IMG/VR virus record: IMGVR_UViG_3300012286_000299
Coordinates: 109,277 to 173,276 of that record
DNA length: 64,000 bases
From: a virus
Lineage: Duplodnaviria > Heunggongvirae > Uroviricota > Caudoviricetes
Reading direction: 5' to 3' (one strand)
Below the pieces are notes generated by a model that saw only the letters and a program-made list of their open reading frames with translations, did not search any database and was not told the origin of the DNA. The translations under genes and the position numbers were made by a program. Below are positions 1-64,000 of the stretch, in pieces; position 1 is the first letter of the stretch, and each line of letters starts with the position of its first letter.

Positions 1-1
1 T

Positions 2-1111
2 GAATATGGTCGTGTTGATTCTTCAAGTACTAAACTAACTAAATCTATGTCACAATGGGGTTCTATCTACCGTGAAAAAACTAAAAAAGGTTACAAAGAT
101 ATAACTCATTTAGTTACTGAAAAGGTAGAAGATGATTCTACAGATGAAGTAGATGAAGTATTAGCAAAATTAGATGAAGCTAAAGTAAATGCTTTTCTAG
201 ATTTAATGCAAAAGTATACTGATGGGTTAGTTAAAAATACTTATTCGGTTACTTATAAAAGTGTAACAGTTGAGCAAGTTAAAAAAGCACAGGATATCTT
301 AAATGAATTCGATGACATTAATAAAAGCGATGAGAAGGCTGTAAACGAAAAGTTAATCGAGTTATACACTGTTATTCCCCGAAGAATGGGTAAGGTTGGT
401 GATTATTTATTACCAAGATTAGATTTAGATAAAGCCTTAGAAAAAGAACAAGATAACATTGACGCGATGTCTTCTAAAGTTCAAATGTACGAGCAAGAGA
501 AAGAAAACTCTAAACAAAATAAGGATAAAAAAGAGAAACCAAAACAAACAATGTTGGATGTTTTAGGATTATCTAAAATGGTTGAAACTAAATCTAATTC
601 TGATTTAAAGTACTTAATTGATCAAATTGGTGGTAGTAGAAGAGTTGAAGGTATATTTGAATTAGTTAAACCTGAAGAAGATAAATCATTTGATAAGTGG
701 ATGAGTGGGCAGAAAAATGTTCAAACACGAACTTTAATTCATGGAACTAGATGTTCATCAGTATTATCAATTCTTAAACAAGGTTTGAAAATCAGACCTT
801 CAGGTAACTTCCAATTTTCAGGTAAAGTATATGGGAATGGTAATTACTTCTCAGAAGTAGTACAAAAATCCTTAGGTTATACTGGATATGATAATGATAA
901 AATATTATTAGTATACGAAGTACATACAGGTAATCCATTTGTTTATGATGGTTGGTATAGAGGTAATTCATTTACTTTAGATTACAAAAACTTACAACAA
1001 CGTGGATTTGATTCAACTTACGTTAAAGCAGGTAATGGATTATTAAACAGTGAAATTATTGCCTATAAAGAGGAACAATGTAGAATTAAATATATAATTT
1101 GGTTAAAATAA
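2..1111 (+). CDS. WGR-domain / PARP-like ADP-ribosyltransferase (5' end runs off the window)
   Basis: The frame stays open upstream of the Met at 47 back to nt 2 (EYGRVDSSS...KTKKGY looks like the tail of a WGR domain). The C-terminal half carries PARP H-Y-E triad contexts: LIHGTR, GNGNYFSE, LLNSEIIAY. Confidence 0.75.
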   Translation, partial: EYGRVDSSSTKLTKSMSQWGSIYREKTKKGYKDITHLVTEKVEDDSTDEVDEVLAKLDEAKVNAFLDLMQKYTDGLVKNTYSVTYKSVTVEQVKKAQDILNEFDDINKSDEKAVNEKLIELYTVIPRRMGKVGDYLLPRLDLDKALEKEQDNIDAMSSKVQMYEQEKENSKQNKDKKEKPKQTMLDVLGLSKMVETKSNSDLKYLIDQIGGSRRVEGIFELVKPEEDKSFDKWMSGQKNVQTRTLIHGTRCSSVLSILKQGLKIRPSGNFQFSGKVYGNGNYFSEVVQKSLGYTGYDNDKILLVYEVHTGNPFVYDGWYRGNSFTLDYKNLQQRGFDSTYVKAGNGLLNSEIIAYKEEQCRIKYIIWLK

Positions 1112-1139
1112 TAAGAACTTAATAAAAACTATAAGTAAT

Positions 1140-1712
1140 ATGAAAACAAGTAAGATTAACAAAGTGTTTAAAGTAGCAAAAGGTTTGTGTAAAGCAAATA
1201 ACACAGTAACTACTCTAGAAATTAAAAATGAATTGAGAAAAAAATACTCAAAAAGAAATTGGAGACAAGATGAAATTTCTCAAGTTATGGCTGATTTCTA
1301 TTTAGAGGGTAAATTTGATTACTTAGATAATGGTACATTCAGAGTGTATTCATTAGCAGGCACTAACCCAACATCAGCTCCAGCTACACAATCTACTGTA
1401 GTAAATAAAGTTGCAAAAGTAAAAGCACCAAAAGCTCCATTAACTACACAAAGAATTTCACGTACTAAAGCTTTGGATGTTATTCAAAACTCAAATGGTA
1501 AATTCTTCACAGTAACTTTCATTAAAAAAGATGGTTCACAACGTGTAATGAATGGTCAACATACATCAGATATGGGAGTAAGTCCATTAGGTTATATTTT
1601 AGTAAAAGATATGACAGCGGTACGTAAAAAAGAAACTTCAACTGTTAAAAGTGTAAATTTACAAACTATCGAAAGCATTAAATTAAATAATGTGTTGTTT
1701 AAAGTAGATTAA
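1140..1712 (+). CDS. hypothetical protein with a basic Ala/Pro/Lys linker and a small C-terminal barrel-like domain
   Basis: ORF track. Linker is VAKVKAPKAP. FFTVTFIKKDGSQRVMNG is reminiscent of WYL_2/DUF2693-type SH3 barrels (tentative). Confidence 0.6.
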   Translation: MKTSKINKVFKVAKGLCKANNTVTTLEIKNELRKKYSKRNWRQDEISQVMADFYLEGKFDYLDNGTFRVYSLAGTNPTSAPATQSTVVNKVAKVKAPKAPLTTQRISRTKALDVIQNSNGKFFTVTFIKKDGSQRVMNGQHTSDMGVSPLGYILVKDMTAVRKKETSTVKSVNLQTIESIKLNNVLFKVD

Positions 1713-1730
1713 ATTTTAAAAATTATTCAA

Positions 1731-1758
1731 AGAGAGCTTGCTTACGCAAGCTCTTTTT
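1731..1758 (+). terminator. rho-independent terminator
   Basis: 9-bp stem AGAGCTTGC / GCAAGCTCT with loop TTAC, followed by a T run. Confidence 0.75.
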
Positions 1759-1768
1759 CGTATATTTA
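1738..1768 (+). promoter_or_regulatory. promoter, TTG-N20-TATATTTA
   Basis: TTG at 1738-1740. The 20-nt spacer contains the terminator 3' arm. TTCG-TATATTTA core. Precedes ORF 1794. Confidence 0.65.
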
Positions 1769-1793
1769 AGTATATTAATTTAAAATAAAGGTT

Positions 1794-2054
1794 ATGAAGT
1801 TTTTAAGATTTCTTTTTGGAGTTCTGATAATGCCTGTAATAGGTTGTTTAGAAATTTTTCTAGCAATAATGTTTCTATGTTGGGCATTTAGTGGATTTGG
1901 GTTAATTATGATAGCTATAGATTATACTGATCATAATCATCATTTTACTTGGGTAGGGTATAGTTTAATGGTTTTAGATGCTATAATATTAATACTGTTT
2001 CTATATGAGCATGTAACAAATGTTTACGAAAAAGTTTATAAAAATCAAAATTAA
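1794..2054 (+). CDS. small membrane protein
   Basis: ORF track; two long hydrophobic segments. Confidence 0.65.
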   Translation: MKFLRFLFGVLIMPVIGCLEIFLAIMFLCWAFSGFGLIMIAIDYTDHNHHFTWVGYSLMVLDAIILILFLYEHVTNVYEKVYKNQN

Positions 2055-2059
2055 AAGTT

Positions 2060-2413
2060 ATGTTTAAAAAATTATTCGCTTACAAACCAACAGAGCAAGA
2101 ACAGCAGTTTATAGACATTGTTAAAGATTTATTAAATCATCCTGACACTGTAGTGAGAATGTCTTTTTATTCAAGAAAGTACTTTTTGACTAACGAGAAA
2201 AAGCATTACTATATGATGCTACAATGGCCAAATGTACAAGTAACTAATACTAAGTTTTCATTTTGTAAATCAATGCATCCAAAAGCATATGATATAATTT
2301 TAAAATTAGTACATGATTATATTGAAAAAGATCGTCAAGCGTTAGAAGATCATATTTTTGCAAACGAAAATAAAATGCTTGAACAAGTAAGAACTAAATT
2401 ACAATTAGCATAA
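2060..2413 (+). CDS. hypothetical protein
   Basis: ORF track; co-oriented and tightly packed; no motif recognised. Confidence 0.6.
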   Translation: MFKKLFAYKPTEQEQQFIDIVKDLLNHPDTVVRMSFYSRKYFLTNEKKHYYMMLQWPNVQVTNTKFSFCKSMHPKAYDIILKLVHDYIEKDRQALEDHIFANENKMLEQVRTKLQLA

Positions 2414-2652
2414 TGTATACAAAAAATATTTACATAGAAGGATTTTTAACTCGTAATGGGTTTAAAAAAATGAATGAAAATGATTTTGCTAATATGAAAT
2501 GTGTTGTAAAAGTTTTTCCCAAATATTATGAAATAGTATTTAATGATGATGAATTTGGGGAAATGACAATGTATACTGATAATATTTCAATACCTCAATT
2601 AGTAGGTATTTTAACTTGGCACGGTTTAATTGATAAAGATTACAATAAATAA
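2413..2652 (+). CDS. hypothetical protein
   Basis: ORF track; TAATG stop/start coupling to the upstream ORF. Confidence 0.6.
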   Translation: MYTKNIYIEGFLTRNGFKKMNENDFANMKCVVKVFPKYYEIVFNDDEFGEMTMYTDNISIPQLVGILTWHGLIDKDYNK

Positions 2653-2927
2653 TGAGAGTAAAACATAGTAAATTTAAAGATTGTGAATTTGTCGTTAGTG
2701 TTGATACTGATGGTAAAAGTTTTACATTAGTAAAAGATCCTTATCCGGCTTATGATGTTAAACCTGATTACTACATTTATTGGAGAAATATAGGAGAAGA
2801 TATTAGAACAGCAGGAAGAACATTATTACGTACTCCTTCAGGACGTAAAGTATCACAAAGTAGAGCTACTAAAATATTACATAATATGATAGCAGCATCA
2901 AAACAACTAACATTTAGCAAATTATAA
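2652..2927 (+). CDS. hypothetical protein
   Basis: ORF track; TAATG coupling. Confidence 0.6.
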   Translation: MRVKHSKFKDCEFVVSVDTDGKSFTLVKDPYPAYDVKPDYYIYWRNIGEDIRTAGRTLLRTPSGRKVSQSRATKILHNMIAASKQLTFSKL

Positions 2928-3160
2928 TGGCAGCACTATCAGACAACAAATACGATGTATTTAATTGGATTATAAAAGTTTATGATTCATGTGAGAATGT
3001 ATCTCAAATAATAACAACAGAAAAATTAATTCGAAACTTTTATAAAATGTACGACGATTATACTTTGTATGATAAGTTACAGGACTATTATTTCGAAGTA
3101 TCAGAAAGACTACAACAAAAAGTAGATAAAAAGACTAGAAAACAAATACTAAAAGGATAA
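2927..3160 (+). CDS. hypothetical protein
   Basis: ORF track; TAATG coupling. Confidence 0.6.
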   Translation: MAALSDNKYDVFNWIIKVYDSCENVSQIITTEKLIRNFYKMYDDYTLYDKLQDYYFEVSERLQQKVDKKTRKQILKG

Positions 3161-3163
3161 ATT

Positions 3164-3565
3164 ATGACATTTATACAGAAATACGTAGACTTTATCTTAG
3201 ATAACATCATACAGGATAATATAAGAGTTCAGCTTTACAAACCTTTTGAAGATGGTTCAAGAATGATTACAAAGATAGGACCTACAGTACATTGTAAAGT
3301 AAAGATTGAAGTAATTGAAAAGTATACACGATCTGCTAAACTAAAACTGACCTTTGATAAATACGAAATCGAAGAACTATTCTTCATACCTTTCAGCTCA
3401 AGTCCAGAATCAATTGAAGGTAAGACACGAACTAAAATTGAAAAGATCGTAAATCAAACTTTCATTGACGATAACAGAACTGAGGATATAAAGCAGATGT
3501 ACGAACAACAACACAAGTTATTAGGAGAAGCACTATCAAAAATAGTAGGTAAGAAAAAAATATGA
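3164..3565 (+). CDS. hypothetical protein
   Basis: ORF track; no motif recognised. Confidence 0.6.
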   Translation: MTFIQKYVDFILDNIIQDNIRVQLYKPFEDGSRMITKIGPTVHCKVKIEVIEKYTRSAKLKLTFDKYEIEELFFIPFSSSPESIEGKTRTKIEKIVNQTFIDDNRTEDIKQMYEQQHKLLGEALSKIVGKKKI

Positions 3566-3912
3566 AGCTAGATAAACAACTCACAACATTAAATCAAGTT
3601 GCTGGTGCTATGTTTTTAGCCAACTCTAGATTTAAAACACAAGCCCATATATCTTCTCAAATGCTAAATCCTGAATGCAATGTAGATCATGAGGAAAGAG
3701 TTAGATATGAAATAATACAAAATCTATCAAAGCATGCAGTTGATACTTTCTCCAAAGAAATTAAAAAACAACAAGTACATGATGGAGAAGTACATTCACT
3801 TGAATTATTTATATTTCCAACTGAAGCATTAAAACTAGCAGTAGAGTACATTATTTCAGAAATGCCACAATCAGAAATAGACAGAATAAGAACAACACCA
3901 ATTTTTATTTAA
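3562..3912 (+). CDS. hypothetical protein
   Basis: ORF track; ATGA overlap with the upstream ORF. Confidence 0.6.
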   Translation: MKLDKQLTTLNQVAGAMFLANSRFKTQAHISSQMLNPECNVDHEERVRYEIIQNLSKHAVDTFSKEIKKQQVHDGEVHSLELFIFPTEALKLAVEYIISEMPQSEIDRIRTTPIFI

Positions 3913-3939
3913 GATTAAGTAAAATAAAATGGAAAAAGT

Positions 3940-3970
3940 TTGCTTATTTAGATTTTTCTTCGTATATTTA
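3940..3970 (+). promoter_or_regulatory. promoter, TTG-N20-TATATTTA
   Basis: TTG at 3940-3942 and a TTCGTATATTTA core. Precedes ORF 4003. Confidence 0.65.
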
Positions 3971-4002
3971 AGTATTATAAATTTAAAAAATAAATAAAAA
4001 TT

Positions 4003-4170
4003 ATGAAAAACATACACATAATACCAACTACAAAGTCAAATAAGTTGTATAAAAATCTATTAACAGATAAATTATTTATTTTAGAAAATTCATTTATGGA
4101 TGTTTCTGAATGTAATAGAGAATATCAAAACATCTACATCACTTCTGATGAAGAAATTAAAGAAGGAGAT
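4003..4170 (+). repeat. dispersed direct repeat (copy 1), high nucleotide identity to 5706-5873
   Basis: Aligned by eye with only scattered substitutions. Includes the ATG and part of the upstream AAATAAATAA leader. Confidence 0.8.
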
Positions 4171-4953
4171 TATGGATTAATAGTAAATGAAGTATTATCA
4201 TATAGTCAAATGCACAAAAAATGGGGTATACCACAAGGTAAAAAAATCATTCTAACAACAGACCAAGACTTAATCAAAGATGGTGTACAACCTATTGATG
4301 ATGAGTTTTTAGAATGGTTTGTTAATAATCCAAGTTGTGAAAGTGTTGAGATTGAAGAATTATGTGGTGGATGTGGCAGTAATGATGGGGACTGTTGGAG
4401 AAGTAAAGAGTGTAATAAAGGGTATTATAAAAATAAATACAAAATAATCATTTCAAAAAAAGAACCTAAACAAGACATAAACACTTGTAAAAACTTTGAT
4501 AGAGAAATTGGTTGTGATTTAGCAGATTGTCTTTGTGAAAAAGAAGAACCTACTCAAGAACTAGCTAAAACAGAAATTGATTGGTCAGGTTTTCCAAAAT
4601 CAACACAAGAACAAGTTGGTTTTACTGAACCAAATATCATTGATGAATGGTTAGATAAAAATGGTAGTCCAGAAATTGCTAAACAAGTTGATGAAGAAGC
4701 AAAAGAGTTATGTGAACAAGAAACACTTGAAGAAGCTTTGGAAAGATTATCTTTAACAGATACTAAAAAATTAAGTATATTTTTAGATGGAATGAGGTAT
4801 CAACAAGAAAGAAGTTATAGTGAGGAAGAAGTTAAAATAATGTACAGAAGTTTATGGACTCCGAAGGATTTTGGGTTTTATAGTTCTTATGAAATGGAAA
4901 GTAATTTTGAAGACGATTTTAATTTATGGTTTGAACAATTTAAAAAGAAATAA
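4003..4953 (+). CDS. hypothetical Cys-rich protein (paralogue A of ORF 5706)
   Basis: ORF track. The N-terminal ~56 aa are near-identical to ORF 5706. Central CGGCGSNDGDCWRSKEC. Shares KEEPTQEL.KTEIDWSG with the paralogue. Confidence 0.7.
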   Translation: MKNIHIIPTTKSNKLYKNLLTDKLFILENSFMDVSECNREYQNIYITSDEEIKEGDYGLIVNEVLSYSQMHKKWGIPQGKKIILTTDQDLIKDGVQPIDDEFLEWFVNNPSCESVEIEELCGGCGSNDGDCWRSKECNKGYYKNKYKIIISKKEPKQDINTCKNFDREIGCDLADCLCEKEEPTQELAKTEIDWSGFPKSTQEQVGFTEPNIIDEWLDKNGSPEIAKQVDEEAKELCEQETLEEALERLSLTDTKKLSIFLDGMRYQQERSYSEEEVKIMYRSLWTPKDFGFYSSYEMESNFEDDFNLWFEQFKKK

Positions 4954-4954
4954 G

Positions 4955-5191
4955 ATGAAACAAACAGCAGTAGAATATTTAGAAAAAGAATTTAATACGT
5001 ATGGAACATTATTAAATGCTGATTTTATAAACGCAAAAGCAATGGAAAAGCAACAACAAGGCTATAGTGAAAATGAAGTTGAATTAATTGCTAATGAAAT
5101 GGTAAATTGGGCTATTGATAATATTGGTAATCCAAACCCTCAAAGTGGTAAAAAGTTTGATGAAGTTTTGGCTAAATATAAAAACAAATAA
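4955..5191 (+). CDS. hypothetical protein
   Basis: The ORF-track frame 4871-5191 was trimmed to the first non-overlapping ATG (MKQTAVEYL), 1 nt after the upstream stop. Confidence 0.55.
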   Translation: MKQTAVEYLEKEFNTYGTLLNADFINAKAMEKQQQGYSENEVELIANEMVNWAIDNIGNPNPQSGKKFDEVLAKYKNK

Positions 5192-5196
5192 AAATT

Positions 5197-5547
5197 ATGA
5201 AAACAGAAATTGCAGAATTAGAAATTAACCAACTAAAATCAGAAGGATTAAATTTTGATTATGAGTTTACACAAAAAAATTATCTTAATTACTTAAACTT
5301 GTGTATTGAAAAAGAAGGTTATGATATAAAAACAATTATATCAAAATTAAAACAAAATGAGAAAATTATTTTTTCACTTAATTTAGGTGATAACTTCAAT
5401 GGTTCAAAAGACCAAAAAAAAGGTAGCATTTATTGGAAACACCCACAATATGGTTTGTGCATTAGAGTTCAGTCAAGTGAAAAAAGTTTACAAGAATGGT
5501 CTTATGAATTAGAAAAAACATTTTCCTTAACTCCTTCTAACATATAA
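5197..5547 (+). CDS. hypothetical protein
   Basis: ORF track; no motif recognised. Confidence 0.6.
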   Translation: MKTEIAELEINQLKSEGLNFDYEFTQKNYLNYLNLCIEKEGYDIKTIISKLKQNEKIIFSLNLGDNFNGSKDQKKGSIYWKHPQYGLCIRVQSSEKSLQEWSYELEKTFSLTPSNI

Positions 5548-5705
5548 AAACAAATAAAATGAATAAACAAAATTTTTTTTTATCCTAAGAAAAATAATTG
5601 GGATATTGGGTGGCCTTGCTCTCCAAGATTTTTTAGTCTTTTAGTTTTAGGTATGACAGTGGTGATTTTAATATTAACTAATAACTTTTAAAAATAAATA
5701 AGATT

Positions 5706-5873
5706 ATGAAAAACATACACATATTATCAACAGATAAACCAAGTAGGTTGTATAGAAATCTATTAACAGACAAATTATTCATTTTAGAAAATTCAGTTAT
5801 GGATGTTTCTGAATGTAATAGAGAATACCAAAACATCTACATCACTAATGATGAAGAAATTAAAGATGGTGAT
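5706..5873 (+). repeat. dispersed direct repeat (copy 2) of 4003-4170
   Basis: See copy 1. Confidence 0.8.
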
Positions 5874-6194
5874 TGGTTTTTAACTCCGATGAATGATTTA
5901 GAATATGCAAATAAGGAATGGATAATTACTATTTCAAAATTTATACCTAAAACTAATTTTAAAAAAATCATCCTAACAACAGACCAAGATTTAGATGGAA
6001 TACAAGCTATTGATTATGAGTTTTTAGAATGGTTTTGTAAAAATAGTAGTTGTGAGTTTGTTGAGGTTCAAAAAGGATTTGCTGATGGAAGTAATTATGG
6101 TTATAACTTTCTTGATTACAAAATAATCATTACAAAAGAAGAACCTACTCAAGAACTTCCTAAAACAGAAATTGATTGGTCAGGACAAAACTAG
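5706..6194 (+). CDS. truncated paralogue B of ORF 4003
   Basis: Same N-terminus as ORF 4003 but lacks the Cys-rich insert. Homology breaks directly after EIDWSG, then QN-stop. Confidence 0.55.
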   Translation: MKNIHILSTDKPSRLYRNLLTDKLFILENSVMDVSECNREYQNIYITNDEEIKDGDWFLTPMNDLEYANKEWIITISKFIPKTNFKKIILTTDQDLDGIQAIDYEFLEWFCKNSSCEFVEVQKGFADGSNYGYNFLDYKIIITKEEPTQELPKTEIDWSGQN

Positions 6195-6295
6195 CAGCTG
6201 TACACTTAGGATGTGATCCATCAACAATTACAGCTAATTTAAGAGGAATAACAAAAAAAGGATTCGGTTATATATGGAAAAGAAAAACAACATAG
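6176..6295 (+). pseudogene. start-less remnant of a homing-endonuclease C-terminal DNA-binding tail
   Basis: Frame 2 reads LVRTKLAAVHLGCDPSTITANLRGITKKGFGYIWKRKTT-stop with no start codon. It resembles the tail of the intact HNH gene at 25103 (ISEAQRQIGGDIKGALAGRQKTAAGFIWKYKN). It overlaps the thyA-like start. Confidence 0.55.
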
Positions 6296-7509
6296 ATTCT
6301 CAGTATATTAAGCTACTAGAGGATATTTTAGAAAATGGTATTAAAAAACAAACAAGAAATGGTGAAACTATTTCAGTATTCGGAAGACAAATACGTCACG
6401 ATATGAAAGACGGTTTTCCGTTGCTTACAACCAAGAAAATGCCGTTCAAAACAATCGTAACAGAACTTCTTTGGTTCTTACGAGGTGATACCAATATTAA
6501 GTATTTGGTTGATAATAATTGTCATATTTGGGATGGTGATGCTTATAAGAATTATATAAATACCGCACCACCTACATTAGATGGGAAGTATTTATCACAA
6601 CCAGAATTTATTCATTGGATAAAAACAGATGATGAGTTTGCTAAGAAGTGGGGTGAGTTAGGTCCAATTTACGGTAAGCAATGGAGAGATATTCCTGTAA
6701 TAAAAGATGGAGATGTAGAAGGTCATAAGATATTAAGTAGTATAGACCAAATCCAAAACCTAATCAACGACCTTAAAACAAATCCAGACTCAAGACGATT
6801 AATGGTTAATGCTTGGAATGTTGGAGAATTAGACCAAATGGTTCTTCCACCTTGTCATTATGGATTTCAAGTTTATACTAGAGAGTTGACTAAACAGGAA
6901 CGTTGGATGGCTTATTGTAATAAATGTAATGAATTAAAAACAGAATCAATTATAGGTTCTACCGATGATAAAGTAATGGAAAGTTATTATCAAGAATATA
7001 ACATACCAACACGAGCAATCTCTTTAATGTGGAATCAACGTTCAGTGGATACATTCTTAGGTTTACCATTTAATATTGCTTCTTATGGATTGTTGTTGGA
7101 AATCATTGCTGAAATCGTTAACATGGTTCCTGACCAATTGATTGGTAATCTTGGTGATACACACTTGTATTCAAATCATATTGAACAAGCAAAAGAACAG
7201 ATTGGAAGAGAGCTTAATGAAGATGAGAGATATGAATTAGTAACCCAGCAAATGAGTAAACTAAGAGCGATCAGAGATGAAGATTACATTAATTACAATA
7301 TTCCAACTAGAACAAGACAACCTTATTCTTTACCTAAAGTAAGAATCAATACTGAATTCTGGAACCCTGGTACAGAAGATGGATGTGGAATGGGACCAGG
7401 AACTTATACAAAAGATATAGGTGCTCTTGTAGAAGGAATGGAAGTAAATGATTTTCAAATTGAGGATTATCAATCACATCCAACAATCAAAGCACCCTTA
7501 TCAAATTAA
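6274..7509 (+). CDS. thyA: thymidylate synthase (ThyA) family enzyme with large insertions; a dUMP-hydroxymethylase alternative is not excluded
   Basis: Motifs LPPCH, QRSVDTFLGLPFNIASY and GDTHLYSNH. 411 aa against ~264-320 for typical ThyA. Confidence 0.85.
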   Translation: MEKKNNIDSQYIKLLEDILENGIKKQTRNGETISVFGRQIRHDMKDGFPLLTTKKMPFKTIVTELLWFLRGDTNIKYLVDNNCHIWDGDAYKNYINTAPPTLDGKYLSQPEFIHWIKTDDEFAKKWGELGPIYGKQWRDIPVIKDGDVEGHKILSSIDQIQNLINDLKTNPDSRRLMVNAWNVGELDQMVLPPCHYGFQVYTRELTKQERWMAYCNKCNELKTESIIGSTDDKVMESYYQEYNIPTRAISLMWNQRSVDTFLGLPFNIASYGLLLEIIAEIVNMVPDQLIGNLGDTHLYSNHIEQAKEQIGRELNEDERYELVTQQMSKLRAIRDEDYINYNIPTRTRQPYSLPKVRINTEFWNPGTEDGCGMGPGTYTKDIGALVEGMEVNDFQIEDYQSHPTIKAPLSN

Positions 7510-7513
7510 AAAT

Positions 7514-7735
7514 ATGACACGAACTGAAATACACCCAAACACTTTTATATTTAGTGAAATACATGAATTAGAACCAGTTTCTTTAGAAATGGTGGTTGTG
7601 GATAAACAAGATGTTGTGTTATTTGACCATAAACAAGCAGCAGAACAGTTTTTAAATACTTTCCATGAAAAAGTTTGTGATTATTTTTTAATAGAACTAG
7701 TTGAAATAATTCAACAAACTAGATTAAATAAGTAA
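7514..7735 (+). CDS. hypothetical protein
   Basis: The ORF-track frame 7448-7735 was trimmed to the ATG at 7514 (MTRTEIHP), just after the thyA stop. Confidence 0.55.
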   Translation: MTRTEIHPNTFIFSEIHELEPVSLEMVVVDKQDVVLFDHKQAAEQFLNTFHEKVCDYFLIELVEIIQQTRLNK

Positions 7736-7740
7736 TTAAT

Positions 7741-8079
7741 ATGAATTTTATAATAGGGTTTTTATTAGGTTTATTGGCACAAGTATTAACTTTTATACAA
7801 TTACAAGGTCAATTCAAGTTTACTTGGATGAGAGAAAATCCATTTTTTGTAGCATTATTAGGATTACCCATTTCTTATTTATTAATTAAATCTGTTAATA
7901 GATTAGTAATACACTTTGATGGTCAATTATGGCCATCAAGGTTAATGGGTTTTTCAATAGGAGCAATAGTTTTTACTTTAATGTCACGTTGGTTATTTAA
8001 TGAACCCTTTACTTTAAAAACTGTTGTTTGTTTAACATTAGCATTTTGCATATTAATGATTCAATTATTTTGGAAATGA
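7741..8079 (+). CDS. membrane protein
   Basis: ORF track; several hydrophobic helices. Confidence 0.65.
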   Translation: MNFIIGFLLGLLAQVLTFIQLQGQFKFTWMRENPFFVALLGLPISYLLIKSVNRLVIHFDGQLWPSRLMGFSIGAIVFTLMSRWLFNEPFTLKTVVCLTLAFCILMIQLFWK

Positions 8080-8378
8080 AAAATTTAGAAACATGTCACC
8101 ATTGTGGTGAAGAAAAAGAAAACTGTTATCATGGATTTATAGCAATGACTCTTCCAATTCCTGAAGCAGAAGCTAAAAAGGAAAAATGGGGAGGGAAAGA
8201 ATGGTGGAAAAATTTAGAAAGAACAGATCTTACTAAAGAAGAGATGGAAGAGTTAGATGGACTTTGTACGTATGACCAACTACTAAATACAGTTGGAAGA
8301 GGAGTGCAGTGTGATGATTGTGGAAAAAGAGAAGCAGAACTTTATGAAATATATTATCCAAAAAGTTTGGAATCTTAA
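8076..8378 (+). CDS. small zinc-binding-type protein
   Basis: The frame of ORF 8028 was trimmed to the ATGA-coupled ATG at 8076. Two CxxC pairs (CHHCG, CDDCG). Confidence 0.55.
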   Translation: MKNLETCHHCGEEKENCYHGFIAMTLPIPEAEAKKEKWGGKEWWKNLERTDLTKEEMEELDGLCTYDQLLNTVGRGVQCDDCGKREAELYEIYYPKSLES

Positions 8379-8397
8379 AATAAATTTTGTATATTAA
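8367..8397 (+). promoter_or_regulatory. promoter, TTG-N20-TATATTAA
   Basis: TTG at 8367-8369 and a TTTGTATATTAA core. Precedes the small ORF 8414. Confidence 0.55.
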
Positions 8398-8413
8398 ATA
8401 AAAAATAAAAGTT

Positions 8414-8590
8414 ATGTTTGATACAATTTTAAAATGGTGGAACAGAAAGTGGAGTAATTGGGAACTTGATACTCCTGATTGTAAAGTATTTAATGATGAT
8501 TCATCAAAACGGCCTTGGCAGATCTACGATAGATTTAAACGTACATCTAATGATGGGTTAGTAGAGTATAAAAAAGTTATTAAATCATGA
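8414..8590 (+). CDS. hypothetical 58-aa protein (below the ORF-track cutoff)
   Basis: Translated by hand: MFDTILKWWNRKW...KKVIKS. Fills an otherwise empty gap. Confidence 0.5.
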   Translation: MFDTILKWWNRKWSNWELDTPDCKVFNDDSSKRPWQIYDRFKRTSNDGLVEYKKVIKS

Positions 8591-8763
8591 GACAAATAAA
8601 CGACCATATGAAAGACGTAGTAGGTATCGAACCCGTACAAAAACCACAACAACCACAACCTTCATTCAATCCTTTAAAATGGAATTGGACAGCAATTATT
8701 ACATGGGCAATAATGGGATTTATTGCTTTCAATATTTTTAAATACTTATTTAGTTTAATATGA
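8587..8763 (+). CDS. 58-aa membrane protein (below cutoff)
   Basis: ATGA coupling. C-terminal TM segment TAIITWAIMGFIAFNIF. Confidence 0.5.
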   Translation: MRQINDHMKDVVGIEPVQKPQQPQPSFNPLKWNWTAIITWAIMGFIAFNIFKYLFSLI

Positions 8764-8924
8764 GATCATTTTACGTTATTGCATTAGCAATTATTTTATT
8801 ACCTATACCTTATTTTACAGGATTACCACAATGGTTAGCTTTAATACCAACTGCTTATTTGGTTTGGATATTTATAACCTCTTCTTGGTATGCTATTAAA
8901 CGTACATTCTTTAACAAAGACTAA
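8760..8924 (+). CDS. 54-aa membrane protein (below cutoff)
   Basis: ATGA coupling at the 5' end and TAATG coupling at the 3' end. Two hydrophobic segments. Confidence 0.5.
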   Translation: MRSFYVIALAIILLPIPYFTGLPQWLALIPTAYLVWIFITSSWYAIKRTFFNKD

Positions 8925-9403
8925 TGATCTACACAATACAAAAAGGAAGTCATAGGAGTACCTGGTTACCTAAATTTAATACAAATACAATAATAAACTT
9001 TAAGTTTAAATTTTTATCTGATCCTTCATATATTTTAGGTAATAAATTAGATCAAGAAGACACTAACAAAATATTTGGAATATCAGATTCATGGTATCAT
9101 CGTAGACATTCAGTTAGATTAGGTTGGAGATATGATGACAAATTGCAAAAATCTATACTTTGTGTGTATTACTACAGAGATAGTAAACATTATACTCAAG
9201 ATTTAGGTGAAATGTATCAAGATAAAACATATTATGGTTTTATATCAATGTATAAAGATGAGTACATGATAGCATGTTTAGGAGATGTAATAACAATTCC
9301 AAGAACATCAAAATGGTGGGGTCCTCGATATTTATTGTTCCCATACTTTGGGGGACAACAAGTGGCACCAAAACAATTTAAAATAGAATTAACAAACTGG
9401 TAA
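8924..9403 (+). CDS. hypothetical protein, first gene of the queD-queE block
   Basis: ORF track; ends 3 nt before queD; no motif recognised. Confidence 0.65.
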   Translation: MIYTIQKGSHRSTWLPKFNTNTIINFKFKFLSDPSYILGNKLDQEDTNKIFGISDSWYHRRHSVRLGWRYDDKLQKSILCVYYYRDSKHYTQDLGEMYQDKTYYGFISMYKDEYMIACLGDVITIPRTSKWWGPRYLLFPYFGGQQVAPKQFKIELTNW

Positions 9404-9405
9404 AA

Positions 9406-9882
9406 ATGGGAAAATATCAATCAACAAAATTATTCGAGAACTACTCAGTAGCTATCAGACAATGGAAAGCACAACACTCACATTGTCAATTACTTCACGG
9501 ATATGCTTTAGAATTTAAAGTATGGTTTGAATCAATCGAACCTTTAGAAGAAAATCAATTAGACGAAATGAACTGGATCATGGACTATGGTGGGTTTAAA
9601 GAACAACCACAAGGAAACGGTTTAAAAGCATGGATGGACTATATGTGGGATCATACTCTACTAATCGAGAAAGATGATCCGCAATTAGAAACATTCCAAT
9701 ACATGCAAGAATTAGGTTTGTGTCATTTAAGAGTTATGGATAAGATTGGAGCTGAATCAGCTGCTAAACTAGTCTTCGATAAATTCAATGATGTAATGTC
9801 TAAGAATGGAGGAGGTAGAGTAAAAGTAGTAAAAGTAGAGTGCTGGGAAGCTCCTAAGAATTCATCAATTTATGGAGAGTAA
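9406..9882 (+). CDS. queD: 6-carboxytetrahydropterin synthase (QueD/PTPS family)
   Basis: HSHCQLLHGYALEF matches the QueD Cx3HG(H/Y) core. Size and neighbourhood (queE, folE) fit. Confidence 0.8.
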   Translation: MGKYQSTKLFENYSVAIRQWKAQHSHCQLLHGYALEFKVWFESIEPLEENQLDEMNWIMDYGGFKEQPQGNGLKAWMDYMWDHTLLIEKDDPQLETFQYMQELGLCHLRVMDKIGAESAAKLVFDKFNDVMSKNGGGRVKVVKVECWEAPKNSSIYGE

Positions 9883-10747
9883 ATTTCTACAAGAGAATGG
9901 TTTTTTCGATGATAATACAGGAAAAATATCTCTAGCAGATAAATTAGAAGGTAAAACAAAACAGTATATGAAATTAAAAAGAATAGAAGATTACAACAAA
10001 ATACTGCCGATAGTAGAAGTCTATACAGCAGTACAATCAGAAGGAAGTAGAGCAGGATATCCTACAGTAGTAATTCGAACAAGTGGCTGTACTCACCGCT
10101 GCTGGTTCGGTGAAGGAGGTTGGTGTGATAGTCCATACACATCAATTCATCCAGAGAAAGGGAAATATTCATTCCAGAATATAATTGAAGCATACGACAG
10201 AAATCCTCACATCACAGAGATGATGTTAACTGGAGGATCACCAACAATGCATCCAGCATTAGTAAACGAATTAACACATTTTGCACATGAAAGAGGAATT
10301 TTTATTACTATGGAAACAGAGGGATCACATTACTTGGAAACAGACTTTCCGATTAATTTACTTAGCATTAGCCCTAAGTTTTCAAATTCAATTCCAGCAT
10401 TGGGAACCCGCACTCCAGGCGGTGACATCGTTGATGAAAAGATGGTTAAACAGCATAACAAACTTAGATTAAATTATGATGCAATGTCTAAGTCAATTGC
10501 GTATCATTCTGATTATCACCTGAAACCAGTGTGGGATGGAGAGGATGAAGGAGCATTGAAAGAGATTATGGCTTGCATTAAAATTCTAGATATTCCAGAA
10601 GACAAAGTTTGGTTCATGCCAGCAGGAGATTCAAGAGAGGCTTTATTCAAATCATATCCTAAAATGTTTGATTGGGTAAGAGATAATGGATATAGATTGA
10701 CTTGGAGACCACACATCATTGCATTTGAAGATAAAAGAGAAGTATAA
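9872..10747 (+). CDS. queE: 7-carboxy-7-deazaguanine synthase (radical-SAM QueE)
   Basis: VVIRTSGCTHRCWFGEGGWCDSPYT cluster loop and GGSPTMH. Overlaps queD by 11 nt. Confidence 0.8.
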   Translation: MESKFLQENGFFDDNTGKISLADKLEGKTKQYMKLKRIEDYNKILPIVEVYTAVQSEGSRAGYPTVVIRTSGCTHRCWFGEGGWCDSPYTSIHPEKGKYSFQNIIEAYDRNPHITEMMLTGGSPTMHPALVNELTHFAHERGIFITMETEGSHYLETDFPINLLSISPKFSNSIPALGTRTPGGDIVDEKMVKQHNKLRLNYDAMSKSIAYHSDYHLKPVWDGEDEGALKEIMACIKILDIPEDKVWFMPAGDSREALFKSYPKMFDWVRDNGYRLTWRPHIIAFEDKREV

Positions 10748-10753
10748 TATCAT

Positions 10754-10784
10754 TTGGATATTAAAATAGAATTTATTACATTTA
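10754..10784 (+). promoter_or_regulatory. promoter, TTG-N20-TACATTTA
   Basis: TTG at 10754-10756, 20-nt spacer, TACATTTA. Precedes folE. Confidence 0.5.
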
Positions 10785-10803
10785 CCTATTAAAAAAATTA
10801 TAA

Positions 10804-11499
10804 ATGACAGAAAATAGAAAAAAAGTCCACAACGATTTAGAAGTGGTACAAGTGGGATTTGCTAATGGTGTAGCACCTGGATTTCCCCTAAATGAGATTG
10901 AAAAACAAGGTATGATTGAGCAGGCTGCTGAAGCCTATGGTCAGTTTTTAACAGCATTAGGTTGTGATTGGAAAAATGATCCTAATAGTGCTGATACACC
11001 AAGACGTGTAGCTAAAGCCTATGTTAACGATCTATGGAAAGGTAGATATACTCCAATGTCTGAAATTACTTCATTCCCAAGTGATGGTTATGATGGGATT
11101 GTGATTGAAAGAAATATCCCTTTAACATCAATGTGTTCACATCACCACCAAACAATTGGAGGGGTAGTTCATATTGGGTATGTGGTAGGTGAAAATGGTA
11201 GAGTAATTGGTTTATCTAAATTAAACCGAATTGTAGAGCATTTTGGGCGTAGAGGTGCTATTCAAGAACAATTAACCTCTGCTATTCATCAAGCTGTAGA
11301 TAAAATTTGTGAAAATAATAGAGGTGTAATAGTTTCTATTGTTGGTACTCACAATTGCGTTTCTTGTAGAGGTGTTAAGCATCAAGGTGCTTCAATGATT
11401 ACAACTAAAGCATCAGGTGTTTTTATGGAGAATGGAAACTTAGCAAGAGAAGAATTCTTTGATTCAATTAAAATTAATAATGGTAATCATCCAGTATAA
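10804..11499 (+). CDS. folE: GTP cyclohydrolase I
   Basis: SMCSHHHQTIGGVVHIGYV (compare SMCEHHLVPF in E. coli FolE) and RRGAIQEQLT. Confidence 0.9.
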   Translation: MTENRKKVHNDLEVVQVGFANGVAPGFPLNEIEKQGMIEQAAEAYGQFLTALGCDWKNDPNSADTPRRVAKAYVNDLWKGRYTPMSEITSFPSDGYDGIVIERNIPLTSMCSHHHQTIGGVVHIGYVVGENGRVIGLSKLNRIVEHFGRRGAIQEQLTSAIHQAVDKICENNRGVIVSIVGTHNCVSCRGVKHQGASMITTKASGVFMENGNLAREEFFDSIKINNGNHPV

Positions 11500-11903
11500 T
11501 GGCTTTAAGAATTCATAATAAAATTTATTTAGGTTGGGATGATATTAATGATTTAATTGATACATTATGTTCAAAAATTATTACTGATCTTCCTAATATT
11601 GATTCAGTTCATGGTATAAAACGCGGTGGGTTAATTCCTGCCGTGTTGGTATCACATAAATTAGGTTTACCGTGGTCTGACGTGATGTTACCTAATACTT
11701 TAGTAATAGATGATATTTGTGATACTGGAGTTACTTTAAAAAATACAGTTGGAACTTATACGGCTGCTTTACATTATAAACCTCATACTTCTTGTTTTAT
11801 ACCTAATATTTATGCCCACGAACATAAAGGTGATGAATGGATTATCTACCCTTGGGAAAGAAAAGATTCAGAATCTATACAAGATTATTTAAAAACAAAA
11901 TAA
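11499..11903 (+). CDS. type-I phosphoribosyltransferase, Gpt (xanthine-guanine PRT)-like
   Basis: PRPP loop LVIDDICDTGVTL, plus RGGLIPA and WIIYPWE. TAATG coupling to folE. Confidence 0.8.
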   Translation: MALRIHNKIYLGWDDINDLIDTLCSKIITDLPNIDSVHGIKRGGLIPAVLVSHKLGLPWSDVMLPNTLVIDDICDTGVTLKNTVGTYTAALHYKPHTSCFIPNIYAHEHKGDEWIIYPWERKDSESIQDYLKTK

Positions 11904-11907
11904 AAAC

Positions 11908-12099
11908 ATGGCAAAAACTGAACAAATTCTCCAAATTACAGAAGTTATTTCAAATTTAGGAAAAGATCTTTTATCTGCAAATGAATCTAAAACAAATGCA
12001 TCATCTGAAGATCTACTTTTAATAGAACAAAATATTCAATATCTTGAAACTGTTTTACAAGAACATAAAGATAAACTTCAACAACTTATTTCTGAATAA
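11908..12099 (+). CDS. hypothetical coiled-coil protein
   Basis: ORF track. Confidence 0.55.
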   Translation: MAKTEQILQITEVISNLGKDLLSANESKTNASSEDLLLIEQNIQYLETVLQEHKDKLQQLISE

Positions 12100-12102
12100 T
12101 AA

Positions 12103-12492
12103 ATGACAGAAAATTTTGATCCAAATGCTCCTTCAAGAGGATTAGGTGATACAATTGCTAAATTTACTCATACAACTGGTATAGCTAAAGCTGTAGAAGT
12201 TGTAACGGGTGCTTTAGGAATAGAAGATTGTGGTTGTGGAAGAAGACAAGAATGGGTTAATAATTTAATTCCATATGAGAATCAGCCCAACCATAATGTT
12301 CAATATGATCCTAATAATGCTACAGAAGTAGAAGAAGGGATATATGAGGTAATGTATGAGATCCATGCTACTAAAGAAGGTAATAAATTTGATTACAAAG
12401 TAGGTGAAAAAATTTTGATAAATGAAAATCATTTATTATATTCAAATTGGCCTTATTATATAATGATAGGCGCAGTTAAAAAACAAAATTAA
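12103..12492 (+). CDS. hypothetical protein
   Basis: ORF track; no motif recognised. Confidence 0.6.
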   Translation: MTENFDPNAPSRGLGDTIAKFTHTTGIAKAVEVVTGALGIEDCGCGRRQEWVNNLIPYENQPNHNVQYDPNNATEVEEGIYEVMYEIHATKEGNKFDYKVGEKILINENHLLYSNWPYYIMIGAVKKQN

Positions 12493-12501
12493 ATTAAAGT
12501 T

Positions 12502-13026
12502 ATGATTACAAAACCCAATGTACCTTTTATTGACGAGGTAGAAGAATTTAATGCCGTGATGGGCAAACCAAACAATTATGAACCAATTATTCCCGAAAGA
12601 AAAGAGTGGGAGTTCGTGTACAATTTCATCCTTGAGGAACTTGAAGAATATCGAGAAGCTTGCGAAGCAGGAAACATCGTGGAAGTTTTGGATGCTTTGT
12701 GCGATATTACTTATGTTGCCACTGGGAACGGTGCTATGCTACATGGCCTTAAGGGTAAGGTATGGCCGGCATATCAAGAAGTACAAGCTTCAAATTTATC
12801 GAAAGCTTGCCAAACTGAAGACGAAGCTAAAGCAACTGTCATTCAAAGATCGAGTGAACAAGGTGAAGAATGTCATTACGAAAAAGTTGGAGAATATTTC
12901 ATCGTATATCGAACAAGAGATAGAAAAGTAATGAAAAACGTAAATTACTTCAAACCAAACTTAAAACAATTCTTTACAGATAAAGAAATTCAAAAATCAT
13001 ATTTAATACAAATAACAGGAAATTAA
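12502..13026 (+). CDS. MazG-like all-alpha NTP pyrophosphohydrolase
   Basis: Acidic metal-binding helix pair EELEEYREACEAGNIVEVLDALCDITYV. Visibly GC-richer than its neighbours. Confidence 0.7.
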   Translation: MITKPNVPFIDEVEEFNAVMGKPNNYEPIIPERKEWEFVYNFILEELEEYREACEAGNIVEVLDALCDITYVATGNGAMLHGLKGKVWPAYQEVQASNLSKACQTEDEAKATVIQRSSEQGEECHYEKVGEYFIVYRTRDRKVMKNVNYFKPNLKQFFTDKEIQKSYLIQITGN

Positions 13027-13041
13027 TTTAAACTAGAAAAC

Positions 13042-13464
13042 ATGACAGCAATACAAGTATTAGGATTAATAGCATTTATAATAGCATTATCAGGTGTATT
13101 AGGGTTCTTATTTCAAGCCGGAAACGACGAAGAAGAAGAAGTTACATTTACTACTCCTGAGTATACTAAAGAAGAACTAGAAAATATTAAAGCTGCTGAA
13201 GCAGAATATAATAAACCTGTAGTAGCCGAAGAACTTGAAGTTACAGAACCTGAATTTGTAGCAAAAGGACTTAGTAGTACACCAGTAGCTCCGGAATTTC
13301 CAAACATAGGAAAGGATCTTACAAAAGTATTCCCACCAGATGCAACTATTAACACAGAAGAAATAGTAGAAACTAAATTGAAAAAGGTAAAAGAACCTAA
13401 ATCAGAGTTTCCAATTGATAAACCAAAGAAAAAAAGAAAATATTATCCTAAAAAAGCAAAATAA
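13042..13464 (+). CDS. membrane-anchored acidic protein with a Lys-rich tail
   Basis: N-terminal TM segment, EEEE/EELE-rich body, KPKKKRKYYPKKAK tail. Confidence 0.6.
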   Translation: MTAIQVLGLIAFIIALSGVLGFLFQAGNDEEEEVTFTTPEYTKEELENIKAAEAEYNKPVVAEELEVTEPEFVAKGLSSTPVAPEFPNIGKDLTKVFPPDATINTEEIVETKLKKVKEPKSEFPIDKPKKKRKYYPKKAK

Positions 13465-13539
13465 TATTAAATAAAGGTTAATTTTACATTATGGACTGAA
13501 TTAATTTAATTATTTTATAATCTGTCCATATTTATATGC

Positions 13540-14085
13540 ATGGATAAAAAAGTATGCAGTAAATGTAAAATTGAAAAAACTTTAGAAGAGTTTTCAATAG
13601 ATTTGTCTACTAAAAGTGGTAGAAAAAGTCAATGTAAAGAATGTAGAAAATTAATTTCTAAAAAGGAATATAAAAGTGATCCTTTATCTCATAATGTTAG
13701 AACTAGTGCTTATTATAAGGATAATAAAGAGTCTACTAGGAAGCAACAACGTGATTATGAAAGAAAACGTTTAAAAGTAGATCCCTTATTTAAATTAGGA
13801 AAATCAATGAGATGTCATTTGTATAGAATATTACAAGGACAAAAATCCATGAGTACTAAAGAATTATTAGGGTATAATGTTGAAGAATTAAAAATTCATA
13901 TTGAATCTCTTTGGGTAGAAGGAATGAATTGGGAAAATTGGGGTAAAGAATGGGAAATTGATCATATTTATCCTCTATCTCAATATTTAAAAGAAGGAGA
14001 AACTAGGCCTAGTATAATTAATAGTCTTAAAAATCTTCAACCTATAAGTAAAATTGAAAATCGAAAAAAATCAAATAAGTTATAA
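13540..14085 (+). CDS. HNH homing endonuclease (free-standing), paralogue of ORF 50911
   Basis: N-terminal CSKCK...CKEC zinc motif. C-terminal EIDHIYPLS...NLQPISKIENRKKSN. Abuts the polB start (TAATG). Confidence 0.8.
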   Translation: MDKKVCSKCKIEKTLEEFSIDLSTKSGRKSQCKECRKLISKKEYKSDPLSHNVRTSAYYKDNKESTRKQQRDYERKRLKVDPLFKLGKSMRCHLYRILQGQKSMSTKELLGYNVEELKIHIESLWVEGMNWENWGKEWEIDHIYPLSQYLKEGETRPSIINSLKNLQPISKIENRKKSNKL

Positions 14086-15812
14086 TGTATAAGAATATTG
14101 TTACGAATTCATTAGGGAAAAATAGATATAAGGTCATTTTATACACTGATGATGGAGTTGAAGAACATGAATTTCAAAATTATGCATATGAAGTGTGTAG
14201 CCAAAACCAGGCTACACATTTTGGTCTAAATGGAGAACCTTTAATGAAAACTACTTATTGGGATAAAACCAATCCCTTTATTCATTATCATGATATGCCT
14301 ATTCATCAAAAATTTTTAATTGATAAATATGGTACTAATGATGAACCCTCAACTACACATCAAGAAATATTTTTTGATATTGAGATTGAAATGGGAGGTG
14401 CTCTTACACCTGAGTACATTAGAAAAGCTCCAAAACCTGTTACTTCAATTGCTTGGTGGCATAAACAAGAAGATAAATGGTATATTTTAATTTTAGATAA
14501 AGATAATAAAATTGAAAAAACTACTATAGAGAATAAATATATTATTCCTGTACCTAACGAAAGAGAATTATTAAATAAGTGGTTAAATTATTTGAACAAA
14601 GTTAACCCTGATATCTTAATTGGCTATAATAGTGATTACTTCGATATACCTTACCTATACTATAGAATACTAAATCAATTAGGTGAACGTAGAGCTAATG
14701 CTTTCTCTCCAATAGGTAAAGTTAAAGAACAAAAACATTCAAATGAATCAGGAATGGTTTTTTGGAATGAAGAACAACCTATAAGAATAGAAGGAATGTA
14801 TTCTTTGGATTACATTCGCTTACATAAAAAATATTCGTTTGCAGATGAACCATCTTATAAATTAGATGCTTTAGGAGAAAAGTATTGTAAATTAGGTAAA
14901 ATTGAATATGAAGGTAGTTTAGACAGATTATTTGAAACTGATAAAGAAAAATTCATTGAATATAACTTTCGAGATGTTGAAATCCTAAAAGCACTTGATA
15001 ATAAATTTAATTATATTAGTTTAACTAAAAATCTAGCTCATAAGGGTAAAATCCATTATGATGATGTTTATCAATCATCTAAAATTCATGATGGAGCTAT
15101 TTCAGCATTCTTATTATCAGAAGATATAATTCCTCCTTCACGAGATAGAAACCCAATTAAAAAAGCTAATTACGCTGGTGGTTATTTGTTTTGTCCTAAA
15201 GCAGGGTTATATCGCTATATGTTTGATGAGGATTTAACTTCACTATACCCATCAATTATTATGTCTCTTAACATTGGTAAAGAAACATTAATAGGTAGAA
15301 TTATTGATTTAAATGATAGAAACAATCATTTAGGTTTAAATGATTTAATAAATGATATTGAAGATAGACCTCGTACTATGGAATGGTTTACTAATAAAGA
15401 TAAGTTCAGTAAAATTGATTGGACTTCTTCTAAAGTAGTTAAACTAATTCAACAATATAATTTGGCTATCTCAGCAAATGGTGTTATCTTTCGTACAGAT
15501 AAAGAGTCTGTATTATCAACTATTCTGAATAAGTGGTTTGATGAAAGGGTTTTATACAAAAATAAAATGAAAGCTGCATATAAAGCAGGAGATACAGTAG
15601 GTGGTGAGAAATATCATTTATTGCAATATACAATGAAAATCTTACTTAATTCACTTTATGGTGCTACAGCATTACCTTCATTTAGATATGGGAATGTAAT
15701 TCTATCAGAAGCAATCACTTTAAGTGGACAACGTATTATTCAAGAATCAGCACTTTGTGCTAACAGACATATGAACAAAGTTATTCGTGGTGAAATTAAA
15801 TTAGAGATATAA
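14085..15812 (+). CDS. family-B DNA polymerase, N-terminal piece (exonuclease domain plus motifs A and B)
   Basis: ExoI FFDIEIE, ExoII IGYNSDYFDIPYL, ExoIII YNFRDVEIL, motif A DLTSLYPSII, motif B KILLNSLYG. Stops before motif C. Confidence 0.92.
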   Translation: MYKNIVTNSLGKNRYKVILYTDDGVEEHEFQNYAYEVCSQNQATHFGLNGEPLMKTTYWDKTNPFIHYHDMPIHQKFLIDKYGTNDEPSTTHQEIFFDIEIEMGGALTPEYIRKAPKPVTSIAWWHKQEDKWYILILDKDNKIEKTTIENKYIIPVPNERELLNKWLNYLNKVNPDILIGYNSDYFDIPYLYYRILNQLGERRANAFSPIGKVKEQKHSNESGMVFWNEEQPIRIEGMYSLDYIRLHKKYSFADEPSYKLDALGEKYCKLGKIEYEGSLDRLFETDKEKFIEYNFRDVEILKALDNKFNYISLTKNLAHKGKIHYDDVYQSSKIHDGAISAFLLSEDIIPPSRDRNPIKKANYAGGYLFCPKAGLYRYMFDEDLTSLYPSIIMSLNIGKETLIGRIIDLNDRNNHLGLNDLINDIEDRPRTMEWFTNKDKFSKIDWTSSKVVKLIQQYNLAISANGVIFRTDKESVLSTILNKWFDERVLYKNKMKAAYKAGDTVGGEKYHLLQYTMKILLNSLYGATALPSFRYGNVILSEAITLSGQRIIQESALCANRHMNKVIRGEIKLEI

Positions 15813-16075
15813 TGGCATTAAAAGGACAATCAATTAGAAACGGGGTTACTATTAATATAAATGGTGTTAAAGCCGAAAAACAATTAGTTATTGATTTATC
15901 TGAAAATTGGGATGAATCACAAGAAAGATTCTTTAAGAAAATGCTTAAACAAGGAGGAAAATGTAAAGTTAATGGAAACTCATTTGAAATTATCCTCAAA
16001 GAAAGATCTGATATAGATTCAAAAGGAAATAGACCTATTAATTTACCACCAGTACCAGGAGAAAGAACATTTTAA
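15812..16075 (+). CDS. 87-aa ORF inserted between the two polB pieces
   Basis: ORF track. TAATG coupling upstream and TAATATG downstream. No nuclease or intein motif recognised. Confidence 0.5.
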   Translation: MALKGQSIRNGVTININGVKAEKQLVIDLSENWDESQERFFKKMLKQGGKCKVNGNSFEIILKERSDIDSKGNRPINLPPVPGERTF

Positions 16076-16076
16076 T

Positions 16077-17012
16077 ATGAAACATTTAGAAGATACCCCA
16101 TGGTGGATATGTGATGAAGGTGATTTTAATTTTTGTGCTTATGTTGATACAGATTCTAATTATTTCAATGCTGAGCCATTATTGAAACATTTATATCCTG
16201 ATTTTGATGAAAAAACTGATCAAGAAAAAGATGATTTATTAGAGAAAGTAGCTCTTAAGTACCAAGATATTATAACTGAACACTATGATATACTTGCTAA
16301 AGAAGCCTTTAATATTAGTACACACCGATTAGAAATGAAAACTGAGTGTGTTATTCGTTCTGCTTATTTTAGAGCTACAAGACGTTATGCTCAATGGATT
16401 ACTAAAAAAGAAGGTATAGCAAAAGAGGAATTAGACATTAAAGGATTAGAATTTAAAAAAGCTAATTTCCCTAAATATTTTGGAAAGTTTTATCAAGAAA
16501 TTCTTGAATTAATCATTAAAGGTACTTCACAGAGTATTATAGATAAGAAAATTCATGAATTTAGACAAGAAGCAACCTCAACTGATATAGATTTTACCCT
16601 TATAGGTAACCCAACATCAGTTAAAACATTAAATGAGTATATAGCTTCCCACCCTAAACCAGGTAAAATATTATCTGAAATAAAATCAGGAGCTGGTGCA
16701 TCAGTTAAAGCTTCTATCAAACATAATGATTTATTACGATTTTGGCAATTAGATTCAAAACATAGTCAAATAGTACAAGGTGATAAAGTAAAATGGGTTT
16801 ATTTAAAAAATAACCCTTATAATATAGAAGCTATTGCATTTTTAGAATTTGATATGGCTGATAAAATCAAAGACTTCATTAATGAATATATTGATAGAGG
16901 GAAAAGTTTTGAAACTATATTACAGAAAAAACTACAAGGCTTCTATGATGACCTTGAATGGATGTTACCACCAGCAAATCCACTAATACATAAATTTTTT
17001 ACATTCAACTAA
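16077..17012 (+). CDS. family-B DNA polymerase, C-terminal piece (motif C plus thumb)
   Basis: YVDTDSNYF (motif C) lies 25 aa from the start. Same reading frame as the N-terminal piece. Confidence 0.88.
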   Translation: MKHLEDTPWWICDEGDFNFCAYVDTDSNYFNAEPLLKHLYPDFDEKTDQEKDDLLEKVALKYQDIITEHYDILAKEAFNISTHRLEMKTECVIRSAYFRATRRYAQWITKKEGIAKEELDIKGLEFKKANFPKYFGKFYQEILELIIKGTSQSIIDKKIHEFRQEATSTDIDFTLIGNPTSVKTLNEYIASHPKPGKILSEIKSGAGASVKASIKHNDLLRFWQLDSKHSQIVQGDKVKWVYLKNNPYNIEAIAFLEFDMADKIKDFINEYIDRGKSFETILQKKLQGFYDDLEWMLPPANPLIHKFFTFN

Positions 17013-17734
17013 TGGATAAAACAATATTAACACAAATAATTGAAAGCTTTTACTTAAATGGATTAACATCTCAAGTTAAATTTAAGGTAAAAAACAACGA
17101 AGCTCACATTAAATTTGCAGTCGACAATAAGGATTGCATAGGAGAAGTTATTGCGCCTATAACTTTAGAAGATTGCGAGATTGGTATTTTTAATACTAGT
17201 CAATTACTTAAATTAATTAATATAACTAATGATTTTATTGATTTAAAATTAGAAAAAAATGGTATTCACTTTTTAAAACTTCATATTAGTGATAACCAAT
17301 TTGATTTATCATATAATTTAAGTGATTTAGGGTTAATTCAAGATCCTGGTGTAGTTCCTAATTTACCTCCTCATGATTTAGAATTTGATATTAATTTTGA
17401 TTTTACTCAAAAATATATTAAAGCACATAACGCATTAGATAAACCACCTCGTTTTGAAATAGGTGTATCTAAAGATTTTAAAAATGATGAAGTTATAAAT
17501 TTCATGATTGGTGAAAAATCATCTTATTCAAATAAAGCAAATTTTGCAGAATCTGGGAAAATTATAAATAAAATAAAACCTATAGCATTTAGTGCTAATA
17601 ACTTTAGAGAAGTAATATCTGTAAATAAAAATGCAGTAGGTAAGGTATGTGTTTATAAAGATGGGTTGTTAAAAATTAATCTAGAAGAAGCAGGAGTAAA
17701 ATCAGAATATTTTCTTGTAGCTTTACATGAGTAG
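17012..17734 (+). CDS. putative sliding clamp (gp45/PCNA-like)
   Basis: Call rests on position and size only: 240 aa, coupled to polB, with the clamp loader downstream. Confidence 0.45.
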   Translation: MDKTILTQIIESFYLNGLTSQVKFKVKNNEAHIKFAVDNKDCIGEVIAPITLEDCEIGIFNTSQLLKLINITNDFIDLKLEKNGIHFLKLHISDNQFDLSYNLSDLGLIQDPGVVPNLPPHDLEFDINFDFTQKYIKAHNALDKPPRFEIGVSKDFKNDEVINFMIGEKSSYSNKANFAESGKIINKIKPIAFSANNFREVISVNKNAVGKVCVYKDGLLKINLEEAGVKSEYFLVALHE

Positions 17735-17806
17735 TAATATTTATGACAAATGACCTAAGGGCAATTAATAACGAGTAGCAAAAGCACTCACAAAACGTAA
17801 ATCAAT

Positions 17807-18214
17807 ATGAGTACAAAATTTAATGAATTTGACATTCTATTCCACAATTTCTTTTACCCAACAAGTGGATTCGGTTCAGCAGCAACCACAAAACAACCTC
17901 ACCCTTTAAATATCTTTTATGACGATAACGGACTTCACTTTGAAGTAGCGTGTACTGGTCTTACTAAAGATGAGGTAAATGTAGATATCGAGGATGATAT
18001 CTTAAAAATTAGTTATAATAAAGCAGAAGAAGAAAAAGAACTTCATCCTGGAACAATCGTAAGAGGATTGTCTAAAAAATCTTTTAATTTAGGTTATAAA
18101 ATTTCAGCTAAATATGATTTGTCATTAGCACTAGCAAAACTAGAAAATGGTTTGCTAGAAATTTCTATACCTGTAGCTGAAAAAGCAAAACCAAAATCAA
18201 TAAAAATAAAATAA
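17807..18214 (+). CDS. small heat-shock protein (Hsp20/alpha-crystallin)
   Basis: LHFEVACTGLTKDEVNVDIEDDILKISYNK ... LENGLLEISIP. Confidence 0.8.
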   Translation: MSTKFNEFDILFHNFFYPTSGFGSAATTKQPHPLNIFYDDNGLHFEVACTGLTKDEVNVDIEDDILKISYNKAEEEKELHPGTIVRGLSKKSFNLGYKISAKYDLSLALAKLENGLLEISIPVAEKAKPKSIKIK

Positions 18215-18242
18215 AAATCTAAGCCCTTAGGTTAAGTTTTAT

Positions 18243-18273
18243 TTGGAGATTCAAGAAAAATTTATTATATTAT
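18243..18273 (+). promoter_or_regulatory. promoter, TTG-N20-TATATTAT
   Basis: TTG at 18243-18245 (the ORF track used it as a start codon), 20-nt spacer, TATATTAT. Confidence 0.55.
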
Positions 18274-18299
18274 ATAATAAAAATTTAATTATAAAAGTT

Positions 18300-18602
18300 A
18301 TGGCAAATCCTCAATTCAAAGGTAGACAAAAAGGATCTATCAAAAAAACATCAACAATTTCCGATCCATCATTGGGTAATTTTAAAATTATCGTAGATGA
18401 TGAAAGTTATAATCTAGTTTTAACTGACCCTGAAACTGGAAAGGAAAAAATTATTGGTTATTATACTAGATTAACTAATGCTTTAAAGTATGTAGTTAGA
18501 ACCCAAACAGTTGAGAAAAAACCAACTTATACTATTAAAGAATATATCCAAGAATTAGAAACAGTTTTAAACAATTTAAACAATTTAATTAACAATGAGT
18601 AA
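18300..18602 (+). CDS. hypothetical protein
   Basis: The ORF-track frame was trimmed to the first ATG (MANPQFKGRQ), downstream of the promoter. Confidence 0.6.
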   Translation: MANPQFKGRQKGSIKKTSTISDPSLGNFKIIVDDESYNLVLTDPETGKEKIIGYYTRLTNALKYVVRTQTVEKKPTYTIKEYIQELETVLNNLNNLINNE

Positions 18603-18888
18603 ATTAGAATCAAGAGGTGGTAGTATCATCTTAAAACAACTTGAAGAAAATGAAATGAAAGTTGGTAACATCATTATCCCTGATAATGGTCATGAAAAAT
18701 CACTTGTAGCTGAAATTATAGCAGTATCAGATGTATTTAATTGGCATAGAGGAGAATTTGTACCATCAGATCTAAAAATAGGTCAAAAAGTAGTAATCCC
18801 ACCAATGGGAGCACAAAAATTAACATTAGATAATGTAGATTATTTAATCATTTCACAAGAACAAATCCCAGCAATAATAGTAGATTAA
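18595..18888 (+). CDS. groES: co-chaperonin GroES/Cpn10-like
   Basis: 97 aa, directly upstream of groEL. GNIIIPD ... KIGQKVVIPP pattern. Confidence 0.75.
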   Translation: MSKLESRGGSIILKQLEENEMKVGNIIIPDNGHEKSLVAEIIAVSDVFNWHRGEFVPSDLKIGQKVVIPPMGAQKLTLDNVDYLIISQEQIPAIIVD

Positions 18889-18890
18889 TT

Positions 18891-20531
18891 ATGACAGAAA
18901 CAGTATTTGGACCCGAATTAAAATCAAAACTATTAGAAGGAGTTAGAAAACTCAATAATAGTGTATCATCTACCCTAGGACCAGCAGGTAGAACAGTATT
19001 AATTAAAGGTGAGTATGGTCAATTAACCGTAACTAAAGACGGTGTATCCGTAGCTAAGGCTTTTAAAGAATTAGAAGATCCAGTAGAATCTACAGGTGCA
19101 GAATTAGTACAAAAAGTATCAGTTAAATCCGCAAATGAAGTTGGAGATGGAACAACTACAGGTACTTTATTAACCTATGCTCTTTTAGAAGAAGGTTTAA
19201 AACATGTTAATGCAGGACAAAATGCAGTAGAAATTAAAAAAGGTATTGATGCTGCTGTAGAAGAAATTAAATCCTCACTTAACAATTTAACAGAAGATAT
19301 TTCTGATAACCAACAAATTAAAGAAGTTGCTACTATTTCAGGTAATAACGATGAAGAAATTGGTAATTTAATTGCTACTGCTTTAGAAAAAGTAGGCAGA
19401 GATGGAGTAGTTGCTATTGAAGAGTCTAAATCAGGCGAAACTTCACTTGAAGTTGTAGAAGGTATGCAGTTTGATAGAGGTTACAAATCACCTTATTTTG
19501 TAACTGATAATAATACAATGACAGCTGTATTAGATAACCCATATATTTTAATTTATAATGGTAGAATTACTAACCACCAAGAATTAATTCCAGCTTTAAC
19601 TTTAGCTAACACTGAAAAACGTTCATTATTAGTAGTAGCAGAAGATATTGATGGTGAAGCATTAGCAGTAGCTATTGTTAATAAAATGAGAGGTATTGTA
19701 AATGTTGTTGCTGTTAAAGCTCCTGATTTTGGAGATCGTAGAACAATGGCTTTAGAAGATTTAGCTATTATTACAGGTGGTCAAGTTTTATCTAAAGATA
19801 AGGGGCATAAATTAGAAAAAATTGATGTTAATACCTTAAAACAATGTTTAGGTACATCTCGTACTGCTACAATTGGAAAAGAGAAAACTACTATTGTAGA
19901 TGGTAAAGGTGAAGAAGAAGCTATTACAACTAGAGCTCAAGAAATTAAAAAACAAATTGATGACGCTGGTTCACCATTTGAAAAAGAAAAATTACAAGAG
20001 CGTTTAGGTAAGATGATTGGTGGAGTAGCTATTATTAACGTAGGTGGTAATAGTGAATTAGAAATCAAAGAGAAAAAAGATAGAGTAGAAGATGCTTTAT
20101 TCGCTACAAGAGCTGCTTTAGAAGAAGGTATTGTAGTAGGTGGTGGTACTGCTTTATTATATGCTAGAAAATCTATTACATTTGAAGGTGCAAATGATTT
20201 TGTTTTAGGTAAAAAAATAGTTTATAAAGCTGTAACAGCACCCTTCCAGAAAATTTTAACTAATGCCGGACACGATCTTGTAGAAGTACAATATTTAGGT
20301 TCTAAATTAACTGATTCTGAAAAAGGAAGTAATTGGGCAGGTCTTAATTATAAAGATTTATCAACAATGGATTTCAAATCAGCAGGTATTATTGATCCTA
20401 AAAAAGTAACTCGTATTGCATTAGAAAATGCAGCATCAGTTGCAGGTACAATTTTAACAACTGAATCTGTAATCTACGAGAAAAAAGAAGACAATAAAGA
20501 AGAAATCAATCCTATGCAAGGAATGATGTAA
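18891..20531 (+). CDS. groEL: chaperonin GroEL/Cpn60
   Basis: GPAGRTVLI, VTKDGVSVAK, VGDGTTTGT, GIVVGGGTALL, and a PMQGMM tail. Confidence 0.97.
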   Translation: MTETVFGPELKSKLLEGVRKLNNSVSSTLGPAGRTVLIKGEYGQLTVTKDGVSVAKAFKELEDPVESTGAELVQKVSVKSANEVGDGTTTGTLLTYALLEEGLKHVNAGQNAVEIKKGIDAAVEEIKSSLNNLTEDISDNQQIKEVATISGNNDEEIGNLIATALEKVGRDGVVAIEESKSGETSLEVVEGMQFDRGYKSPYFVTDNNTMTAVLDNPYILIYNGRITNHQELIPALTLANTEKRSLLVVAEDIDGEALAVAIVNKMRGIVNVVAVKAPDFGDRRTMALEDLAIITGGQVLSKDKGHKLEKIDVNTLKQCLGTSRTATIGKEKTTIVDGKGEEEAITTRAQEIKKQIDDAGSPFEKEKLQERLGKMIGGVAIINVGGNSELEIKEKKDRVEDALFATRAALEEGIVVGGGTALLYARKSITFEGANDFVLGKKIVYKAVTAPFQKILTNAGHDLVEVQYLGSKLTDSEKGSNWAGLNYKDLSTMDFKSAGIIDPKKVTRIALENAASVAGTILTTESVIYEKKEDNKEEINPMQGMM

Positions 20532-20536
20532 TAAAT

Positions 20537-20567
20537 TTGGAGTCTCGAAAGAGACTCCATATATTAA
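20537..20567 (+). promoter_or_regulatory. promoter, TTG-N20-TATATTAA
   Basis: TTG at 20537-20539. The spacer is the hairpin. TATATTAA at 20560-20567. Precedes ORF 20574. Confidence 0.55.
20539..20558 (+). terminator. hairpin after groEL
   Basis: GGAGTCTC GAAA GAGACTCC. There is no long T run, and it sits inside the next promoter's spacer. Confidence 0.55.
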
Positions 20568-20573
20568 AAAGTT

Positions 20574-21485
20574 ATGTTCAATAAAAAACACACTATTTGG
20601 GTAGAAAAATACAGACCAGATACTTTAGAAGGGTATATTGGTAATGAATTTTTTGTAGAGAAATTAAATCAATGGGTAGGAGATAATGATATCCCTCATC
20701 TATTACTTACAGGTCCTGCTGGTACAGGAAAAACAACTGCTGCTAAATTAATAGTAAATAATATTAATTGTGATTTTATCTACATTAATTGTTCAGATGA
20801 AAATGGTGTTGATACTATTAGAGATAAAGTAAAATCGTTTGTTTCCGCTGCTAGTTTTAAACCACTTAAAGTGGTTATAATGGATGAAGCAGATTTCTTA
20901 ACACTTAATGCTCAAGCATCTTTAAGAAACGTAATTGAAACTTATAGTTTAAATGCTCGTTTTATATTTACTTGTAATTTTGTAGAAAGAATTATGGAAC
21001 CAATTCAATCTAGAACAAATATATTTGAATTAATGCCTCCTTCTATGCAAGATGTAGCATTCAAATGTGTTGAAATTTTAGATTTAGAAAAAATTACTTA
21101 TACTAGAGCAGATATAGTAAGAATTGTAAAACAAACTTACCCTGATATTAGAAAGTGTTTAAACTTACTCCAAATATCTATTAGAAATGGAGAATTAATT
21201 GAAAGTAGAACTTCATCTAATTTTAAACAAACCTCTGACCAAGTAATAGAATTACTTAAAACTAAAAACGTTAAAAACTTTACTGCTATAAGACAGTTAG
21301 TAATGGATTCTAATGTTAGAGATTACAACGAGTTATATAGAGTATTATTTGAAAGAGCAGATGAATTTAATGAATCTGCTGTTACTACTCTTATAATAGC
21401 TGATTACCAACACAAATCAATTATGGCACCTGATAAAGAAATTACATTTTGTGCCTGTATCGCTAAATTATTAACAACTAAATAA
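20574..21485 (+). CDS. clamp-loader AAA+ ATPase (RFC small subunit / gp44-like)
   Basis: Walker A GPAGTGKTT, Walker B VIMDEADFLT, sensor PIQSRT. Confidence 0.9.
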   Translation: MFNKKHTIWVEKYRPDTLEGYIGNEFFVEKLNQWVGDNDIPHLLLTGPAGTGKTTAAKLIVNNINCDFIYINCSDENGVDTIRDKVKSFVSAASFKPLKVVIMDEADFLTLNAQASLRNVIETYSLNARFIFTCNFVERIMEPIQSRTNIFELMPPSMQDVAFKCVEILDLEKITYTRADIVRIVKQTYPDIRKCLNLLQISIRNGELIESRTSSNFKQTSDQVIELLKTKNVKNFTAIRQLVMDSNVRDYNELYRVLFERADEFNESAVTTLIIADYQHKSIMAPDKEITFCACIAKLLTTK

Positions 21486-21487
21486 AA

Positions 21488-21736
21488 ATGGAAGGACAAC
21501 AACCACAAATGAGCTTAGATTTAAGCAAAACAACTCCAATTTTAACTGCTGCTGGCGGTAAAATTTGGCATCAAGGATACCTTTTAAGAAAAGTATCTAA
21601 ATTTATAACTGGTACTAATGAAGACAATGTGCTACCAATCCAAGTATTCTATGATCCAGAAACTGGTGAGATTTTAAAAGATGGTTTACCTGATGAGTTT
21701 AAATTCATTTTAGAAGATGGACAAGAAAATCAATAG
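21488..21736 (+). CDS. hypothetical protein
   Basis: ORF track. Confidence 0.55.
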   Translation: MEGQQPQMSLDLSKTTPILTAAGGKIWHQGYLLRKVSKFITGTNEDNVLPIQVFYDPETGEILKDGLPDEFKFILEDGQENQ

Positions 21737-22139
21737 TATATTTGATTGGGTAAAACAAATGTCTTATGATAAAGAATCATGGTCCTCATTTTCGAATGAG
21801 GAGCATGAAATCTTTAGTAATTTTATGGTTAACAAAATAATTTCAATGAATCCTAACTATATTGAGTTAGTAGCTGAAATACAAGAATACCAAATGCCCA
21901 AACAAAAACTATATGAATTTTATTGTAAAACTTTACCTAAACAAAAATTCTTTAACAAATATCAAAAACCCTCTAAACAACAATACCCAAAAGAAGTAAT
22001 AAATTTATTAACACTTTATTATCAAATAAGTACAAGAGAAGTTTTAGATTACTGTAATATCTTAACACAACAAGATATAAAAGATATTTTATTACAATTA
22101 GGTAAAGATGAAAAAGAAATCAAAAAATTACTAAAATGA
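21717..22139 (+). CDS. hypothetical protein (possible clamp-loader accessory subunit, by position only)
   Basis: ORF track; 20-nt overlap with the upstream ORF. Confidence 0.5.
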   Translation: MDKKINSIFDWVKQMSYDKESWSSFSNEEHEIFSNFMVNKIISMNPNYIELVAEIQEYQMPKQKLYEFYCKTLPKQKFFNKYQKPSKQQYPKEVINLLTLYYQISTREVLDYCNILTQQDIKDILLQLGKDEKEIKKLLK

Positions 22140-22420
22140 GTGATTCAATAAAAAAATTTGAAGAAATGAATGATAGAGAAATGCATTTCACCATTGATGA
22201 TGATGAAAATAATATGGTAATACATCCAAATCACTATGGAGGTAAAGATAACCCTTATGAGGCTATCAAAGTTATAGAAGCTTGGGAAGTAGGATTTAAT
22301 TTAGGTAATACACTTAAATATATTTCCAGAGCAGGTAAAAAAGATAATATAATCCAGGATTTAGAAAAAGCTCTATTTTATTTAGATAGAGAAATCCAAA
22401 ATAGAAAAAAACTTGGCTAA
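22136..22420 (+). CDS. DUF3310-like phage protein
   Basis: HPNHYGG...PYEAIKVIEAW...GNTLKYISRAGKK...DLEKALFYL. Confidence 0.6.
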   Translation: MSDSIKKFEEMNDREMHFTIDDDENNMVIHPNHYGGKDNPYEAIKVIEAWEVGFNLGNTLKYISRAGKKDNIIQDLEKALFYLDREIQNRKKLG

Positions 22421-23384
22421 ACAAATCCCACCAGTATTAAAGGATCTTAAGAAGGTAATAGTTCCACCCGTCAACTACGAAGTTAATAAGTATATATCGT
22501 ATTCTCAATTAAGTATGTTTTCTAACTGCCCTTTTCAATGGGGTTTGAGATATAGAGATGGCTTTAAAGTATTTGAACCAAGTATACACGCGGTATTTGG
22601 AACAGCATTACACTTAACTCTACAAAACTATTTAACAGTATTGTATGAAGAAAGTGGTGTAGCAGCAGATCATTTAGATATTGAGACAGATTTTAAAAAT
22701 GCTTTAAAAAACGAATACAAACTTACTTTAGAAAAGAATAATAATGTTCATTTTTCTACAGCTGCGGAATTAGCAGAATTTTGTGATGATGGGATTCAAA
22801 TCCTTAATTTCATTAGAGAAAAACGAGCTGCTTACTTTTCTAAAAAAGGTTGGTATTTAGTAGGTTGTGAGTTACCAATTGTTTTGAACCCTATTAAAAC
22901 TCTAGAAAAAGTCTTTATAACAGGTTTTATTGATGTAGTGTTTTACCATGAACCAACTAATACAATTAAGATTCTTGATATAAAGACTTCAACTAGAGGT
23001 TGGGGTGACAAAGAAAAGAAAGATGATGTTAAAGTGACTCAAATACTTCTATACAAAAAGTTCTTTGCAGAACAATATGATTTCCCAATGGATAACATTG
23101 AGGTAGAATTCTTTATTACAAGAAGAAAAGTATATGAAGGTGGAGATTTCCCACAAAAACGAATTCAAGAATTTAAACCTGCTGCAGGTAAAATAAAATT
23201 GAATAAATCTACACAATTATTAGAAGGGTTTTTAAAACAAGTATTTGATTCTGAAGGGAATTACAATATGGCCGAATTAGAGAAAAAACCAAGTAAACGT
23301 AATTGTCATTTTTGTCCTTACAAAAATAATCAAGATTTATGTGATAAAAACGAGGATATTAAAAAAACATTCAAATTTTATTAG
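22413..23384 (+). CDS. PD-(D/E)XK exonuclease, Cas4/AddB-like with Fe-S cysteines
   Basis: GFIDVVF...ILDIKTS (D...DxK), QILLYK (QxxxY), an N-terminal Cys plus C-terminal CHFCPYKNNQDLC. The track start is TTG; the true start is uncertain. Confidence 0.75.
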   Translation: MAKQIPPVLKDLKKVIVPPVNYEVNKYISYSQLSMFSNCPFQWGLRYRDGFKVFEPSIHAVFGTALHLTLQNYLTVLYEESGVAADHLDIETDFKNALKNEYKLTLEKNNNVHFSTAAELAEFCDDGIQILNFIREKRAAYFSKKGWYLVGCELPIVLNPIKTLEKVFITGFIDVVFYHEPTNTIKILDIKTSTRGWGDKEKKDDVKVTQILLYKKFFAEQYDFPMDNIEVEFFITRRKVYEGGDFPQKRIQEFKPAAGKIKLNKSTQLLEGFLKQVFDSEGNYNMAELEKKPSKRNCHFCPYKNNQDLCDKNEDIKKTFKFY

Positions 23385-23425
23385 AGTACATATATTTATA
23401 TATAATAACAATAAAAATATAAATT

Positions 23426-23614
23426 ATGTCACAAAATCAACAATTAACAAGTGTGAAGGTAGACAAAGATATCTTTGAAGCTTTCAAAATTGAGACTATT
23501 AAAACTAAGTTCTCATTACAAAAATTAGCAGATAGGTGTATGCATCTATACTTAACAGACCCTGAATTTCAAAAAATGGTTCACGATCATATGAATTTGG
23601 AATTAGAAAAATAA
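23426..23614 (+). CDS. small protein, possibly a ribbon-helix-helix DNA binder
   Basis: SVKVDKDIFEAFKIETIKTKFSLQKLADRCMHLY has a strand-helix-helix pattern (tentative). Confidence 0.5.
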   Translation: MSQNQQLTSVKVDKDIFEAFKIETIKTKFSLQKLADRCMHLYLTDPEFQKMVHDHMNLELEK

Positions 23615-23619
23615 AATTT

Positions 23620-25044
23620 ATGAAAGAAGGTTATATACCAAAAGAACAAAGAAAAAAGATATTATTCATTTGTGATGATATCAGAATGCACTCGGGTGTA
23701 GCTACAATGGCTCGAGAAATAGTTTTAGGAACCTCTCACCATTATAACTGGGTAATAATTGGAGCAGCTATTGATCATCCTGAATCAGGACAAAGATTAG
23801 ACTTATCTGATGCTACTAACAAAGAAACTGGAAATGAGGATACAAATGTAATTATCTATCCTAGTAATGGATATGGAAGTGCTGATTTAATCAGATATAT
23901 GATAAAGAATGAAAAACCTGATGGGTTAATGTTCTTTACGGATCCAAGATATTATGACTGGTTATTTGCTATCGAAAATGAAGTAAGAAAACAAATACCA
24001 ATGATTTACTTAAACATTTGGGATGATTTACCTGCTCCACTTTATAATAGAGCATTCTATGAATCATGTGATGCTTTATTAGCTATCTCAAAACAAACCA
24101 AAAACATTAATGAAATGGTTTTAGGTAAAAAAGCAGATGGTAAAGTTATCTCTTATGTACCTCATGGTATTAATGAAAAAATGTTTTATCCTATAGAAGA
24201 TAAAACACAGTTACAAGAAACTAAGAAAAAATTATTTGGAGATAAAGAATTTGATTTTGTATTATTCTTTAATTCACGTAATATTAGGAGAAAATGTACT
24301 AGTGATTTATTAGCAGCTCATAAAATGTTTTTAGATTCTTTACCTAAAGAAAAAGCTGATAAAATTGCCTTAGTATTACATACACAAGTTGTAGATAATA
24401 ATGGTACTGATTTAGATGCTGTTAGAACTTTATTATTTGGTAAGAAATCAAACATATTCTTTTCAGATCAAAGAATTGATACTGCTGAGTTAAATAGAAT
24501 TTATAATATATCTGATGCTGTAGTATTACCTTCTTCAAATGAAGGATGGGGATTAGCAATAACTGAAGCTATGATGGCTGGTAAAATGATAATCGCTAAT
24601 GTAACTGGAGGTATGCAAGATCAAATGCGTTTTGAGGATGAAAATGGTAAATGGATTGAATTAACACCTGAATTTCCTTCTAATCATTTTGGTACTTATA
24701 AAAAATGTGGTAAGTGGGCTGTACCTGTATTCCCTAATAACATGTCATTAGTAGGTTCACCTATAACTCCTTATATTTGGGATGATAGATTAGATTTTAG
24801 AGACTTAGCAAATGCTATTAATCAGGTTTATGAATTATCTCCTGAAGAAAGAGTAGAAAATGGTAAAGCAGCTAGAGAATGGGTAACTTCTGATGAATCT
24901 GGTATGAGTGCTAGAATGATGTGCAATAATGTAATTAAAGATATTGATTTAACTTTAGAAACATTTAAACCTAAAAAATCATTTGATCTACTTTTAGTAG
25001 AAGATTTGGAACCTCTAGAATTAGTTCATAAATTAACGTATTAA
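23620..25044 (+). CDS. GT-B glycosyltransferase (GT4-like)
   Basis: LPSSNEGWGLAITEAMMAGKMIIANVTGG (EX7E motif). Confidence 0.8.
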   Translation: MKEGYIPKEQRKKILFICDDIRMHSGVATMAREIVLGTSHHYNWVIIGAAIDHPESGQRLDLSDATNKETGNEDTNVIIYPSNGYGSADLIRYMIKNEKPDGLMFFTDPRYYDWLFAIENEVRKQIPMIYLNIWDDLPAPLYNRAFYESCDALLAISKQTKNINEMVLGKKADGKVISYVPHGINEKMFYPIEDKTQLQETKKKLFGDKEFDFVLFFNSRNIRRKCTSDLLAAHKMFLDSLPKEKADKIALVLHTQVVDNNGTDLDAVRTLLFGKKSNIFFSDQRIDTAELNRIYNISDAVVLPSSNEGWGLAITEAMMAGKMIIANVTGGMQDQMRFEDENGKWIELTPEFPSNHFGTYKKCGKWAVPVFPNNMSLVGSPITPYIWDDRLDFRDLANAINQVYELSPEERVENGKAAREWVTSDESGMSARMMCNNVIKDIDLTLETFKPKKSFDLLLVEDLEPLELVHKLTY

Positions 25045-25102
25045 TTAGATAAGATAAGTTTTCCATTGGGTACATATATTTATTATCATAAATACGTACC
25101 TA

Positions 25103-25774
25103 ATGGATTATCAAAGAATTTACAACCAATTAATAGAAAAAGCTCAAAGTAGAACCTTAGAAGGTTATATTGAAAAACATCATATTATCCCTAAATGTCT
25201 AGGAGGAAGTAATGATAAAGAAAATTTAGTAGAATTAACAGCAAGAGAACATTTTTTATGTCATATGTTACTTTGTGAGATTTATCCTAAAGAAAATAAA
25301 CTAAAACATGCCTTATTTTTAATGTCTATTGGTAAACAAAGGATTAAAGAAAAACATTATGTTGTTGGTTCTAGAGTTTATGAAAGGCTTAAAACTGAAT
25401 ATTCTCAATTTTTAACAGGTAAAAAACAATCACAAGAAACTAAAGATAAAAAGAGTAAAGCTATGTTAGGAATTTGGGAAGATAAAACCCAAGAAGAAAA
25501 ATCTAAGATAGGACAAAAAAGATGGGACACTAGAATCAAAAATGGGACTACTAATATTAAAAGTATTAATAGAAGTAAATCATTAAAGGGTAGAGAAATT
25601 ACATGGGACCGAGGAGTTAATAAAATCATTATTCAATATGATAAACAAAATAACTTTATTAAAGAATGGTCTAGTATATCAGAAGCTCAAAGGCAAATAG
25701 GAGGGGATATTAAAGGTGCTTTAGCAGGGAGGCAAAAAACTGCTGCAGGTTTTATTTGGAAATACAAAAACTAG
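25103..25774 (+). CDS. HNH homing endonuclease with a C-terminal HTH tail, inserted between two GT genes
   Basis: EKHHIIPKCLGGSNDKENLVELTAREH. Tail reads WSSISEAQRQIGGDIKGALAGRQKTAAGFIWKY. Confidence 0.85.
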   Translation: MDYQRIYNQLIEKAQSRTLEGYIEKHHIIPKCLGGSNDKENLVELTAREHFLCHMLLCEIYPKENKLKHALFLMSIGKQRIKEKHYVVGSRVYERLKTEYSQFLTGKKQSQETKDKKSKAMLGIWEDKTQEEKSKIGQKRWDTRIKNGTTNIKSINRSKSLKGREITWDRGVNKIIIQYDKQNNFIKEWSSISEAQRQIGGDIKGALAGRQKTAAGFIWKYKN

Positions 25775-25786
25775 TTATTATATTAA
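25756..25786 (+). promoter_or_regulatory. promoter, TTG-N20-TATATTAA
   Basis: The -33 TTG lies inside the 3' end of the HNH ORF. TATATTAA at 25779-25786. Precedes ORF 25798. Confidence 0.5.
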
Positions 25787-25797
25787 AATAAAAAAAA

Positions 25798-27105
25798 ATG
25801 AAAAATACATTTGTGATATCATGTCCCATAGATTGTTATGCAGGGTATGGAGCACGTTCACGTGATTTAGTTAAAGCGTTAATTAATTTAGATAAATACG
25901 ATGTTAAAATAATGCCTCAACGTTGGGGAAATACACCTTGGAGTTTTATTGAAGATCATCAAGAAGAATGGGGATTTTTACAACCACATATTTTAACAGG
26001 TCAGTTAACTCAACAACCTGATATTTGGGCTCAAATAACAGTACCTAATGAATTTCAAGCTATTGGAAAATATAATATTGGAATAACAGCGGGTATCGAA
26101 ACTACTATTTGTGCTCCTCAATGGATTGAGGGTATGAATAGAATGAGTTTAAATTTAGTTTCATCAGAACATGCTAAAAAAGTATTTCAAGATTCTAAAT
26201 TTCAAAAACATGATGAAAGGACTAAACAAGTTGTTGGTGTAATAGAATTAACATCTCCTATTGAAGTATTATTTGAAGGAGTAGATATTGTTAAATACTT
26301 TGCATCTACATTAACTCCTACTTCCGAAATAAAGCAAGCCTTAGATAATGTAAAAGAAGAGTTTGCATTTTTATTTGTGGGTCATTGGCTTCAAGGTGAT
26401 TGGGGTCAAGATAGAAAAGATGTAGGAGGGTTAGTTAGAGTATTCTTAGAAGCCTTTAAAAATAAATCTAAAAAACCTGCTCTTATATTAAAAACAATGT
26501 CAGGTCCAACTAGTATTATAGATAGAGATAATATCTTGAAAAAAATAGACGTTATAAGACAATCTATGCCTACTAAAAACTTACCTAATATTTACTTATT
26601 TCATGGTGAAATATCAGACGATGAAATGAATCAATTATATAACCATTCTAAAGTAAAAGCAATGGTTAGTTTTACTAAAGGAGAAGGATTTGGTAGACCT
26701 TTACTTGAATTTACTCAAACTAAAAAACCAGTTATTGCTTCAAATTGGAGTGGACAATTGGATTTCTTAAACCCTGAATTTACTTCATTAATACCTGGTA
26801 CTTTAACTAATATTCATCCATCTGCTCAAGTTAAGGATATGTTAATTGATGGTTCACAGTGGTTTACAGTAGATTATGGATTTGCTGGTGGTATATTAAG
26901 AGATTATTTTGAAAATTATAAAAAATATCAAGATAATGGTAAACGTTTAGCACATTATTGTAAAACTAATTTCTCATTTGAGAAAATGCAAGAAAAATTA
27001 GATACTATATTAACTGCTAATATACCTGAGTTTCCAAAGCAAGTGCAATTGAAATTACCTCAATTAAAAAAGGTTGAGTTACCTAAATTAAAAAAAGTAG
27101 AATAA
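25798..27105 (+). CDS. GT-B glycosyltransferase
   Basis: SFTKGEGFGRPLLEFTQTKKPVIASNWSG (EX7E-like). Confidence 0.75.
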   Translation: MKNTFVISCPIDCYAGYGARSRDLVKALINLDKYDVKIMPQRWGNTPWSFIEDHQEEWGFLQPHILTGQLTQQPDIWAQITVPNEFQAIGKYNIGITAGIETTICAPQWIEGMNRMSLNLVSSEHAKKVFQDSKFQKHDERTKQVVGVIELTSPIEVLFEGVDIVKYFASTLTPTSEIKQALDNVKEEFAFLFVGHWLQGDWGQDRKDVGGLVRVFLEAFKNKSKKPALILKTMSGPTSIIDRDNILKKIDVIRQSMPTKNLPNIYLFHGEISDDEMNQLYNHSKVKAMVSFTKGEGFGRPLLEFTQTKKPVIASNWSGQLDFLNPEFTSLIPGTLTNIHPSAQVKDMLIDGSQWFTVDYGFAGGILRDYFENYKKYQDNGKRLAHYCKTNFSFEKMQEKLDTILTANIPEFPKQVQLKLPQLKKVELPKLKKVE

Positions 27106-27106
27106 A

Positions 27107-27559
27107 ATGAAAGATAAATTATCTATATGCCCACGTTGCGGGAGTGATGCTTGTTATGTCACTCCTGTAAATGAAGTAAAAAACAACTATTTCTGTTTTG
27201 GATGTGGTTTTCAAACAAATGACCTAATGAAAGAAGGTGAATTTGATTTTGAAACATATGAAGAACCATTACCTGAACTATATAAAGATCTTAAAAACAC
27301 TGATTCAGAAAAACGTGTTTGGTATCCAATTACTATTAATATTCAGGATAAAGGAACGGTATTTGCCAATGGAAAAACCAAAGATAATTGGACATGGGCA
27401 GGAGTAAAGGCCGTTGAAGTAAGCGAAGAAGAAAAAGGTAAATTTAAAATACCTGGTACTGAAGATTACTATACTCATAAAACTGATATTAAATCTTTAA
27501 AGAATTATCCACAAGATGATTTTATTGAAGCCCTAGATTATATAGGTTTTTATAATTAA
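27107..27559 (+). CDS. zinc-ribbon protein
   Basis: CPRCGSDAC ... CFGCG. Confidence 0.6.
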   Translation: MKDKLSICPRCGSDACYVTPVNEVKNNYFCFGCGFQTNDLMKEGEFDFETYEEPLPELYKDLKNTDSEKRVWYPITINIQDKGTVFANGKTKDNWTWAGVKAVEVSEEEKGKFKIPGTEDYYTHKTDIKSLKNYPQDDFIEALDYIGFYN

Positions 27560-27562
27560 TAT

Positions 27563-28180
27563 ATGAGAATAAGTTATGCAATTCCTGTTTGTAATGAACA
27601 TGAAGAATTAATGAGATTACTAAGCATCCTCATCACCAATAAAAGAGATGAGGATGAAATAGTAGTTCAATGTGATCAGGGTAATACTACACCTGAAGTA
27701 TATAAAGTATTAGACCAATTTTTTGGTAGAATAAGTGTTATAGAATTTCCATTAAAAGGTAATTTTGCGGCTTTTAAAAATAATTTAAAGAAGCATTGTA
27801 CTGGAGAATGGATTTTTCAAATTGATGCTGATGAATACGTAACTATTGAATTTTTACAAAGTTTACATTTAATTTTACAAGATAATCCTACAACAGAAGT
27901 ATTTTTGCTTCCTAGAATTAATACTGTAGAAGGATTAACTCAAGAGCATATTAATAAATGGAGATGGAATGTAAATGAGAAAGGATGGGTTAACTTCCCA
28001 GATTTACAACCTCGTATACTTCAAAATTCACCTAAAATTAATTGGGGTAATAAAGTACATGAAGTACTAATGGGTCATAGTACATGGTCTACTTTACCAT
28101 TAGAAGATGATTATTGTCTGTATCATCCAAAACATATTGAAAGACAAGAACGACAAAATAATTTATACGATTTATTATGA
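27563..28180 (+). CDS. GT-A (family 2-like) glycosyltransferase
   Basis: ISYAIPVCNEHEEL ... QIDADEY (DxD). Confidence 0.7.
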   Translation: MRISYAIPVCNEHEELMRLLSILITNKRDEDEIVVQCDQGNTTPEVYKVLDQFFGRISVIEFPLKGNFAAFKNNLKKHCTGEWIFQIDADEYVTIEFLQSLHLILQDNPTTEVFLLPRINTVEGLTQEHINKWRWNVNEKGWVNFPDLQPRILQNSPKINWGNKVHEVLMGHSTWSTLPLEDDYCLYHPKHIERQERQNNLYDLL

Positions 28181-29529
28181 TAAAATTTATAATATTTGAT
28201 TTAGATGGTGTTTTAGTAGAAGCCAAAAATATTCATTTTGAAGCTTTAAATGAAGCTTTAGGAAAAAAATATGAAATATCTTGGAATGAACATTTAAGTA
28301 AATATGATGGTTTAAAAACAAATCAAAAACTTGAAATGTTAACTCAAGATAAAGGGTTACCTGTTGCATTATATAAACAAGTTTGGGATGAAAAACAACG
28401 ATTAACTTTACATAAGTTAAAAAACTTACAACCTGATACTCAATTAATGGTTTGTATGGATTCATTAGTACAACAAGGTTATAAATTAGCAGTATGTTCA
28501 AATAGTATACGTAAAACTGTATTAACAGTGTTATCTAAATTAAATATAATTGAAAATTTTGATTTAATATTATCTAATGAAGACGTAAAGAATAGTAAAC
28601 CTCATCCTGAGATTTATTGGAAAGCCATATCACAAATGGGTTTTTTACCTGAGGAAACACTTATTGTTGAGGATTCACCTTATGGTTTACTAGCCGCAAG
28701 CAGGAGTAAAGCTTCTGTAATGAGAGTTGGATCCCCAAAAGATATTTCGTATAATAACATTTATAAATACTTAAACCAAGAAAAAATGAATTTAACACCT
28801 AAATGGAAAGATGACAAATTAAATGTTTTAATTCCTATGGCTGGAGCTGGTTCACGTTTTGAACAAGCAGGTTATACTTTTCCTAAACCTCTAATAGAAG
28901 TAAAAGGTAAACCAATGATCCAAGTTGTAGTTGAAAACTTAAACTTAGAAGCAAATTATATTTATGTAGTACAAAAAGCTCATAGACAAAAATATAACTT
29001 AGATACATTATTAAATCTAATTACACCAGGATGTAAAATTGTAGAGACTGATGGGTTAACTGAAGGAGCAGCATGTACTGCTTTATTAGCTAAAGAATTT
29101 ATAGACAACAATGCTCCATTGTTTTTTGCTAATTCAGATCAATTTGTAGAATGGGACTCAAATGAATTTATGTATAAAATGAATGAAACTAACGCTGATG
29201 GTGGTATTGTTTCATTTACTGCTACTCACCCTAAATGGTCATTTGCTAAAGTTGATGAAAACGGATTAGTAACTAAAGTTGCTGAGAAAAATCCTATTTC
29301 AGATATAGCAACTGTAGGATATTACTACTGGAAACATGGTTCAGATTTTGTTAAATATGCTGAGCAAATGATTGAAAAAAATATAAGAGTAAATAATGAA
29401 TTCTATGTATGTCCTGTATTTAATCAAGCAATTGAAGATTGTAAACAAATCCGAACTTTTAACACTAATGGAATGTGGGGTCTTGGAACACCTGAAGATT
29501 TAAATTATTATTTAGAACATTATGTATAA
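28177..29529 (+). CDS. bifunctional HAD phosphatase/mutase-like plus sugar-phosphate nucleotidyltransferase
   Basis: N-terminal IIFDLDGVLVEA (DxDG) ... VCSNS ... VEDSPYG. C-terminal LIPMAGAGSRF...KPLIEVKGKPMI. Confidence 0.8.
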   Translation: MIKFIIFDLDGVLVEAKNIHFEALNEALGKKYEISWNEHLSKYDGLKTNQKLEMLTQDKGLPVALYKQVWDEKQRLTLHKLKNLQPDTQLMVCMDSLVQQGYKLAVCSNSIRKTVLTVLSKLNIIENFDLILSNEDVKNSKPHPEIYWKAISQMGFLPEETLIVEDSPYGLLAASRSKASVMRVGSPKDISYNNIYKYLNQEKMNLTPKWKDDKLNVLIPMAGAGSRFEQAGYTFPKPLIEVKGKPMIQVVVENLNLEANYIYVVQKAHRQKYNLDTLLNLITPGCKIVETDGLTEGAACTALLAKEFIDNNAPLFFANSDQFVEWDSNEFMYKMNETNADGGIVSFTATHPKWSFAKVDENGLVTKVAEKNPISDIATVGYYYWKHGSDFVKYAEQMIEKNIRVNNEFYVCPVFNQAIEDCKQIRTFNTNGMWGLGTPEDLNYYLEHYV

Positions 29530-30322
29530 ATTACATATAGTAATACCTATTGGAGTAAGTTCACCTGGGACTCCAGTACCTGAATTTTTATTAAATGGTA
29601 TAGAAAGTTTAAAAGAACAAACATTAGATGATATTCTAATTACAGTAGCAGCTGACGAAAATATATCAGATGAATGTAAACAAGTATTAAAAGATACAGG
29701 TGTAAATGTTGAATGGTTTCCTGAGTATTCTTATTTTACTAAAGAAGGAATTTGGGGTAAAATATTTAAATGTTGGGAAAATTATGATTCACAATATGTT
29801 TCATTTCTTCATTATGATGATCTTTGGGAAAGTAATAAAGCTTTAAATCAAATTAATTTTATTGAAAAAAACAATTTAGATGGTTGTTGGTCCCAAGTAT
29901 ATCTTATAAATGATAATAATGAAATTACTAGTGGAGATAGTATGCAAATTAGTAAATTATCTGCTAATTCTGTAGGATATTTAATTCCATGGATGTGTCA
30001 TTCTACTATTATAAAAAAAGATACCATATTAAACTGTGGAATATTAGAATATAGAGAAAAATGGAATTGTGATTTTGAATGGTTATATACTGTATTTTTA
30101 CATAAAATTAAAAACCTAATGAAATGTGAGGATGCTATATTTTTATGGAGACAACATGAAAGTCAAGTATCACACGCTCAAGGGATTAATATGAAAGAAG
30201 ATAATAATCATGTTAAAGAACAAAGAGAACTTGTAGGTTATTCGTTTGATGAAACCATGGAAGATTCTCGTTATGTGATGGAAAATATAAATTTAGAGGA
30301 GATTAAAAAACTATACAAATAA
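29522..30322 (+). CDS. GT-A (family 2-like) glycosyltransferase
   Basis: LHIVIPIG...ESLKEQT...ILITVAADE...FLHYDDLW. Confidence 0.65.
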   Translation: MYKLHIVIPIGVSSPGTPVPEFLLNGIESLKEQTLDDILITVAADENISDECKQVLKDTGVNVEWFPEYSYFTKEGIWGKIFKCWENYDSQYVSFLHYDDLWESNKALNQINFIEKNNLDGCWSQVYLINDNNEITSGDSMQISKLSANSVGYLIPWMCHSTIIKKDTILNCGILEYREKWNCDFEWLYTVFLHKIKNLMKCEDAIFLWRQHESQVSHAQGINMKEDNNHVKEQRELVGYSFDETMEDSRYVMENINLEEIKKLYK

Positions 30323-30324
30323 AA

Positions 30325-31011
30325 ATGGAAAATTTAAATCAATATGTAAATATGCTTAATGAAGCATACAAAATGGGAACAAATAACCACCCAGAACACA
30401 ATTCAAATCCTAATTATTGGGGCTTACTTTTAAATAGTATTAAATCAAATCCTGAAAACTGGGATGGGAAAAAAGCACTTGATTTTGGGTGTGGTAAAGG
30501 AAGAAATGTAACTAATATGTTATCTTTAGCTAATTTTGAAAGAGTAGATGGTATAGATGTTAGTGAAGATAATGTTAGATACTGTAAAGAAATATACACT
30601 AATCAACCTTCTGACTTTTATAAAAATTCAGGGGAAGATTTATCTGATTTAAATGATAATGAATATGATTTTGTAATGAGTACTATTGTATTCCAACATA
30701 TTTGTGTACATGAATTAAGATATAAATTAAAAGAAGAAATATATAGAGTATTAAAACCTGGAGGAGAATTTTCATTCCAAATGGGATTTGGACCTATAGA
30801 TTGGAGTGGTAATACAAAACAGAGAACTTACTTTGAAAATGGGTATAACGCTGAAAATTCTAATGGAAGTAATGATGTTCGAGTATCAGACCCACAAGAT
30901 TTAGTTAATGATTTAAGTAAAATTGGTTTTAAAGATATTACTTATTCTGTTGAAGAGCCTTGGGAAGATGGAGGTCATCCTAATTGGATTTATGTAAAAT
31001 GTTTTAAATAA
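30325..31011 (+). CDS. SAM-dependent methyltransferase
   Basis: Motif I ALDFGCGKGRN, then LKPGGEF. Confidence 0.8.
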   Translation: MENLNQYVNMLNEAYKMGTNNHPEHNSNPNYWGLLLNSIKSNPENWDGKKALDFGCGKGRNVTNMLSLANFERVDGIDVSEDNVRYCKEIYTNQPSDFYKNSGEDLSDLNDNEYDFVMSTIVFQHICVHELRYKLKEEIYRVLKPGGEFSFQMGFGPIDWSGNTKQRTYFENGYNAENSNGSNDVRVSDPQDLVNDLSKIGFKDITYSVEEPWEDGGHPNWIYVKCFK

Positions 31012-31871
31012 TGAACACTTGTATATTTACAACTCATACCACTTTAAATTTAAAACATGCTGAATACAGTTTGAAGTCCCTATTGGGGCTTCAAAGTGTT
31101 GATGTGATATGGGATAATTTTATAATTTATAATACTCATGATCATGAATTGAGTAACTATGATTTAGTAAATTTAATTAAACAATTTGATGTTAAGAATT
31201 ATATTAAAAACCTTTTAATATTTCCTTATGATTCTGAAATAAATAAAAAAAATTTATTACAAGATATAAGAAATTGGTATGATATAGGATTATCATTAGA
31301 ATTACAAAACACACCAGGTAAAATGTTATGGTTAAAATCAGACTATTGTGTTTCTAATAATTTCAACCAAATATTCTTAGAACATAGTCTTAATAATTGT
31401 ATGTGGTCATTACCTACATTAGGGGCTAAACAAAAAATTAGTTATGACACTATATTAACTAAACTTAATTTACCTGAGTTTACTACATCAGATTTTGAAA
31501 CATATTATAGGGGAGGAGATAATCCTAATAATGAATTATCTAATGAAGAAATATCACCTAATGGAGAAATGGATTATCATCCATCTATAAATTATGTTTC
31601 TCATAATTACGTTCATGATTTTAACTTACATGTTATATCTAATGATACTTTAGAATTAGGTAGAGAATTAGCTTATCATCCTCAAGTATTCGATATGAAT
31701 TCAACATGGGGTGGTCCCCATAATTTATTTTATGGTTTGAAACAAAATGGAGTGTATTTTAGTGGTGAATATAGAGCTTATGGTATCCATATGTTTCATG
31801 AAATAATTTCTGAAAATAGGTTGGAAGACAGAGGAGATGATCGTAAATTACATATAGGAGAAAAATATTAA
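31011..31871 (+). CDS. hypothetical protein of the glycosylation island
   Basis: ORF track; TAATG coupling; no motif recognised. Confidence 0.6.
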   Translation: MNTCIFTTHTTLNLKHAEYSLKSLLGLQSVDVIWDNFIIYNTHDHELSNYDLVNLIKQFDVKNYIKNLLIFPYDSEINKKNLLQDIRNWYDIGLSLELQNTPGKMLWLKSDYCVSNNFNQIFLEHSLNNCMWSLPTLGAKQKISYDTILTKLNLPEFTTSDFETYYRGGDNPNNELSNEEISPNGEMDYHPSINYVSHNYVHDFNLHVISNDTLELGRELAYHPQVFDMNSTWGGPHNLFYGLKQNGVYFSGEYRAYGIHMFHEIISENRLEDRGDDRKLHIGEKY

Positions 31872-31877
31872 AAAATT

Positions 31878-32312
31878 ATGATACTAATTTCACATAGAGG
31901 GAATACAAACGGGAAGTTTGAATCCTATGAAAATGAACCTAATTACATTGATAAAGCCATATCAGAAGGATATGATGTTGAAATTGATATTTGGTGTATT
32001 GAAGGTCTTTTATTATTAGGACATGATAAACCACAATACGGTATAACACAACATTGGTTAAATGAACGACATGATAAATTATGGATACATTGTAAAAATG
32101 TAGAAGCTGTAGAATGGTTTAACATGATTAAAGGGTTTAATTATTTTTGGCATGAAGAAGATACAGTAACATTGACATCACATGGATTTATTTGGGCTTA
32201 CCCAGGTAAACAACCTATAAAAAATTCAATAGCAGTATTACCTGAAAAATACAATGATAATTTAAATCAATGTATAGGAATATGCTCCGATTATTTAAAA
32301 AATTATAAATAA
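31878..32312 (+). CDS. glycerophosphodiester phosphodiesterase (GDPD)-like
   Basis: ISHRGN...ENEPNYIDKAISEGYDVEIDIW follows the HRG..EN..E.D pattern. Confidence 0.6.
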   Translation: MILISHRGNTNGKFESYENEPNYIDKAISEGYDVEIDIWCIEGLLLLGHDKPQYGITQHWLNERHDKLWIHCKNVEAVEWFNMIKGFNYFWHEEDTVTLTSHGFIWAYPGKQPIKNSIAVLPEKYNDNLNQCIGICSDYLKNYK

Positions 32313-32908
32313 TGAAAAACAGAGTTATTTTAGGAGGACCTTTAAGAGGAAATATAAATAACTGGAATAAATTACAAGAATTATTCTCATTATTATCAGC
32401 TGAGGTATACGTGTCATCTTATACAAAATGGGAAAATGTTCCTTTTGAATATCATTATACTCAAACAAAACCCTTTTTAGATTTAACATGTTTTTCTCAA
32501 GGACAACATGTTCACAATGCTAGATATAAAGAACAATGGGAATCATTATATACTTGTTATTCTACCTTTTCTCCATCATTTTCAGAAGATGATATAATCT
32601 TTAAATTAAGAAATGATATATGTTTAGAATCTTCATTAAATATATTATTAGAACTCCAAATAAAAGATAATTACATACACGCTCCCAATACTGAATTTCA
32701 TATGAATTGTCCATTTGATGTGAATGTAGTATGTAATGACCAATTTTATATTTCTAAAAAACCAGTAGCTGATAAGATCTTTAATCTTCCTTATAATTTT
32801 GTATTTGATTCTAATAAAGATTTAGGTATAGAAGCTATTTTACGGGATTATATGTCACAACAAAATATCAATTTAGAAACATTTGAATTTAAATACTCCC
32901 GAGTATGA
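32312..32908 (+). CDS. hypothetical protein of the glycosylation island
   Basis: ORF track; TAATG coupling. Confidence 0.6.
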   Translation: MKNRVILGGPLRGNINNWNKLQELFSLLSAEVYVSSYTKWENVPFEYHYTQTKPFLDLTCFSQGQHVHNARYKEQWESLYTCYSTFSPSFSEDDIIFKLRNDICLESSLNILLELQIKDNYIHAPNTEFHMNCPFDVNVVCNDQFYISKKPVADKIFNLPYNFVFDSNKDLGIEAILRDYMSQQNINLETFEFKYSRV

Positions 32909-33618
32909 AGTTAGCAATTTGCATAAGTGGTCAACCTAGAAATTTTGAACAAGGTTATGAAAGTTTAAAAACTTATTTTTTAGACAAATATGATTGTGAT
33001 ATTTACTTTCATACTTGGAAAATTGATAGTTTTGAATCAACTAATTTTGGTTTTGGTAATCATCAATATAGTTTTGATAGAAATGATTATTATAGTTTAA
33101 ACTTTTTATATCAACCCAAAAATCACATTTTAGAAAATCCTATTATATTTGATAGTAGTGGTTATAAATGTCCAATTTGGAGACAACCACTAAATAATAC
33201 ATTAAGTATGTTTTATTCTATTTATAGATCTTTTCAATTAATTGAAGGGAATTATGATTATATTATAAGAACTAGATTTGATGTAAATTACTCTAAATTT
33301 AATTTGGAGTTTCCAGAAAAAGGTATTATATTACCAGAATGGAATACTGATATTAGAGTTAAATCTAGGGGTTATTATGATGTATTTGCTTTGGGTAAAC
33401 CCGAAGATATGAAAATATATTCACAAGTATTTTCAAATATTATATCTTATGTAACTAATGATGAAGATTTTCTTAACTTCTTAACAGGAGGTTGGCCTGG
33501 ACAAGACTCACCATTAAGAAATGAGTATTTATTAAAATGGCATTTATTAAAAAATAATATAAAAGTAAAAGAATTACCTACATTAGAAATAAAAGCTGAT
33601 GTTGGTTTAATAAGATAA
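32905..33618 (+). CDS. hypothetical protein of the glycosylation island (possible transferase)
   Basis: ORF track. The N-terminus MKLAICISGQPRN loosely echoes ORF 32312 (ILGGPLRGN). Confidence 0.6.
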   Translation: MKLAICISGQPRNFEQGYESLKTYFLDKYDCDIYFHTWKIDSFESTNFGFGNHQYSFDRNDYYSLNFLYQPKNHILENPIIFDSSGYKCPIWRQPLNNTLSMFYSIYRSFQLIEGNYDYIIRTRFDVNYSKFNLEFPEKGIILPEWNTDIRVKSRGYYDVFALGKPEDMKIYSQVFSNIISYVTNDEDFLNFLTGGWPGQDSPLRNEYLLKWHLLKNNIKVKELPTLEIKADVGLIR

Positions 33619-33619
33619 T

Positions 33620-34534
33620 ATGAAAGGAGTCATAACTATATTTGCATTACCCCAAGAATTAGAAGATTTATCTTTAACATTATATAACCTAAAAAGAAAT
33701 TCAGTTTATTTAGACCCACAAGACAAATATTCAGTAGACATAACATTATGTTTATCAGATGAATTAACAGATTGGAACAGTTCTATATTACCTAAAGATT
33801 ATATTGAACAACGAACTATTGAATTATGTAAAAAGTTTTTAGATTGGTGTGAATATGATTTAAATATTGAAAAAGGAGATAATATATTAGGATGTGTTTC
33901 TCAAAGACGATATAGTTTAAATAAACATCAAGATGCTGATTTTTTTATTTGGTTAGATTGTGATTTTATATTTAAAGATTCAACATTATCCTATATGGCT
34001 ACTGCATATCAAAATATAAAAGATATAGGAACTAATAATTTTATTCTAACCCCTCAATTTGTAAGACAATGGGACACTTCATGGGATGTATTAGTTAATG
34101 AAAAATTTATAAATCACCCTATATGTTACCACGAATCAGCAGATGTTTATATTGATACCCTTCCACAAAATGATGAAATACAAGTTAAACAAATCAATAA
34201 CATTAAATTTGCAGGTGGGTGGTTCACATTAATAACAGGTAAATTATTACAAGAAATAACTATCCCTGAATCTTTAGGCCATTATGGTTTAGAAGATAAT
34301 TTTGTTATTGAGTGTTCTAAAATACTACAACATAAAGGTGTAAATATATCTCAATTTATATTAGACGGACTTGTTATAGGTGAAAGTTATACTCATAGAC
34401 CAAATCAAACTATTAAAAATTTTATTACAAGTAAAAATAGAAAACAAGAATTTACTCAAATAGCACAAGATAATTTTCCAATTGAATTAAATAAATTTTA
34501 TGAAAGAAGTAACAGTAGTATTAACAGCCTGTAA
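33620..34534 (+). CDS. GT-A-like glycosyltransferase (tentative)
   Basis: FIWLDCDFIF DxD-type motif; context. Confidence 0.5.
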   Translation: MKGVITIFALPQELEDLSLTLYNLKRNSVYLDPQDKYSVDITLCLSDELTDWNSSILPKDYIEQRTIELCKKFLDWCEYDLNIEKGDNILGCVSQRRYSLNKHQDADFFIWLDCDFIFKDSTLSYMATAYQNIKDIGTNNFILTPQFVRQWDTSWDVLVNEKFINHPICYHESADVYIDTLPQNDEIQVKQINNIKFAGGWFTLITGKLLQEITIPESLGHYGLEDNFVIECSKILQHKGVNISQFILDGLVIGESYTHRPNQTIKNFITSKNRKQEFTQIAQDNFPIELNKFYERSNSSINSL

Positions 34535-35189
34535 TAGGGCAGATTTATTAGAACGAACTTTAGATAGTTTTTTCGAAATGAACACTTATCCTCTTAAACG
34601 TTTTATTATCATTGATGATGGGATGAATTTTGGATGTAATGATTTTGTTAAAGATAAATATGATTTTCCTATTGAATTAATTTATAATGATCCTAAATTA
34701 TATCAAATTAAATCTATTGATTATGCCTATTCTTTAGTTGATACTGAATATATATTTCATATGGAAGAGGATTGGTTATTTCTTAAATCAGGTTTTATTG
34801 AAGATTCAATAGAAATATTAGAACAAGATCCTAACATAGTTCAAGTATGGTTAAGAGGTTTAGATGATAAAACTTTAAATCACCCTTATTCTCCTGATTT
34901 ATATTCTAGTGGTGATAAAAAATTAGTAATGAATTTACCTAATGGAGTATGGGGTGGAATTAGTTTTAACCCGGGATTAAATAGATTAAGTGATTGGAAA
35001 TCATTTGCTAATGGTTATGATGGATGTACTAGATTAACTCCTCCAGAAAACAGTGGTGGTGTAACACTTGAATGTGATATATCATATGAAAACATTCAAC
35101 GAGGTAAAATCACTATGAGATTTGTAGAATCATACATAGAACATATAGGATGGGATAGACATATAATACACGGAATAAATGGAGAATAA
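34500..35189 (+). CDS. GT-A (family 2-like) glycosyltransferase
   Basis: VTVVLTACNRADLLERTLDSF...FIIIDDG...HMEEDW. Confidence 0.7.
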   Translation: MKEVTVVLTACNRADLLERTLDSFFEMNTYPLKRFIIIDDGMNFGCNDFVKDKYDFPIELIYNDPKLYQIKSIDYAYSLVDTEYIFHMEEDWLFLKSGFIEDSIEILEQDPNIVQVWLRGLDDKTLNHPYSPDLYSSGDKKLVMNLPNGVWGGISFNPGLNRLSDWKSFANGYDGCTRLTPPENSGGVTLECDISYENIQRGKITMRFVESYIEHIGWDRHIIHGINGE

Positions 35190-36384
35190 ATTTAATATAA
35201 GCAATATATCAGTTGTTGTACCAAGTTACAATAATTTAGAATACCTTAAATCTTTATATAAATCAGTTAGACAAGTTTCATCTGAAATTGAATTAATAAT
35301 GTTTAGTGATGGTTCAACTGATGGGACTAAAGAATGGTTAGAACAATTAAATGATTCTAATTCAATAATAAAATGTTATAATGAAAGAAAGGGACATACC
35401 TTATTATATGATGAAGGATTTTTATTAGCAACTAAAGAAATCATAGGTATATTACATGCTGATATGATTGTAAATAAGAATTTCTTTAATTCTATTATAA
35501 AACATATTGCTACTAATAATATAGTTTGTGGAACGTGTATAGAACCACCTTTACACCCACCTGGAGGAGAAAAACATATATTAGATCTTGGAATGTATCC
35601 TAATGAATTCAATGAGGATAAATTTAATAGTTTTTGTAATGATAAAGATGTAAATCAAATATCCGAAGGTATATTTGCTCCTTGGTTTTTACTTAAAGAT
35701 GATTATATATCAAAAATAGGTAAACATGATATTATATATGCTCCTTATGGATACGAAGATAGTGATCTATTTACTAGAATGGCTTTAGCTAATTTTAATT
35801 TTATACAAAGTAGAGATGCTTTTGTATATCATTTTACTCAAAGAGGTCATAAATGGACTAAAGGAGTAGGGATAGAAAATAATGATTATCAGTATCAAAT
35901 GGGTAAAACTCGAAAAGAATATATTAGAAAGTTTGGGAGTGATCCTAAATTTGATTTTAATCATAAACCTACCCCTTCACCTAAATATAATATTGCTTAT
36001 GTAGTTAAACATGCAAACATGCAAATAGTAGAAGTATTAGAACCTTGGTGTGATAGACTTTATATTGAAGACAGTATGCAAGTGATTACAGATTCTTATA
36101 GAGAAAAAGAACAACTAAATACCAAGTTTGATTTATCAAAAAGAGTTCTTACATTGGAGTATAATGATCCAAAAGGAGAGAATGACATCGTAGTAGAATT
36201 TGATGCAAAACAATTTACAAATGCCGATTTTGCTTTCTTACAAAGACTTCCTGAGATTATAAAAGATAATGGAGATATAGGTGAATTTGAATTTGATATA
36301 TTTAAAATAACTATCAATTCAATGACTGAATACCAAAATGATTTAATTTATTTTGATAAAAATAATATTTATATTAAAACATAA
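35179..36384 (+). CDS. family 2 glycosyltransferase
   Basis: ISVVVPSYNNLEYLKSLYKSV...FSDGSTDGT...HADMIV. Confidence 0.85.
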   Translation: MENKFNISNISVVVPSYNNLEYLKSLYKSVRQVSSEIELIMFSDGSTDGTKEWLEQLNDSNSIIKCYNERKGHTLLYDEGFLLATKEIIGILHADMIVNKNFFNSIIKHIATNNIVCGTCIEPPLHPPGGEKHILDLGMYPNEFNEDKFNSFCNDKDVNQISEGIFAPWFLLKDDYISKIGKHDIIYAPYGYEDSDLFTRMALANFNFIQSRDAFVYHFTQRGHKWTKGVGIENNDYQYQMGKTRKEYIRKFGSDPKFDFNHKPTPSPKYNIAYVVKHANMQIVEVLEPWCDRLYIEDSMQVITDSYREKEQLNTKFDLSKRVLTLEYNDPKGENDIVVEFDAKQFTNADFAFLQRLPEIIKDNGDIGEFEFDIFKITINSMTEYQNDLIYFDKNNIYIKT

Positions 36385-36387
36385 ATT

Positions 36388-36834
36388 ATGGAATTTAAAT
36401 TACGAGATTTTTTCTTAAATGAAGAACTTCTTAGAGAAGAAGGTGAACTAAATTATGAAGCCACTTTAGGAGGTGAAAAATTTAGAGTGGTAGTTGATGT
36501 AAATAAAAACCCAACTAAAAAAGGTATCAAGGTTAAATTTTTCCCTGTTAATGAACAAGGAATGGTCCTTAGTAACTTAACACCTGAAGAAATAGATACA
36601 TTACAAAATAGTATTGCAACTGCAGTAACATCAAAATTTACTGATTATGGTTTAGAATTTGATAGAGATACAGATGCCCCTGATAGACAAGCAGCTAATT
36701 TCCAAATCCCATTAGATTCAGTATTTGCTTTTATTAGAGATACAATATTAGGAGGAGGCGAAGAATCAAGTATGGAAACACAACCTACTGAAGTTCCAAA
36801 TGAAATAGGTTATGATGAAGAAGAAAACGCCTAA
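36388..36834 (+). CDS. hypothetical acidic protein
   Basis: ORF track. Confidence 0.6.
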   Translation: MEFKLRDFFLNEELLREEGELNYEATLGGEKFRVVVDVNKNPTKKGIKVKFFPVNEQGMVLSNLTPEEIDTLQNSIATAVTSKFTDYGLEFDRDTDAPDRQAANFQIPLDSVFAFIRDTILGGGEESSMETQPTEVPNEIGYDEEENA

Positions 36835-37135
36835 TTTAATTTTAACAAGCTATAGTTTAAGAGGGGTACTAGATACCCTTTTTAATACTGAAATTCAAAA
36901 TGTTTTATATAATGAAACTTTTGAAAGTATTAAAACTGCTTTACAAACTAAAAAACGAGAATGTGTTGTATGTAACATTGGGCAATTAGAAACAACTATA
37001 ACACTTTCTAAATCCAATTGGGAACCTGCTTTAAAATCAATATTAGACTTTTATGTTAAAATAGAAGATTATGATAAATGTTCTCAAATTAACAAATTAA
37101 TACAAGAATTAAATGGAGAAGGAAGTAAAAAGTAA
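36812..37135 (+). CDS. hypothetical protein with a UVR-like C-terminal motif
   Basis: EDYDKCSQINKLIQEL. Paralogous tails occur in ORFs 38609 and 53629. Confidence 0.55.
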   Translation: MMKKKTPNLILTSYSLRGVLDTLFNTEIQNVLYNETFESIKTALQTKKRECVVCNIGQLETTITLSKSNWEPALKSILDFYVKIEDYDKCSQINKLIQELNGEGSKK

Positions 37136-37532
37136 TCTTGAAGAGGGATTTAATAAACTTTTCAACACTACAGTTAATATTAAGAGACAAAAAAAGGATA
37201 AAGAATTAAGAAAAAAAACATTATTCATATCTCTTATTAAACAATATGAAGATGTTATATCTAATTCATTTAAATTATTTGAAGGTTTTGGAATTGATTT
37301 AAAAGATTATGAAGATAATTATCATCAAATCATAGATAAAGTGCTCTTACTAAGTTGGGGTGCTGATGTATATGAAATAATTAATTATTATTTATATGAT
37401 CGTTTCGCTATGGATGGATTACCTAATTGCATTATAGAAGAAGTAGAAGGTGTAGAACAAGAGGTATTTTTAAGTAACCCTGAAGAATTGTATAACTACT
37501 TAGTAAATATAAATCCGAATTTTTTAAAATAA
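37113..37532 (+). CDS. hypothetical protein
   Basis: ORF track. Confidence 0.55.
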   Translation: MEKEVKSNLEEGFNKLFNTTVNIKRQKKDKELRKKTLFISLIKQYEDVISNSFKLFEGFGIDLKDYEDNYHQIIDKVLLLSWGADVYEIINYYLYDRFAMDGLPNCIIEEVEGVEQEVFLSNPEELYNYLVNINPNFLK

Positions 37533-37535
37533 GTT

Positions 37536-38192
37536 ATGGGAACTAGAGGTAAAGCCCCTAAAATTTACTCTAAGGAAGATTTGTTACGTTCAATGAAGGT
37601 TACTAAGAGTATCAGAGCAGCTGCTCGATACTTAAACTGTTCATATCAACATATTAAACCTTATTTTAAATCATATCGAGTTGATGACAACGATCCCAAC
37701 TCGCCTACATTATTTGATGTTCATAAAAATCAATTAGGTAAAGGTATTCCTAAATTCCTAAAACATCATGGTAAAGACCCGGATTTACAGAAAATACTAA
37801 CAGGAGAGTTATACACTGAATCATTTAGTATAGACAAATTCAAACGTCGTTTAATTCAGGAAGCTATATTAGCTGAAGAATGTGTTTGTTGTGGATTTAA
37901 AGAACAACGTGTATCAGATTATAGAGTACCCTTATTAATTAATTTTAAAAATGGGAATAAACGAGATTGGAAACGAGAAAATTTAGAATTTCTTTGTTAT
38001 AACTGTTACTTCTTAACAATTGGAGATGTGTTTACTAAAAAACAAACACAGGATATTGAAGATTATAATGAGGGGTATAAAGCAAATCAGGTAACTTGGG
38101 AATTAGATGAATATGCTGAAGAGCATTTCCGTTCACTAGGGTTAATTGATACTCCAAATGAAGAAGATGACTTTGTTTCTTATAATAGATAA
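37536..38192 (+). CDS. HNH-type homing endonuclease-like protein with an N-terminal HTH
   Basis: SIRAAARYLNCSYQHI, then CVCCG...PLLINFKNGNKRDWKRENLEFLCYNCY (a degenerate HNH/zinc pattern). Confidence 0.55.
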   Translation: MGTRGKAPKIYSKEDLLRSMKVTKSIRAAARYLNCSYQHIKPYFKSYRVDDNDPNSPTLFDVHKNQLGKGIPKFLKHHGKDPDLQKILTGELYTESFSIDKFKRRLIQEAILAEECVCCGFKEQRVSDYRVPLLINFKNGNKRDWKRENLEFLCYNCYFLTIGDVFTKKQTQDIEDYNEGYKANQVTWELDEYAEEHFRSLGLIDTPNEEDDFVSYNR

Positions 38193-38194
38193 GT

Positions 38195-38225
38195 TTGGAA
38201 ATTTAAAATTTTCTTCGTATATTAT
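38195..38225 (+). promoter_or_regulatory. promoter, TTG-N20-TATATTAT
   Basis: TTG at 38195-38197 and a TTCGTATATT core. Precedes ORF 38243. Confidence 0.65.
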
Positions 38226-38242
38226 AAGGTAAATCAAAAATT

Positions 38243-38608
38243 ATGAAAGTAGAAAATAGAGGTAGACAAGCCATAAATGATACTGTTATAAAACAATATA
38301 CTCAAGTATTTAAAGACCACAAAGGTGAAATAACTACTTGGGAATGGGACAAAAACATTCACGCAAATGGTCCTATTAGTGTTACTATTAAAGATCCCTT
38401 CTGGAGTGTTTTTGATAAAAAAGAAAAACAATTAGCTGATCTCTTAGATAGATACGAACCCAAAGGTAACGAGCGCAAACCACGTATTACAAAAGCTGAT
38501 AAAGAATTAATGGAGCAACTAGAATCCGAAATAAATGAAATCTGGTATGACTCATTCCCTGAAGATAGACCCAAAACTAGAAAACCAAGAACACCTAAAA
38601 ACAAATAA
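38243..38608 (+). CDS. hypothetical basic protein
   Basis: ORF track. Confidence 0.6.
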   Translation: MKVENRGRQAINDTVIKQYTQVFKDHKGEITTWEWDKNIHANGPISVTIKDPFWSVFDKKEKQLADLLDRYEPKGNERKPRITKADKELMEQLESEINEIWYDSFPEDRPKTRKPRTPKNK

Positions 38609-38920
38609 ATGAAAGCCAAAAAAATGACCTTAAGGGATTTAGATGAACTAATTGATTTCTCTGAAAATGAACCTGATCAAATTCATAATCAGACCTACAA
38701 AATGTTAAACCAAGAATGGAATAAGAATAAAAAATTCTCCATAGTTGACTTGTTTGTAGTTGAATTAACTGATGATGATGAAATGGAAGAGGTTATTTTA
38801 ACAGTTCAAGAACATGAATGGGAACGAGCCTTAGAATTAGGATTAGAACATTTTGAATCAGTTGAAAATTATGAAATGTGTGCTAAAGTTAAAAAATTAT
38901 TAGAAACAATTACTTTATAA
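38609..38920 (+). CDS. hypothetical protein with a UVR-like C-terminal motif
   Basis: ENYEMCAKVKKLLETI. Confidence 0.6.
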   Translation: MKAKKMTLRDLDELIDFSENEPDQIHNQTYKMLNQEWNKNKKFSIVDLFVVELTDDDEMEEVILTVQEHEWERALELGLEHFESVENYEMCAKVKKLLETITL

Positions 38921-38952
38921 TATTTATATCATATAATTTAAACTAATATAAA

Positions 38953-39429
38953 ATGAATAACGACTTTAACTTAAAACAATTCCTTACTGAAGGAAAATTA
39001 TTGAAAGAAAGTAAAGAAACTTTTAATACTCCTGAAGATTTAGCTGATTTTCTTAATCAGCATAAAGAAGAATTCTTTAATGAATTTAATACAGATGTTA
39101 TAATGTATGTAGTAGATGCCTTTGGGCCATTTGACGTTGATGGTGAAAATATAGATAACGAATGGGTTGAGGATCACTGGGATCATGAAAATATTAAAAA
39201 TTTTATTAAAAAATATTGGATGAAACCTGAAATGAAATTTGAAGTTGTAGATTTAGATACAGCAGAGGGTAATTTTCCTATAGTAAGTATATCTTGGCCC
39301 GGGTCCGATACTGATGTAGATATGTCAGGATATACATGGTTCCAAAATACTCCTGATACTGATACATCTTTTGGAGGTGATAAAACTGTAAACTTTTTAG
39401 GTAGAAAATTTTGGTATGATTATAATTAA
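38953..39429 (+). CDS. hypothetical acidic protein
   Basis: ORF track. Confidence 0.6.
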   Translation: MNNDFNLKQFLTEGKLLKESKETFNTPEDLADFLNQHKEEFFNEFNTDVIMYVVDAFGPFDVDGENIDNEWVEDHWDHENIKNFIKKYWMKPEMKFEVVDLDTAEGNFPIVSISWPGSDTDVDMSGYTWFQNTPDTDTSFGGDKTVNFLGRKFWYDYN

Positions 39430-39451
39430 ACTAAAATTTACATATAAAAAT

Positions 39452-39482
39452 TTGGCTCCCTAAGGGAGCCTTTGTATATTTA
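39452..39482 (+). promoter_or_regulatory. promoter, TTG-N20-TATATTTA
   Basis: TTG at 39452-39454. The spacer is the hairpin. TTTGTATATTTA core. Precedes ORF 39508. Confidence 0.6.
39454..39470 (+). terminator. hairpin terminator
   Basis: GGCTCCC TAA GGGAGCC followed by TTTG. Confidence 0.6.
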
Positions 39483-39507
39483 ACATTATAAATTTAAAAC
39501 AATAAAA

Positions 39508-39711
39508 ATGAGTTATTTCCAAGTAAACGTGTCTATTATAGACACAAATGACAAAGGTAAACAAACTAAAGTTACCGAACAATACCTAGTTGACGCTGTA
39601 AGTGTAACTGATGCCGAAGTAAAAGTTACTAAAATGTACGAAGACGAAGGTGGAAGCGTTGATTTCCAAGTTAAAAGTGTTAAGGAAACTAAGATCTTAC
39701 AGGTAATTTAA
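39508..39711 (+). CDS. small protein, DUF4494-like (tentative)
   Basis: KVTEQYLVDAVSVTDAEVKV recalls the Bacteroidota DUF4494 core, from memory. Confidence 0.55.
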   Translation: MSYFQVNVSIIDTNDKGKQTKVTEQYLVDAVSVTDAEVKVTKMYEDEGGSVDFQVKSVKETKILQVI

Positions 39712-39747
39712 TACCCGTCCCTATTTATATCCCTCCATATATACGCC

Positions 39748-39951
39748 ATGAAACACCTATTTAAACACAACGACAAACTCTATGTTATCATACGCGATAT
39801 GGCTATGCACAATTTTGAAAACAAAAATGGTAGCATTAACATGGAGGTACTCAAAGCATGGAGGGATCATATGGGGTGCGATCACGTTTTAAGACACAAC
39901 GACCGTTATTTATTAGTACAAACAATACAAGACGCAATAATAGAAGAATAG
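39748..39951 (+). CDS. hypothetical protein
   Basis: ORF track; locally GC-richer. Confidence 0.55.
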   Translation: MKHLFKHNDKLYVIIRDMAMHNFENKNGSINMEVLKAWRDHMGCDHVLRHNDRYLLVQTIQDAIIEE

Positions 39952-39953
39952 TT

Positions 39954-40157
39954 ATGGCAAGTGAATTTATAAATCACATGAAGGGTAAATACCCGGAATT
40001 AGATATAGACACGATTGTTAAATTAGTTAACCAAAATGTTAACAGTATTCAAACTCATACTAAAAATCCTAACAAACAAATATCTGTTCCATTAGGATGT
40101 GACATGAATAAAAATTTGATAATCAAAACTATTTCAGAATATTTAAAAAAAGATTAA
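39954..40157 (+). CDS. hypothetical protein
   Basis: The ORF-track frame 39858 was trimmed to the ATG at 39954 (MASEFINHMKG), right after the upstream stop. Confidence 0.55.
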   Translation: MASEFINHMKGKYPELDIDTIVKLVNQNVNSIQTHTKNPNKQISVPLGCDMNKNLIIKTISEYLKKD

Positions 40158-40158
40158 A

Positions 40159-40410
40159 ATGAAAACAGTAATTAAATACGGAGCAGCATGGTGCGGGCCT
40201 TGTAAGGTTTATGCCCCTAAATTTGCTCAAGCACAAAGTGAAATTTCAGGAGTTAATTTCCAATCAGTAGATGTTGATTCGGGTGATCCAAGAATTGTTG
40301 AACATGGAATTAGAAACGTTCCTACTACAGTGGTAATTGATGAGAATGGAAGCGTTCGTAAACAAACAGGTGTTATGAGTGTAGACCAATTAAGAGCGTT
40401 CATAGGGTAA
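40159..40410 (+). CDS. thioredoxin
   Basis: YGAAWCGPCKVYAPKF active site; 83 aa. Confidence 0.9.
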   Translation: MKTVIKYGAAWCGPCKVYAPKFAQAQSEISGVNFQSVDVDSGDPRIVEHGIRNVPTTVVIDENGSVRKQTGVMSVDQLRAFIG

Positions 40411-40434
40411 TATTTATTACCATACACTAAACTT

Positions 40435-41658
40435 ATGGCTCAATTAAAAGATATATTACCTCAAATACCTAAAGATGAATTAGCGATTTTAAAATCATTA
40501 AATCAGGAATTAGGAAAAGAATTAACAGAAGCAACTGCTAAAGAAACTGCTCAAGCTGTTAAAACAATAATTAAAGGATGGAAAGGTTGGTCACAGGCCA
40601 TGTTAGCAGCAATGCTATTAACACCAAATATATCTAATGCCTTAGAGACATACGCACCTGATACTTTAGATGCAATTAAAACTGAAATATCAGGAGAAAA
40701 ATCAAGTGAAATTAAAGGTAACCCAACTGCTGTTAAAACAGTAGACTTCTCACAAACCTTTTCTTCAGGGCAATCAGAAATTGTTAATAAACAAGTTATA
40801 CTTGAGAAAGTTAATGATTTGAAAAAATGGATAAGTGAAAATAAAACTAAACCATTTAAAATTGTAATCACAGCTAGCGAATCAAGAGTACCAAATCAAG
40901 CAGGATTTGAAGAAGGTGAATTGGCTCAAGCAAGAGGTGAAGCAATTAAAGCCGTAGTTGACAATTTAGGAGCACAAGATGTTGAAATCAAATCATTAGT
41001 AGGTGGACCTGCTTGGGATGGTAAAAACAAAGATGATGTTAAATATACTAAACACCAATACATTAAAGTTAGTATAGTAATTGATACAGAAAGTATCTGT
41101 ACTATGAATAGTATTGATGATACAGGTAAACAAGGTAATTCAACCAACAACTTTAGAACATATGATGAGTATCTAAGTGGAGATGGTAATATAACACTTC
41201 ATACAGGAACAATACCTGATAGAATGATTGTATTGGATGAAAATGATAATATCACACACGATACAGGATATGTAGCAACTGATGAGACTAATGCTCAAAG
41301 TGGGTATCAAGAATGGAATTACGTTCCAATTTATGTTTTAAAATTAACTAAATTGAAATCTAATCAAACTGTAATGGGATCAAATGTAGAAACCATTAAA
41401 GTAACATCTTATGAAGATTTAGTTAACAAAATGTTAAAACCAGGAGCTAAACAAGCTAAAAGTGATACTGTAGATAAAGCATTAGAAGAGTTAAAATCAA
41501 TGGTTGAAAGTGGGGTTAAAGAATTTGTTATTTATAAAGTAGGAACAGGTGATTTAAAAGTCGAGTTCATGAATAATAAAGGAGATACTAAAGTGCAAAT
41601 ATTCTCACCCGTTGGTAAAACAGGGTTCAGTTTAAAAGGACAATGTACTAGAATATAA
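40435..41658 (+). CDS. hypothetical 407-aa protein (weak OmpA-C-like middle segment)
   Basis: ORF track. KIVITASESRVPNQ...LAQARGEAIKAVVDNLG is only suggestive. Confidence 0.6.
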   Translation: MAQLKDILPQIPKDELAILKSLNQELGKELTEATAKETAQAVKTIIKGWKGWSQAMLAAMLLTPNISNALETYAPDTLDAIKTEISGEKSSEIKGNPTAVKTVDFSQTFSSGQSEIVNKQVILEKVNDLKKWISENKTKPFKIVITASESRVPNQAGFEEGELAQARGEAIKAVVDNLGAQDVEIKSLVGGPAWDGKNKDDVKYTKHQYIKVSIVIDTESICTMNSIDDTGKQGNSTNNFRTYDEYLSGDGNITLHTGTIPDRMIVLDENDNITHDTGYVATDETNAQSGYQEWNYVPIYVLKLTKLKSNQTVMGSNVETIKVTSYEDLVNKMLKPGAKQAKSDTVDKALEELKSMVESGVKEFVIYKVGTGDLKVEFMNNKGDTKVQIFSPVGKTGFSLKGQCTRI

Positions 41659-41662
41659 AAAG

Positions 41663-41682
41663 AGGCTTGTTAATTCAAGCCT
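41663..41682 (+). terminator. hairpin terminator
   Basis: AGGCTTG TTAATT CAAGCCT followed by TTCTT. Confidence 0.7.
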
Positions 41683-41697
41683 TTCTTCGTATATTAT
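41667..41697 (+). promoter_or_regulatory. promoter, TTG-N20-TATATTAT
   Basis: The -33 TTG is part of the terminator's 5' arm. TTCGTATATT core. Precedes ORF 41719. Confidence 0.65.
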
Positions 41698-41718
41698 ATC
41701 AAATTAAAATAATAAGTT

Positions 41719-42327
41719 ATGGAAGTTAAAATCTACAGAGAGCCTGAAAATGAAGCTCTAATATTGGATGAAGAACAATTAGCAGAATATCATGAATTAA
41801 CTGCTGAGTTGGGTCTTCAAGTTGTTGATCAGCAAGAACAAAAAGTACCAAACGTTTATACATTTCTAAACTCTGCTATGACTAAACAATTACATGCTAT
41901 ATGTCCTAGACATTTAAAAGTGGAAGAGTATAAAAAATCTACTATACCTGTAGAGGTATTGAAAGTGTTAAAGTTTGCTAAAGAACAAAACATGTATGAA
42001 GGTTATGAAATTTGGTATAATGATGTTGAACCAGATCCACTGTTAATTGGATGGAATTATTCAAATGATAGAGCTAGAGAAAACAATTATGATTGGCAAA
42101 AAGATAGATTCTTAATGGCTCGTTGGGGTGATTGCGCTATGGAATTACCTGAATTACTACAAGTAGGATTTGATAAGTTAAAACAAGAATTAATTGATAA
42201 AGCTAAACAAGCCATATCAACTTGCAAATCAGTAATAGAAGACCCTGACATGTATGTTAGAAAAGTGTTGAGTGATCAATCTGCTAACATCGATTTAACT
42301 ACTACTTCATCAAACACAATTTATTAA
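41719..42327 (+). CDS. hypothetical protein
   Basis: ORF track. Confidence 0.6.
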   Translation: MEVKIYREPENEALILDEEQLAEYHELTAELGLQVVDQQEQKVPNVYTFLNSAMTKQLHAICPRHLKVEEYKKSTIPVEVLKVLKFAKEQNMYEGYEIWYNDVEPDPLLIGWNYSNDRARENNYDWQKDRFLMARWGDCAMELPELLQVGFDKLKQELIDKAKQAISTCKSVIEDPDMYVRKVLSDQSANIDLTTTSSNTIY

Positions 42328-42328
42328 T

Positions 42329-42925
42329 ATGAAATTCAAATCACAACAAGCTTTTAATTATCACGAATTAAAAGGGTTATATCCTTACATTAAAGGTACA
42401 AAAGGTTTTATAGCAGGAGGATGCTTCAAAGACATATTTGCAGGTAACAAAGCTAGAGACATTGATGTTTTCTTTGAAAATGAAAGCGACTATAAAAAGG
42501 CTGTAAAACTTTATAAAACCAAAAATAATTTTAAGAAAATATACTCAAACGACAACTGTACAGGGTATAGAGATCTTAAAAACAATGTTGGAGTTGAATT
42601 AGTTAAATCAATATTTGGAACACCTGAAGCGGTGTTGGAGCAATTCGATTTTACTATTGTAAAAGCAGCTTACTATAACCCACCTACAGACGAGCAAGAA
42701 ATTCAATTCATATTTCACCCTGACTTTTTTGAGCATTTGCTTCTTAAAAGATTAGTTTTAGATGATGCTATACCTAGAGCTGTAGCAACACTTAACAGAA
42801 GTTGGAAATATGCTGCTTATGGATTTGGGTTGTGTAGAGAAAGTAAAGTTAAATTATCAAATGAGATTATCAACAAAGGAGTTGTTGATGACATTAATGG
42901 AGATTTATATTTTGGATATGACTAA
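42329..42925 (+). CDS. divergent class-II nucleotidyltransferase (CCA/poly(A)-polymerase head-domain-like)
   Basis: AGGCFKDIFAGNKARDIDVFF (GGxxxD...DxD) and QFDFTIVKAAY (compare RRDFTINA). Confidence 0.55.
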   Translation: MKFKSQQAFNYHELKGLYPYIKGTKGFIAGGCFKDIFAGNKARDIDVFFENESDYKKAVKLYKTKNNFKKIYSNDNCTGYRDLKNNVGVELVKSIFGTPEAVLEQFDFTIVKAAYYNPPTDEQEIQFIFHPDFFEHLLLKRLVLDDAIPRAVATLNRSWKYAAYGFGLCRESKVKLSNEIINKGVVDDINGDLYFGYD

Positions 42926-43403
42926 TAAAATATATAGAATGTATGGGTTAGTTCCATACAATATTAGCCCAATTCAGCAAGCTATTCAATATGGACATGC
43001 AGTTGTTGAGTATTTGAACAGTTATTTTAATGAACCTGACTGTACTGAGTGGAGATTGAATGATAAAACATTTATTATCTTAAATGGGGGTACAACTAAC
43101 AAATCATATTCAGAGTTTGGTACATTAAATAAACATCAACAGACGTTAAAATTTGCTGGAGTACGTAATGCTAGTTTTTTTGAACCTGATTTAGGAAATC
43201 AATTAACAGCAGTTGTCTTCTTGGTTGATGAAAGAGTTTATGATAAAAAGATGTGGCCTGATTATAATGGGTTATGTTACATGGATGGAACACCTGATGA
43301 AACAGAGTATTATACTTGGAAAATGCAATTTGCTGAAACTGAAGAAGAAGTAAACCAAATATTATTTTTAAGAGATTTCTTAAAACAATTTAGATTGGCT
43401 TAA
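42918..43403 (+). CDS. PTH2-like (peptidyl-tRNA hydrolase 2 fold) protein, tentative
   Basis: The track frame 42810 was trimmed to the ATG at 42918. SPIQQAIQYGHAV and FFEPDLGNQLTAVVFLV resemble PTH2 blocks. Confidence 0.4.
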   Translation: MTNKIYRMYGLVPYNISPIQQAIQYGHAVVEYLNSYFNEPDCTEWRLNDKTFIILNGGTTNKSYSEFGTLNKHQQTLKFAGVRNASFFEPDLGNQLTAVVFLVDERVYDKKMWPDYNGLCYMDGTPDETEYYTWKMQFAETEEEVNQILFLRDFLKQFRLA

Positions 43404-43425
43404 CTAAAAATTCTTCGTATATTAA
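43395..43425 (+). promoter_or_regulatory. promoter, TTG-N20-TATATTAA
   Basis: TTG at 43395-43397 and a TTCGTATATT core. Precedes ORF 43443. Confidence 0.65.
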
Positions 43426-43442
43426 ATCAAAATTAAAAGGTT

Positions 43443-44180
43443 ATGCCAAAATTATTTAAAGTAGGAGGATGTGTTAGAGATAGGTTGCTAGGAGTAAAGA
43501 CAAAAGATATTGACTTTGTATTTGTTCTAGATGATCTAAACAAAACAGTTGAAGAAGGATTTCAAGAGATGAAATCTTGGATGGAGAATGAAGGATTTAC
43601 AATATTCCTATCAGTCCCTGAAATGTACACAATCAGAGCTAAATTCCCACCTGACCATAAATTCGCTAAATTAGATGCTGACTTTGTAATGGCTCGTAAA
43701 GAAACTGGTTATGAAGAAGGAACAAGACGTCCTGTTTTAGAATTAGGAACTCTTGAAGATGATTTGGTTCGTAGAGACTTCACAGTTAATGCTATGGCTG
43801 AGGATGAGGATGGAAACATTATTGATATGTTCAATGGATTAGAAGATTTAGATTTTATGTTACTTCGTACTCCATTAGATCCAAAAGATACATTCATGGA
43901 TGATCCTTTGAGAATCTTACGTGCATTGAGATTTGTAATTACAAAAGGATTTACAATGTACGTAGATGTTTGGGAAGCAATACAACAACCACACATCCTA
44001 GCCAAACTAACTCAAACTGTAAGCAGTGAGAGAATAAGAGAAGAGGTATTAAAGATGATGGCTGTAGATACTCCAAGAACAATTCGATTGTTAATAGATA
44101 TTGATAATGAAGTGCCAGGATTTTTAGAAGTAGTATTCAAAGAAGGATTGTGGTTAAAACCAACATTTGAAAAAATATAG
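43443..44180 (+). CDS. cca: tRNA nucleotidyltransferase (CCA-adding enzyme family), short form
   Basis: GGCVRDRLLGVKTKDIDFVF, RRDFTVNAMA, DPLRILRALRF. Confidence 0.88.
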   Translation: MPKLFKVGGCVRDRLLGVKTKDIDFVFVLDDLNKTVEEGFQEMKSWMENEGFTIFLSVPEMYTIRAKFPPDHKFAKLDADFVMARKETGYEEGTRRPVLELGTLEDDLVRRDFTVNAMAEDEDGNIIDMFNGLEDLDFMLLRTPLDPKDTFMDDPLRILRALRFVITKGFTMYVDVWEAIQQPHILAKLTQTVSSERIREEVLKMMAVDTPRTIRLLIDIDNEVPGFLEVVFKEGLWLKPTFEKI

Positions 44181-44182
44181 TT

Positions 44183-44404
44183 ATGGAGAATTTTAGATTA
44201 CAAGCACTAGAAAGACGTGCTGAGGAACTAGTATTGGAATTAAGGGAACAAGGATTAATCAATCCAGATTTTGAATTGATCGGAGCAATAATATTTAATA
44301 AGTATAAGGGCTCTGAAGATAGGTTTAATGACCTTATTGGTAATATTGTAGAATTGAGAAAAGAAGCAGAAGACTTCCTTAAAAAACTAAAAGATGATAA
44401 ATAA
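44183..44404 (+). CDS. small coiled-coil protein
   Basis: ORF track. Confidence 0.55.
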   Translation: MENFRLQALERRAEELVLELREQGLINPDFELIGAIIFNKYKGSEDRFNDLIGNIVELRKEAEDFLKKLKDDK

Positions 44405-44996
44405 TATAGAACAAATAAAAGGATTGCTTCATTTTGAAGCACCAGGTGATTTTTATATGTTATACGTTTTTAAACGTAAGAAAGATCAGCCTGAAGGTGA
44501 AAGAGATAATCATCAATCAGTACGAACAATTAAGACATACTGTATTGAAAGTATCGATCACTTGGAAAGACGTTATGATGAGATCATACAACTGTGTGAA
44601 ATGTTTAAAGCAAGAGCTTATATTCACGTACAGAAACAGAACCATGCAGATGTATCATTGGAAATGATGATGGCACTTGCTCAACGTATTAAGAACGGAC
44701 AGCCAAATCAAAAAGGTTTATTCGATTCTGTTGTAGGTCAAATCAAGACTCAAGAAAAGAGATGGATTGTTGACATTGATACAAAAGATTTTGACTATGT
44801 GAAGAATGTACATGACTTTATCAATACTTTACAACCTGCAGGGCATAAAACTGAAGCTATTGTACCTACTAAGAATGGTTGTCATTTAATTACTTGTAAG
44901 TTTAATGTAATGGAATTTGCAAAACAATTCCCGGATGTTGATATACAGAAAAAGAATCCAACTTTATTATACTATCCTGATAGTTTGGATTTTTAA
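44394..44996 (+). CDS. hypothetical protein (WIVDIDTKD ... VPTKNGCHLI; a faint AEP/prim-pol-like pattern, unverified)
   Basis: ORF track; motif resemblance only. Confidence 0.55.
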   Translation: MINNIEQIKGLLHFEAPGDFYMLYVFKRKKDQPEGERDNHQSVRTIKTYCIESIDHLERRYDEIIQLCEMFKARAYIHVQKQNHADVSLEMMMALAQRIKNGQPNQKGLFDSVVGQIKTQEKRWIVDIDTKDFDYVKNVHDFINTLQPAGHKTEAIVPTKNGCHLITCKFNVMEFAKQFPDVDIQKKNPTLLYYPDSLDF

Positions 44997-45015
44997 ATTA
45001 AACTTCGTATATTTA
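44985..45015 (+). promoter_or_regulatory. promoter, TTG-N20-TATATTTA
   Basis: TTG at 44985-44987 (inside the 3' end of ORF 44394) and a TTCGTATATTTA core. Precedes ORF 45038. Confidence 0.65.
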
Positions 45016-45037
45016 ATCAAATAAAAAGATAAAGGTT

Positions 45038-45490
45038 ATGAAATTAAAAGAAAAGTTATTTGCTGACTTCATCACAGCAATGAAAGCTAAAGATGAAGTA
45101 GCTAAATCTGCCTTAAGTAGTGTTAAAGCCAAAATTATTGAAGCTGAAAAAGCAGCTGGTAATTGGGAACCTACAGATAGTGAAGTGTTAAAGATTATAA
45201 TCAAAGCTATTAAACAACGTGAAGAATCACAAGCTATATTTTTTAGTTCAGGCAGGATTCAACTTTCAATAGACGAAGCCAATGAAGCATCTGTACTGAG
45301 AAATTATTTACCCCAACAAATGACTGAAGTTGAAATTGAAAATGCAATACGCACAATTTCATCTGATATAATTGGTGTTGTTAATAATATGCAGGCCCTG
45401 AAAGGTAAAGTTATTGGTGAATTCAATAAACAATATAATGGGCAAGCTGATATAAATTTGGTAAAGCAAATTGTAGAGCGTATATTATGA
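45038..45490 (+). CDS. GatB/YqeY-domain protein
   Basis: LKEKLFADFITAMKAKDEVAKSALSSVKAKI ... LRNYLPQQMTEVEIENAI ... NLVKQIVERIL. Confidence 0.75.
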   Translation: MKLKEKLFADFITAMKAKDEVAKSALSSVKAKIIEAEKAAGNWEPTDSEVLKIIIKAIKQREESQAIFFSSGRIQLSIDEANEASVLRNYLPQQMTEVEIENAIRTISSDIIGVVNNMQALKGKVIGEFNKQYNGQADINLVKQIVERIL

Positions 45491-45666
45491 AAACAGTTTT
45501 AAGATTAATAAGTCGTGAGGGTAGTGACTTCATTGAAGTCCCAAACCCTTATAATATGACTCCAAGAAAAGACGATAATTTCGTTTGGAAAGAAAAATGT
45601 TATGTAGTTGATTGGGTTGAGTTTGATTTTGACACAAACACACTTTATATAATTTCAGTAAAATAA
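45487..45666 (+). CDS. hypothetical 59-aa protein (below cutoff)
   Basis: ATGA coupling to the YqeY-like ORF. Fills the gap before the ligase gene. Confidence 0.5.
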   Translation: MKTVLRLISREGSDFIEVPNPYNMTPRKDDNFVWKEKCYVVDWVEFDFDTNTLYIISVK

Positions 45667-45668
45667 TT

Positions 45669-46790
45669 ATGACAAAATTTCCAGCGTTGTATAAACGTTC
45701 AAACAGTAAAGACCACATTAATGAGTGGCAAATCGAAGTTGATGGTTGTATGTTTAGAACTACAACTGGGTTTGTAGGTATGAAAATGTTTACAGGCGAT
45801 TGGACAGTATGTTCTCCTAAAAATATTGGGAAGAAAAACGGAACCACTGCAGAACAACAAGCATTAGCTGAAGCTCAAGCGCTATGGCAAAAACGTAAAG
45901 ATTTAGGTTATTGGGAGGACGTTAATGACTGTGATAAGAAAGTATTCTTCCAACCTATGTTGGCACAAGACTATGATAAACGTAAAGGTAAAATCAAATA
46001 CCCTATCTTATCACAACCTAAATTAGATGGTGTTAGATGTGTCATTAAATCAGACGGAATGTGGTCTCGTAATGGTAAAGAAATTATATCTGCACCACAT
46101 ATATTTGAGAATCTAAAGCATATCTTCGAGAGTCAACCTGACCTAGTGTTAGACGGTGAGTTATATACTTCAGATAGGAGCGTTGATTTTAACACAATTA
46201 TTTCATGTGTTAGAAAGACAAAACCAACACAAGATGATTTAGATATGTCACAACAATACATAGAGTATTGGATGTATGATATAGTAAATGATAAGGATCA
46301 AGGTTATGAAGAGCGATATGAAGATTTAATTGACTTGATGTTGAATTACAAATTAGATACTTTATTGTTTCATGTAGTAGCTACTTATGAACTGCCTGAT
46401 GAAAAACACGTTATTGACCAGTTAAGTCATTACCTTGAACAAGGTTTTGAAGGGCAAATACTACGTGAATGTAATTCGTTTTATGAAAATAAACGCTCAA
46501 ATGGTTTATTAAAGCATAAAATATTTCATGATGAAGAATTTAAAATTCTAGCTATCAATGAAGGTGTAGGTAAATTTGCTAATAAAGCTGCTACAATGTC
46601 GTTTCAAACATCAATTGGTGTTAAATTTGATGCTACTATTAATGGTACTATGGCTTATTTAGAAGAAATTTGGGCTAATAAAGACAATTTAATAGGTAAG
46701 TTAGCAACTGTTAAGTATTTTGAAGAAACTACTGATGGTTCACTACGTTTTCCTAAAGTAATTAATATTGATAGAGCTAGTTATGAATAA
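45669..46790 (+). CDS. ATP-dependent DNA ligase
   Basis: Motif I KLDGVR, motif III VLDGELY, motif IV EGQILR, motif V LLKHK, motif VI-like LRFPKV. Confidence 0.88.
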   Translation: MTKFPALYKRSNSKDHINEWQIEVDGCMFRTTTGFVGMKMFTGDWTVCSPKNIGKKNGTTAEQQALAEAQALWQKRKDLGYWEDVNDCDKKVFFQPMLAQDYDKRKGKIKYPILSQPKLDGVRCVIKSDGMWSRNGKEIISAPHIFENLKHIFESQPDLVLDGELYTSDRSVDFNTIISCVRKTKPTQDDLDMSQQYIEYWMYDIVNDKDQGYEERYEDLIDLMLNYKLDTLLFHVVATYELPDEKHVIDQLSHYLEQGFEGQILRECNSFYENKRSNGLLKHKIFHDEEFKILAINEGVGKFANKAATMSFQTSIGVKFDATINGTMAYLEEIWANKDNLIGKLATVKYFEETTDGSLRFPKVINIDRASYE

Positions 46791-47163
46791 GTTTATATTA
46801 ACAATATTATTAATGAGCAGTATGTTGTGTACTGCTCAGTTTTTTAACAGTGATTTAGATAGAAGATATTTTTATCATTGGGAATCAGTTAATCCACAAC
46901 AGAATGATATGGAAATTATTATTCATAGAGAAAGTGGTAAAGCTAGGGTAACTGAAATTAAATTTGAGAAAGAAGGTAAATTAGGACAAGCTGTTGTTTA
47001 TACTACAGTTTATGTTTGTAAAAATAGAAAAGGTAAAATGGTAGTTGAAACTATTGATCCATCTACATTACAAATCATAGATAGTGAGTATATTCTCACT
47101 AAGGATAAAAAGTTATTGAGAATAACACAAAACGATACTATTACATTTCAAAGGCGATATTAA
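46783..47163 (+). CDS. secreted protein
   Basis: The track frame was trimmed to the ATG at 46783. Signal peptide MNKFILTILLMSSMLCTAQ. Confidence 0.6.
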   Translation: MNKFILTILLMSSMLCTAQFFNSDLDRRYFYHWESVNPQQNDMEIIIHRESGKARVTEIKFEKEGKLGQAVVYTTVYVCKNRKGKMVVETIDPSTLQIIDSEYILTKDKKLLRITQNDTITFQRRY

Positions 47164-47433
47164 ATGGAAAAAACAGGTAATACTGAGAAACTCAAATACA
47201 CATTTGAAACTGCAGCTAATTTAGAAGTGTTTATGCCTAATTTAAACGATTGGTATAGAGTTACAGCAAGAGAATTTCGCTCATTTAATGGAAAAAGACG
47301 TATAAACAACGTTGAGTATAATGGTGATATATACTTGTATGGAACCAATAAATTAATCGATTTAAACACAGAGATTCAAGGGAAAATAGCAGGTTATAGT
47401 TGGGTTTCTAAAAGAAGAGCAGGAGAGGATTAG
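47164..47433 (+). CDS. hypothetical protein
   Basis: ORF track. Confidence 0.6.
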   Translation: MEKTGNTEKLKYTFETAANLEVFMPNLNDWYRVTAREFRSFNGKRRINNVEYNGDIYLYGTNKLIDLNTEIQGKIAGYSWVSKRRAGED

Positions 47434-47461
47434 AATTATTAAAACTTTCTTCGTATATTTA
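47431..47461 (+). promoter_or_regulatory. promoter core TTCGTATATTTA (TAG replaces TTG at -33)
   Basis: Core at 47450-47461. Precedes ORF 47485. Confidence 0.55.
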
Positions 47462-47484
47462 AGTATAATTTTAAAAATAAAATA

Positions 47485-47679
47485 ATGTTAGAAAAAATTG
47501 GAACAGTTATTGGATTATTAGTTGTAGTAGCAGTATTATTGGCTTGGCCAGTCCAGTTACTATGGAATGGTTGTTTAGTTGGAGCAGTTGATGGAGTACA
47601 TCCAATTGGCTTTTGGCAAGCAATGGGGTTAAATTTCTTGTTTGGTATGTTATTTAAATCATCTAGTTCAAGTAAGTAA
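47485..47679 (+). CDS. small membrane protein
   Basis: ORF track; two hydrophobic helices. Confidence 0.6.
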   Translation: MLEKIGTVIGLLVVVAVLLAWPVQLLWNGCLVGAVDGVHPIGFWQAMGLNFLFGMLFKSSSSSK

Positions 47680-47897
47680 TGAGTGGTAAAATAACAAAAA
47701 TTCAGGAAAAAGTACCTCAAGAGACTACACTACCTGATGGAACATATACCGGAACGTGGGGTGGATACACCATTGACGTTAGGTACAAGGACAAGTCTTA
47801 TGAACTTACTACTGAAGAAGGAGTAAGAGGAATGGGATTCAAAGTAGTAGTTCATATTGTGGACGGAGTAGCAACATTCACATCAACAAATAATTAA
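47679..47897 (+). CDS. hypothetical protein
   Basis: ORF track; TAATG coupling. Confidence 0.6.
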   Translation: MSGKITKIQEKVPQETTLPDGTYTGTWGGYTIDVRYKDKSYELTTEEGVRGMGFKVVVHIVDGVATFTSTNN

Positions 47898-47899
47898 TT

Positions 47900-48133
47900 A
47901 TGAAGATATCAACAGGATGGAAAATAATATTATATGCTTTTGCAGTAATATTACTAATACAGGGTTTGGATTTATCATATTATTTGATGAATCAAAAAGA
48001 TAGTTACTTAGCTAACTTAGGGATAATAGCCTTAGTAGCAAATATTGCAGCTATAGGATATTGTTTAGTGCAAATAGTAACAAATGCTTTACAACACATT
48101 AAAGAACAAATTAAAAAAGAAGAACAGCCATGA
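47900..48133 (+). CDS. small membrane protein
   Basis: ORF track; two TM segments. Confidence 0.6.
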   Translation: MKISTGWKIILYAFAVILLIQGLDLSYYLMNQKDSYLANLGIIALVANIAAIGYCLVQIVTNALQHIKEQIKKEEQP

Positions 48134-48501
48134 TTATATTATTTTTATTAGTAATAGCTTTAGTTATAGGAATTATAATAGAGTGTATAAACATGGCTGA
48201 ACATGGAACACCCGCTAAAGATTCTGACATTTTAGAGATGTTAGAGAATTGTGAATCAAGTTATGAAGTAGAAAAAAAATGGAATGACAAATTCAAACTA
48301 AAAGCATCATATAGAACATTAGCACCTACTATACATCAAACACAGTATAGTGTTATATTTCCATATTATATAAGTGATGTAGGTGTTATTCCTATCTGGT
48401 ATAAGTCAGCAGGTAGAATTAGAAAAATATTTGAGGAAAAGATCTCTGCCTCAAAATATGATGTAACAAAGAGAGATAAATTAGGTTTAAATAAAAAATA
48501 A
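48130..48501 (+). CDS. membrane-anchored protein
   Basis: N-terminal TM segment MIILFLLVIALVIGIIIECI. Confidence 0.6.
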   Translation: MIILFLLVIALVIGIIIECINMAEHGTPAKDSDILEMLENCESSYEVEKKWNDKFKLKASYRTLAPTIHQTQYSVIFPYYISDVGVIPIWYKSAGRIRKIFEEKISASKYDVTKRDKLGLNKK

Positions 48502-48504
48502 GTT

Positions 48505-48861
48505 ATGATGATATTATTAATAATATTAGGAGTTATATGGATTGCTGGTACAATAGCATCATTTAGTAGTTTTAAATACTATAAATCAACTTACCAAAAA
48601 TTAGTAAATGGTAATGTTGTGTTTAATTATAAATCAAGTGGGTTATATTGGTTTTGTGAACCTTCAAATAAAGATAAATATATAGATGATGTTGTATTTT
48701 TTACACATCTTGATGGGACTATAAGTGATATAAAAGTAGGAGATGGAGAATATATACATGGGGGTGTATTATCATATATGAGCCCTTATTCACTTTACTG
48801 GTTGTTCAAGTATAAAAATTGGTTTAAAGAAAATAAAGCTAAATTTGATTCTATAAAATAA
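48505..48861 (+). CDS. membrane-anchored protein
   Basis: N-terminal TM segment MMILLIILGVIWIAGTIASF. Confidence 0.6.
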   Translation: MMILLIILGVIWIAGTIASFSSFKYYKSTYQKLVNGNVVFNYKSSGLYWFCEPSNKDKYIDDVVFFTHLDGTISDIKVGDGEYIHGGVLSYMSPYSLYWLFKYKNWFKENKAKFDSIK

Positions 48862-48875
48862 TTTTCGTATATTTA
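48845..48875 (+). promoter_or_regulatory. promoter, TTG-N20-TATATTTA
   Basis: TTG at 48845-48847. Precedes ORF 48902. Confidence 0.65.
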
Positions 48876-48901
48876 ATTATAATTTTAAACAAATAAAGTT
48901 T

Positions 48902-49156
48902 ATGACAACGTACAAACACATTCGTACAGGTAGAGTAATTACCGAATCAGATTACAGAAGATTAAGTTCATACGAACAAAGAGACTATTCATACAATGGA
49001 AGCTCTTCATCAACATCAGACAGTTCAGGAGATTTTTTAACATCAGCAGCTATTGGTTATGCAACTGATAATGCTTTGTTAGGAGGTGCACTTGGAGGAG
49101 ATATGCTTGGAGGTATTGTAGGTGATCTTTTAGATGGTGACGGAGGATTATTCTAA
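48902..49156 (+). CDS. glycine-zipper protein
   Basis: C-terminal LLGGALGGDMLGGIVGDLLDGDGG. Confidence 0.6.
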   Translation: MTTYKHIRTGRVITESDYRRLSSYEQRDYSYNGSSSSTSDSSGDFLTSAAIGYATDNALLGGALGGDMLGGIVGDLLDGDGGLF

Positions 49157-49443
49157 TGAAAAAAGTACTATTAGCATTACTGTTAGTTATAAGTATAGCT
49201 AGCTGTAATAAGGCTGAAGAAGCAAAAGATACAGGTAATACACAACAAGAACAAGTAGCTTGGGATTTAGACACAACTACATATGATGCTGTTGACGTAG
49301 ATGAAACTTCAGAAGATGAAGTATCTAATGGTCCCACAGAATGGATTTGGGACGGTAGTCAATTCGATACATTATATGTTGGAGCTACTTTAAGAATCTC
49401 AAACATTGATGGAGATAAAGTTTATTTAGTTATGTCAAAATAA
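49156..49443 (+). CDS. lipoprotein
   Basis: Signal peptide plus lipobox LLLVISIASC. Confidence 0.65.
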   Translation: MKKVLLALLLVISIASCNKAEEAKDTGNTQQEQVAWDLDTTTYDAVDVDETSEDEVSNGPTEWIWDGSQFDTLYVGATLRISNIDGDKVYLVMSK

Positions 49444-49445
49444 AT

Positions 49446-49476
49446 TTGATTATATAAATTTTTCTTCGTATATTAA
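49446..49476 (+). promoter_or_regulatory. promoter, TTG-N20-TATATTAA
   Basis: TTG at 49446-49448. A second, perfect TAnnTTTG box (TACCTTTG, 49509-49516) lies in the long leader before ORF 49568. Confidence 0.6.
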
Positions 49477-49567
49477 ATCATTAGAAATTTAAAAATTAAG
49501 GTTGATACTACCTTTGCAAAAATAGTATTAGATAAATAAAAACAAGTTATAAATTAAAAACAAAAAA

Positions 49568-50407
49568 ATGAAGAAAATTTTAGGTATTTTAGGAGCGATT
49601 GTATTAATTTTCGCAATGTTTAGTTCATGTGATGTGGTAAATGCCGGTCACGTAGGGGTTAAGGTTGATATGTTTGGTTCCGGTAAAGGAGTACAGAATG
49701 TAACAGCATGTACAGGATGGGTATTTTACAACCCAATCACAACAAAGGTATATGAGTTCCCAACTTATATCCAGCATAAAGAGTATAAGAAAACAGAAGA
49801 TGGAGATAATTCATTTACTGTAAATACTAAAGACGGGTCTGAGTTTAGAGTGTCACCTATACTAAATTATTCAGTTAATCCTGATAAAGCACCTTCAATC
49901 TTTGCTAAATATAGACGTACATTACCTGAATTAGAGGAAGGATTTTTAAAGACTGCTATTTATGATGCATTTAGATTAGCAACAAATAAATATTCAGCTG
50001 AAGAATTAATATCTAATCGAGCTAAATTTGAAGTTGAAGTACGTAAATTATTAGAAGCACAAATTGTTAAAGAAGGATTTATTGTTAATCAATTTACATC
50101 TAATTTAGAATATCCAACATCATTTAAGAATGCTATTAATGCTAAGAATAATGCAGTACAAGCTGCTTTAACAGCTGAGAATCAAGTTAAAACAGCTGAA
50201 GCACAAGCTAAAATTAAAGTAGCACAAGCAGCTGGTAACGCTGAAGCATTACTTACAAATGCACGAGCTGAAGCTGAATCTAATAAATTAAGATTATCAA
50301 CATTGACTCCAATGCTATTACAACAACAATGGATTGAAAAGTGGGATGGTGCATTACCAACTACACAGTTAGCATCAGGTGCTAATACAATGTATGGTTT
50401 GAAGTAA
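49568..50407 (+). CDS. SPFH/Band-7 (prohibitin/stomatin-like) lipoprotein
   Basis: Lipobox AMFSSC, GHVGVKVDMFG ... SPFH-type body, and an Ala/Gln-rich coiled-coil tail. Confidence 0.8.
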   Translation: MKKILGILGAIVLIFAMFSSCDVVNAGHVGVKVDMFGSGKGVQNVTACTGWVFYNPITTKVYEFPTYIQHKEYKKTEDGDNSFTVNTKDGSEFRVSPILNYSVNPDKAPSIFAKYRRTLPELEEGFLKTAIYDAFRLATNKYSAEELISNRAKFEVEVRKLLEAQIVKEGFIVNQFTSNLEYPTSFKNAINAKNNAVQAALTAENQVKTAEAQAKIKVAQAAGNAEALLTNARAEAESNKLRLSTLTPMLLQQQWIEKWDGALPTTQLASGANTMYGLK

Positions 50408-50425
50408 TAAAAATACTCAAAGAGG

Positions 50426-50443
50426 GGCTTGTTAATACAAGCC
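50426..50443 (+). terminator. hairpin terminator
   Basis: GGCTTG TTAATA CAAGCC followed by TTTCTTT. Confidence 0.7.
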
Positions 50444-50459
50444 TTTCTTTGTATATTAA
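50429..50459 (+). promoter_or_regulatory. promoter, TTG-N20-TATATTAA
   Basis: The TTG lies in the hairpin's 5' arm. TTTGTATATT core. Precedes ORF 50474. Confidence 0.6.
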
Positions 50460-50473
50460 ATCAAATAAAATAT

Positions 50474-50656
50474 ATGCCTCAAAAATATTATCAAGTACTG
50501 TTAAAAACAGGAAAAACACACCCATCACTTTATATTAATCTTCAAACAGCAATTAAAAAAGTAGGAGTAGAAAATATAAAAGAAATCAAAGAAATTAGAG
50601 CAGAATTAGTTAATGCCAAGTACAACGAAATAGTAGGAACAATCAATATAGAATAG
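50474..50656 (+). CDS. hypothetical protein
   Basis: The track frame 50429 (TTG inside the terminator) was trimmed to the ATG at 50474 (MPQKYYQ). Confidence 0.55.
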   Translation: MPQKYYQVLLKTGKTHPSLYINLQTAIKKVGVENIKEIKEIRAELVNAKYNEIVGTINIE

Positions 50657-50657
50657 T

Positions 50658-50798
50658 ATGTCTAAAAACTCAGCAAAATCAAATTACGAACAATTAATGG
50701 CATGGTTACCAACATTGAATGCACCAAAATTAAAAGTAGAACAATCTTCTACTAAGTTTTCAAAATCTACATATTACAAAGAAAAAGGTGTAAAGTAA
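50658..50798 (+). CDS. hypothetical 46-aa protein (below cutoff)
   Basis: Translated by hand: MSKNSAKSNYEQLMAWLP... Starts 2 nt after the upstream stop. Confidence 0.4.
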   Translation: MSKNSAKSNYEQLMAWLPTLNAPKLKVEQSSTKFSKSTYYKEKGVK

Positions 50799-50910
50799 TA
50801 TAAAATATTAATATTTATAGGTATAGTGTCGGACCTATAATATAAAATATTAATTTAAAGCTTATGGTGAGTAGAGAGTCCGACCTCGAAAACCTAAGCT
50901 TTTATTTTTT

Positions 50911-51546
50911 ATGGAAACCAAGGAATGTAAAGTTTGTAAAAATGAAAAAACATTAAATAATTTTAGTAAAAATCAAAAATCTATTGATGGGTTACATTAT
51001 AAATGTAAGGAATGTGTTAAAGAATATAATAAACATCATTACCAAAATAATGAGGAATCTATTAAAAATTATCACCAAAAATGGAGAGAAGATAATTTTA
51101 GTTATTTTAAAGATTACTATCAAAATAATGAGGAATACCTTAAAGGTAAAAATAAAGATTGGAGAGAAAATAATAAGGAAATGTTTAAAAATTATCAAAA
51201 AAACTATTCTAAATATAGGTTACAAAATGATCCTGTTTTTAAATTCAAATTTAATGTTAGAAATTTAATCAAGGGGTCTTTTAAAAGAGCTTGTAATGGT
51301 TTATTTCCTAAAACAGCAAAATCTATAGATATATTAGGATGTAATTTTGAATATTTTATTCAACATATACAATCTCAATTTACAGAAGGTATGACTTTAG
51401 AAAATTATGGTAAATGGCATTTAGACCATATTATACCCATATCAAAAGCACAAACCGAGGAAGATATTATAAAATTAAATCATTATACTAATTTTCAACC
51501 CTTATGGGCTATTGATAATTTAAAAAAAGGAAATAAAATTAAATAA
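50911..51546 (+). CDS. HNH homing endonuclease (free-standing), paralogue of ORF 13540
   Basis: CKVCKNEKTLNNF...CKEC, then WHLDHIIPIS...NFQPLWAIDNLKKGNK. Preceded by a 110-nt repeat- and hairpin-rich spacer. Confidence 0.8.
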   Translation: METKECKVCKNEKTLNNFSKNQKSIDGLHYKCKECVKEYNKHHYQNNEESIKNYHQKWREDNFSYFKDYYQNNEEYLKGKNKDWRENNKEMFKNYQKNYSKYRLQNDPVFKFKFNVRNLIKGSFKRACNGLFPKTAKSIDILGCNFEYFIQHIQSQFTEGMTLENYGKWHLDHIIPISKAQTEEDIIKLNHYTNFQPLWAIDNLKKGNKIK

Positions 51547-51553
51547 ACAACTA

Positions 51554-51730
51554 ATGACTGAAAGAAAACAAATTATTCAGCAAGTAAAAGAGTTAGGTAT
51601 CAAAACTGATAAACCTGCTCATATGTGCACTACATCTTATCTTAAAGGGTTATTACCTAAAGAAGAAGTTAAACAAGAAGAAGTTAAAATTGGGTTTTTT
51701 AAGAAGGTTTTAAGAGGATTAGGCTTTTAA
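51554..51730 (+). CDS. 58-aa protein with a HeH/SAP-like N-terminus (below cutoff), paralogous to the N-terminus of ORF 59038
   Basis: IIQQVKELGIKTDKPAHMCTTSYLKGLL against IIAEVKKLGLTTEKPAHQCKTDYLQQVL. Confidence 0.55.
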   Translation: MTERKQIIQQVKELGIKTDKPAHMCTTSYLKGLLPKEEVKQEEVKIGFFKKVLRGLGF

Positions 51731-51750
51731 AGCCTTTCTTCGTATATTAA
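51720..51750 (+). promoter_or_regulatory. promoter core TTCGTATATTAA (TAG at -33)
   Basis: Core at 51739-51750. Precedes ORF 51778. Confidence 0.55.
51721..51735 (+). terminator. short hairpin
   Basis: AGGCTT TTA AAGCCT followed by TTCTT. Confidence 0.45.
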
Positions 51751-51777
51751 AGCATTATTAATTTAAAAATAAAGGTT

Positions 51778-52575
51778 ATGAGTTTAAAAGCATTATCAAA
51801 AGGGGAATTAGCAGCATTAGCTCCTCAAACATTCAATCATGAAATCGGTTCTAATTTAACTGATAAGTATGTTCATATTCCAACTGATACCATAGTTGAT
51901 GATATGGAAGCGTTAGGTTGGTTTCCGTATGATGTAAAAACAGTTAGAGCAAGAAAGAAAAATGCTCAAACTGCTAAACATTTAATTCAGTTTTTTAACC
52001 CAAATATTGTTATTAATAACGAAGAAGGTGAAGCTGATATGCACCCAACACTATTACTTATCAATTCACATGATGGCTCTACAGCGGTTAGATTTGAAAT
52101 GGGTGTGTTTAGAATGATTTGTGAAAATGGTTTAGTAATCAAATCACAGGATTTCGGTGGATTCAGAATGAGACACATGGGTTATACCTTTGAAGATTTA
52201 CGTCAGTACATTAATCAATTGGTTGAAACACTACCAACTGTAGTTGCTAACCTGAATAAGTTTTCACAAGTATTAATGACACCTGAGCAACAACACGATT
52301 TCGCTGTTAAAGCAGTTGCAGCTCGTTTTGGTGAAGATAAACAATTGTCAGATGAGGCTATTAAAGATTTATTATTAGCAGAACGTAAAGAGGATATTGG
52401 TGATAATGTTTGGGTTGTATTAAATCGTGTTCAAGAAAAATTAACAAGTGGTGGTTTTAGTTACTTGGGTGTTAAAGGTAAACCAAGAAAAGCACGAGCT
52501 GTTAAAAATTTCACACAGGATGTTGAAATGAACTCCAAATTGTGGGAATTAGCTGAAACATATTTAATTAACTAA
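51778..52575 (+). CDS. DUF932-family protein
   Basis: LLLINSHDGSTAVRFEMGVFRMICENGLV. Confidence 0.7.
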   Translation: MSLKALSKGELAALAPQTFNHEIGSNLTDKYVHIPTDTIVDDMEALGWFPYDVKTVRARKKNAQTAKHLIQFFNPNIVINNEEGEADMHPTLLLINSHDGSTAVRFEMGVFRMICENGLVIKSQDFGGFRMRHMGYTFEDLRQYINQLVETLPTVVANLNKFSQVLMTPEQQHDFAVKAVAARFGEDKQLSDEAIKDLLLAERKEDIGDNVWVVLNRVQEKLTSGGFSYLGVKGKPRKARAVKNFTQDVEMNSKLWELAETYLIN

Positions 52576-52580
52576 TAATA

Positions 52581-52602
52581 AAGGGCCTGGAATAGGGCCC
52601 TT
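52581..52602 (+). terminator. hairpin terminator
   Basis: AAGGGCC ... GGCCCTT followed by TAAATTTT. Confidence 0.65.
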
Positions 52603-52623
52603 TAAATTTTCTTCGTATATTTA
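52593..52623 (+). promoter_or_regulatory. promoter core TTCGTATATTTA (TAG at -33)
   Basis: Core at 52612-52623. Precedes denV. Confidence 0.55.
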
Positions 52624-52637
52624 ATAAAATAAAGGTT

Positions 52638-53075
52638 ATGACAAGAATTAATGCATTCATACCAGTTGAGGATTTATCAAACAAACATTTGATAGCTGAA
52701 CACAGAGAGATAAAACGTATACCTAATCACGTAGCTAAACATTTTAGTAAAATGTCTCTATCAAAAATACCTAAACAATTTACGCTTAATACTGGTCACG
52801 TTACTTTCTTCTTTGATAAAGGGCAATTTACCTATGAAAGGTATAAGCAGCTTTATGAAGAGTGTAAAAAAAGAGGGTTCAATATCACTTATTATGGACA
52901 TGCTTGGGATGTTTATAAAGATAAACCTGATGTTTGGAATAAAGATTTAAACGTAACATCACAAGAAAAAATACGCATACAAACCCTAATTAAAGATAGA
53001 ATTAGGAGTAATGAAAAAATAGCCCTTGAAAAAAAGTTAGCAAAAAAGTTAAGTAAATCTATTTTGGATTTATAA
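52638..53075 (+). CDS. denV: pyrimidine-dimer DNA glycosylase (T4 endonuclease V family)
   Basis: MTRINAFIPVEDLSNKHLIAEHREIKRIP...GHVTFFFDK...KRGFNI is near-collinear with T4 DenV ([27 protein letters not shown]...GHVTFFYDK...KRGFNI). Confidence 0.95.
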   Translation: MTRINAFIPVEDLSNKHLIAEHREIKRIPNHVAKHFSKMSLSKIPKQFTLNTGHVTFFFDKGQFTYERYKQLYEECKKRGFNITYYGHAWDVYKDKPDVWNKDLNVTSQEKIRIQTLIKDRIRSNEKIALEKKLAKKLSKSILDL

Positions 53076-53094
53076 AATAATCTTCGTATATTTA
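53064..53094 (+). promoter_or_regulatory. promoter, TTG-N20-TATATTTA
   Basis: TTG at 53064-53066. Precedes ORF 53117. Confidence 0.65.
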
Positions 53095-53116
53095 ATTATA
53101 ATTAAAAATAAAGGTT

Positions 53117-53350
53117 ATGACATCACAAATGAATGAATACCATACTACTTTAAATAAGGTAGAAGAAATTATCACAATGTTAAGAAGTTTAACTCATAAA
53201 GGTGATTGTGTTGATGGAGAGACAATGCAATACATACTTGAACAGGTAGGTATGCAAGACCAAATGTTAAGACAACTAATGATGTCTATGCCTTATGATG
53301 AGGTTGAGTACATAATGGAAGAAAGAGCAATCTTTGAAAACAATAAGTAA
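53117..53350 (+). CDS. hypothetical protein
   Basis: ORF track. Confidence 0.6.
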   Translation: MTSQMNEYHTTLNKVEEIITMLRSLTHKGDCVDGETMQYILEQVGMQDQMLRQLMMSMPYDEVEYIMEERAIFENNK

Positions 53351-53625
53351 TGATAGTAGAACTATACACAATAGCATTTCCACATAATGGGGAAATAGTG
53401 TCTGAATTACACACATTCGATTCAGAAGATGAAAGTGATTTATTTGCTGTAATAGAGTATTTGGAAGAAGATGGAATTGATAGAGATGAAATGTCTCAAG
53501 ATGAATTTGAAACTGCTTGTAGAAAATGGTTATTTGAAGATGAAGTAGCATCTTGGGGACAAGCATTTGTTAATTGCATAGTTGTAACTAAAGAACAGTT
53601 AAAAAGAATTAAAAATATACAATAA
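53350..53625 (+). CDS. hypothetical acidic protein
   Basis: ORF track; TAATG coupling. Confidence 0.6.
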   Translation: MIVELYTIAFPHNGEIVSELHTFDSEDESDLFAVIEYLEEDGIDRDEMSQDEFETACRKWLFEDEVASWGQAFVNCIVVTKEQLKRIKNIQ

Positions 53626-53628
53626 GCT

Positions 53629-53991
53629 ATGGATAATAATTGGAAACCCGGAGACATTGGTATTTGTATCAATACAGGAAAACTACCTCATCAAAAAAAT
53701 GGTACAAACTTACCACCATTAAGACTTAAGGCAGAATATCTAGTTCAAAATGTTTCAAATTGTGGATGTGGTCTAATAGTGTTAGATGTAGGTTTTGGCT
53801 TAACTGACGGCAAAGGTGTAAATTGTAGTTGTGGAGCAACTACATCACCAGCAACCGGAATTAGATGGATAGCAGCTGAAAGATTAGTTAAGAAACAAAC
53901 TAAAAGTGAAATTGAATCGCAAATTGAAGAAGCAGTTGCTAATGAAAATTATGAGTTAGCTCCGGAATTAACAAAAAAATTAGAACAATAA
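53629..53991 (+). CDS. hypothetical protein with a UVR-like C-terminal motif
   Basis: ENYELAPELTKKLEQ. Confidence 0.6.
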   Translation: MDNNWKPGDIGICINTGKLPHQKNGTNLPPLRLKAEYLVQNVSNCGCGLIVLDVGFGLTDGKGVNCSCGATTSPATGIRWIAAERLVKKQTKSEIESQIEEAVANENYELAPELTKKLEQ

Positions 53992-53997
53992 AAGGTT

Positions 53998-54396
53998 ATG
54001 AAAAGAGTAATAGTTAAGTACAAAGATAGTGAACAAACACTAATTTATCACATTGTTAGTTTTAAAAACGACAAACGTCAAATTCTAGTTGAGGATGTAA
54101 AAGAATTCTTAGCAAACCCAAGAGTAGAATCATACGAAATCATAGACATGTCAGGGCGATCATCGAATTCTGATGGTGAAGGTAAAGTATACGAATCGAA
54201 GTACGAACGGGAAAATAATAACTTACCTAAAATAATCGCTAATGAGGTAATACAAGTTGCTACATCATTAAAAGGTTGTACTAAGGAAACCATTGATAAA
54301 TGGAACCAACATCTTGATTTTGACTTACATGAAAAGTTAAATGGTGAATACGGTTTTACAGGCGCCAAAAGATTATATAATATCTTTGGATTGTAA
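53998..54396 (+). CDS. hypothetical protein
   Basis: ORF track. Confidence 0.6.
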   Translation: MKRVIVKYKDSEQTLIYHIVSFKNDKRQILVEDVKEFLANPRVESYEIIDMSGRSSNSDGEGKVYESKYERENNNLPKIIANEVIQVATSLKGCTKETIDKWNQHLDFDLHEKLNGEYGFTGAKRLYNIFGL

Positions 54397-54416
54397 AATA
54401 TAACTTCGTATATTAA
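54386..54416 (+). promoter_or_regulatory. promoter, TTG-N20-TATATTAA
   Basis: TTG at 54386-54388. Precedes the small ORF 54438. Confidence 0.65.
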
Positions 54417-54437
54417 AGCATAATTAAAATATAAATT

Positions 54438-54551
54438 ATGAAAGATTTTGCAGATTGCGGGTTTTATTTTGCAATGGGATGTTGTCTCTTTGCTTGTGGT
54501 GTAATGGTGAGTGCACTAATTTTTAGAATGTTTAAAGATTTATTTAGATAA
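54438..54551 (+). CDS. 37-aa Cys-rich membrane peptide (below cutoff)
   Basis: Promoter-driven. MKDFADCGFYFAMGCCLFACGVMVSALIFRMFKDLFR. Confidence 0.5.
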   Translation: MKDFADCGFYFAMGCCLFACGVMVSALIFRMFKDLFR

Positions 54552-54553
54552 TT

Positions 54554-54670
54554 ATGAGTTTAGTAAGTAATTGTTGTGGTGCGTATTCAGAATATGCTGA
54601 GGACATAGACATTTGTCCTGATTGTCTTGAACATTGTGAATTCGAAGATGATGAAGAAGATGAAGATTAA
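54554..54670 (+). CDS. 38-aa Cys-rich acidic peptide (below cutoff)
   Basis: MSLVSNCCGAYSEYAEDIDICPDCLEHCEFEDDEEDED. Confidence 0.45.
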   Translation: MSLVSNCCGAYSEYAEDIDICPDCLEHCEFEDDEEDED

Positions 54671-54676
54671 ATAAAT

Positions 54677-54707
54677 TTGTTTTATTAAAATTTACTTAGT
54701 ATATTAA
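54677..54707 (+). promoter_or_regulatory. promoter, TTG-N20-TATATTAA (TTAG variant)
   Basis: TTG at 54677-54679. Precedes ORF 54730. Confidence 0.6.
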
Positions 54708-54729
54708 ATCATAATTAAAATAATAAGTT

Positions 54730-54933
54730 ATGTTTAAAACGGAAAAAGCAAGAGATTTATTTAGTCAATTATTGGATGTTAATTGGAAAATTGACAATAA
54801 AGAATATCGTTCACCTGAAGAACGAATTGAATTGAATGCCCAATACCGTAAGTTATATGATGAACTTATGTTAGAGATGGGTACAGAAGAGTTCACCAAA
54901 TTCATGGAAATGGGTCACAAATTGTTTAATTAA
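54730..54933 (+). CDS. hypothetical protein
   Basis: ORF track. Confidence 0.6.
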   Translation: MFKTEKARDLFSQLLDVNWKIDNKEYRSPEERIELNAQYRKLYDELMLEMGTEEFTKFMEMGHKLFN

Positions 54934-54943
54934 AATAAAGGTT

Positions 54944-55132
54944 ATGATATTACAGGTAATTAACACCAAAAAGGAAAAACACAATCAAATTCGTACAACT
55001 AAGGAAACTTTATTTCAAGACCTTAAAACTCAAGGTTGGGCAGTCCAAGATTGTAAAGTAACAGAACTAAATGAGGCTTTAGTAAACACTGTATATCGTG
55101 GTACTGATGGTAAAAATTCATTAAAACGTTAA
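54944..55132 (+). CDS. hypothetical protein
   Basis: ORF track. Confidence 0.55.
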   Translation: MILQVINTKKEKHNQIRTTKETLFQDLKTQGWAVQDCKVTELNEALVNTVYRGTDGKNSLKR

Positions 55133-55135
55133 AAT

Positions 55136-55288
55136 ATGGTAGTATTATTAGCACAACTTGTATTAATGGGTATAAATTTATATCTAGCAAAAGTACAAAC
55201 AGAACAGGGTAGAAATCCAGCAATACAATATTTTGTTGCAGGAATGTGTTTTATGGGTGCAATTGATGCACTTATTAAATTACTTTAG
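55136..55288 (+). CDS. 50-aa membrane peptide (below cutoff)
   Basis: MVVLLAQLVLMGINLYLAK...FVAGMCFMGAIDALIKLL. Confidence 0.45.
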   Translation: MVVLLAQLVLMGINLYLAKVQTEQGRNPAIQYFVAGMCFMGAIDALIKLL

Positions 55289-55297
55289 TAAGGCAAT

Positions 55298-55366
55298 AGT
55301 CAGGTAGTGTAATGGTAGCACCCGGAGGTCACACTTCTAGAACAGGTTCGAATCCTGTCCTGACTA
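55298..55366 (+). tRNA. tRNA-like element 1 (69 nt, non-canonical; possible pseudo-tRNA, loop GUCACAC would read CAC/Val)
   Basis: Good acceptor stem AGTCAGG/CCTGACT, D arm GTGT-AATGGTA-GCAC and T arm ACAGG-TTCGAAT-CCTGT. Only 20 nt remain for position 26, the anticodon arm and the variable loop, and the best stem needs 2 G-U pairs and a C-A mismatch. No encoded CCA. Confidence 0.45.
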
Positions 55367-55367
55367 C
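55344..55367 (+). repeat. 24-nt exact direct repeat (copy 1): AGGTTCGAATCCTGTCCTGACTAC
   Basis: Identical to 55560-55583. It is the T arm plus 3' acceptor of both tRNA-like elements. Confidence 0.95.
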
Positions 55368-55482
55368 AAAGTAATGCCTGGCGAAGTTGTCAAAACCGGG
55401 ATGAAGCAGAATTGTAAATAAAACACGCGAGTGTATAATGACAGATGGGATACACAAAAGTTACAATTAGAATTACTTAAAC

Positions 55483-55582
55483 AGTCAGGTGGCACTGAAG
55501 GTAGAGTGCTCCATAAAATAAGCAATAAGTGGTAATATGGTACCAATACTTATAGCCTTAGGTTCGAATCCTGTCCTGACTA
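55483..55582 (+). tRNA. tRNA-like element 2 (100 nt) with a long internal hairpin in place of a normal anticodon/variable region
   Basis: Same acceptor stem and T loop as element 1. D arm GCAC-TGAAGGTAGA-GTGC (type-II-like). Local positions 40-74 (55522-55556) fold into a ~13-bp interrupted hairpin (ATAAGT/ACTTAT plus TGGTA/TACCA). No encoded CCA. Confidence 0.4.
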
Positions 55583-55583
55583 C
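55560..55583 (+). repeat. 24-nt exact direct repeat (copy 2)
   Basis: See 55344-55367. Confidence 0.95.
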
Positions 55584-55592
55584 TATAACAAT

Positions 55593-55615
55593 ATAAGTGT
55601 TTCATAACCACTTAT
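55593..55615 (+). terminator. hairpin after tRNA-like element 2
   Basis: ATAAGTG tttcataac CACTTAT followed by TATTTTT. Confidence 0.5.
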
Positions 55616-55637
55616 TATTTTTAATTATGCCCGTAAT

Positions 55638-55655
55638 TAGCCCCGAAAGGGGCTA
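55638..55655 (+). terminator. hairpin terminator
   Basis: TAGCCCC GAAA GGGGCTA followed by TTACTTTATTT. Confidence 0.65.
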
Positions 55656-55664
55656 TTACTTTAT

Positions 55665-55695
55665 TTGGAGGGTATAAATTAAATTCGTATATTTA
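55665..55695 (+). promoter_or_regulatory. cassette promoter (TTGGAGGGTATAAATTAAATTCGTATATTT)
   Basis: Extended right-arm consensus. Precedes ORF 55712. Confidence 0.6.
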
Positions 55696-55711
55696 TTACA
55701 AATAAAATAAA

Positions 55712-55849
55712 ATGAAAGTAGTACAATTCACATTACAGGAAAGATGGGCTGCATCAAAGCACATGGTTCAAAAGAACAAGAAAAAATACAATAGGGAAAA
55801 AGATAAAAGAGAAAATAGGGAGGCTGGTAAGTCTCCTTACTTCATTTAA
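55712..55849 (+). CDS. 45-aa basic peptide (below cutoff)
   Basis: Promoter-driven. MKVVQFTLQERWAASKHMVQKNKKKYNREKDKRENREAGKSPYFI. Confidence 0.45.
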   Translation: MKVVQFTLQERWAASKHMVQKNKKKYNREKDKRENREAGKSPYFI

Positions 55850-55878
55850 TATATTTATAAGGGTCCTTATTTAGTTTC

Positions 55879-55909
55879 TTTGAGTGTTTAAAACTAATTC
55901 GTATATTAA
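55879..55909 (+). promoter_or_regulatory. cassette promoter
   Basis: TTTGAGTG...AATTCGTATATTAAAGTATAATTAA. Precedes ORF 55933. Confidence 0.6.
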
Positions 55910-55932
55910 AGTATAATTAAAAAATAAAGGTT

Positions 55933-56202
55933 ATGAATAAAATTGAAATAGAAGGTAAAGTTTATGAGCAAATTGAACAAAAATCTTCTAATAATGGGGT
56001 AAGTAAAAAAATGCTAGGAATGTTAGCTATGGCACAAGCTATGTATAACTTATCTTTTGGTGGTTCCAATTATAGCCGACAAAGACCCTCTGTAAATATA
56101 GTTGAAGAGTTCCGACTAATACAACAAAAGAAAAGTAAATTAAATCGTTCTGATAGGGACTGGGTTATATATCAATTTAATAGAAATTTTAAAGAAGTAT
56201 AA
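55933..56202 (+). CDS. hypothetical protein
   Basis: ORF track; own promoter. Confidence 0.65.
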   Translation: MNKIEIEGKVYEQIEQKSSNNGVSKKMLGMLAMAQAMYNLSFGGSNYSRQRPSVNIVEEFRLIQQKKSKLNRSDRDWVIYQFNRNFKEV

Positions 56203-56206
56203 GGTT

Positions 56207-56524
56207 ATGAATTTAGATTTTGACTTAATTAGAAGTGAGGTATTAGTAGCACGTAAGGAAGATAGTCCTAACGATTGCCCTTCCACAAATGTTGAAGAAC
56301 TTTCTGAAAATATAAAATATTTACTTGAAGAGCTTCCTATAATGAATTTATCTAATATTGAAGACCTCGATGAGGATGAATTCAGTTTATTTGATGATTA
56401 CTTTGAGGATGAACAATTCTGGATATTGATTTGGAAAGGCAGAACATTCTTTGTAGATACTCAAGGGTATTCCTATGCAAGATATTGTGGTGAATTAATT
56501 AATTATAATGAAGTTGAGGGTTAA
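56207..56524 (+). CDS. hypothetical acidic protein
   Basis: ORF track. Confidence 0.6.
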   Translation: MNLDFDLIRSEVLVARKEDSPNDCPSTNVEELSENIKYLLEELPIMNLSNIEDLDEDEFSLFDDYFEDEQFWILIWKGRTFFVDTQGYSYARYCGELINYNEVEG

Positions 56525-56543
56525 AATTAACTTAGTATATTAA
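56513..56543 (+). promoter_or_regulatory. cassette promoter (TTAG variant)
   Basis: TTGAGGGTTAAAATTAACTTAGTATATTAAAGTATATTAA. Precedes ORF 56567. Confidence 0.6.
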
Positions 56544-56566
56544 AGTATATTAATAATTAAAAAGTT

Positions 56567-56761
56567 ATGGCAAGTAAGATATTAATGTATAATGATGTAA
56601 CCGGGGAAGTAGTAGCTACTACTGCTAGTCTTGAAGGGCATAAGTTTGCAAACTTCATTGAAAAAGGATTTAAACCTATTTGTATAGCTTACCCTGTAAG
56701 TTACTCAGTAGCTGTAGAATCCTATACTGAAGAAAAACATGTAAGGTTAACTAAAAAATAA
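56567..56761 (+). CDS. hypothetical protein
   Basis: ORF track; own promoter. Confidence 0.6.
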   Translation: MASKILMYNDVTGEVVATTASLEGHKFANFIEKGFKPICIAYPVSYSVAVESYTEEKHVRLTKK

Positions 56762-56765
56762 GATT

Positions 56766-56927
56766 ATGACACAATTTGAAAAAAATTCTTTATCAATAGC
56801 AAAAGAACTAATTGAATTAAAATTTAAGGTTCAAGTTATTGCAATAGATTTTGAAGATGGTTCGGGAAGAAATTTTATTGTAACTACAAAGGATAATCCT
56901 TTAAAGAAAAGATTTGTTAAATTTTAA
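56766..56927 (+). CDS. 53-aa protein (below cutoff)
   Basis: MTQFEKNSLSIAKELIELKF... Shares the MTQFE start with the next ORF. Confidence 0.45.
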   Translation: MTQFEKNSLSIAKELIELKFKVQVIAIDFEDGSGRNFIVTTKDNPLKKRFVKF

Positions 56928-56935
56928 ATAAGGTT

Positions 56936-57100
56936 ATGACACAGTTTGAAGAAAACAACCCTAAGGAATTAAAGAAATTTATTTCCGAGTTAGACAATCT
57001 TATAGATGAATTTCACCCTAACATATATCTAATTGATGATGTGTTTAAAGGGGTAGAAATTATAAGAAACGCTATTAAGGAAGTGATTGCTGAGAAATAA
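56936..57100 (+). CDS. 54-aa protein (below cutoff)
   Basis: MTQFEENNPKELKKFISELDNLIDEF... Confidence 0.45.
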   Translation: MTQFEENNPKELKKFISELDNLIDEFHPNIYLIDDVFKGVEIIRNAIKEVIAEK

Positions 57101-57113
57101 CTTCGTATATTTA
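57083..57113 (+). promoter_or_regulatory. cassette promoter
   Basis: AACTTCGTATATTTAAGCATAATTAA. Precedes ORF 57137. Confidence 0.6.
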
Positions 57114-57136
57114 AGCATAATTAAAATAATAAAGTT

Positions 57137-57382
57137 ATGGCAAGAGGAGAAGGAACAATTACCTATGATGGTGTAGAAATTGATATTGAATTCCAATATG
57201 AACCTTTAGTAAGAGGTAGAATGTGGATGGACAATGGTGACCCAGGTTACCCTGATGAAGGAGGTGAATTCTATATTGAAAAAGCATTCATTGGAGGGCA
57301 AGATGTAACTGATTTACTTGGTGAAGACAAGCTAGAATCAATAGCTGAAGCCTATCAAGAAAAACATGGTGGGGAATATTAA
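57137..57382 (+). CDS. hypothetical protein
   Basis: ORF track; own promoter. Confidence 0.65.
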   Translation: MARGEGTITYDGVEIDIEFQYEPLVRGRMWMDNGDPGYPDEGGEFYIEKAFIGGQDVTDLLGEDKLESIAEAYQEKHGGEY

Positions 57383-57391
57383 TTCCCTGTC

Positions 57392-57422
57392 GTGTTTATT
57401 ATAAATTTACCTCGTATATTAA
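57392..57422 (+). promoter_or_regulatory. cassette promoter (CTCG variant)
   Basis: TTACCTCGTATATTAAAGCATAATTAA. Precedes ORF 57447. Confidence 0.55.
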
Positions 57423-57446
57423 AGCATAATTAAAATAAGAAAAGTT

Positions 57447-57842
57447 ATGAGTGCTGAATCAATTAAAATTGCATTTATTAAATTAAATGCTGCTGATAAA
57501 ATTAAAGTAAGGGCTTATATAAAATCCCTTAGTGAATCTTATAAGAAACCACCCTTAAAAGTTAAGGAATATAAAGTTAATACTATAACGGGTGCACTCA
57601 AACATACCCTATCCTCAATGGGGTGTGATATTGAAAATAAATATACATTTTCAGATAATCGTACCATTGGAATCAGTGTTAAAATATGTAACTTAAAACT
57701 TACAAAATCCCAGGAACAAGAAGTGAAATCTAAAATGGAAAACTTGGGGTACACTTACCACAGTATAAAAAGACCTTCACATAATCATGGTTCACCATAT
57801 TATAGAGATACTTTTAAGGGTACAAGATTTCATTTTTCTTAA
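57447..57842 (+). CDS. hypothetical protein
   Basis: ORF track; own promoter. Confidence 0.65.
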   Translation: MSAESIKIAFIKLNAADKIKVRAYIKSLSESYKKPPLKVKEYKVNTITGALKHTLSSMGCDIENKYTFSDNRTIGISVKICNLKLTKSQEQEVKSKMENLGYTYHSIKRPSHNHGSPYYRDTFKGTRFHFS

Positions 57843-57855
57843 AATAGTTAAGGTA

Positions 57856-57886
57856 TAGTGAGGTATAAATTAACTTCGTATATTAA
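57856..57886 (+). promoter_or_regulatory. cassette promoter
   Basis: GTGAGGTATAAATTAACTTCGTATATTAAGGCATAATTAA. Precedes ORF 57914. Confidence 0.65.
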
Positions 57887-57913
57887 GGCATAATTAATTA
57901 AAACATTAATATA

Positions 57914-58222
57914 ATGGATTACGGAAAAAAGTATTTCACTAACAACAATAAATTTGGTGTTGGTAGAGTTGAGACAATGAGGTTAGTTAATCAACCTGAA
58001 ATTTTGAATTTCATAACTCACAATCCTGGAAGAACAGAACTACAAATTATGGAGCAGTTGTATAATTACCCTAATTATGTAGGTATATTTCAGGAAAGTA
58101 ATAAAAAGTATGCTGACCGATTAAGAGCATTACTTCATAGTGGGAAAATATCCCGAGTTAAAGCTAGAACCATAGATGGGCCTCGTTTTATATATTTCTC
58201 AATATATGAGAAAAAGGCATAG
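57914..58222 (+). CDS. hypothetical protein
   Basis: ORF track; own promoter. Confidence 0.65.
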   Translation: MDYGKKYFTNNNKFGVGRVETMRLVNQPEILNFITHNPGRTELQIMEQLYNYPNYVGIFQESNKKYADRLRALLHSGKISRVKARTIDGPRFIYFSIYEKKA

Positions 58223-58250
58223 TAAGGTATAAATTAACTTCGTATATTAA
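58220..58250 (+). promoter_or_regulatory. cassette promoter
   Basis: GTAAGGTATAAATTAACTTCGTATATTAAGGCATAATTAA. Precedes ORF 58275. Confidence 0.65.
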
Positions 58251-58274
58251 GGCATAATTAAAATATTAAATGTT

Positions 58275-58571
58275 ATGAGTAAGTATGTAGAATTAATGAA
58301 TAACCCACCTAAATTAACTATTAAGGAGGGTGCTCGAGAAGTAGTGTTTAAAACCATAGCAAGTATGTGTGATAATGTTCACTACATTACATTCAAGAAA
58401 AATAATGAAGGTGACTTCAAAATGAGCGGTAATGGGTTTTCACTCTCAAACTGGGGAATGAAACATACACCTCAAGAGATTGAGTGGGAAGCAGATGAAA
58501 ACCTATGGGGAGGGGTTATTGCAATGGTTAATTCAGGTTATGAAGTTATTGAATCTGTAGTAAGTAGATAA
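58275..58571 (+). CDS. hypothetical protein
   Basis: ORF track; own promoter. Confidence 0.65.
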   Translation: MSKYVELMNNPPKLTIKEGAREVVFKTIASMCDNVHYITFKKNNEGDFKMSGNGFSLSNWGMKHTPQEIEWEADENLWGGVIAMVNSGYEVIESVVSR

Positions 58572-58578
58572 TAAGGCA

Positions 58579-58609
58579 TTTTGAGGTATAAATTAACTTC
58601 GTATATTAA
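58579..58609 (+). promoter_or_regulatory. cassette promoter
   Basis: TTGAGGTATAAATTAACTTCGTATATTAAAGTATAATTAA. Precedes ORF 58638. Confidence 0.65.
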
Positions 58610-58637
58610 AGTATAATTAAAATAAATAATTAAGGTT

Positions 58638-58952
58638 ATGACAAAAACACAAACAGTAGACTTATTAAAAAGTCAATTGCCAGGATTTTATTCCGCAGAA
58701 CAAGTAATCAATCTAATTGAGAAGATGGAGGACACTCCAAAAATTACTCAGGAACACATTAAAGAAATTGCAAGAAGTATCATGAATGATATTGAAAGCG
58801 AGGCACAAAGAGGTCACATTGTCAGTAATGACGAGGTTGAATTTGACTTAAGACACAGAGAAATTGAAGTGACTGACGTTCCAATTAACTTTGATACCAT
58901 CAGAGAGTGTATTGAAGAAGGTCTATCAAATGCCTTTGAAGAAGAAGAATAA
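58638..58952 (+). CDS. hypothetical acidic protein
   Basis: ORF track; own promoter. Confidence 0.65.
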   Translation: MTKTQTVDLLKSQLPGFYSAEQVINLIEKMEDTPKITQEHIKEIARSIMNDIESEAQRGHIVSNDEVEFDLRHREIEVTDVPINFDTIRECIEEGLSNAFEEEE

Positions 58953-58961
58953 ATCAAGGTA

Positions 58962-58992
58962 GTTGAGGGACAAAAATAAATTCGTATATTTA
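58962..58992 (+). promoter_or_regulatory. cassette promoter
   Basis: TTGAGGGACAAAAATAAATTCGTATATTTAAAACATATTAA. Precedes ORF 59038. Confidence 0.6.
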
Positions 58993-59037
58993 AAACATAT
59001 TAATAATAAAAAAGTTTAATTTTAAAATTTAAAGGTT

Positions 59038-59499
59038 ATGAACAGAATTGAAATCATTGCAGAAGTAAAAAAATTAGGTTTAACAACAGAAAAACCTGCG
59101 CACCAATGTAAAACTGATTACTTACAACAAGTATTAGATGCACACTATGCAACTAGTGTTGAAGTAAAACAGAAAGGTAGACCTGTGAATGAAAACAGTG
59201 AACGCCAAAAACGACTTGCTGAATTAGAAGCAAAACGTGAAGCAGGTGAACTACGTAAAGGTAGACCAGTAGTGGAAGGTAGTGCTCGTCAAGTGAGATT
59301 ATCACTTAAAGGTACATTGCCATTAGGTAGAAAACCAAATCCTGAAAGCGCTGCTTACAAACGTAAAATGGAATTGGAAGCAAAACGTGCTGCGGGTGAA
59401 CTAAAAAGAGGTAGACCAGCACAAGTAAAAGAAGCAGCTGAACCAGTAGCAGCTCAAGTAGAAGCGCCTGCAGCAGCAGAGCCACAAACTGAAGTATAA
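59038..59499 (+). CDS. AT-hook-type DNA-binding protein with a HeH/SAP-like N-terminus and an internal repeat
   Basis: GRP cores x4 (KGRPVNE, KGRPVVE, LGRKPNP, KRGRPAQ). Repeated ELEAKR(E/A)AGEL(R/K)(K/R)GRP. Ala/Pro-rich tail. Visibly GC-richer. Confidence 0.7.
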   Translation: MNRIEIIAEVKKLGLTTEKPAHQCKTDYLQQVLDAHYATSVEVKQKGRPVNENSERQKRLAELEAKREAGELRKGRPVVEGSARQVRLSLKGTLPLGRKPNPESAAYKRKMELEAKRAAGELKRGRPAQVKEAAEPVAAQVEAPAAAEPQTEV

Positions 59500-59516
59500 G
59501 AATTAATTACAGAAAA

Positions 59517-59541
59517 GGGACATGACGATTAGTTATGTCCC
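59517..59541 (+). terminator. hairpin after ORF 59038
   Basis: GGGACAT gacgattagtt ATGTCCC followed by TTACTTT. Confidence 0.55.
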
Positions 59542-59568
59542 TTACTTTAACCCTTAATCAGTATATAT

Positions 59569-59805
59569 TTGAAAAGACATACAGTAATTAGCAAAAAATA
59601 TGTTGAAACCTACAAAAATTACCCTAAAGCAAAACCCAAACCACAATATATAATTGGGTGTGTTTATTATGGAAGAAACCGCTCAAATCATTTAAAATTA
59701 GGCATACTAACCTTATTTGGTGATAGGGTATCAACTTTAAAAACTAAAGATGGTAAATTGGTTAAAGTTAAAAATAACACTCTAAAAAGCGCTCAAACAG
59801 GGTAG
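59569..59805 (+). CDS. hypothetical basic protein (start codon doubtful)
   Basis: The ORF track uses a TTG that is part of a perfect TATATTTG (-7-type) box at 59564-59571. There is no in-frame ATG. Confidence 0.35.
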   Translation: MKRHTVISKKYVETYKNYPKAKPKPQYIIGCVYYGRNRSNHLKLGILTLFGDRVSTLKTKDGKLVKVKNNTLKSAQTG

Positions 59806-59835
59806 TTTGAGGTATAATTTAACTTCGTATATTAA
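59805..59835 (+). promoter_or_regulatory. cassette promoter
   Basis: TTGAGGTATAATTTAACTTCGTATATTAAAGTATAATTAA. Precedes ORF 59860. Confidence 0.65.
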
Positions 59836-59859
59836 AGTATAATTAATAAATACATTATT

Positions 59860-59982
59860 ATGGTAAAAGTAGTTAAATCAGGCATCACATATTATGAGGT
59901 AAATTTAGGTAGTATATCTCTAATTGCATTTGAACCACAGGAATTAGTTATTAGCAACAGAAAAACCTGCGCACCAATGTAA
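59860..59982 (+). CDS. 40-aa ORF whose 3' end is rewritten by the duplication junction
   Basis: MVKVVKSGITYYEVNLGSISLIAFEPQELVI then SNRKTCAPM-stop. The second copy at 60731 ends RMVNMNISLN-stop. Confidence 0.4.
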   Translation: MVKVVKSGITYYEVNLGSISLIAFEPQELVISNRKTCAPM

Positions 59983-60370
59983 AACTGATTACTTACAACA
60001 AGTATTAGATGCACACTATGCAACTAGTGTTGAAGTAAAACAGAAAGGTAGACCTGTGAATGAAAACAGTGAACGCCAAAAACGACTTGCTGAATTAGAA
60101 GCAAAACGTGAAGCAGGTGAACTACGTAAAGGTAGACCAGTAGTGGAAGGTAGTGCTCGTCAAGTGAGATTATCACTTAAAGGTACATTGCCATTAGGTA
60201 GAAAACCAAATCCTGAAAGCGCTGCTTACAAACGTAAAATGGAATTGGAAGCAAAACGTGCTGCGGGTGAACTAAAAAGAGGTAGACCAGCACAAGTAAA
60301 AGAAGCAGCTGAACCAGTAGCAGCTCAAGTAGAAGCGCCTGCAGCAGCAGAGCCACAAACTGAAGTATAA
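59948..60370 (+). pseudogene. 5'-truncated duplicate of the AT-hook gene (lacks the first 15 codons, promoter and ATG)
   Basis: The frame opens after a TAG at 59945-59947. The ORF track could only start it at a GTG (60056). Sequence is identical to 59077-59499. Confidence 0.6.
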
Positions 60371-60387
60371 GAATTAATTACAGAAAA

Positions 60388-60412
60388 GGGACATGACGAT
60401 TAGTTATGTCCC
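60388..60412 (+). terminator. hairpin (duplicate of 59517-59541)
   Basis: Identical sequence at +871. Confidence 0.55.
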
Positions 60413-60439
60413 TTACTTTAACCCTTAATCAGTATATAT

Positions 60440-60676
60440 TTGAAAAGACATACAGTAATTAGCAAAAAATATGTTGAAACCTACAAAAATTACCCTAAAG
60501 CAAAACCCAAACCACAATATATAATTGGGTGTGTTTATTATGGAAGAAACCGCTCAAATCATTTAAAATTAGGCATACTAACCTTATTTGGTGATAGGGT
60601 ATCAACTTTAAAAACTAAAGATGGTAAATTGGTTAAAGTTAAAAATAACACTCTAAAAAGCGCTCAAACAGGGTAG
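60440..60676 (+). CDS. duplicate of ORF 59569 (same start-codon doubt)
   Basis: Identical 78-aa translation. Confidence 0.35.
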   Translation: MKRHTVISKKYVETYKNYPKAKPKPQYIIGCVYYGRNRSNHLKLGILTLFGDRVSTLKTKDGKLVKVKNNTLKSAQTG

Positions 60677-60706
60677 TTTGAGGTATAATTTAACTTCGTA
60701 TATTAA
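60676..60706 (+). promoter_or_regulatory. cassette promoter (duplicate)
   Basis: Identical to 59805-59835. Precedes ORF 60731. Confidence 0.65.
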
Positions 60707-60730
60707 AGTATAATTAATAAATACATTATT

Positions 60731-60856
60731 ATGGTAAAAGTAGTTAAATCAGGCATCACATATTATGAGGTAAATTTAGGTAGTATATCTCTAATTGCAT
60801 TTGAACCACAGGAATTAGTTATTAGAATGGTAAACATGAATATATCACTAAACTAA
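60731..60856 (+). CDS. 41-aa ORF, presumably the ancestral version of ORF 59860
   Basis: Promoter-driven; below the ORF-track cutoff. Confidence 0.45.
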   Translation: MVKVVKSGITYYEVNLGSISLIAFEPQELVIRMVNMNISLN

Positions 60857-60864
60857 TAAAGGTT

Positions 60865-61128
60865 ATGACGGAAAAATCAACTCAACAAGCGGCAAACGTT
60901 GCCAAAATAGGATTAATTATTTTATGGGCGGCATTCATGTATTCCCTAACATCATGTGGTTCACAATGTTCAAGAACAAAACGTTATTGGAGAAACCATA
61001 GATGTGTCGAGGTGAAAACCCAAAAATCAATCAACAGGGCAAGAAGATCATTGGATAGAAGAATACAATCAGCACAACAACAGTATGCTATTGTCAACAA
61101 TGAAATCATAATGTTTGAAAATTATTAG
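60865..61128 (+). CDS. lipoprotein / membrane-anchored basic protein
   Basis: IGLIILWAAFMYSLTSCGS (signal peptide plus lipobox). Confidence 0.6.
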   Translation: MTEKSTQQAANVAKIGLIILWAAFMYSLTSCGSQCSRTKRYWRNHRCVEVKTQKSINRARRSLDRRIQSAQQQYAIVNNEIIMFENY

Positions 61129-61133
61129 TGGTC

Positions 61134-61164
61134 GTTTGAGGTATAAATTTACTTCGTATATTTA
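61134..61164 (+). promoter_or_regulatory. cassette promoter
   Basis: TTGAGGTATAAATTTACTTCGTATATTTAAGCATATTAA. Precedes ORF 61193. Confidence 0.65.
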
Positions 61165-61192
61165 AGCATATTAATAATTAAAATATAATGTT

Positions 61193-61375
61193 ATGAAATT
61201 TAATGGTTTTGAAAAGTACTTAATTATACAAGGGTTAAATATAGTTAAGGAACAAGCTAAAACTGAAATACGTGAAGCTATAGCCAAAGGTGAAATGCCT
61301 ATTATGACGGAAGATTTCATTGATATAACTGTGAAAGAAGCCCTAGACAAATTAAATAAATTAACTGTAGAATAA
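61193..61375 (+). CDS. hypothetical protein
   Basis: ORF track; own promoter. Confidence 0.6.
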   Translation: MKFNGFEKYLIIQGLNIVKEQAKTEIREAIAKGEMPIMTEDFIDITVKEALDKLNKLTVE

Positions 61376-61377
61376 TT

Positions 61378-61563
61378 ATGGTAGCTAAAGTAAGAGAATA
61401 CTTCAGACAAAACTATGGACACGTGTACTTTGATGACATTAGTGATTCATTTATTGAAGAATACATGTCACGTTCCTACGTAGTCTCATTATCATTTGAA
61501 ATGCAAATGGACTGTTTGTATGATGCAGTCATGTCACAATCAATGGTTGATTATGACGAATAA
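61378..61563 (+). CDS. hypothetical protein
   Basis: ORF track. Confidence 0.55.
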   Translation: MVAKVREYFRQNYGHVYFDDISDSFIEEYMSRSYVVSLSFEMQMDCLYDAVMSQSMVDYDE

Positions 61564-61579
61564 AAAATTAATTATGGTA

Positions 61580-61610
61580 TGTGAGGGTTAAATATAACCT
61601 CGTATATTTA
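61580..61610 (+). promoter_or_regulatory. cassette promoter (CTCG variant)
   Basis: GTGAGGGTTAAATATAACCTCGTATATTTAAGTATAATTAA. Precedes ORF 61635. Confidence 0.6.
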
Positions 61611-61634
61611 AGTATAATTAATAAATAAAACATC

Positions 61635-61901
61635 ATGACAAAAGAGGAATTTATAGCAGGAACACCGTTCTATGTAGGTAAAAAAAGATACAGAGGTGAA
61701 TCAACACACTATTATGACCCAAAAATAGGTTGTATTTGTAAACAAAATAGATCTTCGGCCGATGAAAGAATTGTACTTGAAGATTATGCTTGCAATATTA
61801 AAAAAGTAGGTAGATTAGGGTTCGAAGGGTTCACTCATGTAATGAATAAACAAGTGAATGTTAAATATAAATTTGAGCATTTGAGTGTATTTGAGGGTTA
61901 A
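61635..61901 (+). CDS. hypothetical protein
   Basis: ORF track; own promoter. Confidence 0.65.
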   Translation: MTKEEFIAGTPFYVGKKRYRGESTHYYDPKIGCICKQNRSSADERIVLEDYACNIKKVGRLGFEGFTHVMNKQVNVKYKFEHLSVFEG

Positions 61902-61920
61902 GATTAGCTTCGTATATTAA
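61890..61920 (+). promoter_or_regulatory. cassette promoter
   Basis: TTGAGGGTTAAGATTAGCTTCGTATATTAAGGTATAATTAA. Overlaps the 3' end of ORF 61635. Precedes ORF 61951. Confidence 0.65.
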
Positions 61921-61950
61921 GGTATAATTAATAATAAAAACATAAAGGTT

Positions 61951-62316
61951 ATGAAAAAAGTTGTAAAAAAAGCATCACAGGTTAAGGTATCTATTACCCA
62001 CAAAACATTAATGGTGAATTTCGAGTTCCCAATTGTAGTAGGACAAGTTAAGATAATTGCTATTGGTCTAGCTCATGTTTATAAGGGTGATGAATCAGGA
62101 CAAATTGAAGCAGATATCGATTTTATGGATTATGGGGAAACAACCTATATGGACATGCCTGTTGAGGGGTATGAGGGTGTGAAAAAGTTAAAGGAAATGC
62201 ACAAAGGATTTGGTATTGACTTAGGTACCCTAATTGATAATGAATTCAATAAGGTTGTAACAGAGGAATTCAAAACCGAATTCCTAAAACAATTCGACGT
62301 TAGAATGTTTGAATAA
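61951..62316 (+). CDS. hypothetical protein
   Basis: ORF track; own promoter. Confidence 0.65.
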   Translation: MKKVVKKASQVKVSITHKTLMVNFEFPIVVGQVKIIAIGLAHVYKGDESGQIEADIDFMDYGETTYMDMPVEGYEGVKKLKEMHKGFGIDLGTLIDNEFNKVVTEEFKTEFLKQFDVRMFE

Positions 62317-62323
62317 TAAAAAT

Positions 62324-62342
62324 AAGCCCCGGAATGGGGCTT
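62324..62342 (+). terminator. hairpin terminator
   Basis: AAGCCCC GGAAT GGGGCTT. Confidence 0.6.
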
Positions 62343-62365
62343 ATAAATTTTACTTCGTATATTTA
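62335..62365 (+). promoter_or_regulatory. cassette promoter
   Basis: TTTTACTTCGTATATTTAAGTATAATTAA. Precedes ORF 62388. Confidence 0.6.
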
Positions 62366-62387
62366 AGTATAATTAAAAATTAAGGTT

Positions 62388-62705
62388 ATGTTAAATACAA
62401 CTTATTTAGGAAGAGAAATCACTAGACGTGATAATGTTAAAGTAGAAGGTACATTCCAATCATTTTATGAGGCATCAAAACGTTTGATGGGGATGGGTTA
62501 TATAATGGGAAGCATGTGTGGAGATGAACCAATAGGGTTTGCCGATGCAGACAAATACGAGTATATTGCCAAATGGAGAAACATTGACCCGAGCGATAGA
62601 GTAAAAGTGGACGGGGTAATGATCAGTAGTGACTGGAGAGAGGGTAGTGTTGAAATAATATGGTTTAAAGAGCCATTAAATAAGGCAGTAGCGGGTATAA
62701 ATTAA
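62388..62705 (+). CDS. hypothetical protein
   Basis: ORF track; own promoter. Confidence 0.65.
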   Translation: MLNTTYLGREITRRDNVKVEGTFQSFYEASKRLMGMGYIMGSMCGDEPIGFADADKYEYIAKWRNIDPSDRVKVDGVMISSDWREGSVEIIWFKEPLNKAVAGIN

Positions 62706-62718
62706 CTTCGTATATTGA
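62688..62718 (+). promoter_or_regulatory. cassette promoter
   Basis: GCGGGTATAAATTAACTTCGTATATTGAGGTATAATTAA. Overlaps the 3' end of ORF 62388. Precedes ORF 62743. Confidence 0.6.
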
Positions 62719-62742
62719 GGTATAATTAAAAAAGTAAACGTT

Positions 62743-63087
62743 ATGGTAAAAGAAATTACTGCAATAGATAAACTGATTGCTATTGAGGAAATGCTTGTTA
62801 AAATGAGGTATGACACTACAGGAATGAGTGTGAGCCAAGCACTGGAAATAATGAAGGCAACGGTAAAGGCTATTGATAAAGCAAAATTACCCTCAAACAC
62901 GATTTACCCTATGACACGAGACGATTTATACAAAATAATGGATTCAGAAAACTATACGGTGGACGAGATCAAAGATTCAGTGTATATGGGGAACAGAATA
63001 ACCACTATATTGGAGAATGAGGACGTGGAGATAGATGACGAACAGGTAAAGGTGTTGGTGGTAGAGTACCAAAATGCTAGAGCATAG
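62743..63087 (+). CDS. hypothetical protein
   Basis: ORF track; own promoter. Confidence 0.65.
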   Translation: MVKEITAIDKLIAIEEMLVKMRYDTTGMSVSQALEIMKATVKAIDKAKLPSNTIYPMTRDDLYKIMDSENYTVDEIKDSVYMGNRITTILENEDVEIDDEQVKVLVVEYQNARA

Positions 63088-63231
63088 TAATGTTAAACCA
63101 TTCCAATATCTAAAGATATCGTAATGTGGAAACTTATTCCTAGTATATTGGGGTAACGGACAAATGTTCCGGCGGTAACGCTTAATAGTATAGTTGTATG
63201 TGGAAATTGGGTTAAATTGGGGTGGATAATA

Positions 63232-63256
63232 GGGCAGGGTCTCCGCTCCCCTGCCC
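63232..63256 (+). other. GC-rich 8-bp stem hairpin inside an ORF-free GC-rich spacer
   Basis: GGGCAGGG tctccgctc CCCTGCCC. Confidence 0.7.
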
Positions 63257-63311
63257 CGTTATGGAATAACTTTCCTCCCTACCTCCCTTGTATATACAAT
63301 TTTTAATGGAA

Positions 63312-63342
63312 CTAGGTGGAACAAATCAACTTCGTATATTAT
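63312..63342 (+). promoter_or_regulatory. cassette promoter
   Basis: CAACTTCGTATATTATAGTATATTAA. Precedes ORF 63371. Confidence 0.6.
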
Positions 63343-63370
63343 AGTATATTAATAATTAAACAACTATATT

Positions 63371-63553
63371 ATGATAAAGTTTGAGGTTTACCCAAGTGTT
63401 AGATTACAAGCACACCAATTGTTAATCAATTCGAACCGTTTGAAAAGTGTATTTTATAATACTGGAAATACTTTCCTAATTGACCCCGTTGATTTACCTC
63501 GTTGTAAGGAAATACTTACCAAACGAATGATTAAATTAAAGGTAGTTAATTAA
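63371..63553 (+). CDS. hypothetical protein
   Basis: ORF track; own promoter. Confidence 0.6.
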   Translation: MIKFEVYPSVRLQAHQLLINSNRLKSVFYNTGNTFLIDPVDLPRCKEILTKRMIKLKVVN

Positions 63554-63557
63554 GGTA

Positions 63558-63588
63558 ATAGGGGAATAAAAATCCCTTCGTATATTAT
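63558..63588 (+). promoter_or_regulatory. cassette promoter
   Basis: TCCCTTCGTATATTATAGTATAATAA. Precedes ORF 63619. Confidence 0.6.
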
Positions 63589-63618
63589 AGTATAATAAAA
63601 AATATAAAATTAAAGGTT

Positions 63619-63855
63619 ATGAAAGCTAAAGTACAAATTAAATCAGTGTTCGAACAAATTGCAGGTAAAGTATTTACCATGACCAATGTTACCCAAGCCA
63701 AAGAGTATATCACTGAATTTATTACCAGTAAAGGTATTGATGGTACCGACAAACAAACCATCGTTAATAACGTTAATAAATGTACCTCAATTGCACAACT
63801 ACAACGTTACGTGTGTAATTCATTATTAATGTATGAGGGTATGGGTATCAGTTAA
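63619..63855 (+). CDS. hypothetical protein
   Basis: ORF track; own promoter. Confidence 0.65.
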   Translation: MKAKVQIKSVFEQIAGKVFTMTNVTQAKEYITEFITSKGIDGTDKQTIVNNVNKCTSIAQLQRYVCNSLLMYEGMGIS

Positions 63856-63885
63856 TACCCCGCTATTACCCACATTCCCACCGCA

Positions 63886-63930
63886 GGGACCCAGGCTTTA
63901 CAGCCCCGGGTCCCTTCTTTGTTTTTCTTT
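63886..63930 (+). terminator. strong GC-rich rho-independent terminator
   Basis: GGGACCC-a-GGCT ttac AGCC-cc-GGGTCCC followed by TTCTTTGTTTTTCTTT. Confidence 0.75.
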
Positions 63931-63940
63931 CCCTTTTCGT

Positions 63941-63961
63941 CCGAATTCGGTCCGCATGCGG
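63941..63961. repeat. two back-to-back perfect 10-bp palindromes
   Basis: CCGAATTCGG (63941-63950) and CCGCATGCGG (63952-63961), separated by one T, in GC-rich DNA. Confidence 0.9.
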
Positions 63962-64000
63962 ATCGGCACGGGTTGCCCACGCGGCGTTGCTGTCCATAAA

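Follow-up and report, generated by a model that had tools for sequence, protein, structure and literature searches.

In large environmental phages, tiny orphan genes make up long arms whose content is constantly shuffled. The T4 replication origins oriF(uvsY) and oriG(34) combine a middle promoter with a downstream A+T-rich unwinding element, and use an R-loop primer. T4 also produces two small stable RNAs, species 1 and 2 (rnaC and rnaD), which are encoded near the tRNA cluster and processed from the tRNA transcript. Rut sites, for example that of lambda tR1, are typically rich in C and poor in G. The PeSL and PmSL cassettes of T4-like phages join a terminator stem-loop to an early promoter, or to a Mot box plus a -10 (Arbiol 2010, PMC2839356; Comeau 2014, PMC4122927).

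The locus described here lies in a 64-kb stretch (64,000 nt, hereafter the window) of the IMG/VR virus record IMGVR_UViG_3300012286_000299. All window genes are on the + strand, so the region must be transcribed at least by read-through. Between the stop of the ORF at 62743-63087 and the ATG at 63371 there is a gap (63088-63370) without any ORF of at least 30 aa on either strand; with a threshold of at least 20 aa, just three chance ORFs of 21-29 aa appear. The G+C content is 39.7% at 63088-63329 and 44.6% at 63121-63295, against a window mean of 29.7%, and 2% of the 242-nt windows along the 64 kb are equally G+C-rich. The ORF scan and the composition thus bear out the first-pass annotation, which described an ORF-free, G/C-enriched spacer. 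Its further suggestion, that the gap could hold a functional element, has gained substance: as judged from homologues, the gap holds a discrete, conserved and length-locked non-coding element, which a family of AT-rich uncultivated lake phages retains in the same position and which persists while the flanking genes are exchanged. The features of the locus are as follows:

63088..63121, + strand: spacer 3' of the 114-aa ORF, lineage-specific, containing the AT palindrome
63106-63119: AT palindrome ATATCT-AA-AGATAT
63121-63132 and 63196-63206: repeats GTAATGTGGAAA and GTATGTGGAAA, the latter earlier placed at 63195
63122..63297, + strand: conserved non-coding element, 176 nt, the real unit behind the finding
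63122..63131, + strand: head box TAATGTGGAA, alignment columns 1-10
63141..63149, + strand: -10-like sequence TAGTATATT, columns 20-28, with TATATT at 63144-63149; earlier described as a degenerate promoter core
63150..63241, + strand: G-rich, C-poor block (G-block), columns 29-120, with hypervariable columns 36-72 inside
63152 and 63174: GGTAACG repeats
63155..63156, + strand: invariant AA, columns 34-35, 6-7 nt 3' of the -10-like hexamer
63194-63206: second box TTGTATGTGGAAA, of the (T)RTGGAAA type, within the G-block
63209-63239: G tracts
63219-63226: GGGGTGGA, within the G-block
63220..63224, + strand: GGGTG, 5' arm of the best-supported long-range helix, with its partner TACCT at 63280-63284
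63232-63239 and 63249-63256, + strand: arms of the GC hairpin GGGCAGGG/CCCTGCCC, 8 bp with a 9-nt loop
63242..63289, + strand: C-rich, G-poor block (C-block), columns 121-168
63263-63275: GGAATAACTTTCC, within the C-block
63270-63289: pyrimidine tract, within the C-block
63290..63297, + strand: terminal palindrome GTATATAC, perfect, columns 169-176
63298..63370, + strand: outside the element; ordinary early-promoter cassette (core CTTCGTATATT at 63330) and leader of the 60-aa ORF

The arm resembles the PeSL arrangement in having about 34 near-identical promoter cassettes, often placed after a GC stem-loop, around small swappable ORFs, and the head of the element shares with PmSLs the Mot-type layout of a box at about -30 plus a -10 hexamer. 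However, the element is single-copy in the window, 176 nt long and G+C-rich, no SD/start codon follows it, it scores -6.8 with the early-promoter PWM, and its box is unrelated to TGCTT. Like oriF and oriG, it shows a factor-type promoter geometry and then a non-coding stretch in a region of early/middle genes, and its RNA would be G-rich, favouring a persistent RNA-DNA hybrid; there is no sequence similarity to the T4 origins, and it has a G-block followed by a C-block whereas T4 has an A+T-rich unwinding element. In size (about 140-180 nt), in its position among early genes, in lying on the coding strand and in being conserved in relatives it is comparable to the species 1 and 2 RNAs, but the only tRNA-like gene of the window is 8 kb away, and the element shows neither tRNA-like features nor an Rfam match. 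The likeness to rut sites such as lambda tR1 is one of composition, i.e. a C-rich, G-poor tract of about 50 nt located 3' of a stop codon in a phage early operon, whereas the element has in addition a complementary G-block, conserved boxes upstream and a fixed total length.

Relatives were reached through the 78-aa gene; the flanking 114-aa and 60-aa genes have no relatives in IMG/VR, and blastn of 62700-64000 against INPHARED gave no match. The neighbouring proteins carry no informative Pfam or PHROG domain or function. Using nhmmer and cmsearch, we found full-length homologues of 175-177 nt in 16 distinct related metagenomic phage contigs, two weaker homologues of 175 nt (L042 and L046), and two analogues without the head (L044 and L006). 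The covariance model R1 recovers the 16 homologues, L042 weakly (15 bits, filters off), but not L044. Scans with the head pattern added one new metagenomic homologue, the remaining matches being due to chance, including the sole genome match (Pontibacillus), which was rejected.

In alignment A5, which comprises 16 lineages, 45 columns are invariant, and the length is held by compensating indels. Mean identity to relatives is 58-72%, which is not above that of third codon positions in neighbouring genes, and among close relatives it is even lower than at those positions. Parts of the element evolve faster than the silent sites of neighbouring genes. The gene cassettes flanking the element have been swapped on both sides, and the flanking genes are unrelated: at least four unrelated gene families are found upstream, and the downstream genes vary too, which means that the element does not belong to any one gene as its UTR. 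The ORF upstream terminates, in most other relatives, right at the element's first TAA; this TAA, part of the head box, serves in many of them as the stop codon of mutually unrelated genes. The distance from the element to the promoter of the 63330 type also differs among relatives. The comparison identifies the element as an autonomous conserved module within the hyperplastic early-gene arm of an AT-rich phage of about 165 kb.

Every feature listed by the first-pass annotation is present, with some coordinates shifted by 1 nt; for instance, CCTAGTATATT sits at 63139-63149, the string originally given being off by one. Comparison with 1000 dinucleotide shuffles of 63088-63340 shows that the GC hairpin, the G tracts and the overall repetitiveness exceed chance: 3/1000 shuffles gave a perfect stem containing 7 or more G-C pairs and 15/1000 the four-G-tract pattern, and repeated 7-mers number 11, the shuffled mean being 4.1 (17/1000). 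The gap and its G+C enrichment exceed chance as well. This does not apply, on the other hand, to the AT palindrome, the 9-nt repeat and GGTAACG, each taken singly. A 6-bp perfect stem was obtained in 593/1000 shuffles, a direct repeat of at least 9 nt (here the exact shared 9-mer ATGTGGAAA at 63124 and 63198, 74 nt apart) in 244/1000, and one repeated 7-mer such as GGTAACG corresponds to the chance expectation.

The AT palindrome, the GGTAACG repeat, the pyrimidine tract and the G tracts, all offered earlier as signs of function, turned out to be lineage-specific and are not conserved among relatives. The AT palindrome is restricted to the window clade (L010, L011), while L013 has a different palindrome, ATACCTTTAAAGGTAT, in its place; the L005 clade has lost the G tracts, with only two G3 tracts left in the copies of L005, L023 and L054. 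A G-quadruplex was rejected, the motif being present in the window and not conserved in these three. A CRISPR-like repeat-spacer reading of the 74-nt period was also discarded (the two boxes share just 12 nt), and the other TGGAA-rich place in the window, 8185-8440, is coding sequence.

Every gene in the arm has its own promoter cassette, and none precedes the element. This absence, together with the unique box, a free spacer of fixed length, a TATAnT hexamer with a variable fifth position and an AA 6-7 nt further on, makes the head promoter-like. In the box, TAATG and AA are invariant and variation is confined to columns 6-8, in few lineages (A5). Columns T20, A21, T23, T25, A26 and T28 of the -10-like sequence are likewise invariant, while column 27 is A, G or T. 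The spacer between the box (columns 1-10) and TATAnT (columns 23-28) is 12 nt in 16/18 lineages, which agrees with Mot-type spacing (box 11-13 bp 5' of TAnnnT). The promoter-like core noticed at first pass coincides with the best-conserved part of the element, TA(G/A)TATAnT, in which the columns behave as expected for a -10; it does not, however, belong to the early-promoter class. If the head is a promoter, the invariant AA would be the predicted transcription start. A single match to AATGTRG-N10-16-TATAnT exists in the window, and neither there nor in the fetched loci did the head architecture turn up again, so a second promoter class sharing this head was rejected.

Known types of element were considered in turn. 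The early-promoter PWM was built from 33 sites, and true sites score 30-50; the underlying 50-nt cassette profile consists of a -35-like TTGnnn, 17 nt, CTTCG-TATATT and then AGTATAAT, with AAAGGTT-ATG within about 25-45 nt. The element is not such a PeSL-like cassette (-6.8 at 63139, -19.6 at 63286), while the cassette with its core at 63330 scores 38.1, in the range of the others. No ORF of at least 30 aa starts between 63149 and 63371, and the ORF at 63371 has its own cassette. The box sequence of a MotA-dependent middle promoter is not matched, as TAATGTGGAA is without the TGCTT of the Mot box, whose consensus (a/t)(a/t)(a/t)TGCTT(t/c)A is centred at -30. A -35 element is missing from the head, and a sigma-70 promoter inside the element was dismissed (best 9/12 matches, with a count no higher than in shuffles). 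Nor is there an intrinsic terminator: the hairpin at 63232-63256 is followed by CGTTATGG, with no U tract, and no terminator is called within the element, the scan giving calls at 62322 and 63560. A protein-coding gene is contradicted by the alignment, in which each frame is interrupted by a stop in at least one sequence (all six in the window copy) and variable columns are spread evenly over the codon phases (42, 43, 46), i.e. without 3-nt periodicity. Frame 2 of the - strand, although fairly open, has stops in 9/16 sequences, no start codon in the window copy and no periodicity, and was rejected as a hidden ORF. The Rfam/Infernal scan proposed at first pass returned nothing in the region: Rfam 15 cmscan (E up to 10, 62000-64000) gave no match overlapping 63088-63340, and there was none in relatives L005, L011, L013, L010 and L003. 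ARAGORN, run on the whole window, reports only 55298-55367, so the element gives no tRNA or tmRNA signal.

The G-block contains 28-43% G and 3-12% C in 18/18 lineages, against a background of 17.5% G and 12.3% C, and the C-block 23-54% C and 2-19% G, also in 18/18 (46% C and 10% G in the window copy, 63242-63289). A G-block followed by a C-block of this composition is unique to the element in the window, and the layout is retained in all 18 lineages even where the sequence has been replaced. Columns 76-85 are almost invariant (A5), and the TATATA of the terminal palindrome is fully so; a U-run after GTATATAC is seen in two clades only.

The two blocks can pair with each other, with duplex energies of -24 to -44 kcal/mol. 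The 8-bp GC hairpin reported at first pass is real in the window copy and above chance, and when extended to 63226-63262 it reaches -18.4 kcal/mol (z = -3.9). However, it is not conserved: its pairing across the 16 homologues (61.7% of cells) is at the level obtained with partners slid by 1 (58.6%), and it is broken in L010 and absent from L001, L003, L026 and L033. A search of IMG/VR did not find the exact hairpin. An overlapping hairpin, GGGC(A)GG / CCGCTCC, is 78% paired and near-invariant in sequence. The long-range helix between columns 99-103 and 159-163 is paired in 86% of cells, with GC, GU and UA types; as read from the alignment, its length is 9 bp for L003 and 7 bp for L034, and in the model-fitted alignment a U-A pair is replaced by C-G in L042 and L046. 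When cognate and non-cognate arm duplexes were compared, the helix-3 zone gave a marginal result (220/5000, ~0.04, without relatedness correction) and helix 1 none. The long-range skeleton as a whole is 90% paired, with a covariation of 0.20 against 0.15 in shuffles (0/500) and 0.08-0.16 in slid controls; two-sided changes involve 4 pairs only and are not significant (55/500). The skeleton helices are rich in G-U pairs, which fits an RNA from the + strand, not DNA or a - strand product.

No consensus fold emerged, as the mean base-pair probability per column pair is at most 0.35 and RNAalifold gives -6.4 kcal/mol. The fold z-score is -2.6 for the 3' domain of the window copy, and the whole-element z-scores scatter around -1. 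The base helix 75-81/170-176 is almost invariant, and its pairs are lost without compensation in L042 and L044. GGAA-N5-TTCC and GGAC..GTTCC were rejected as conserved RNA stems (80% paired against 76% in the slid control), as was pairing of 63121-63140 with 63263-63282, the centre of which is not complementary in L005. Covariation among relatives, suggested at first pass as a check, thus argues weakly for a consensus fold, and the alignment lends weak support to a conserved RNA fold; one long-range helix within the element is plausible.

Based on these observations, we tentatively favour, with somewhat less than even confidence, the view that 63122-63297 is a small non-coding RNA gene on the + strand with its own atypical promoter. 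Its promoter would consist of the box TAATGTGGAA at about -34 to -25, a 12-nt spacer and TATAnT; having no -35 element, it would presumably be factor-dependent. Transcription would begin at the invariant AA, at about 63155, and would yield a transcript of about 140 nt, made up of a G-rich and then a C-rich block. The two blocks would pair with each other to give a long and imperfect hairpin, in which GGGUG at 63220-63224 is predicted to pair with the C-rich tail at 63280-63284, and the 3' end of the RNA would lie near the palindrome GUAUAUAC. A bolder version of this proposal, which we consider unlikely, is that the element represents a new family of small RNAs encoded by phages (or of elements forming RNA/DNA hybrids), with its own factor-dependent promoter, confined to a clade of uncultivated freshwater phages with genomes of about 165 kb. 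Such a family, put forward with equal reserve, would be characterized by a length locked at 176 nt and a hypervariable G-rich cassette between invariant boxes. A cassette which changes faster than neighbouring synonymous sites would fit an arms race (an anti-defence decoy RNA) or an R-loop primer of an origin.

The first competing possibility, to which we assign a smaller though appreciable chance, is that the element acts as DNA, i.e. as a cis-acting, protein-bound site such as a replication origin or another nucleoprotein structure. In its detailed form, held just as cautiously, the GTGGAA(A)-type boxes would be iterons, GTATATAC would be a dimer-binding site, and a G-rich transcript driven from the head would supply an R-loop primer. 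Long invariant blocks divided by free sequence of strictly fixed length are what such a site might show, as are motif distances that compensating indels keep constant; GTATATAC follows the second GTGGAAA box at 98-99 nt in all lineages, even in L044. GTGGAA is present in 3 copies in 253 nt against 0.06 expected (P about 3e-5 in a post-hoc test), L044 having 3 direct and 2 inverted copies, and a stretch of 350 nt contains 3 matches to GGAA-N5-TTCC, where 0.69 would be expected for the entire window. A further copy of the perfect palindrome closes the next GC-rich non-coding region, which follows the 78-aa gene, and within the fetched loci CYYGTATATAC is confined to the ends of that region and of the element. 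The G-rich non-template strand 3' of the promoter-like head, and the weakness of the RNA-fold evidence, point in the same direction. However, the box spacings (30, 44, 22 and 39 nt) are out of helical phase, the GC skew does not switch beyond the local block, and Pfam and PHROG searches of the neighbours revealed no adjoining initiator-like or DNA-binding gene. DnaA-box-like matches (TTATCCACA / TGTGGATAA) do not exceed background (21 with one mismatch against 27.8 expected in the window), and the element's single match is not conserved. L044 and L006 do without the head, and the G-U-rich complementarity is hard to account for as DNA. No evidence was found at the element for a packaging or partition site, which the first-pass annotation had named beside an origin.

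It is rather improbable that the element controls early-arm transcription on the read-through RNA, with the C-block as a rut site and the whole as a Rho-dependent terminator or attenuator. In an elaboration that is equally improbable, access to rut would be gated by pairing with the G-block, or else the structure would be a processing/stability hairpin. The 48-nt C-block has a suitable composition in most lineages (40-54% C and 2-15% G in a genome of 30% G+C), weaker in L042 and L046 (23-27% C), and the strong pairing possible between the two blocks could provide such a gate. Between the stop codon of the upstream ORF and the element there is no promoter, and a fresh one follows the element, so that termination there would insulate the next cassette. 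Yet a terminator needs neither an invariant head box, a -10-like hexamer and a second box, nor a fixed length, and elsewhere in the arm gene junctions carry short GC stem-loops with T-runs 3' of them.

Still less probable is an alternative, differently timed promoter with a long regulatory 5' leader for the downstream 60-aa and 78-aa ORFs. The geometry of the head, with a box at about -30 and a -10-like hexamer, is like that of T4-type middle promoters (PMC4122927), and no terminator separates the element from the next ORFs. The element nevertheless stays constant while the downstream genes differ among relatives and the distance to the next gene varies; those genes each have their own early promoter, the box bears no relation to TGCTT, and the architecture is single-copy in the 64 kb. 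Finally, a functionless relic left by the decay of promoter cassettes and of a lost small gene, to which the promoter-core-like GTATAT strings at the head, middle and tail and an identity to relatives (58-72%) no higher than that of the neighbours' third codon positions might be ascribed, is highly improbable in view of the 45 columns invariant across 16 lineages, the compensating indels that hold the length, the composition pattern kept even in very distant analogues, and the persistence of the element while flanking genes are replaced.

To return to the proposed small RNA gene, the element is, on the strength of the alignments, a solid comparative observation, and its putative role is probably that of a small RNA. 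It constitutes the arm's one non-coding piece that has not been shuffled away; its length and the layout of its boxes are maintained by selection even as parts of it outpace neighbouring silent sites. Should the element prove to be an RNA gene, the very short list of regulatory or decoy RNAs encoded by phages would gain a family that Rfam lacks; as a DNA site, it may indicate where an uncultivated group of phages has its replication origin. Either outcome would provide an experimental handle on genomes that are almost unannotated.

The window has a G+C content of 30%, and its + strand carries every sizeable ORF. Its genes encode a family-B DNA polymerase, a GroEL-like chaperonin, thymidylate synthase and an ATP-dependent ligase, as well as a PARP-like domain and several glycosyltransferases. 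Among annotated phages, the best matches of the polymerase show just 28-34% identity (Microcystis phage Mel-JY01, T4-like phages). Relatives of the last gene sit on lake metagenomic contigs of 162-173 kb, and the window therefore belongs to a large uncultivated phage.

From ~38 kb to the window end, a near-identical cassette precedes each small ORF. The sequence CTTCGTATATT occurs 39 times (≤1 mismatch) versus 2 expected, within the extended consensus ..TTGGA..N..CTTCGTATATTaaAGTATAATT..AAAGGTTATG, often with a GC stem-loop upstream; a GC stem-loop with a T-run is frequently found just 5' of the cassette. The architecture is the same as that of PeSLs, the cassettes of hyperplastic regions in T4-like phages (PMC4122927).

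Window 38200-63600: composite early-promoter cassettes, ~34 copies (e.g. 62706, 63330, 63576), ..TTGGA/TTGAGG..CTTCGTATATTaaAGTATAATT..AAAGGTTATG, 5' of small ORFs

Three other features of this arm were recorded. A tandem direct repeat with a period of 871 nt (59080-59950 and 59951-60821; 100% identity over at least 300 nt, promoter flanks 59823 and 60694 also identical) doubles an A/E/K-rich 104-aa ORF, and could be a true duplication or an assembly artefact. A tRNA-like gene (55298-55366; Rfam tRNA, 44.8 bits) has an abnormal anticodon arm and is reported by ARAGORN as 'tRNA-???' with a 2-nt anticodon; its acceptor and T arm (AGTCAGG...GGTTCGAATCCTGTCCTGACTAC) are re-employed, around a ~50-nt insert, in a second unit at ~55484-55585, which neither ARAGORN nor Rfam called. 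The stem-loop ATAAGCCCCGGAATGGGGCTTAT (62322-62344) resembles a bidirectional terminator, with T-runs on both strands, and adjoins promoter 62353 on its 5' side; several weak Rfam leader 'hits' were rejected as merely this hairpin.

Near the end of the arm, the first-pass annotation had singled out a GC-enriched, repeat- and hairpin-rich spacer. All the features it listed are present, two of them with coordinates off by one. No ORF of at least 30 aa exists on either strand between the ORF at 62743-63087 and the ATG at 63371, and the three short ORFs (21-29 aa) are at chance level. The G+C content (39.7% in 63088-63329, 44.6% in the core) is equalled by only 2% of windows of the same length. 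The region was compared with 1000 dinucleotide shuffles of itself.

Features of the gap, with the number of shuffles that were equally or more extreme
Perfect stem containing 7 or more G-C pairs: 3/1000
Pattern of four G tracts: 15/1000
Repeated 7-mers (11, mean 4.1): 17/1000
Direct repeat of at least 9 nt: 244/1000
6-bp perfect stem, AT-palindrome type: 593/1000

Chance level is exceeded by the first three but not by the last two, and one repeated 7-mer of the GGTAACG kind is to be expected by chance. Lengthened to 63226-63262, the GC hairpin reaches -18.4 kcal/mol (z = -3.9), and the entire gap folds modestly better than shuffles on both strands (z ~ -2).

The region had no match among annotated phages. 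The 78-aa gene (63619-63855), used as a lead, gave IMG/VR contigs and 146 protein clusters, and the 60-aa gene three short contigs. One relative (L005) retained 72% identity through the gap despite an unrelated upstream gene, and diverged copies missed by blastn were revealed in L001 and L003 by motif look-up. When every fetched contig was searched with a profile, 16 distinct copies emerged, each full-length at 175-177 nt, one per locus; the window has one. More distant copies of 175 nt, running from TAATGT to GTATATAC, occur in L042 and L046, the covariance model of the element giving L042 a weak score of only 15 bits (E = 0.003 in 500 nt). Analogues in L044 and L006 share the layout with little alignable sequence. 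At L044 ~237-440 and L006 ~1500-1700, the order of G-block, C-block and AAGTATATAC is kept, the head box and -10 are absent, and GTGGAAA lies 98-99 nt 5' of GTATATAC.

The alignment of the 16 homologues is practically gap-free, with 45 invariant columns.

Layout of the element (window 63122-63297, + strand; window position = 63121 + column)
Columns 1-10: box TAATGTGGAA, conserved
Between box TAATGTGGAA and TA(G/A)TATAnT: 12-nt spacer, sequence free, length fixed
Columns 20-28: TA(G/A)TATAnT; T20, A21, T23, T25, A26 and T28 invariant, column 27 free
Columns 34-35: AA, invariant
After the invariant AA in listed order: ACAACGGACAAATGTTCC, in most clades
Columns ~36-72: hypervariable stretch, replaced wholesale in some clades with length unchanged
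Columns 73-88: TTGTAT(G/A)TGGAAAYYG, conserved
Columns 97-106: TTGGGGTG(G/A)AT, conserved
Columns ~112-129: GGGCAGGGTTCCGCTCCC, conserved
Columns 142-154: GGAATAACTTTCC or TGAATGAGTTT, conserved
Columns 169-176: palindrome GTATATAC, conserved

Compensating indels keep the length: the window clade has one base less 5' of GGGCAGGG and one extra 3' of it, and L044 is ~6 nt shorter and then ~6 nt longer inside the 98-99 nt from its second GTGGAAA box to GTATATAC. Composition is also kept, even where the sequence differs. Columns 29-120 contain 28-43% G and 3-12% C, and columns 121-168 contain 23-54% C and 2-19% G, in 18/18 lineages (background, 17.5% G and 12.3% C); a scan of the whole window for this two-block composition found the element only. 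The element is non-coding: no frame is open across all copies, each of the six frames of the window copy contains stops, and the three phases hold similar numbers of variable columns (42, 43, 46).

The spacer flagged by the first-pass annotation is real and more than chance; its substance is this 176-nt module and not the individual hairpins and repeats. Within the 8-bp hairpin (63232-63239/63249-63256), 61.7% of cells pair across the 16 homologues versus 58.6% when the 3' arm is shifted by one column; two mismatches interrupt its centre in L010, and L001, L003, L026 and L033 are unable to form it. The G tracts fall to two in the L005 clade, the GGTAACG repeat has the form GGGACAACGG / GGCGGTAGCG in the nearest relatives, and CTTTCCT alone is retained of the pyrimidine tract. 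The AT palindrome lies beyond the element, in a 34-nt spacer limited to the window clade; L013 has a different palindrome there.

The upstream neighbour belongs to at least four unrelated gene families, and the downstream one varies too (the 60-aa ORF in the window, 50- to 75-aa ORFs elsewhere); therefore, the element persists while the surrounding cassettes are exchanged. In many relatives, the upstream stop codon is the first TAA of the element, with no promoter cassette between. The L033 copy (5237-5412) is a mosaic, its 5' half near-identical to L034 5169-5344 and its 3' half like L003 3694-3869 and L001, so recombination breakpoints occur within the element. Overall, the element is 58-72% identical to relatives, the same level as at third codon positions of neighbouring genes, and thus constraint is concentrated in the boxes, length and composition. 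Among the closest relatives, the element diverges by 11-14% versus 5% at third positions of the adjacent gene.

We tentatively favour a gene for a small non-coding RNA whose G-block folds back on its C-block, driven by an atypical promoter of its own. The promoter-like core at 63139 does not belong to the early class: with a weight matrix of 50 columns from 33 cassettes, true sites score 30-50 bits, clearly apart from every other position, while this site scores -6.8 and the tail site 63286 scores -19.6. We therefore rejected it as a weak early promoter, although its conservation pattern is that expected of a -10 hexamer. The invariant box, 12 nt 5' of this hexamer, would occupy roughly -34 to -25, matching the activator-box position in T4-type middle promoters. 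Such promoters comprise a Mot box and a -10 element (PMC4122927), and to the former the box is unrelated in sequence. AATGTRG-N10-16-TATAnT occurs once in the window, no further copies of the head architecture were found in the fetched loci, and L044 and L006 lack it.

For the RNA itself, RNAalifold gave just -6.4 kcal/mol, with averaged pair probabilities of at most 0.35 for every column pair, and conserved pairing of small local hairpins was not supported across homologues. In a three-helix skeleton (75-81/170-176, 84-87/94-97, 99-103/159-163), 90% of cells are paired; the covariation score is 0.20, shuffles giving 0.15 (0/500) and slid controls 0.08-0.16, an excess over shuffles which related sequences can show even when no structure exists, and only four pairs changed on both sides (55/500 shuffles). 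Helix 75-81/170-176 is nearly invariant, with uncompensated pair loss in L042 and L044. The most credible of the three is 99-103/159-163, joining GGGUG (63220-63224) to the C-rich tail (63280-63284): in L003 it is lengthened to 9 bp and in L034 to 7 bp, and U-A becomes C-G in L042 and L046 in the model-fitted alignment. When pairing of each copy's own arms was compared with pairing to 3' arms of other lineages, this zone (220/5000) and G-block against C-block (298/5000) were marginal and helix 75-81/170-176 was null; the two blocks pair strongly in any combination (-24 to -44 kcal/mol). G-U pairs are frequent, which would suit a + strand RNA more than DNA or the - strand.

A protein-bound DNA site, e.g. 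an R-loop-type origin, is a less likely reading. GTGGAA occurs 3 times in 253 nt versus 0.06 expected (tested post hoc), L044 carries it three times direct and twice inverted, GGAA-N5-TTCC occurs three times in 350 nt, GTATATAC is a perfect palindrome, and, in the fetched loci, the sole other place with CYYGTATATAC is where a second GC-rich non-coding region ends, 3' of the 78-aa gene. On the other hand, DnaA-box-like matches are at background level, box spacings are irregular and the proteins encoded alongside offer no hint of function.

In L044, the three direct GTGGAAA are followed by TTCCAC twice directly after GTATATAC. The window holds four GGAA-N5-TTCC (63128, 63263, 63464, 41315; 0.69 expected), the first three being those within 350 nt; that at 63464 is inside the 60-aa ORF and retained in L005. 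At 63128, N5 reads ACTTA/ACTTG or TAAGG/TAACG/TAGTG among relatives, which looks like a flipped loop. At 63856-64000 and beyond the window (full copy L011 1298-1599), a strong intrinsic terminator (63878-63907, GGGACCCAGGC...GCCCCGGGTCCC + T-run) is followed by the second GC-rich region (~280 nt, >50% G+C). Kept even in the most distant relatives, with blocks CGTTGCTGTCC, CAGATCGAAAACGATCT and CCCCTGTATATAC and CYYGTATATAC at its end, this region has no Rfam match, and with it the promoter-dense arm ends.

It is unlikely that the element acts as a Rho-type terminator or attenuator, and more doubtful still that it is an alternative promoter with a long leader; a decayed remnant is very improbable. 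The element lies outside every described family, and its broad kind is that of conserved non-coding elements or small RNAs of phages.
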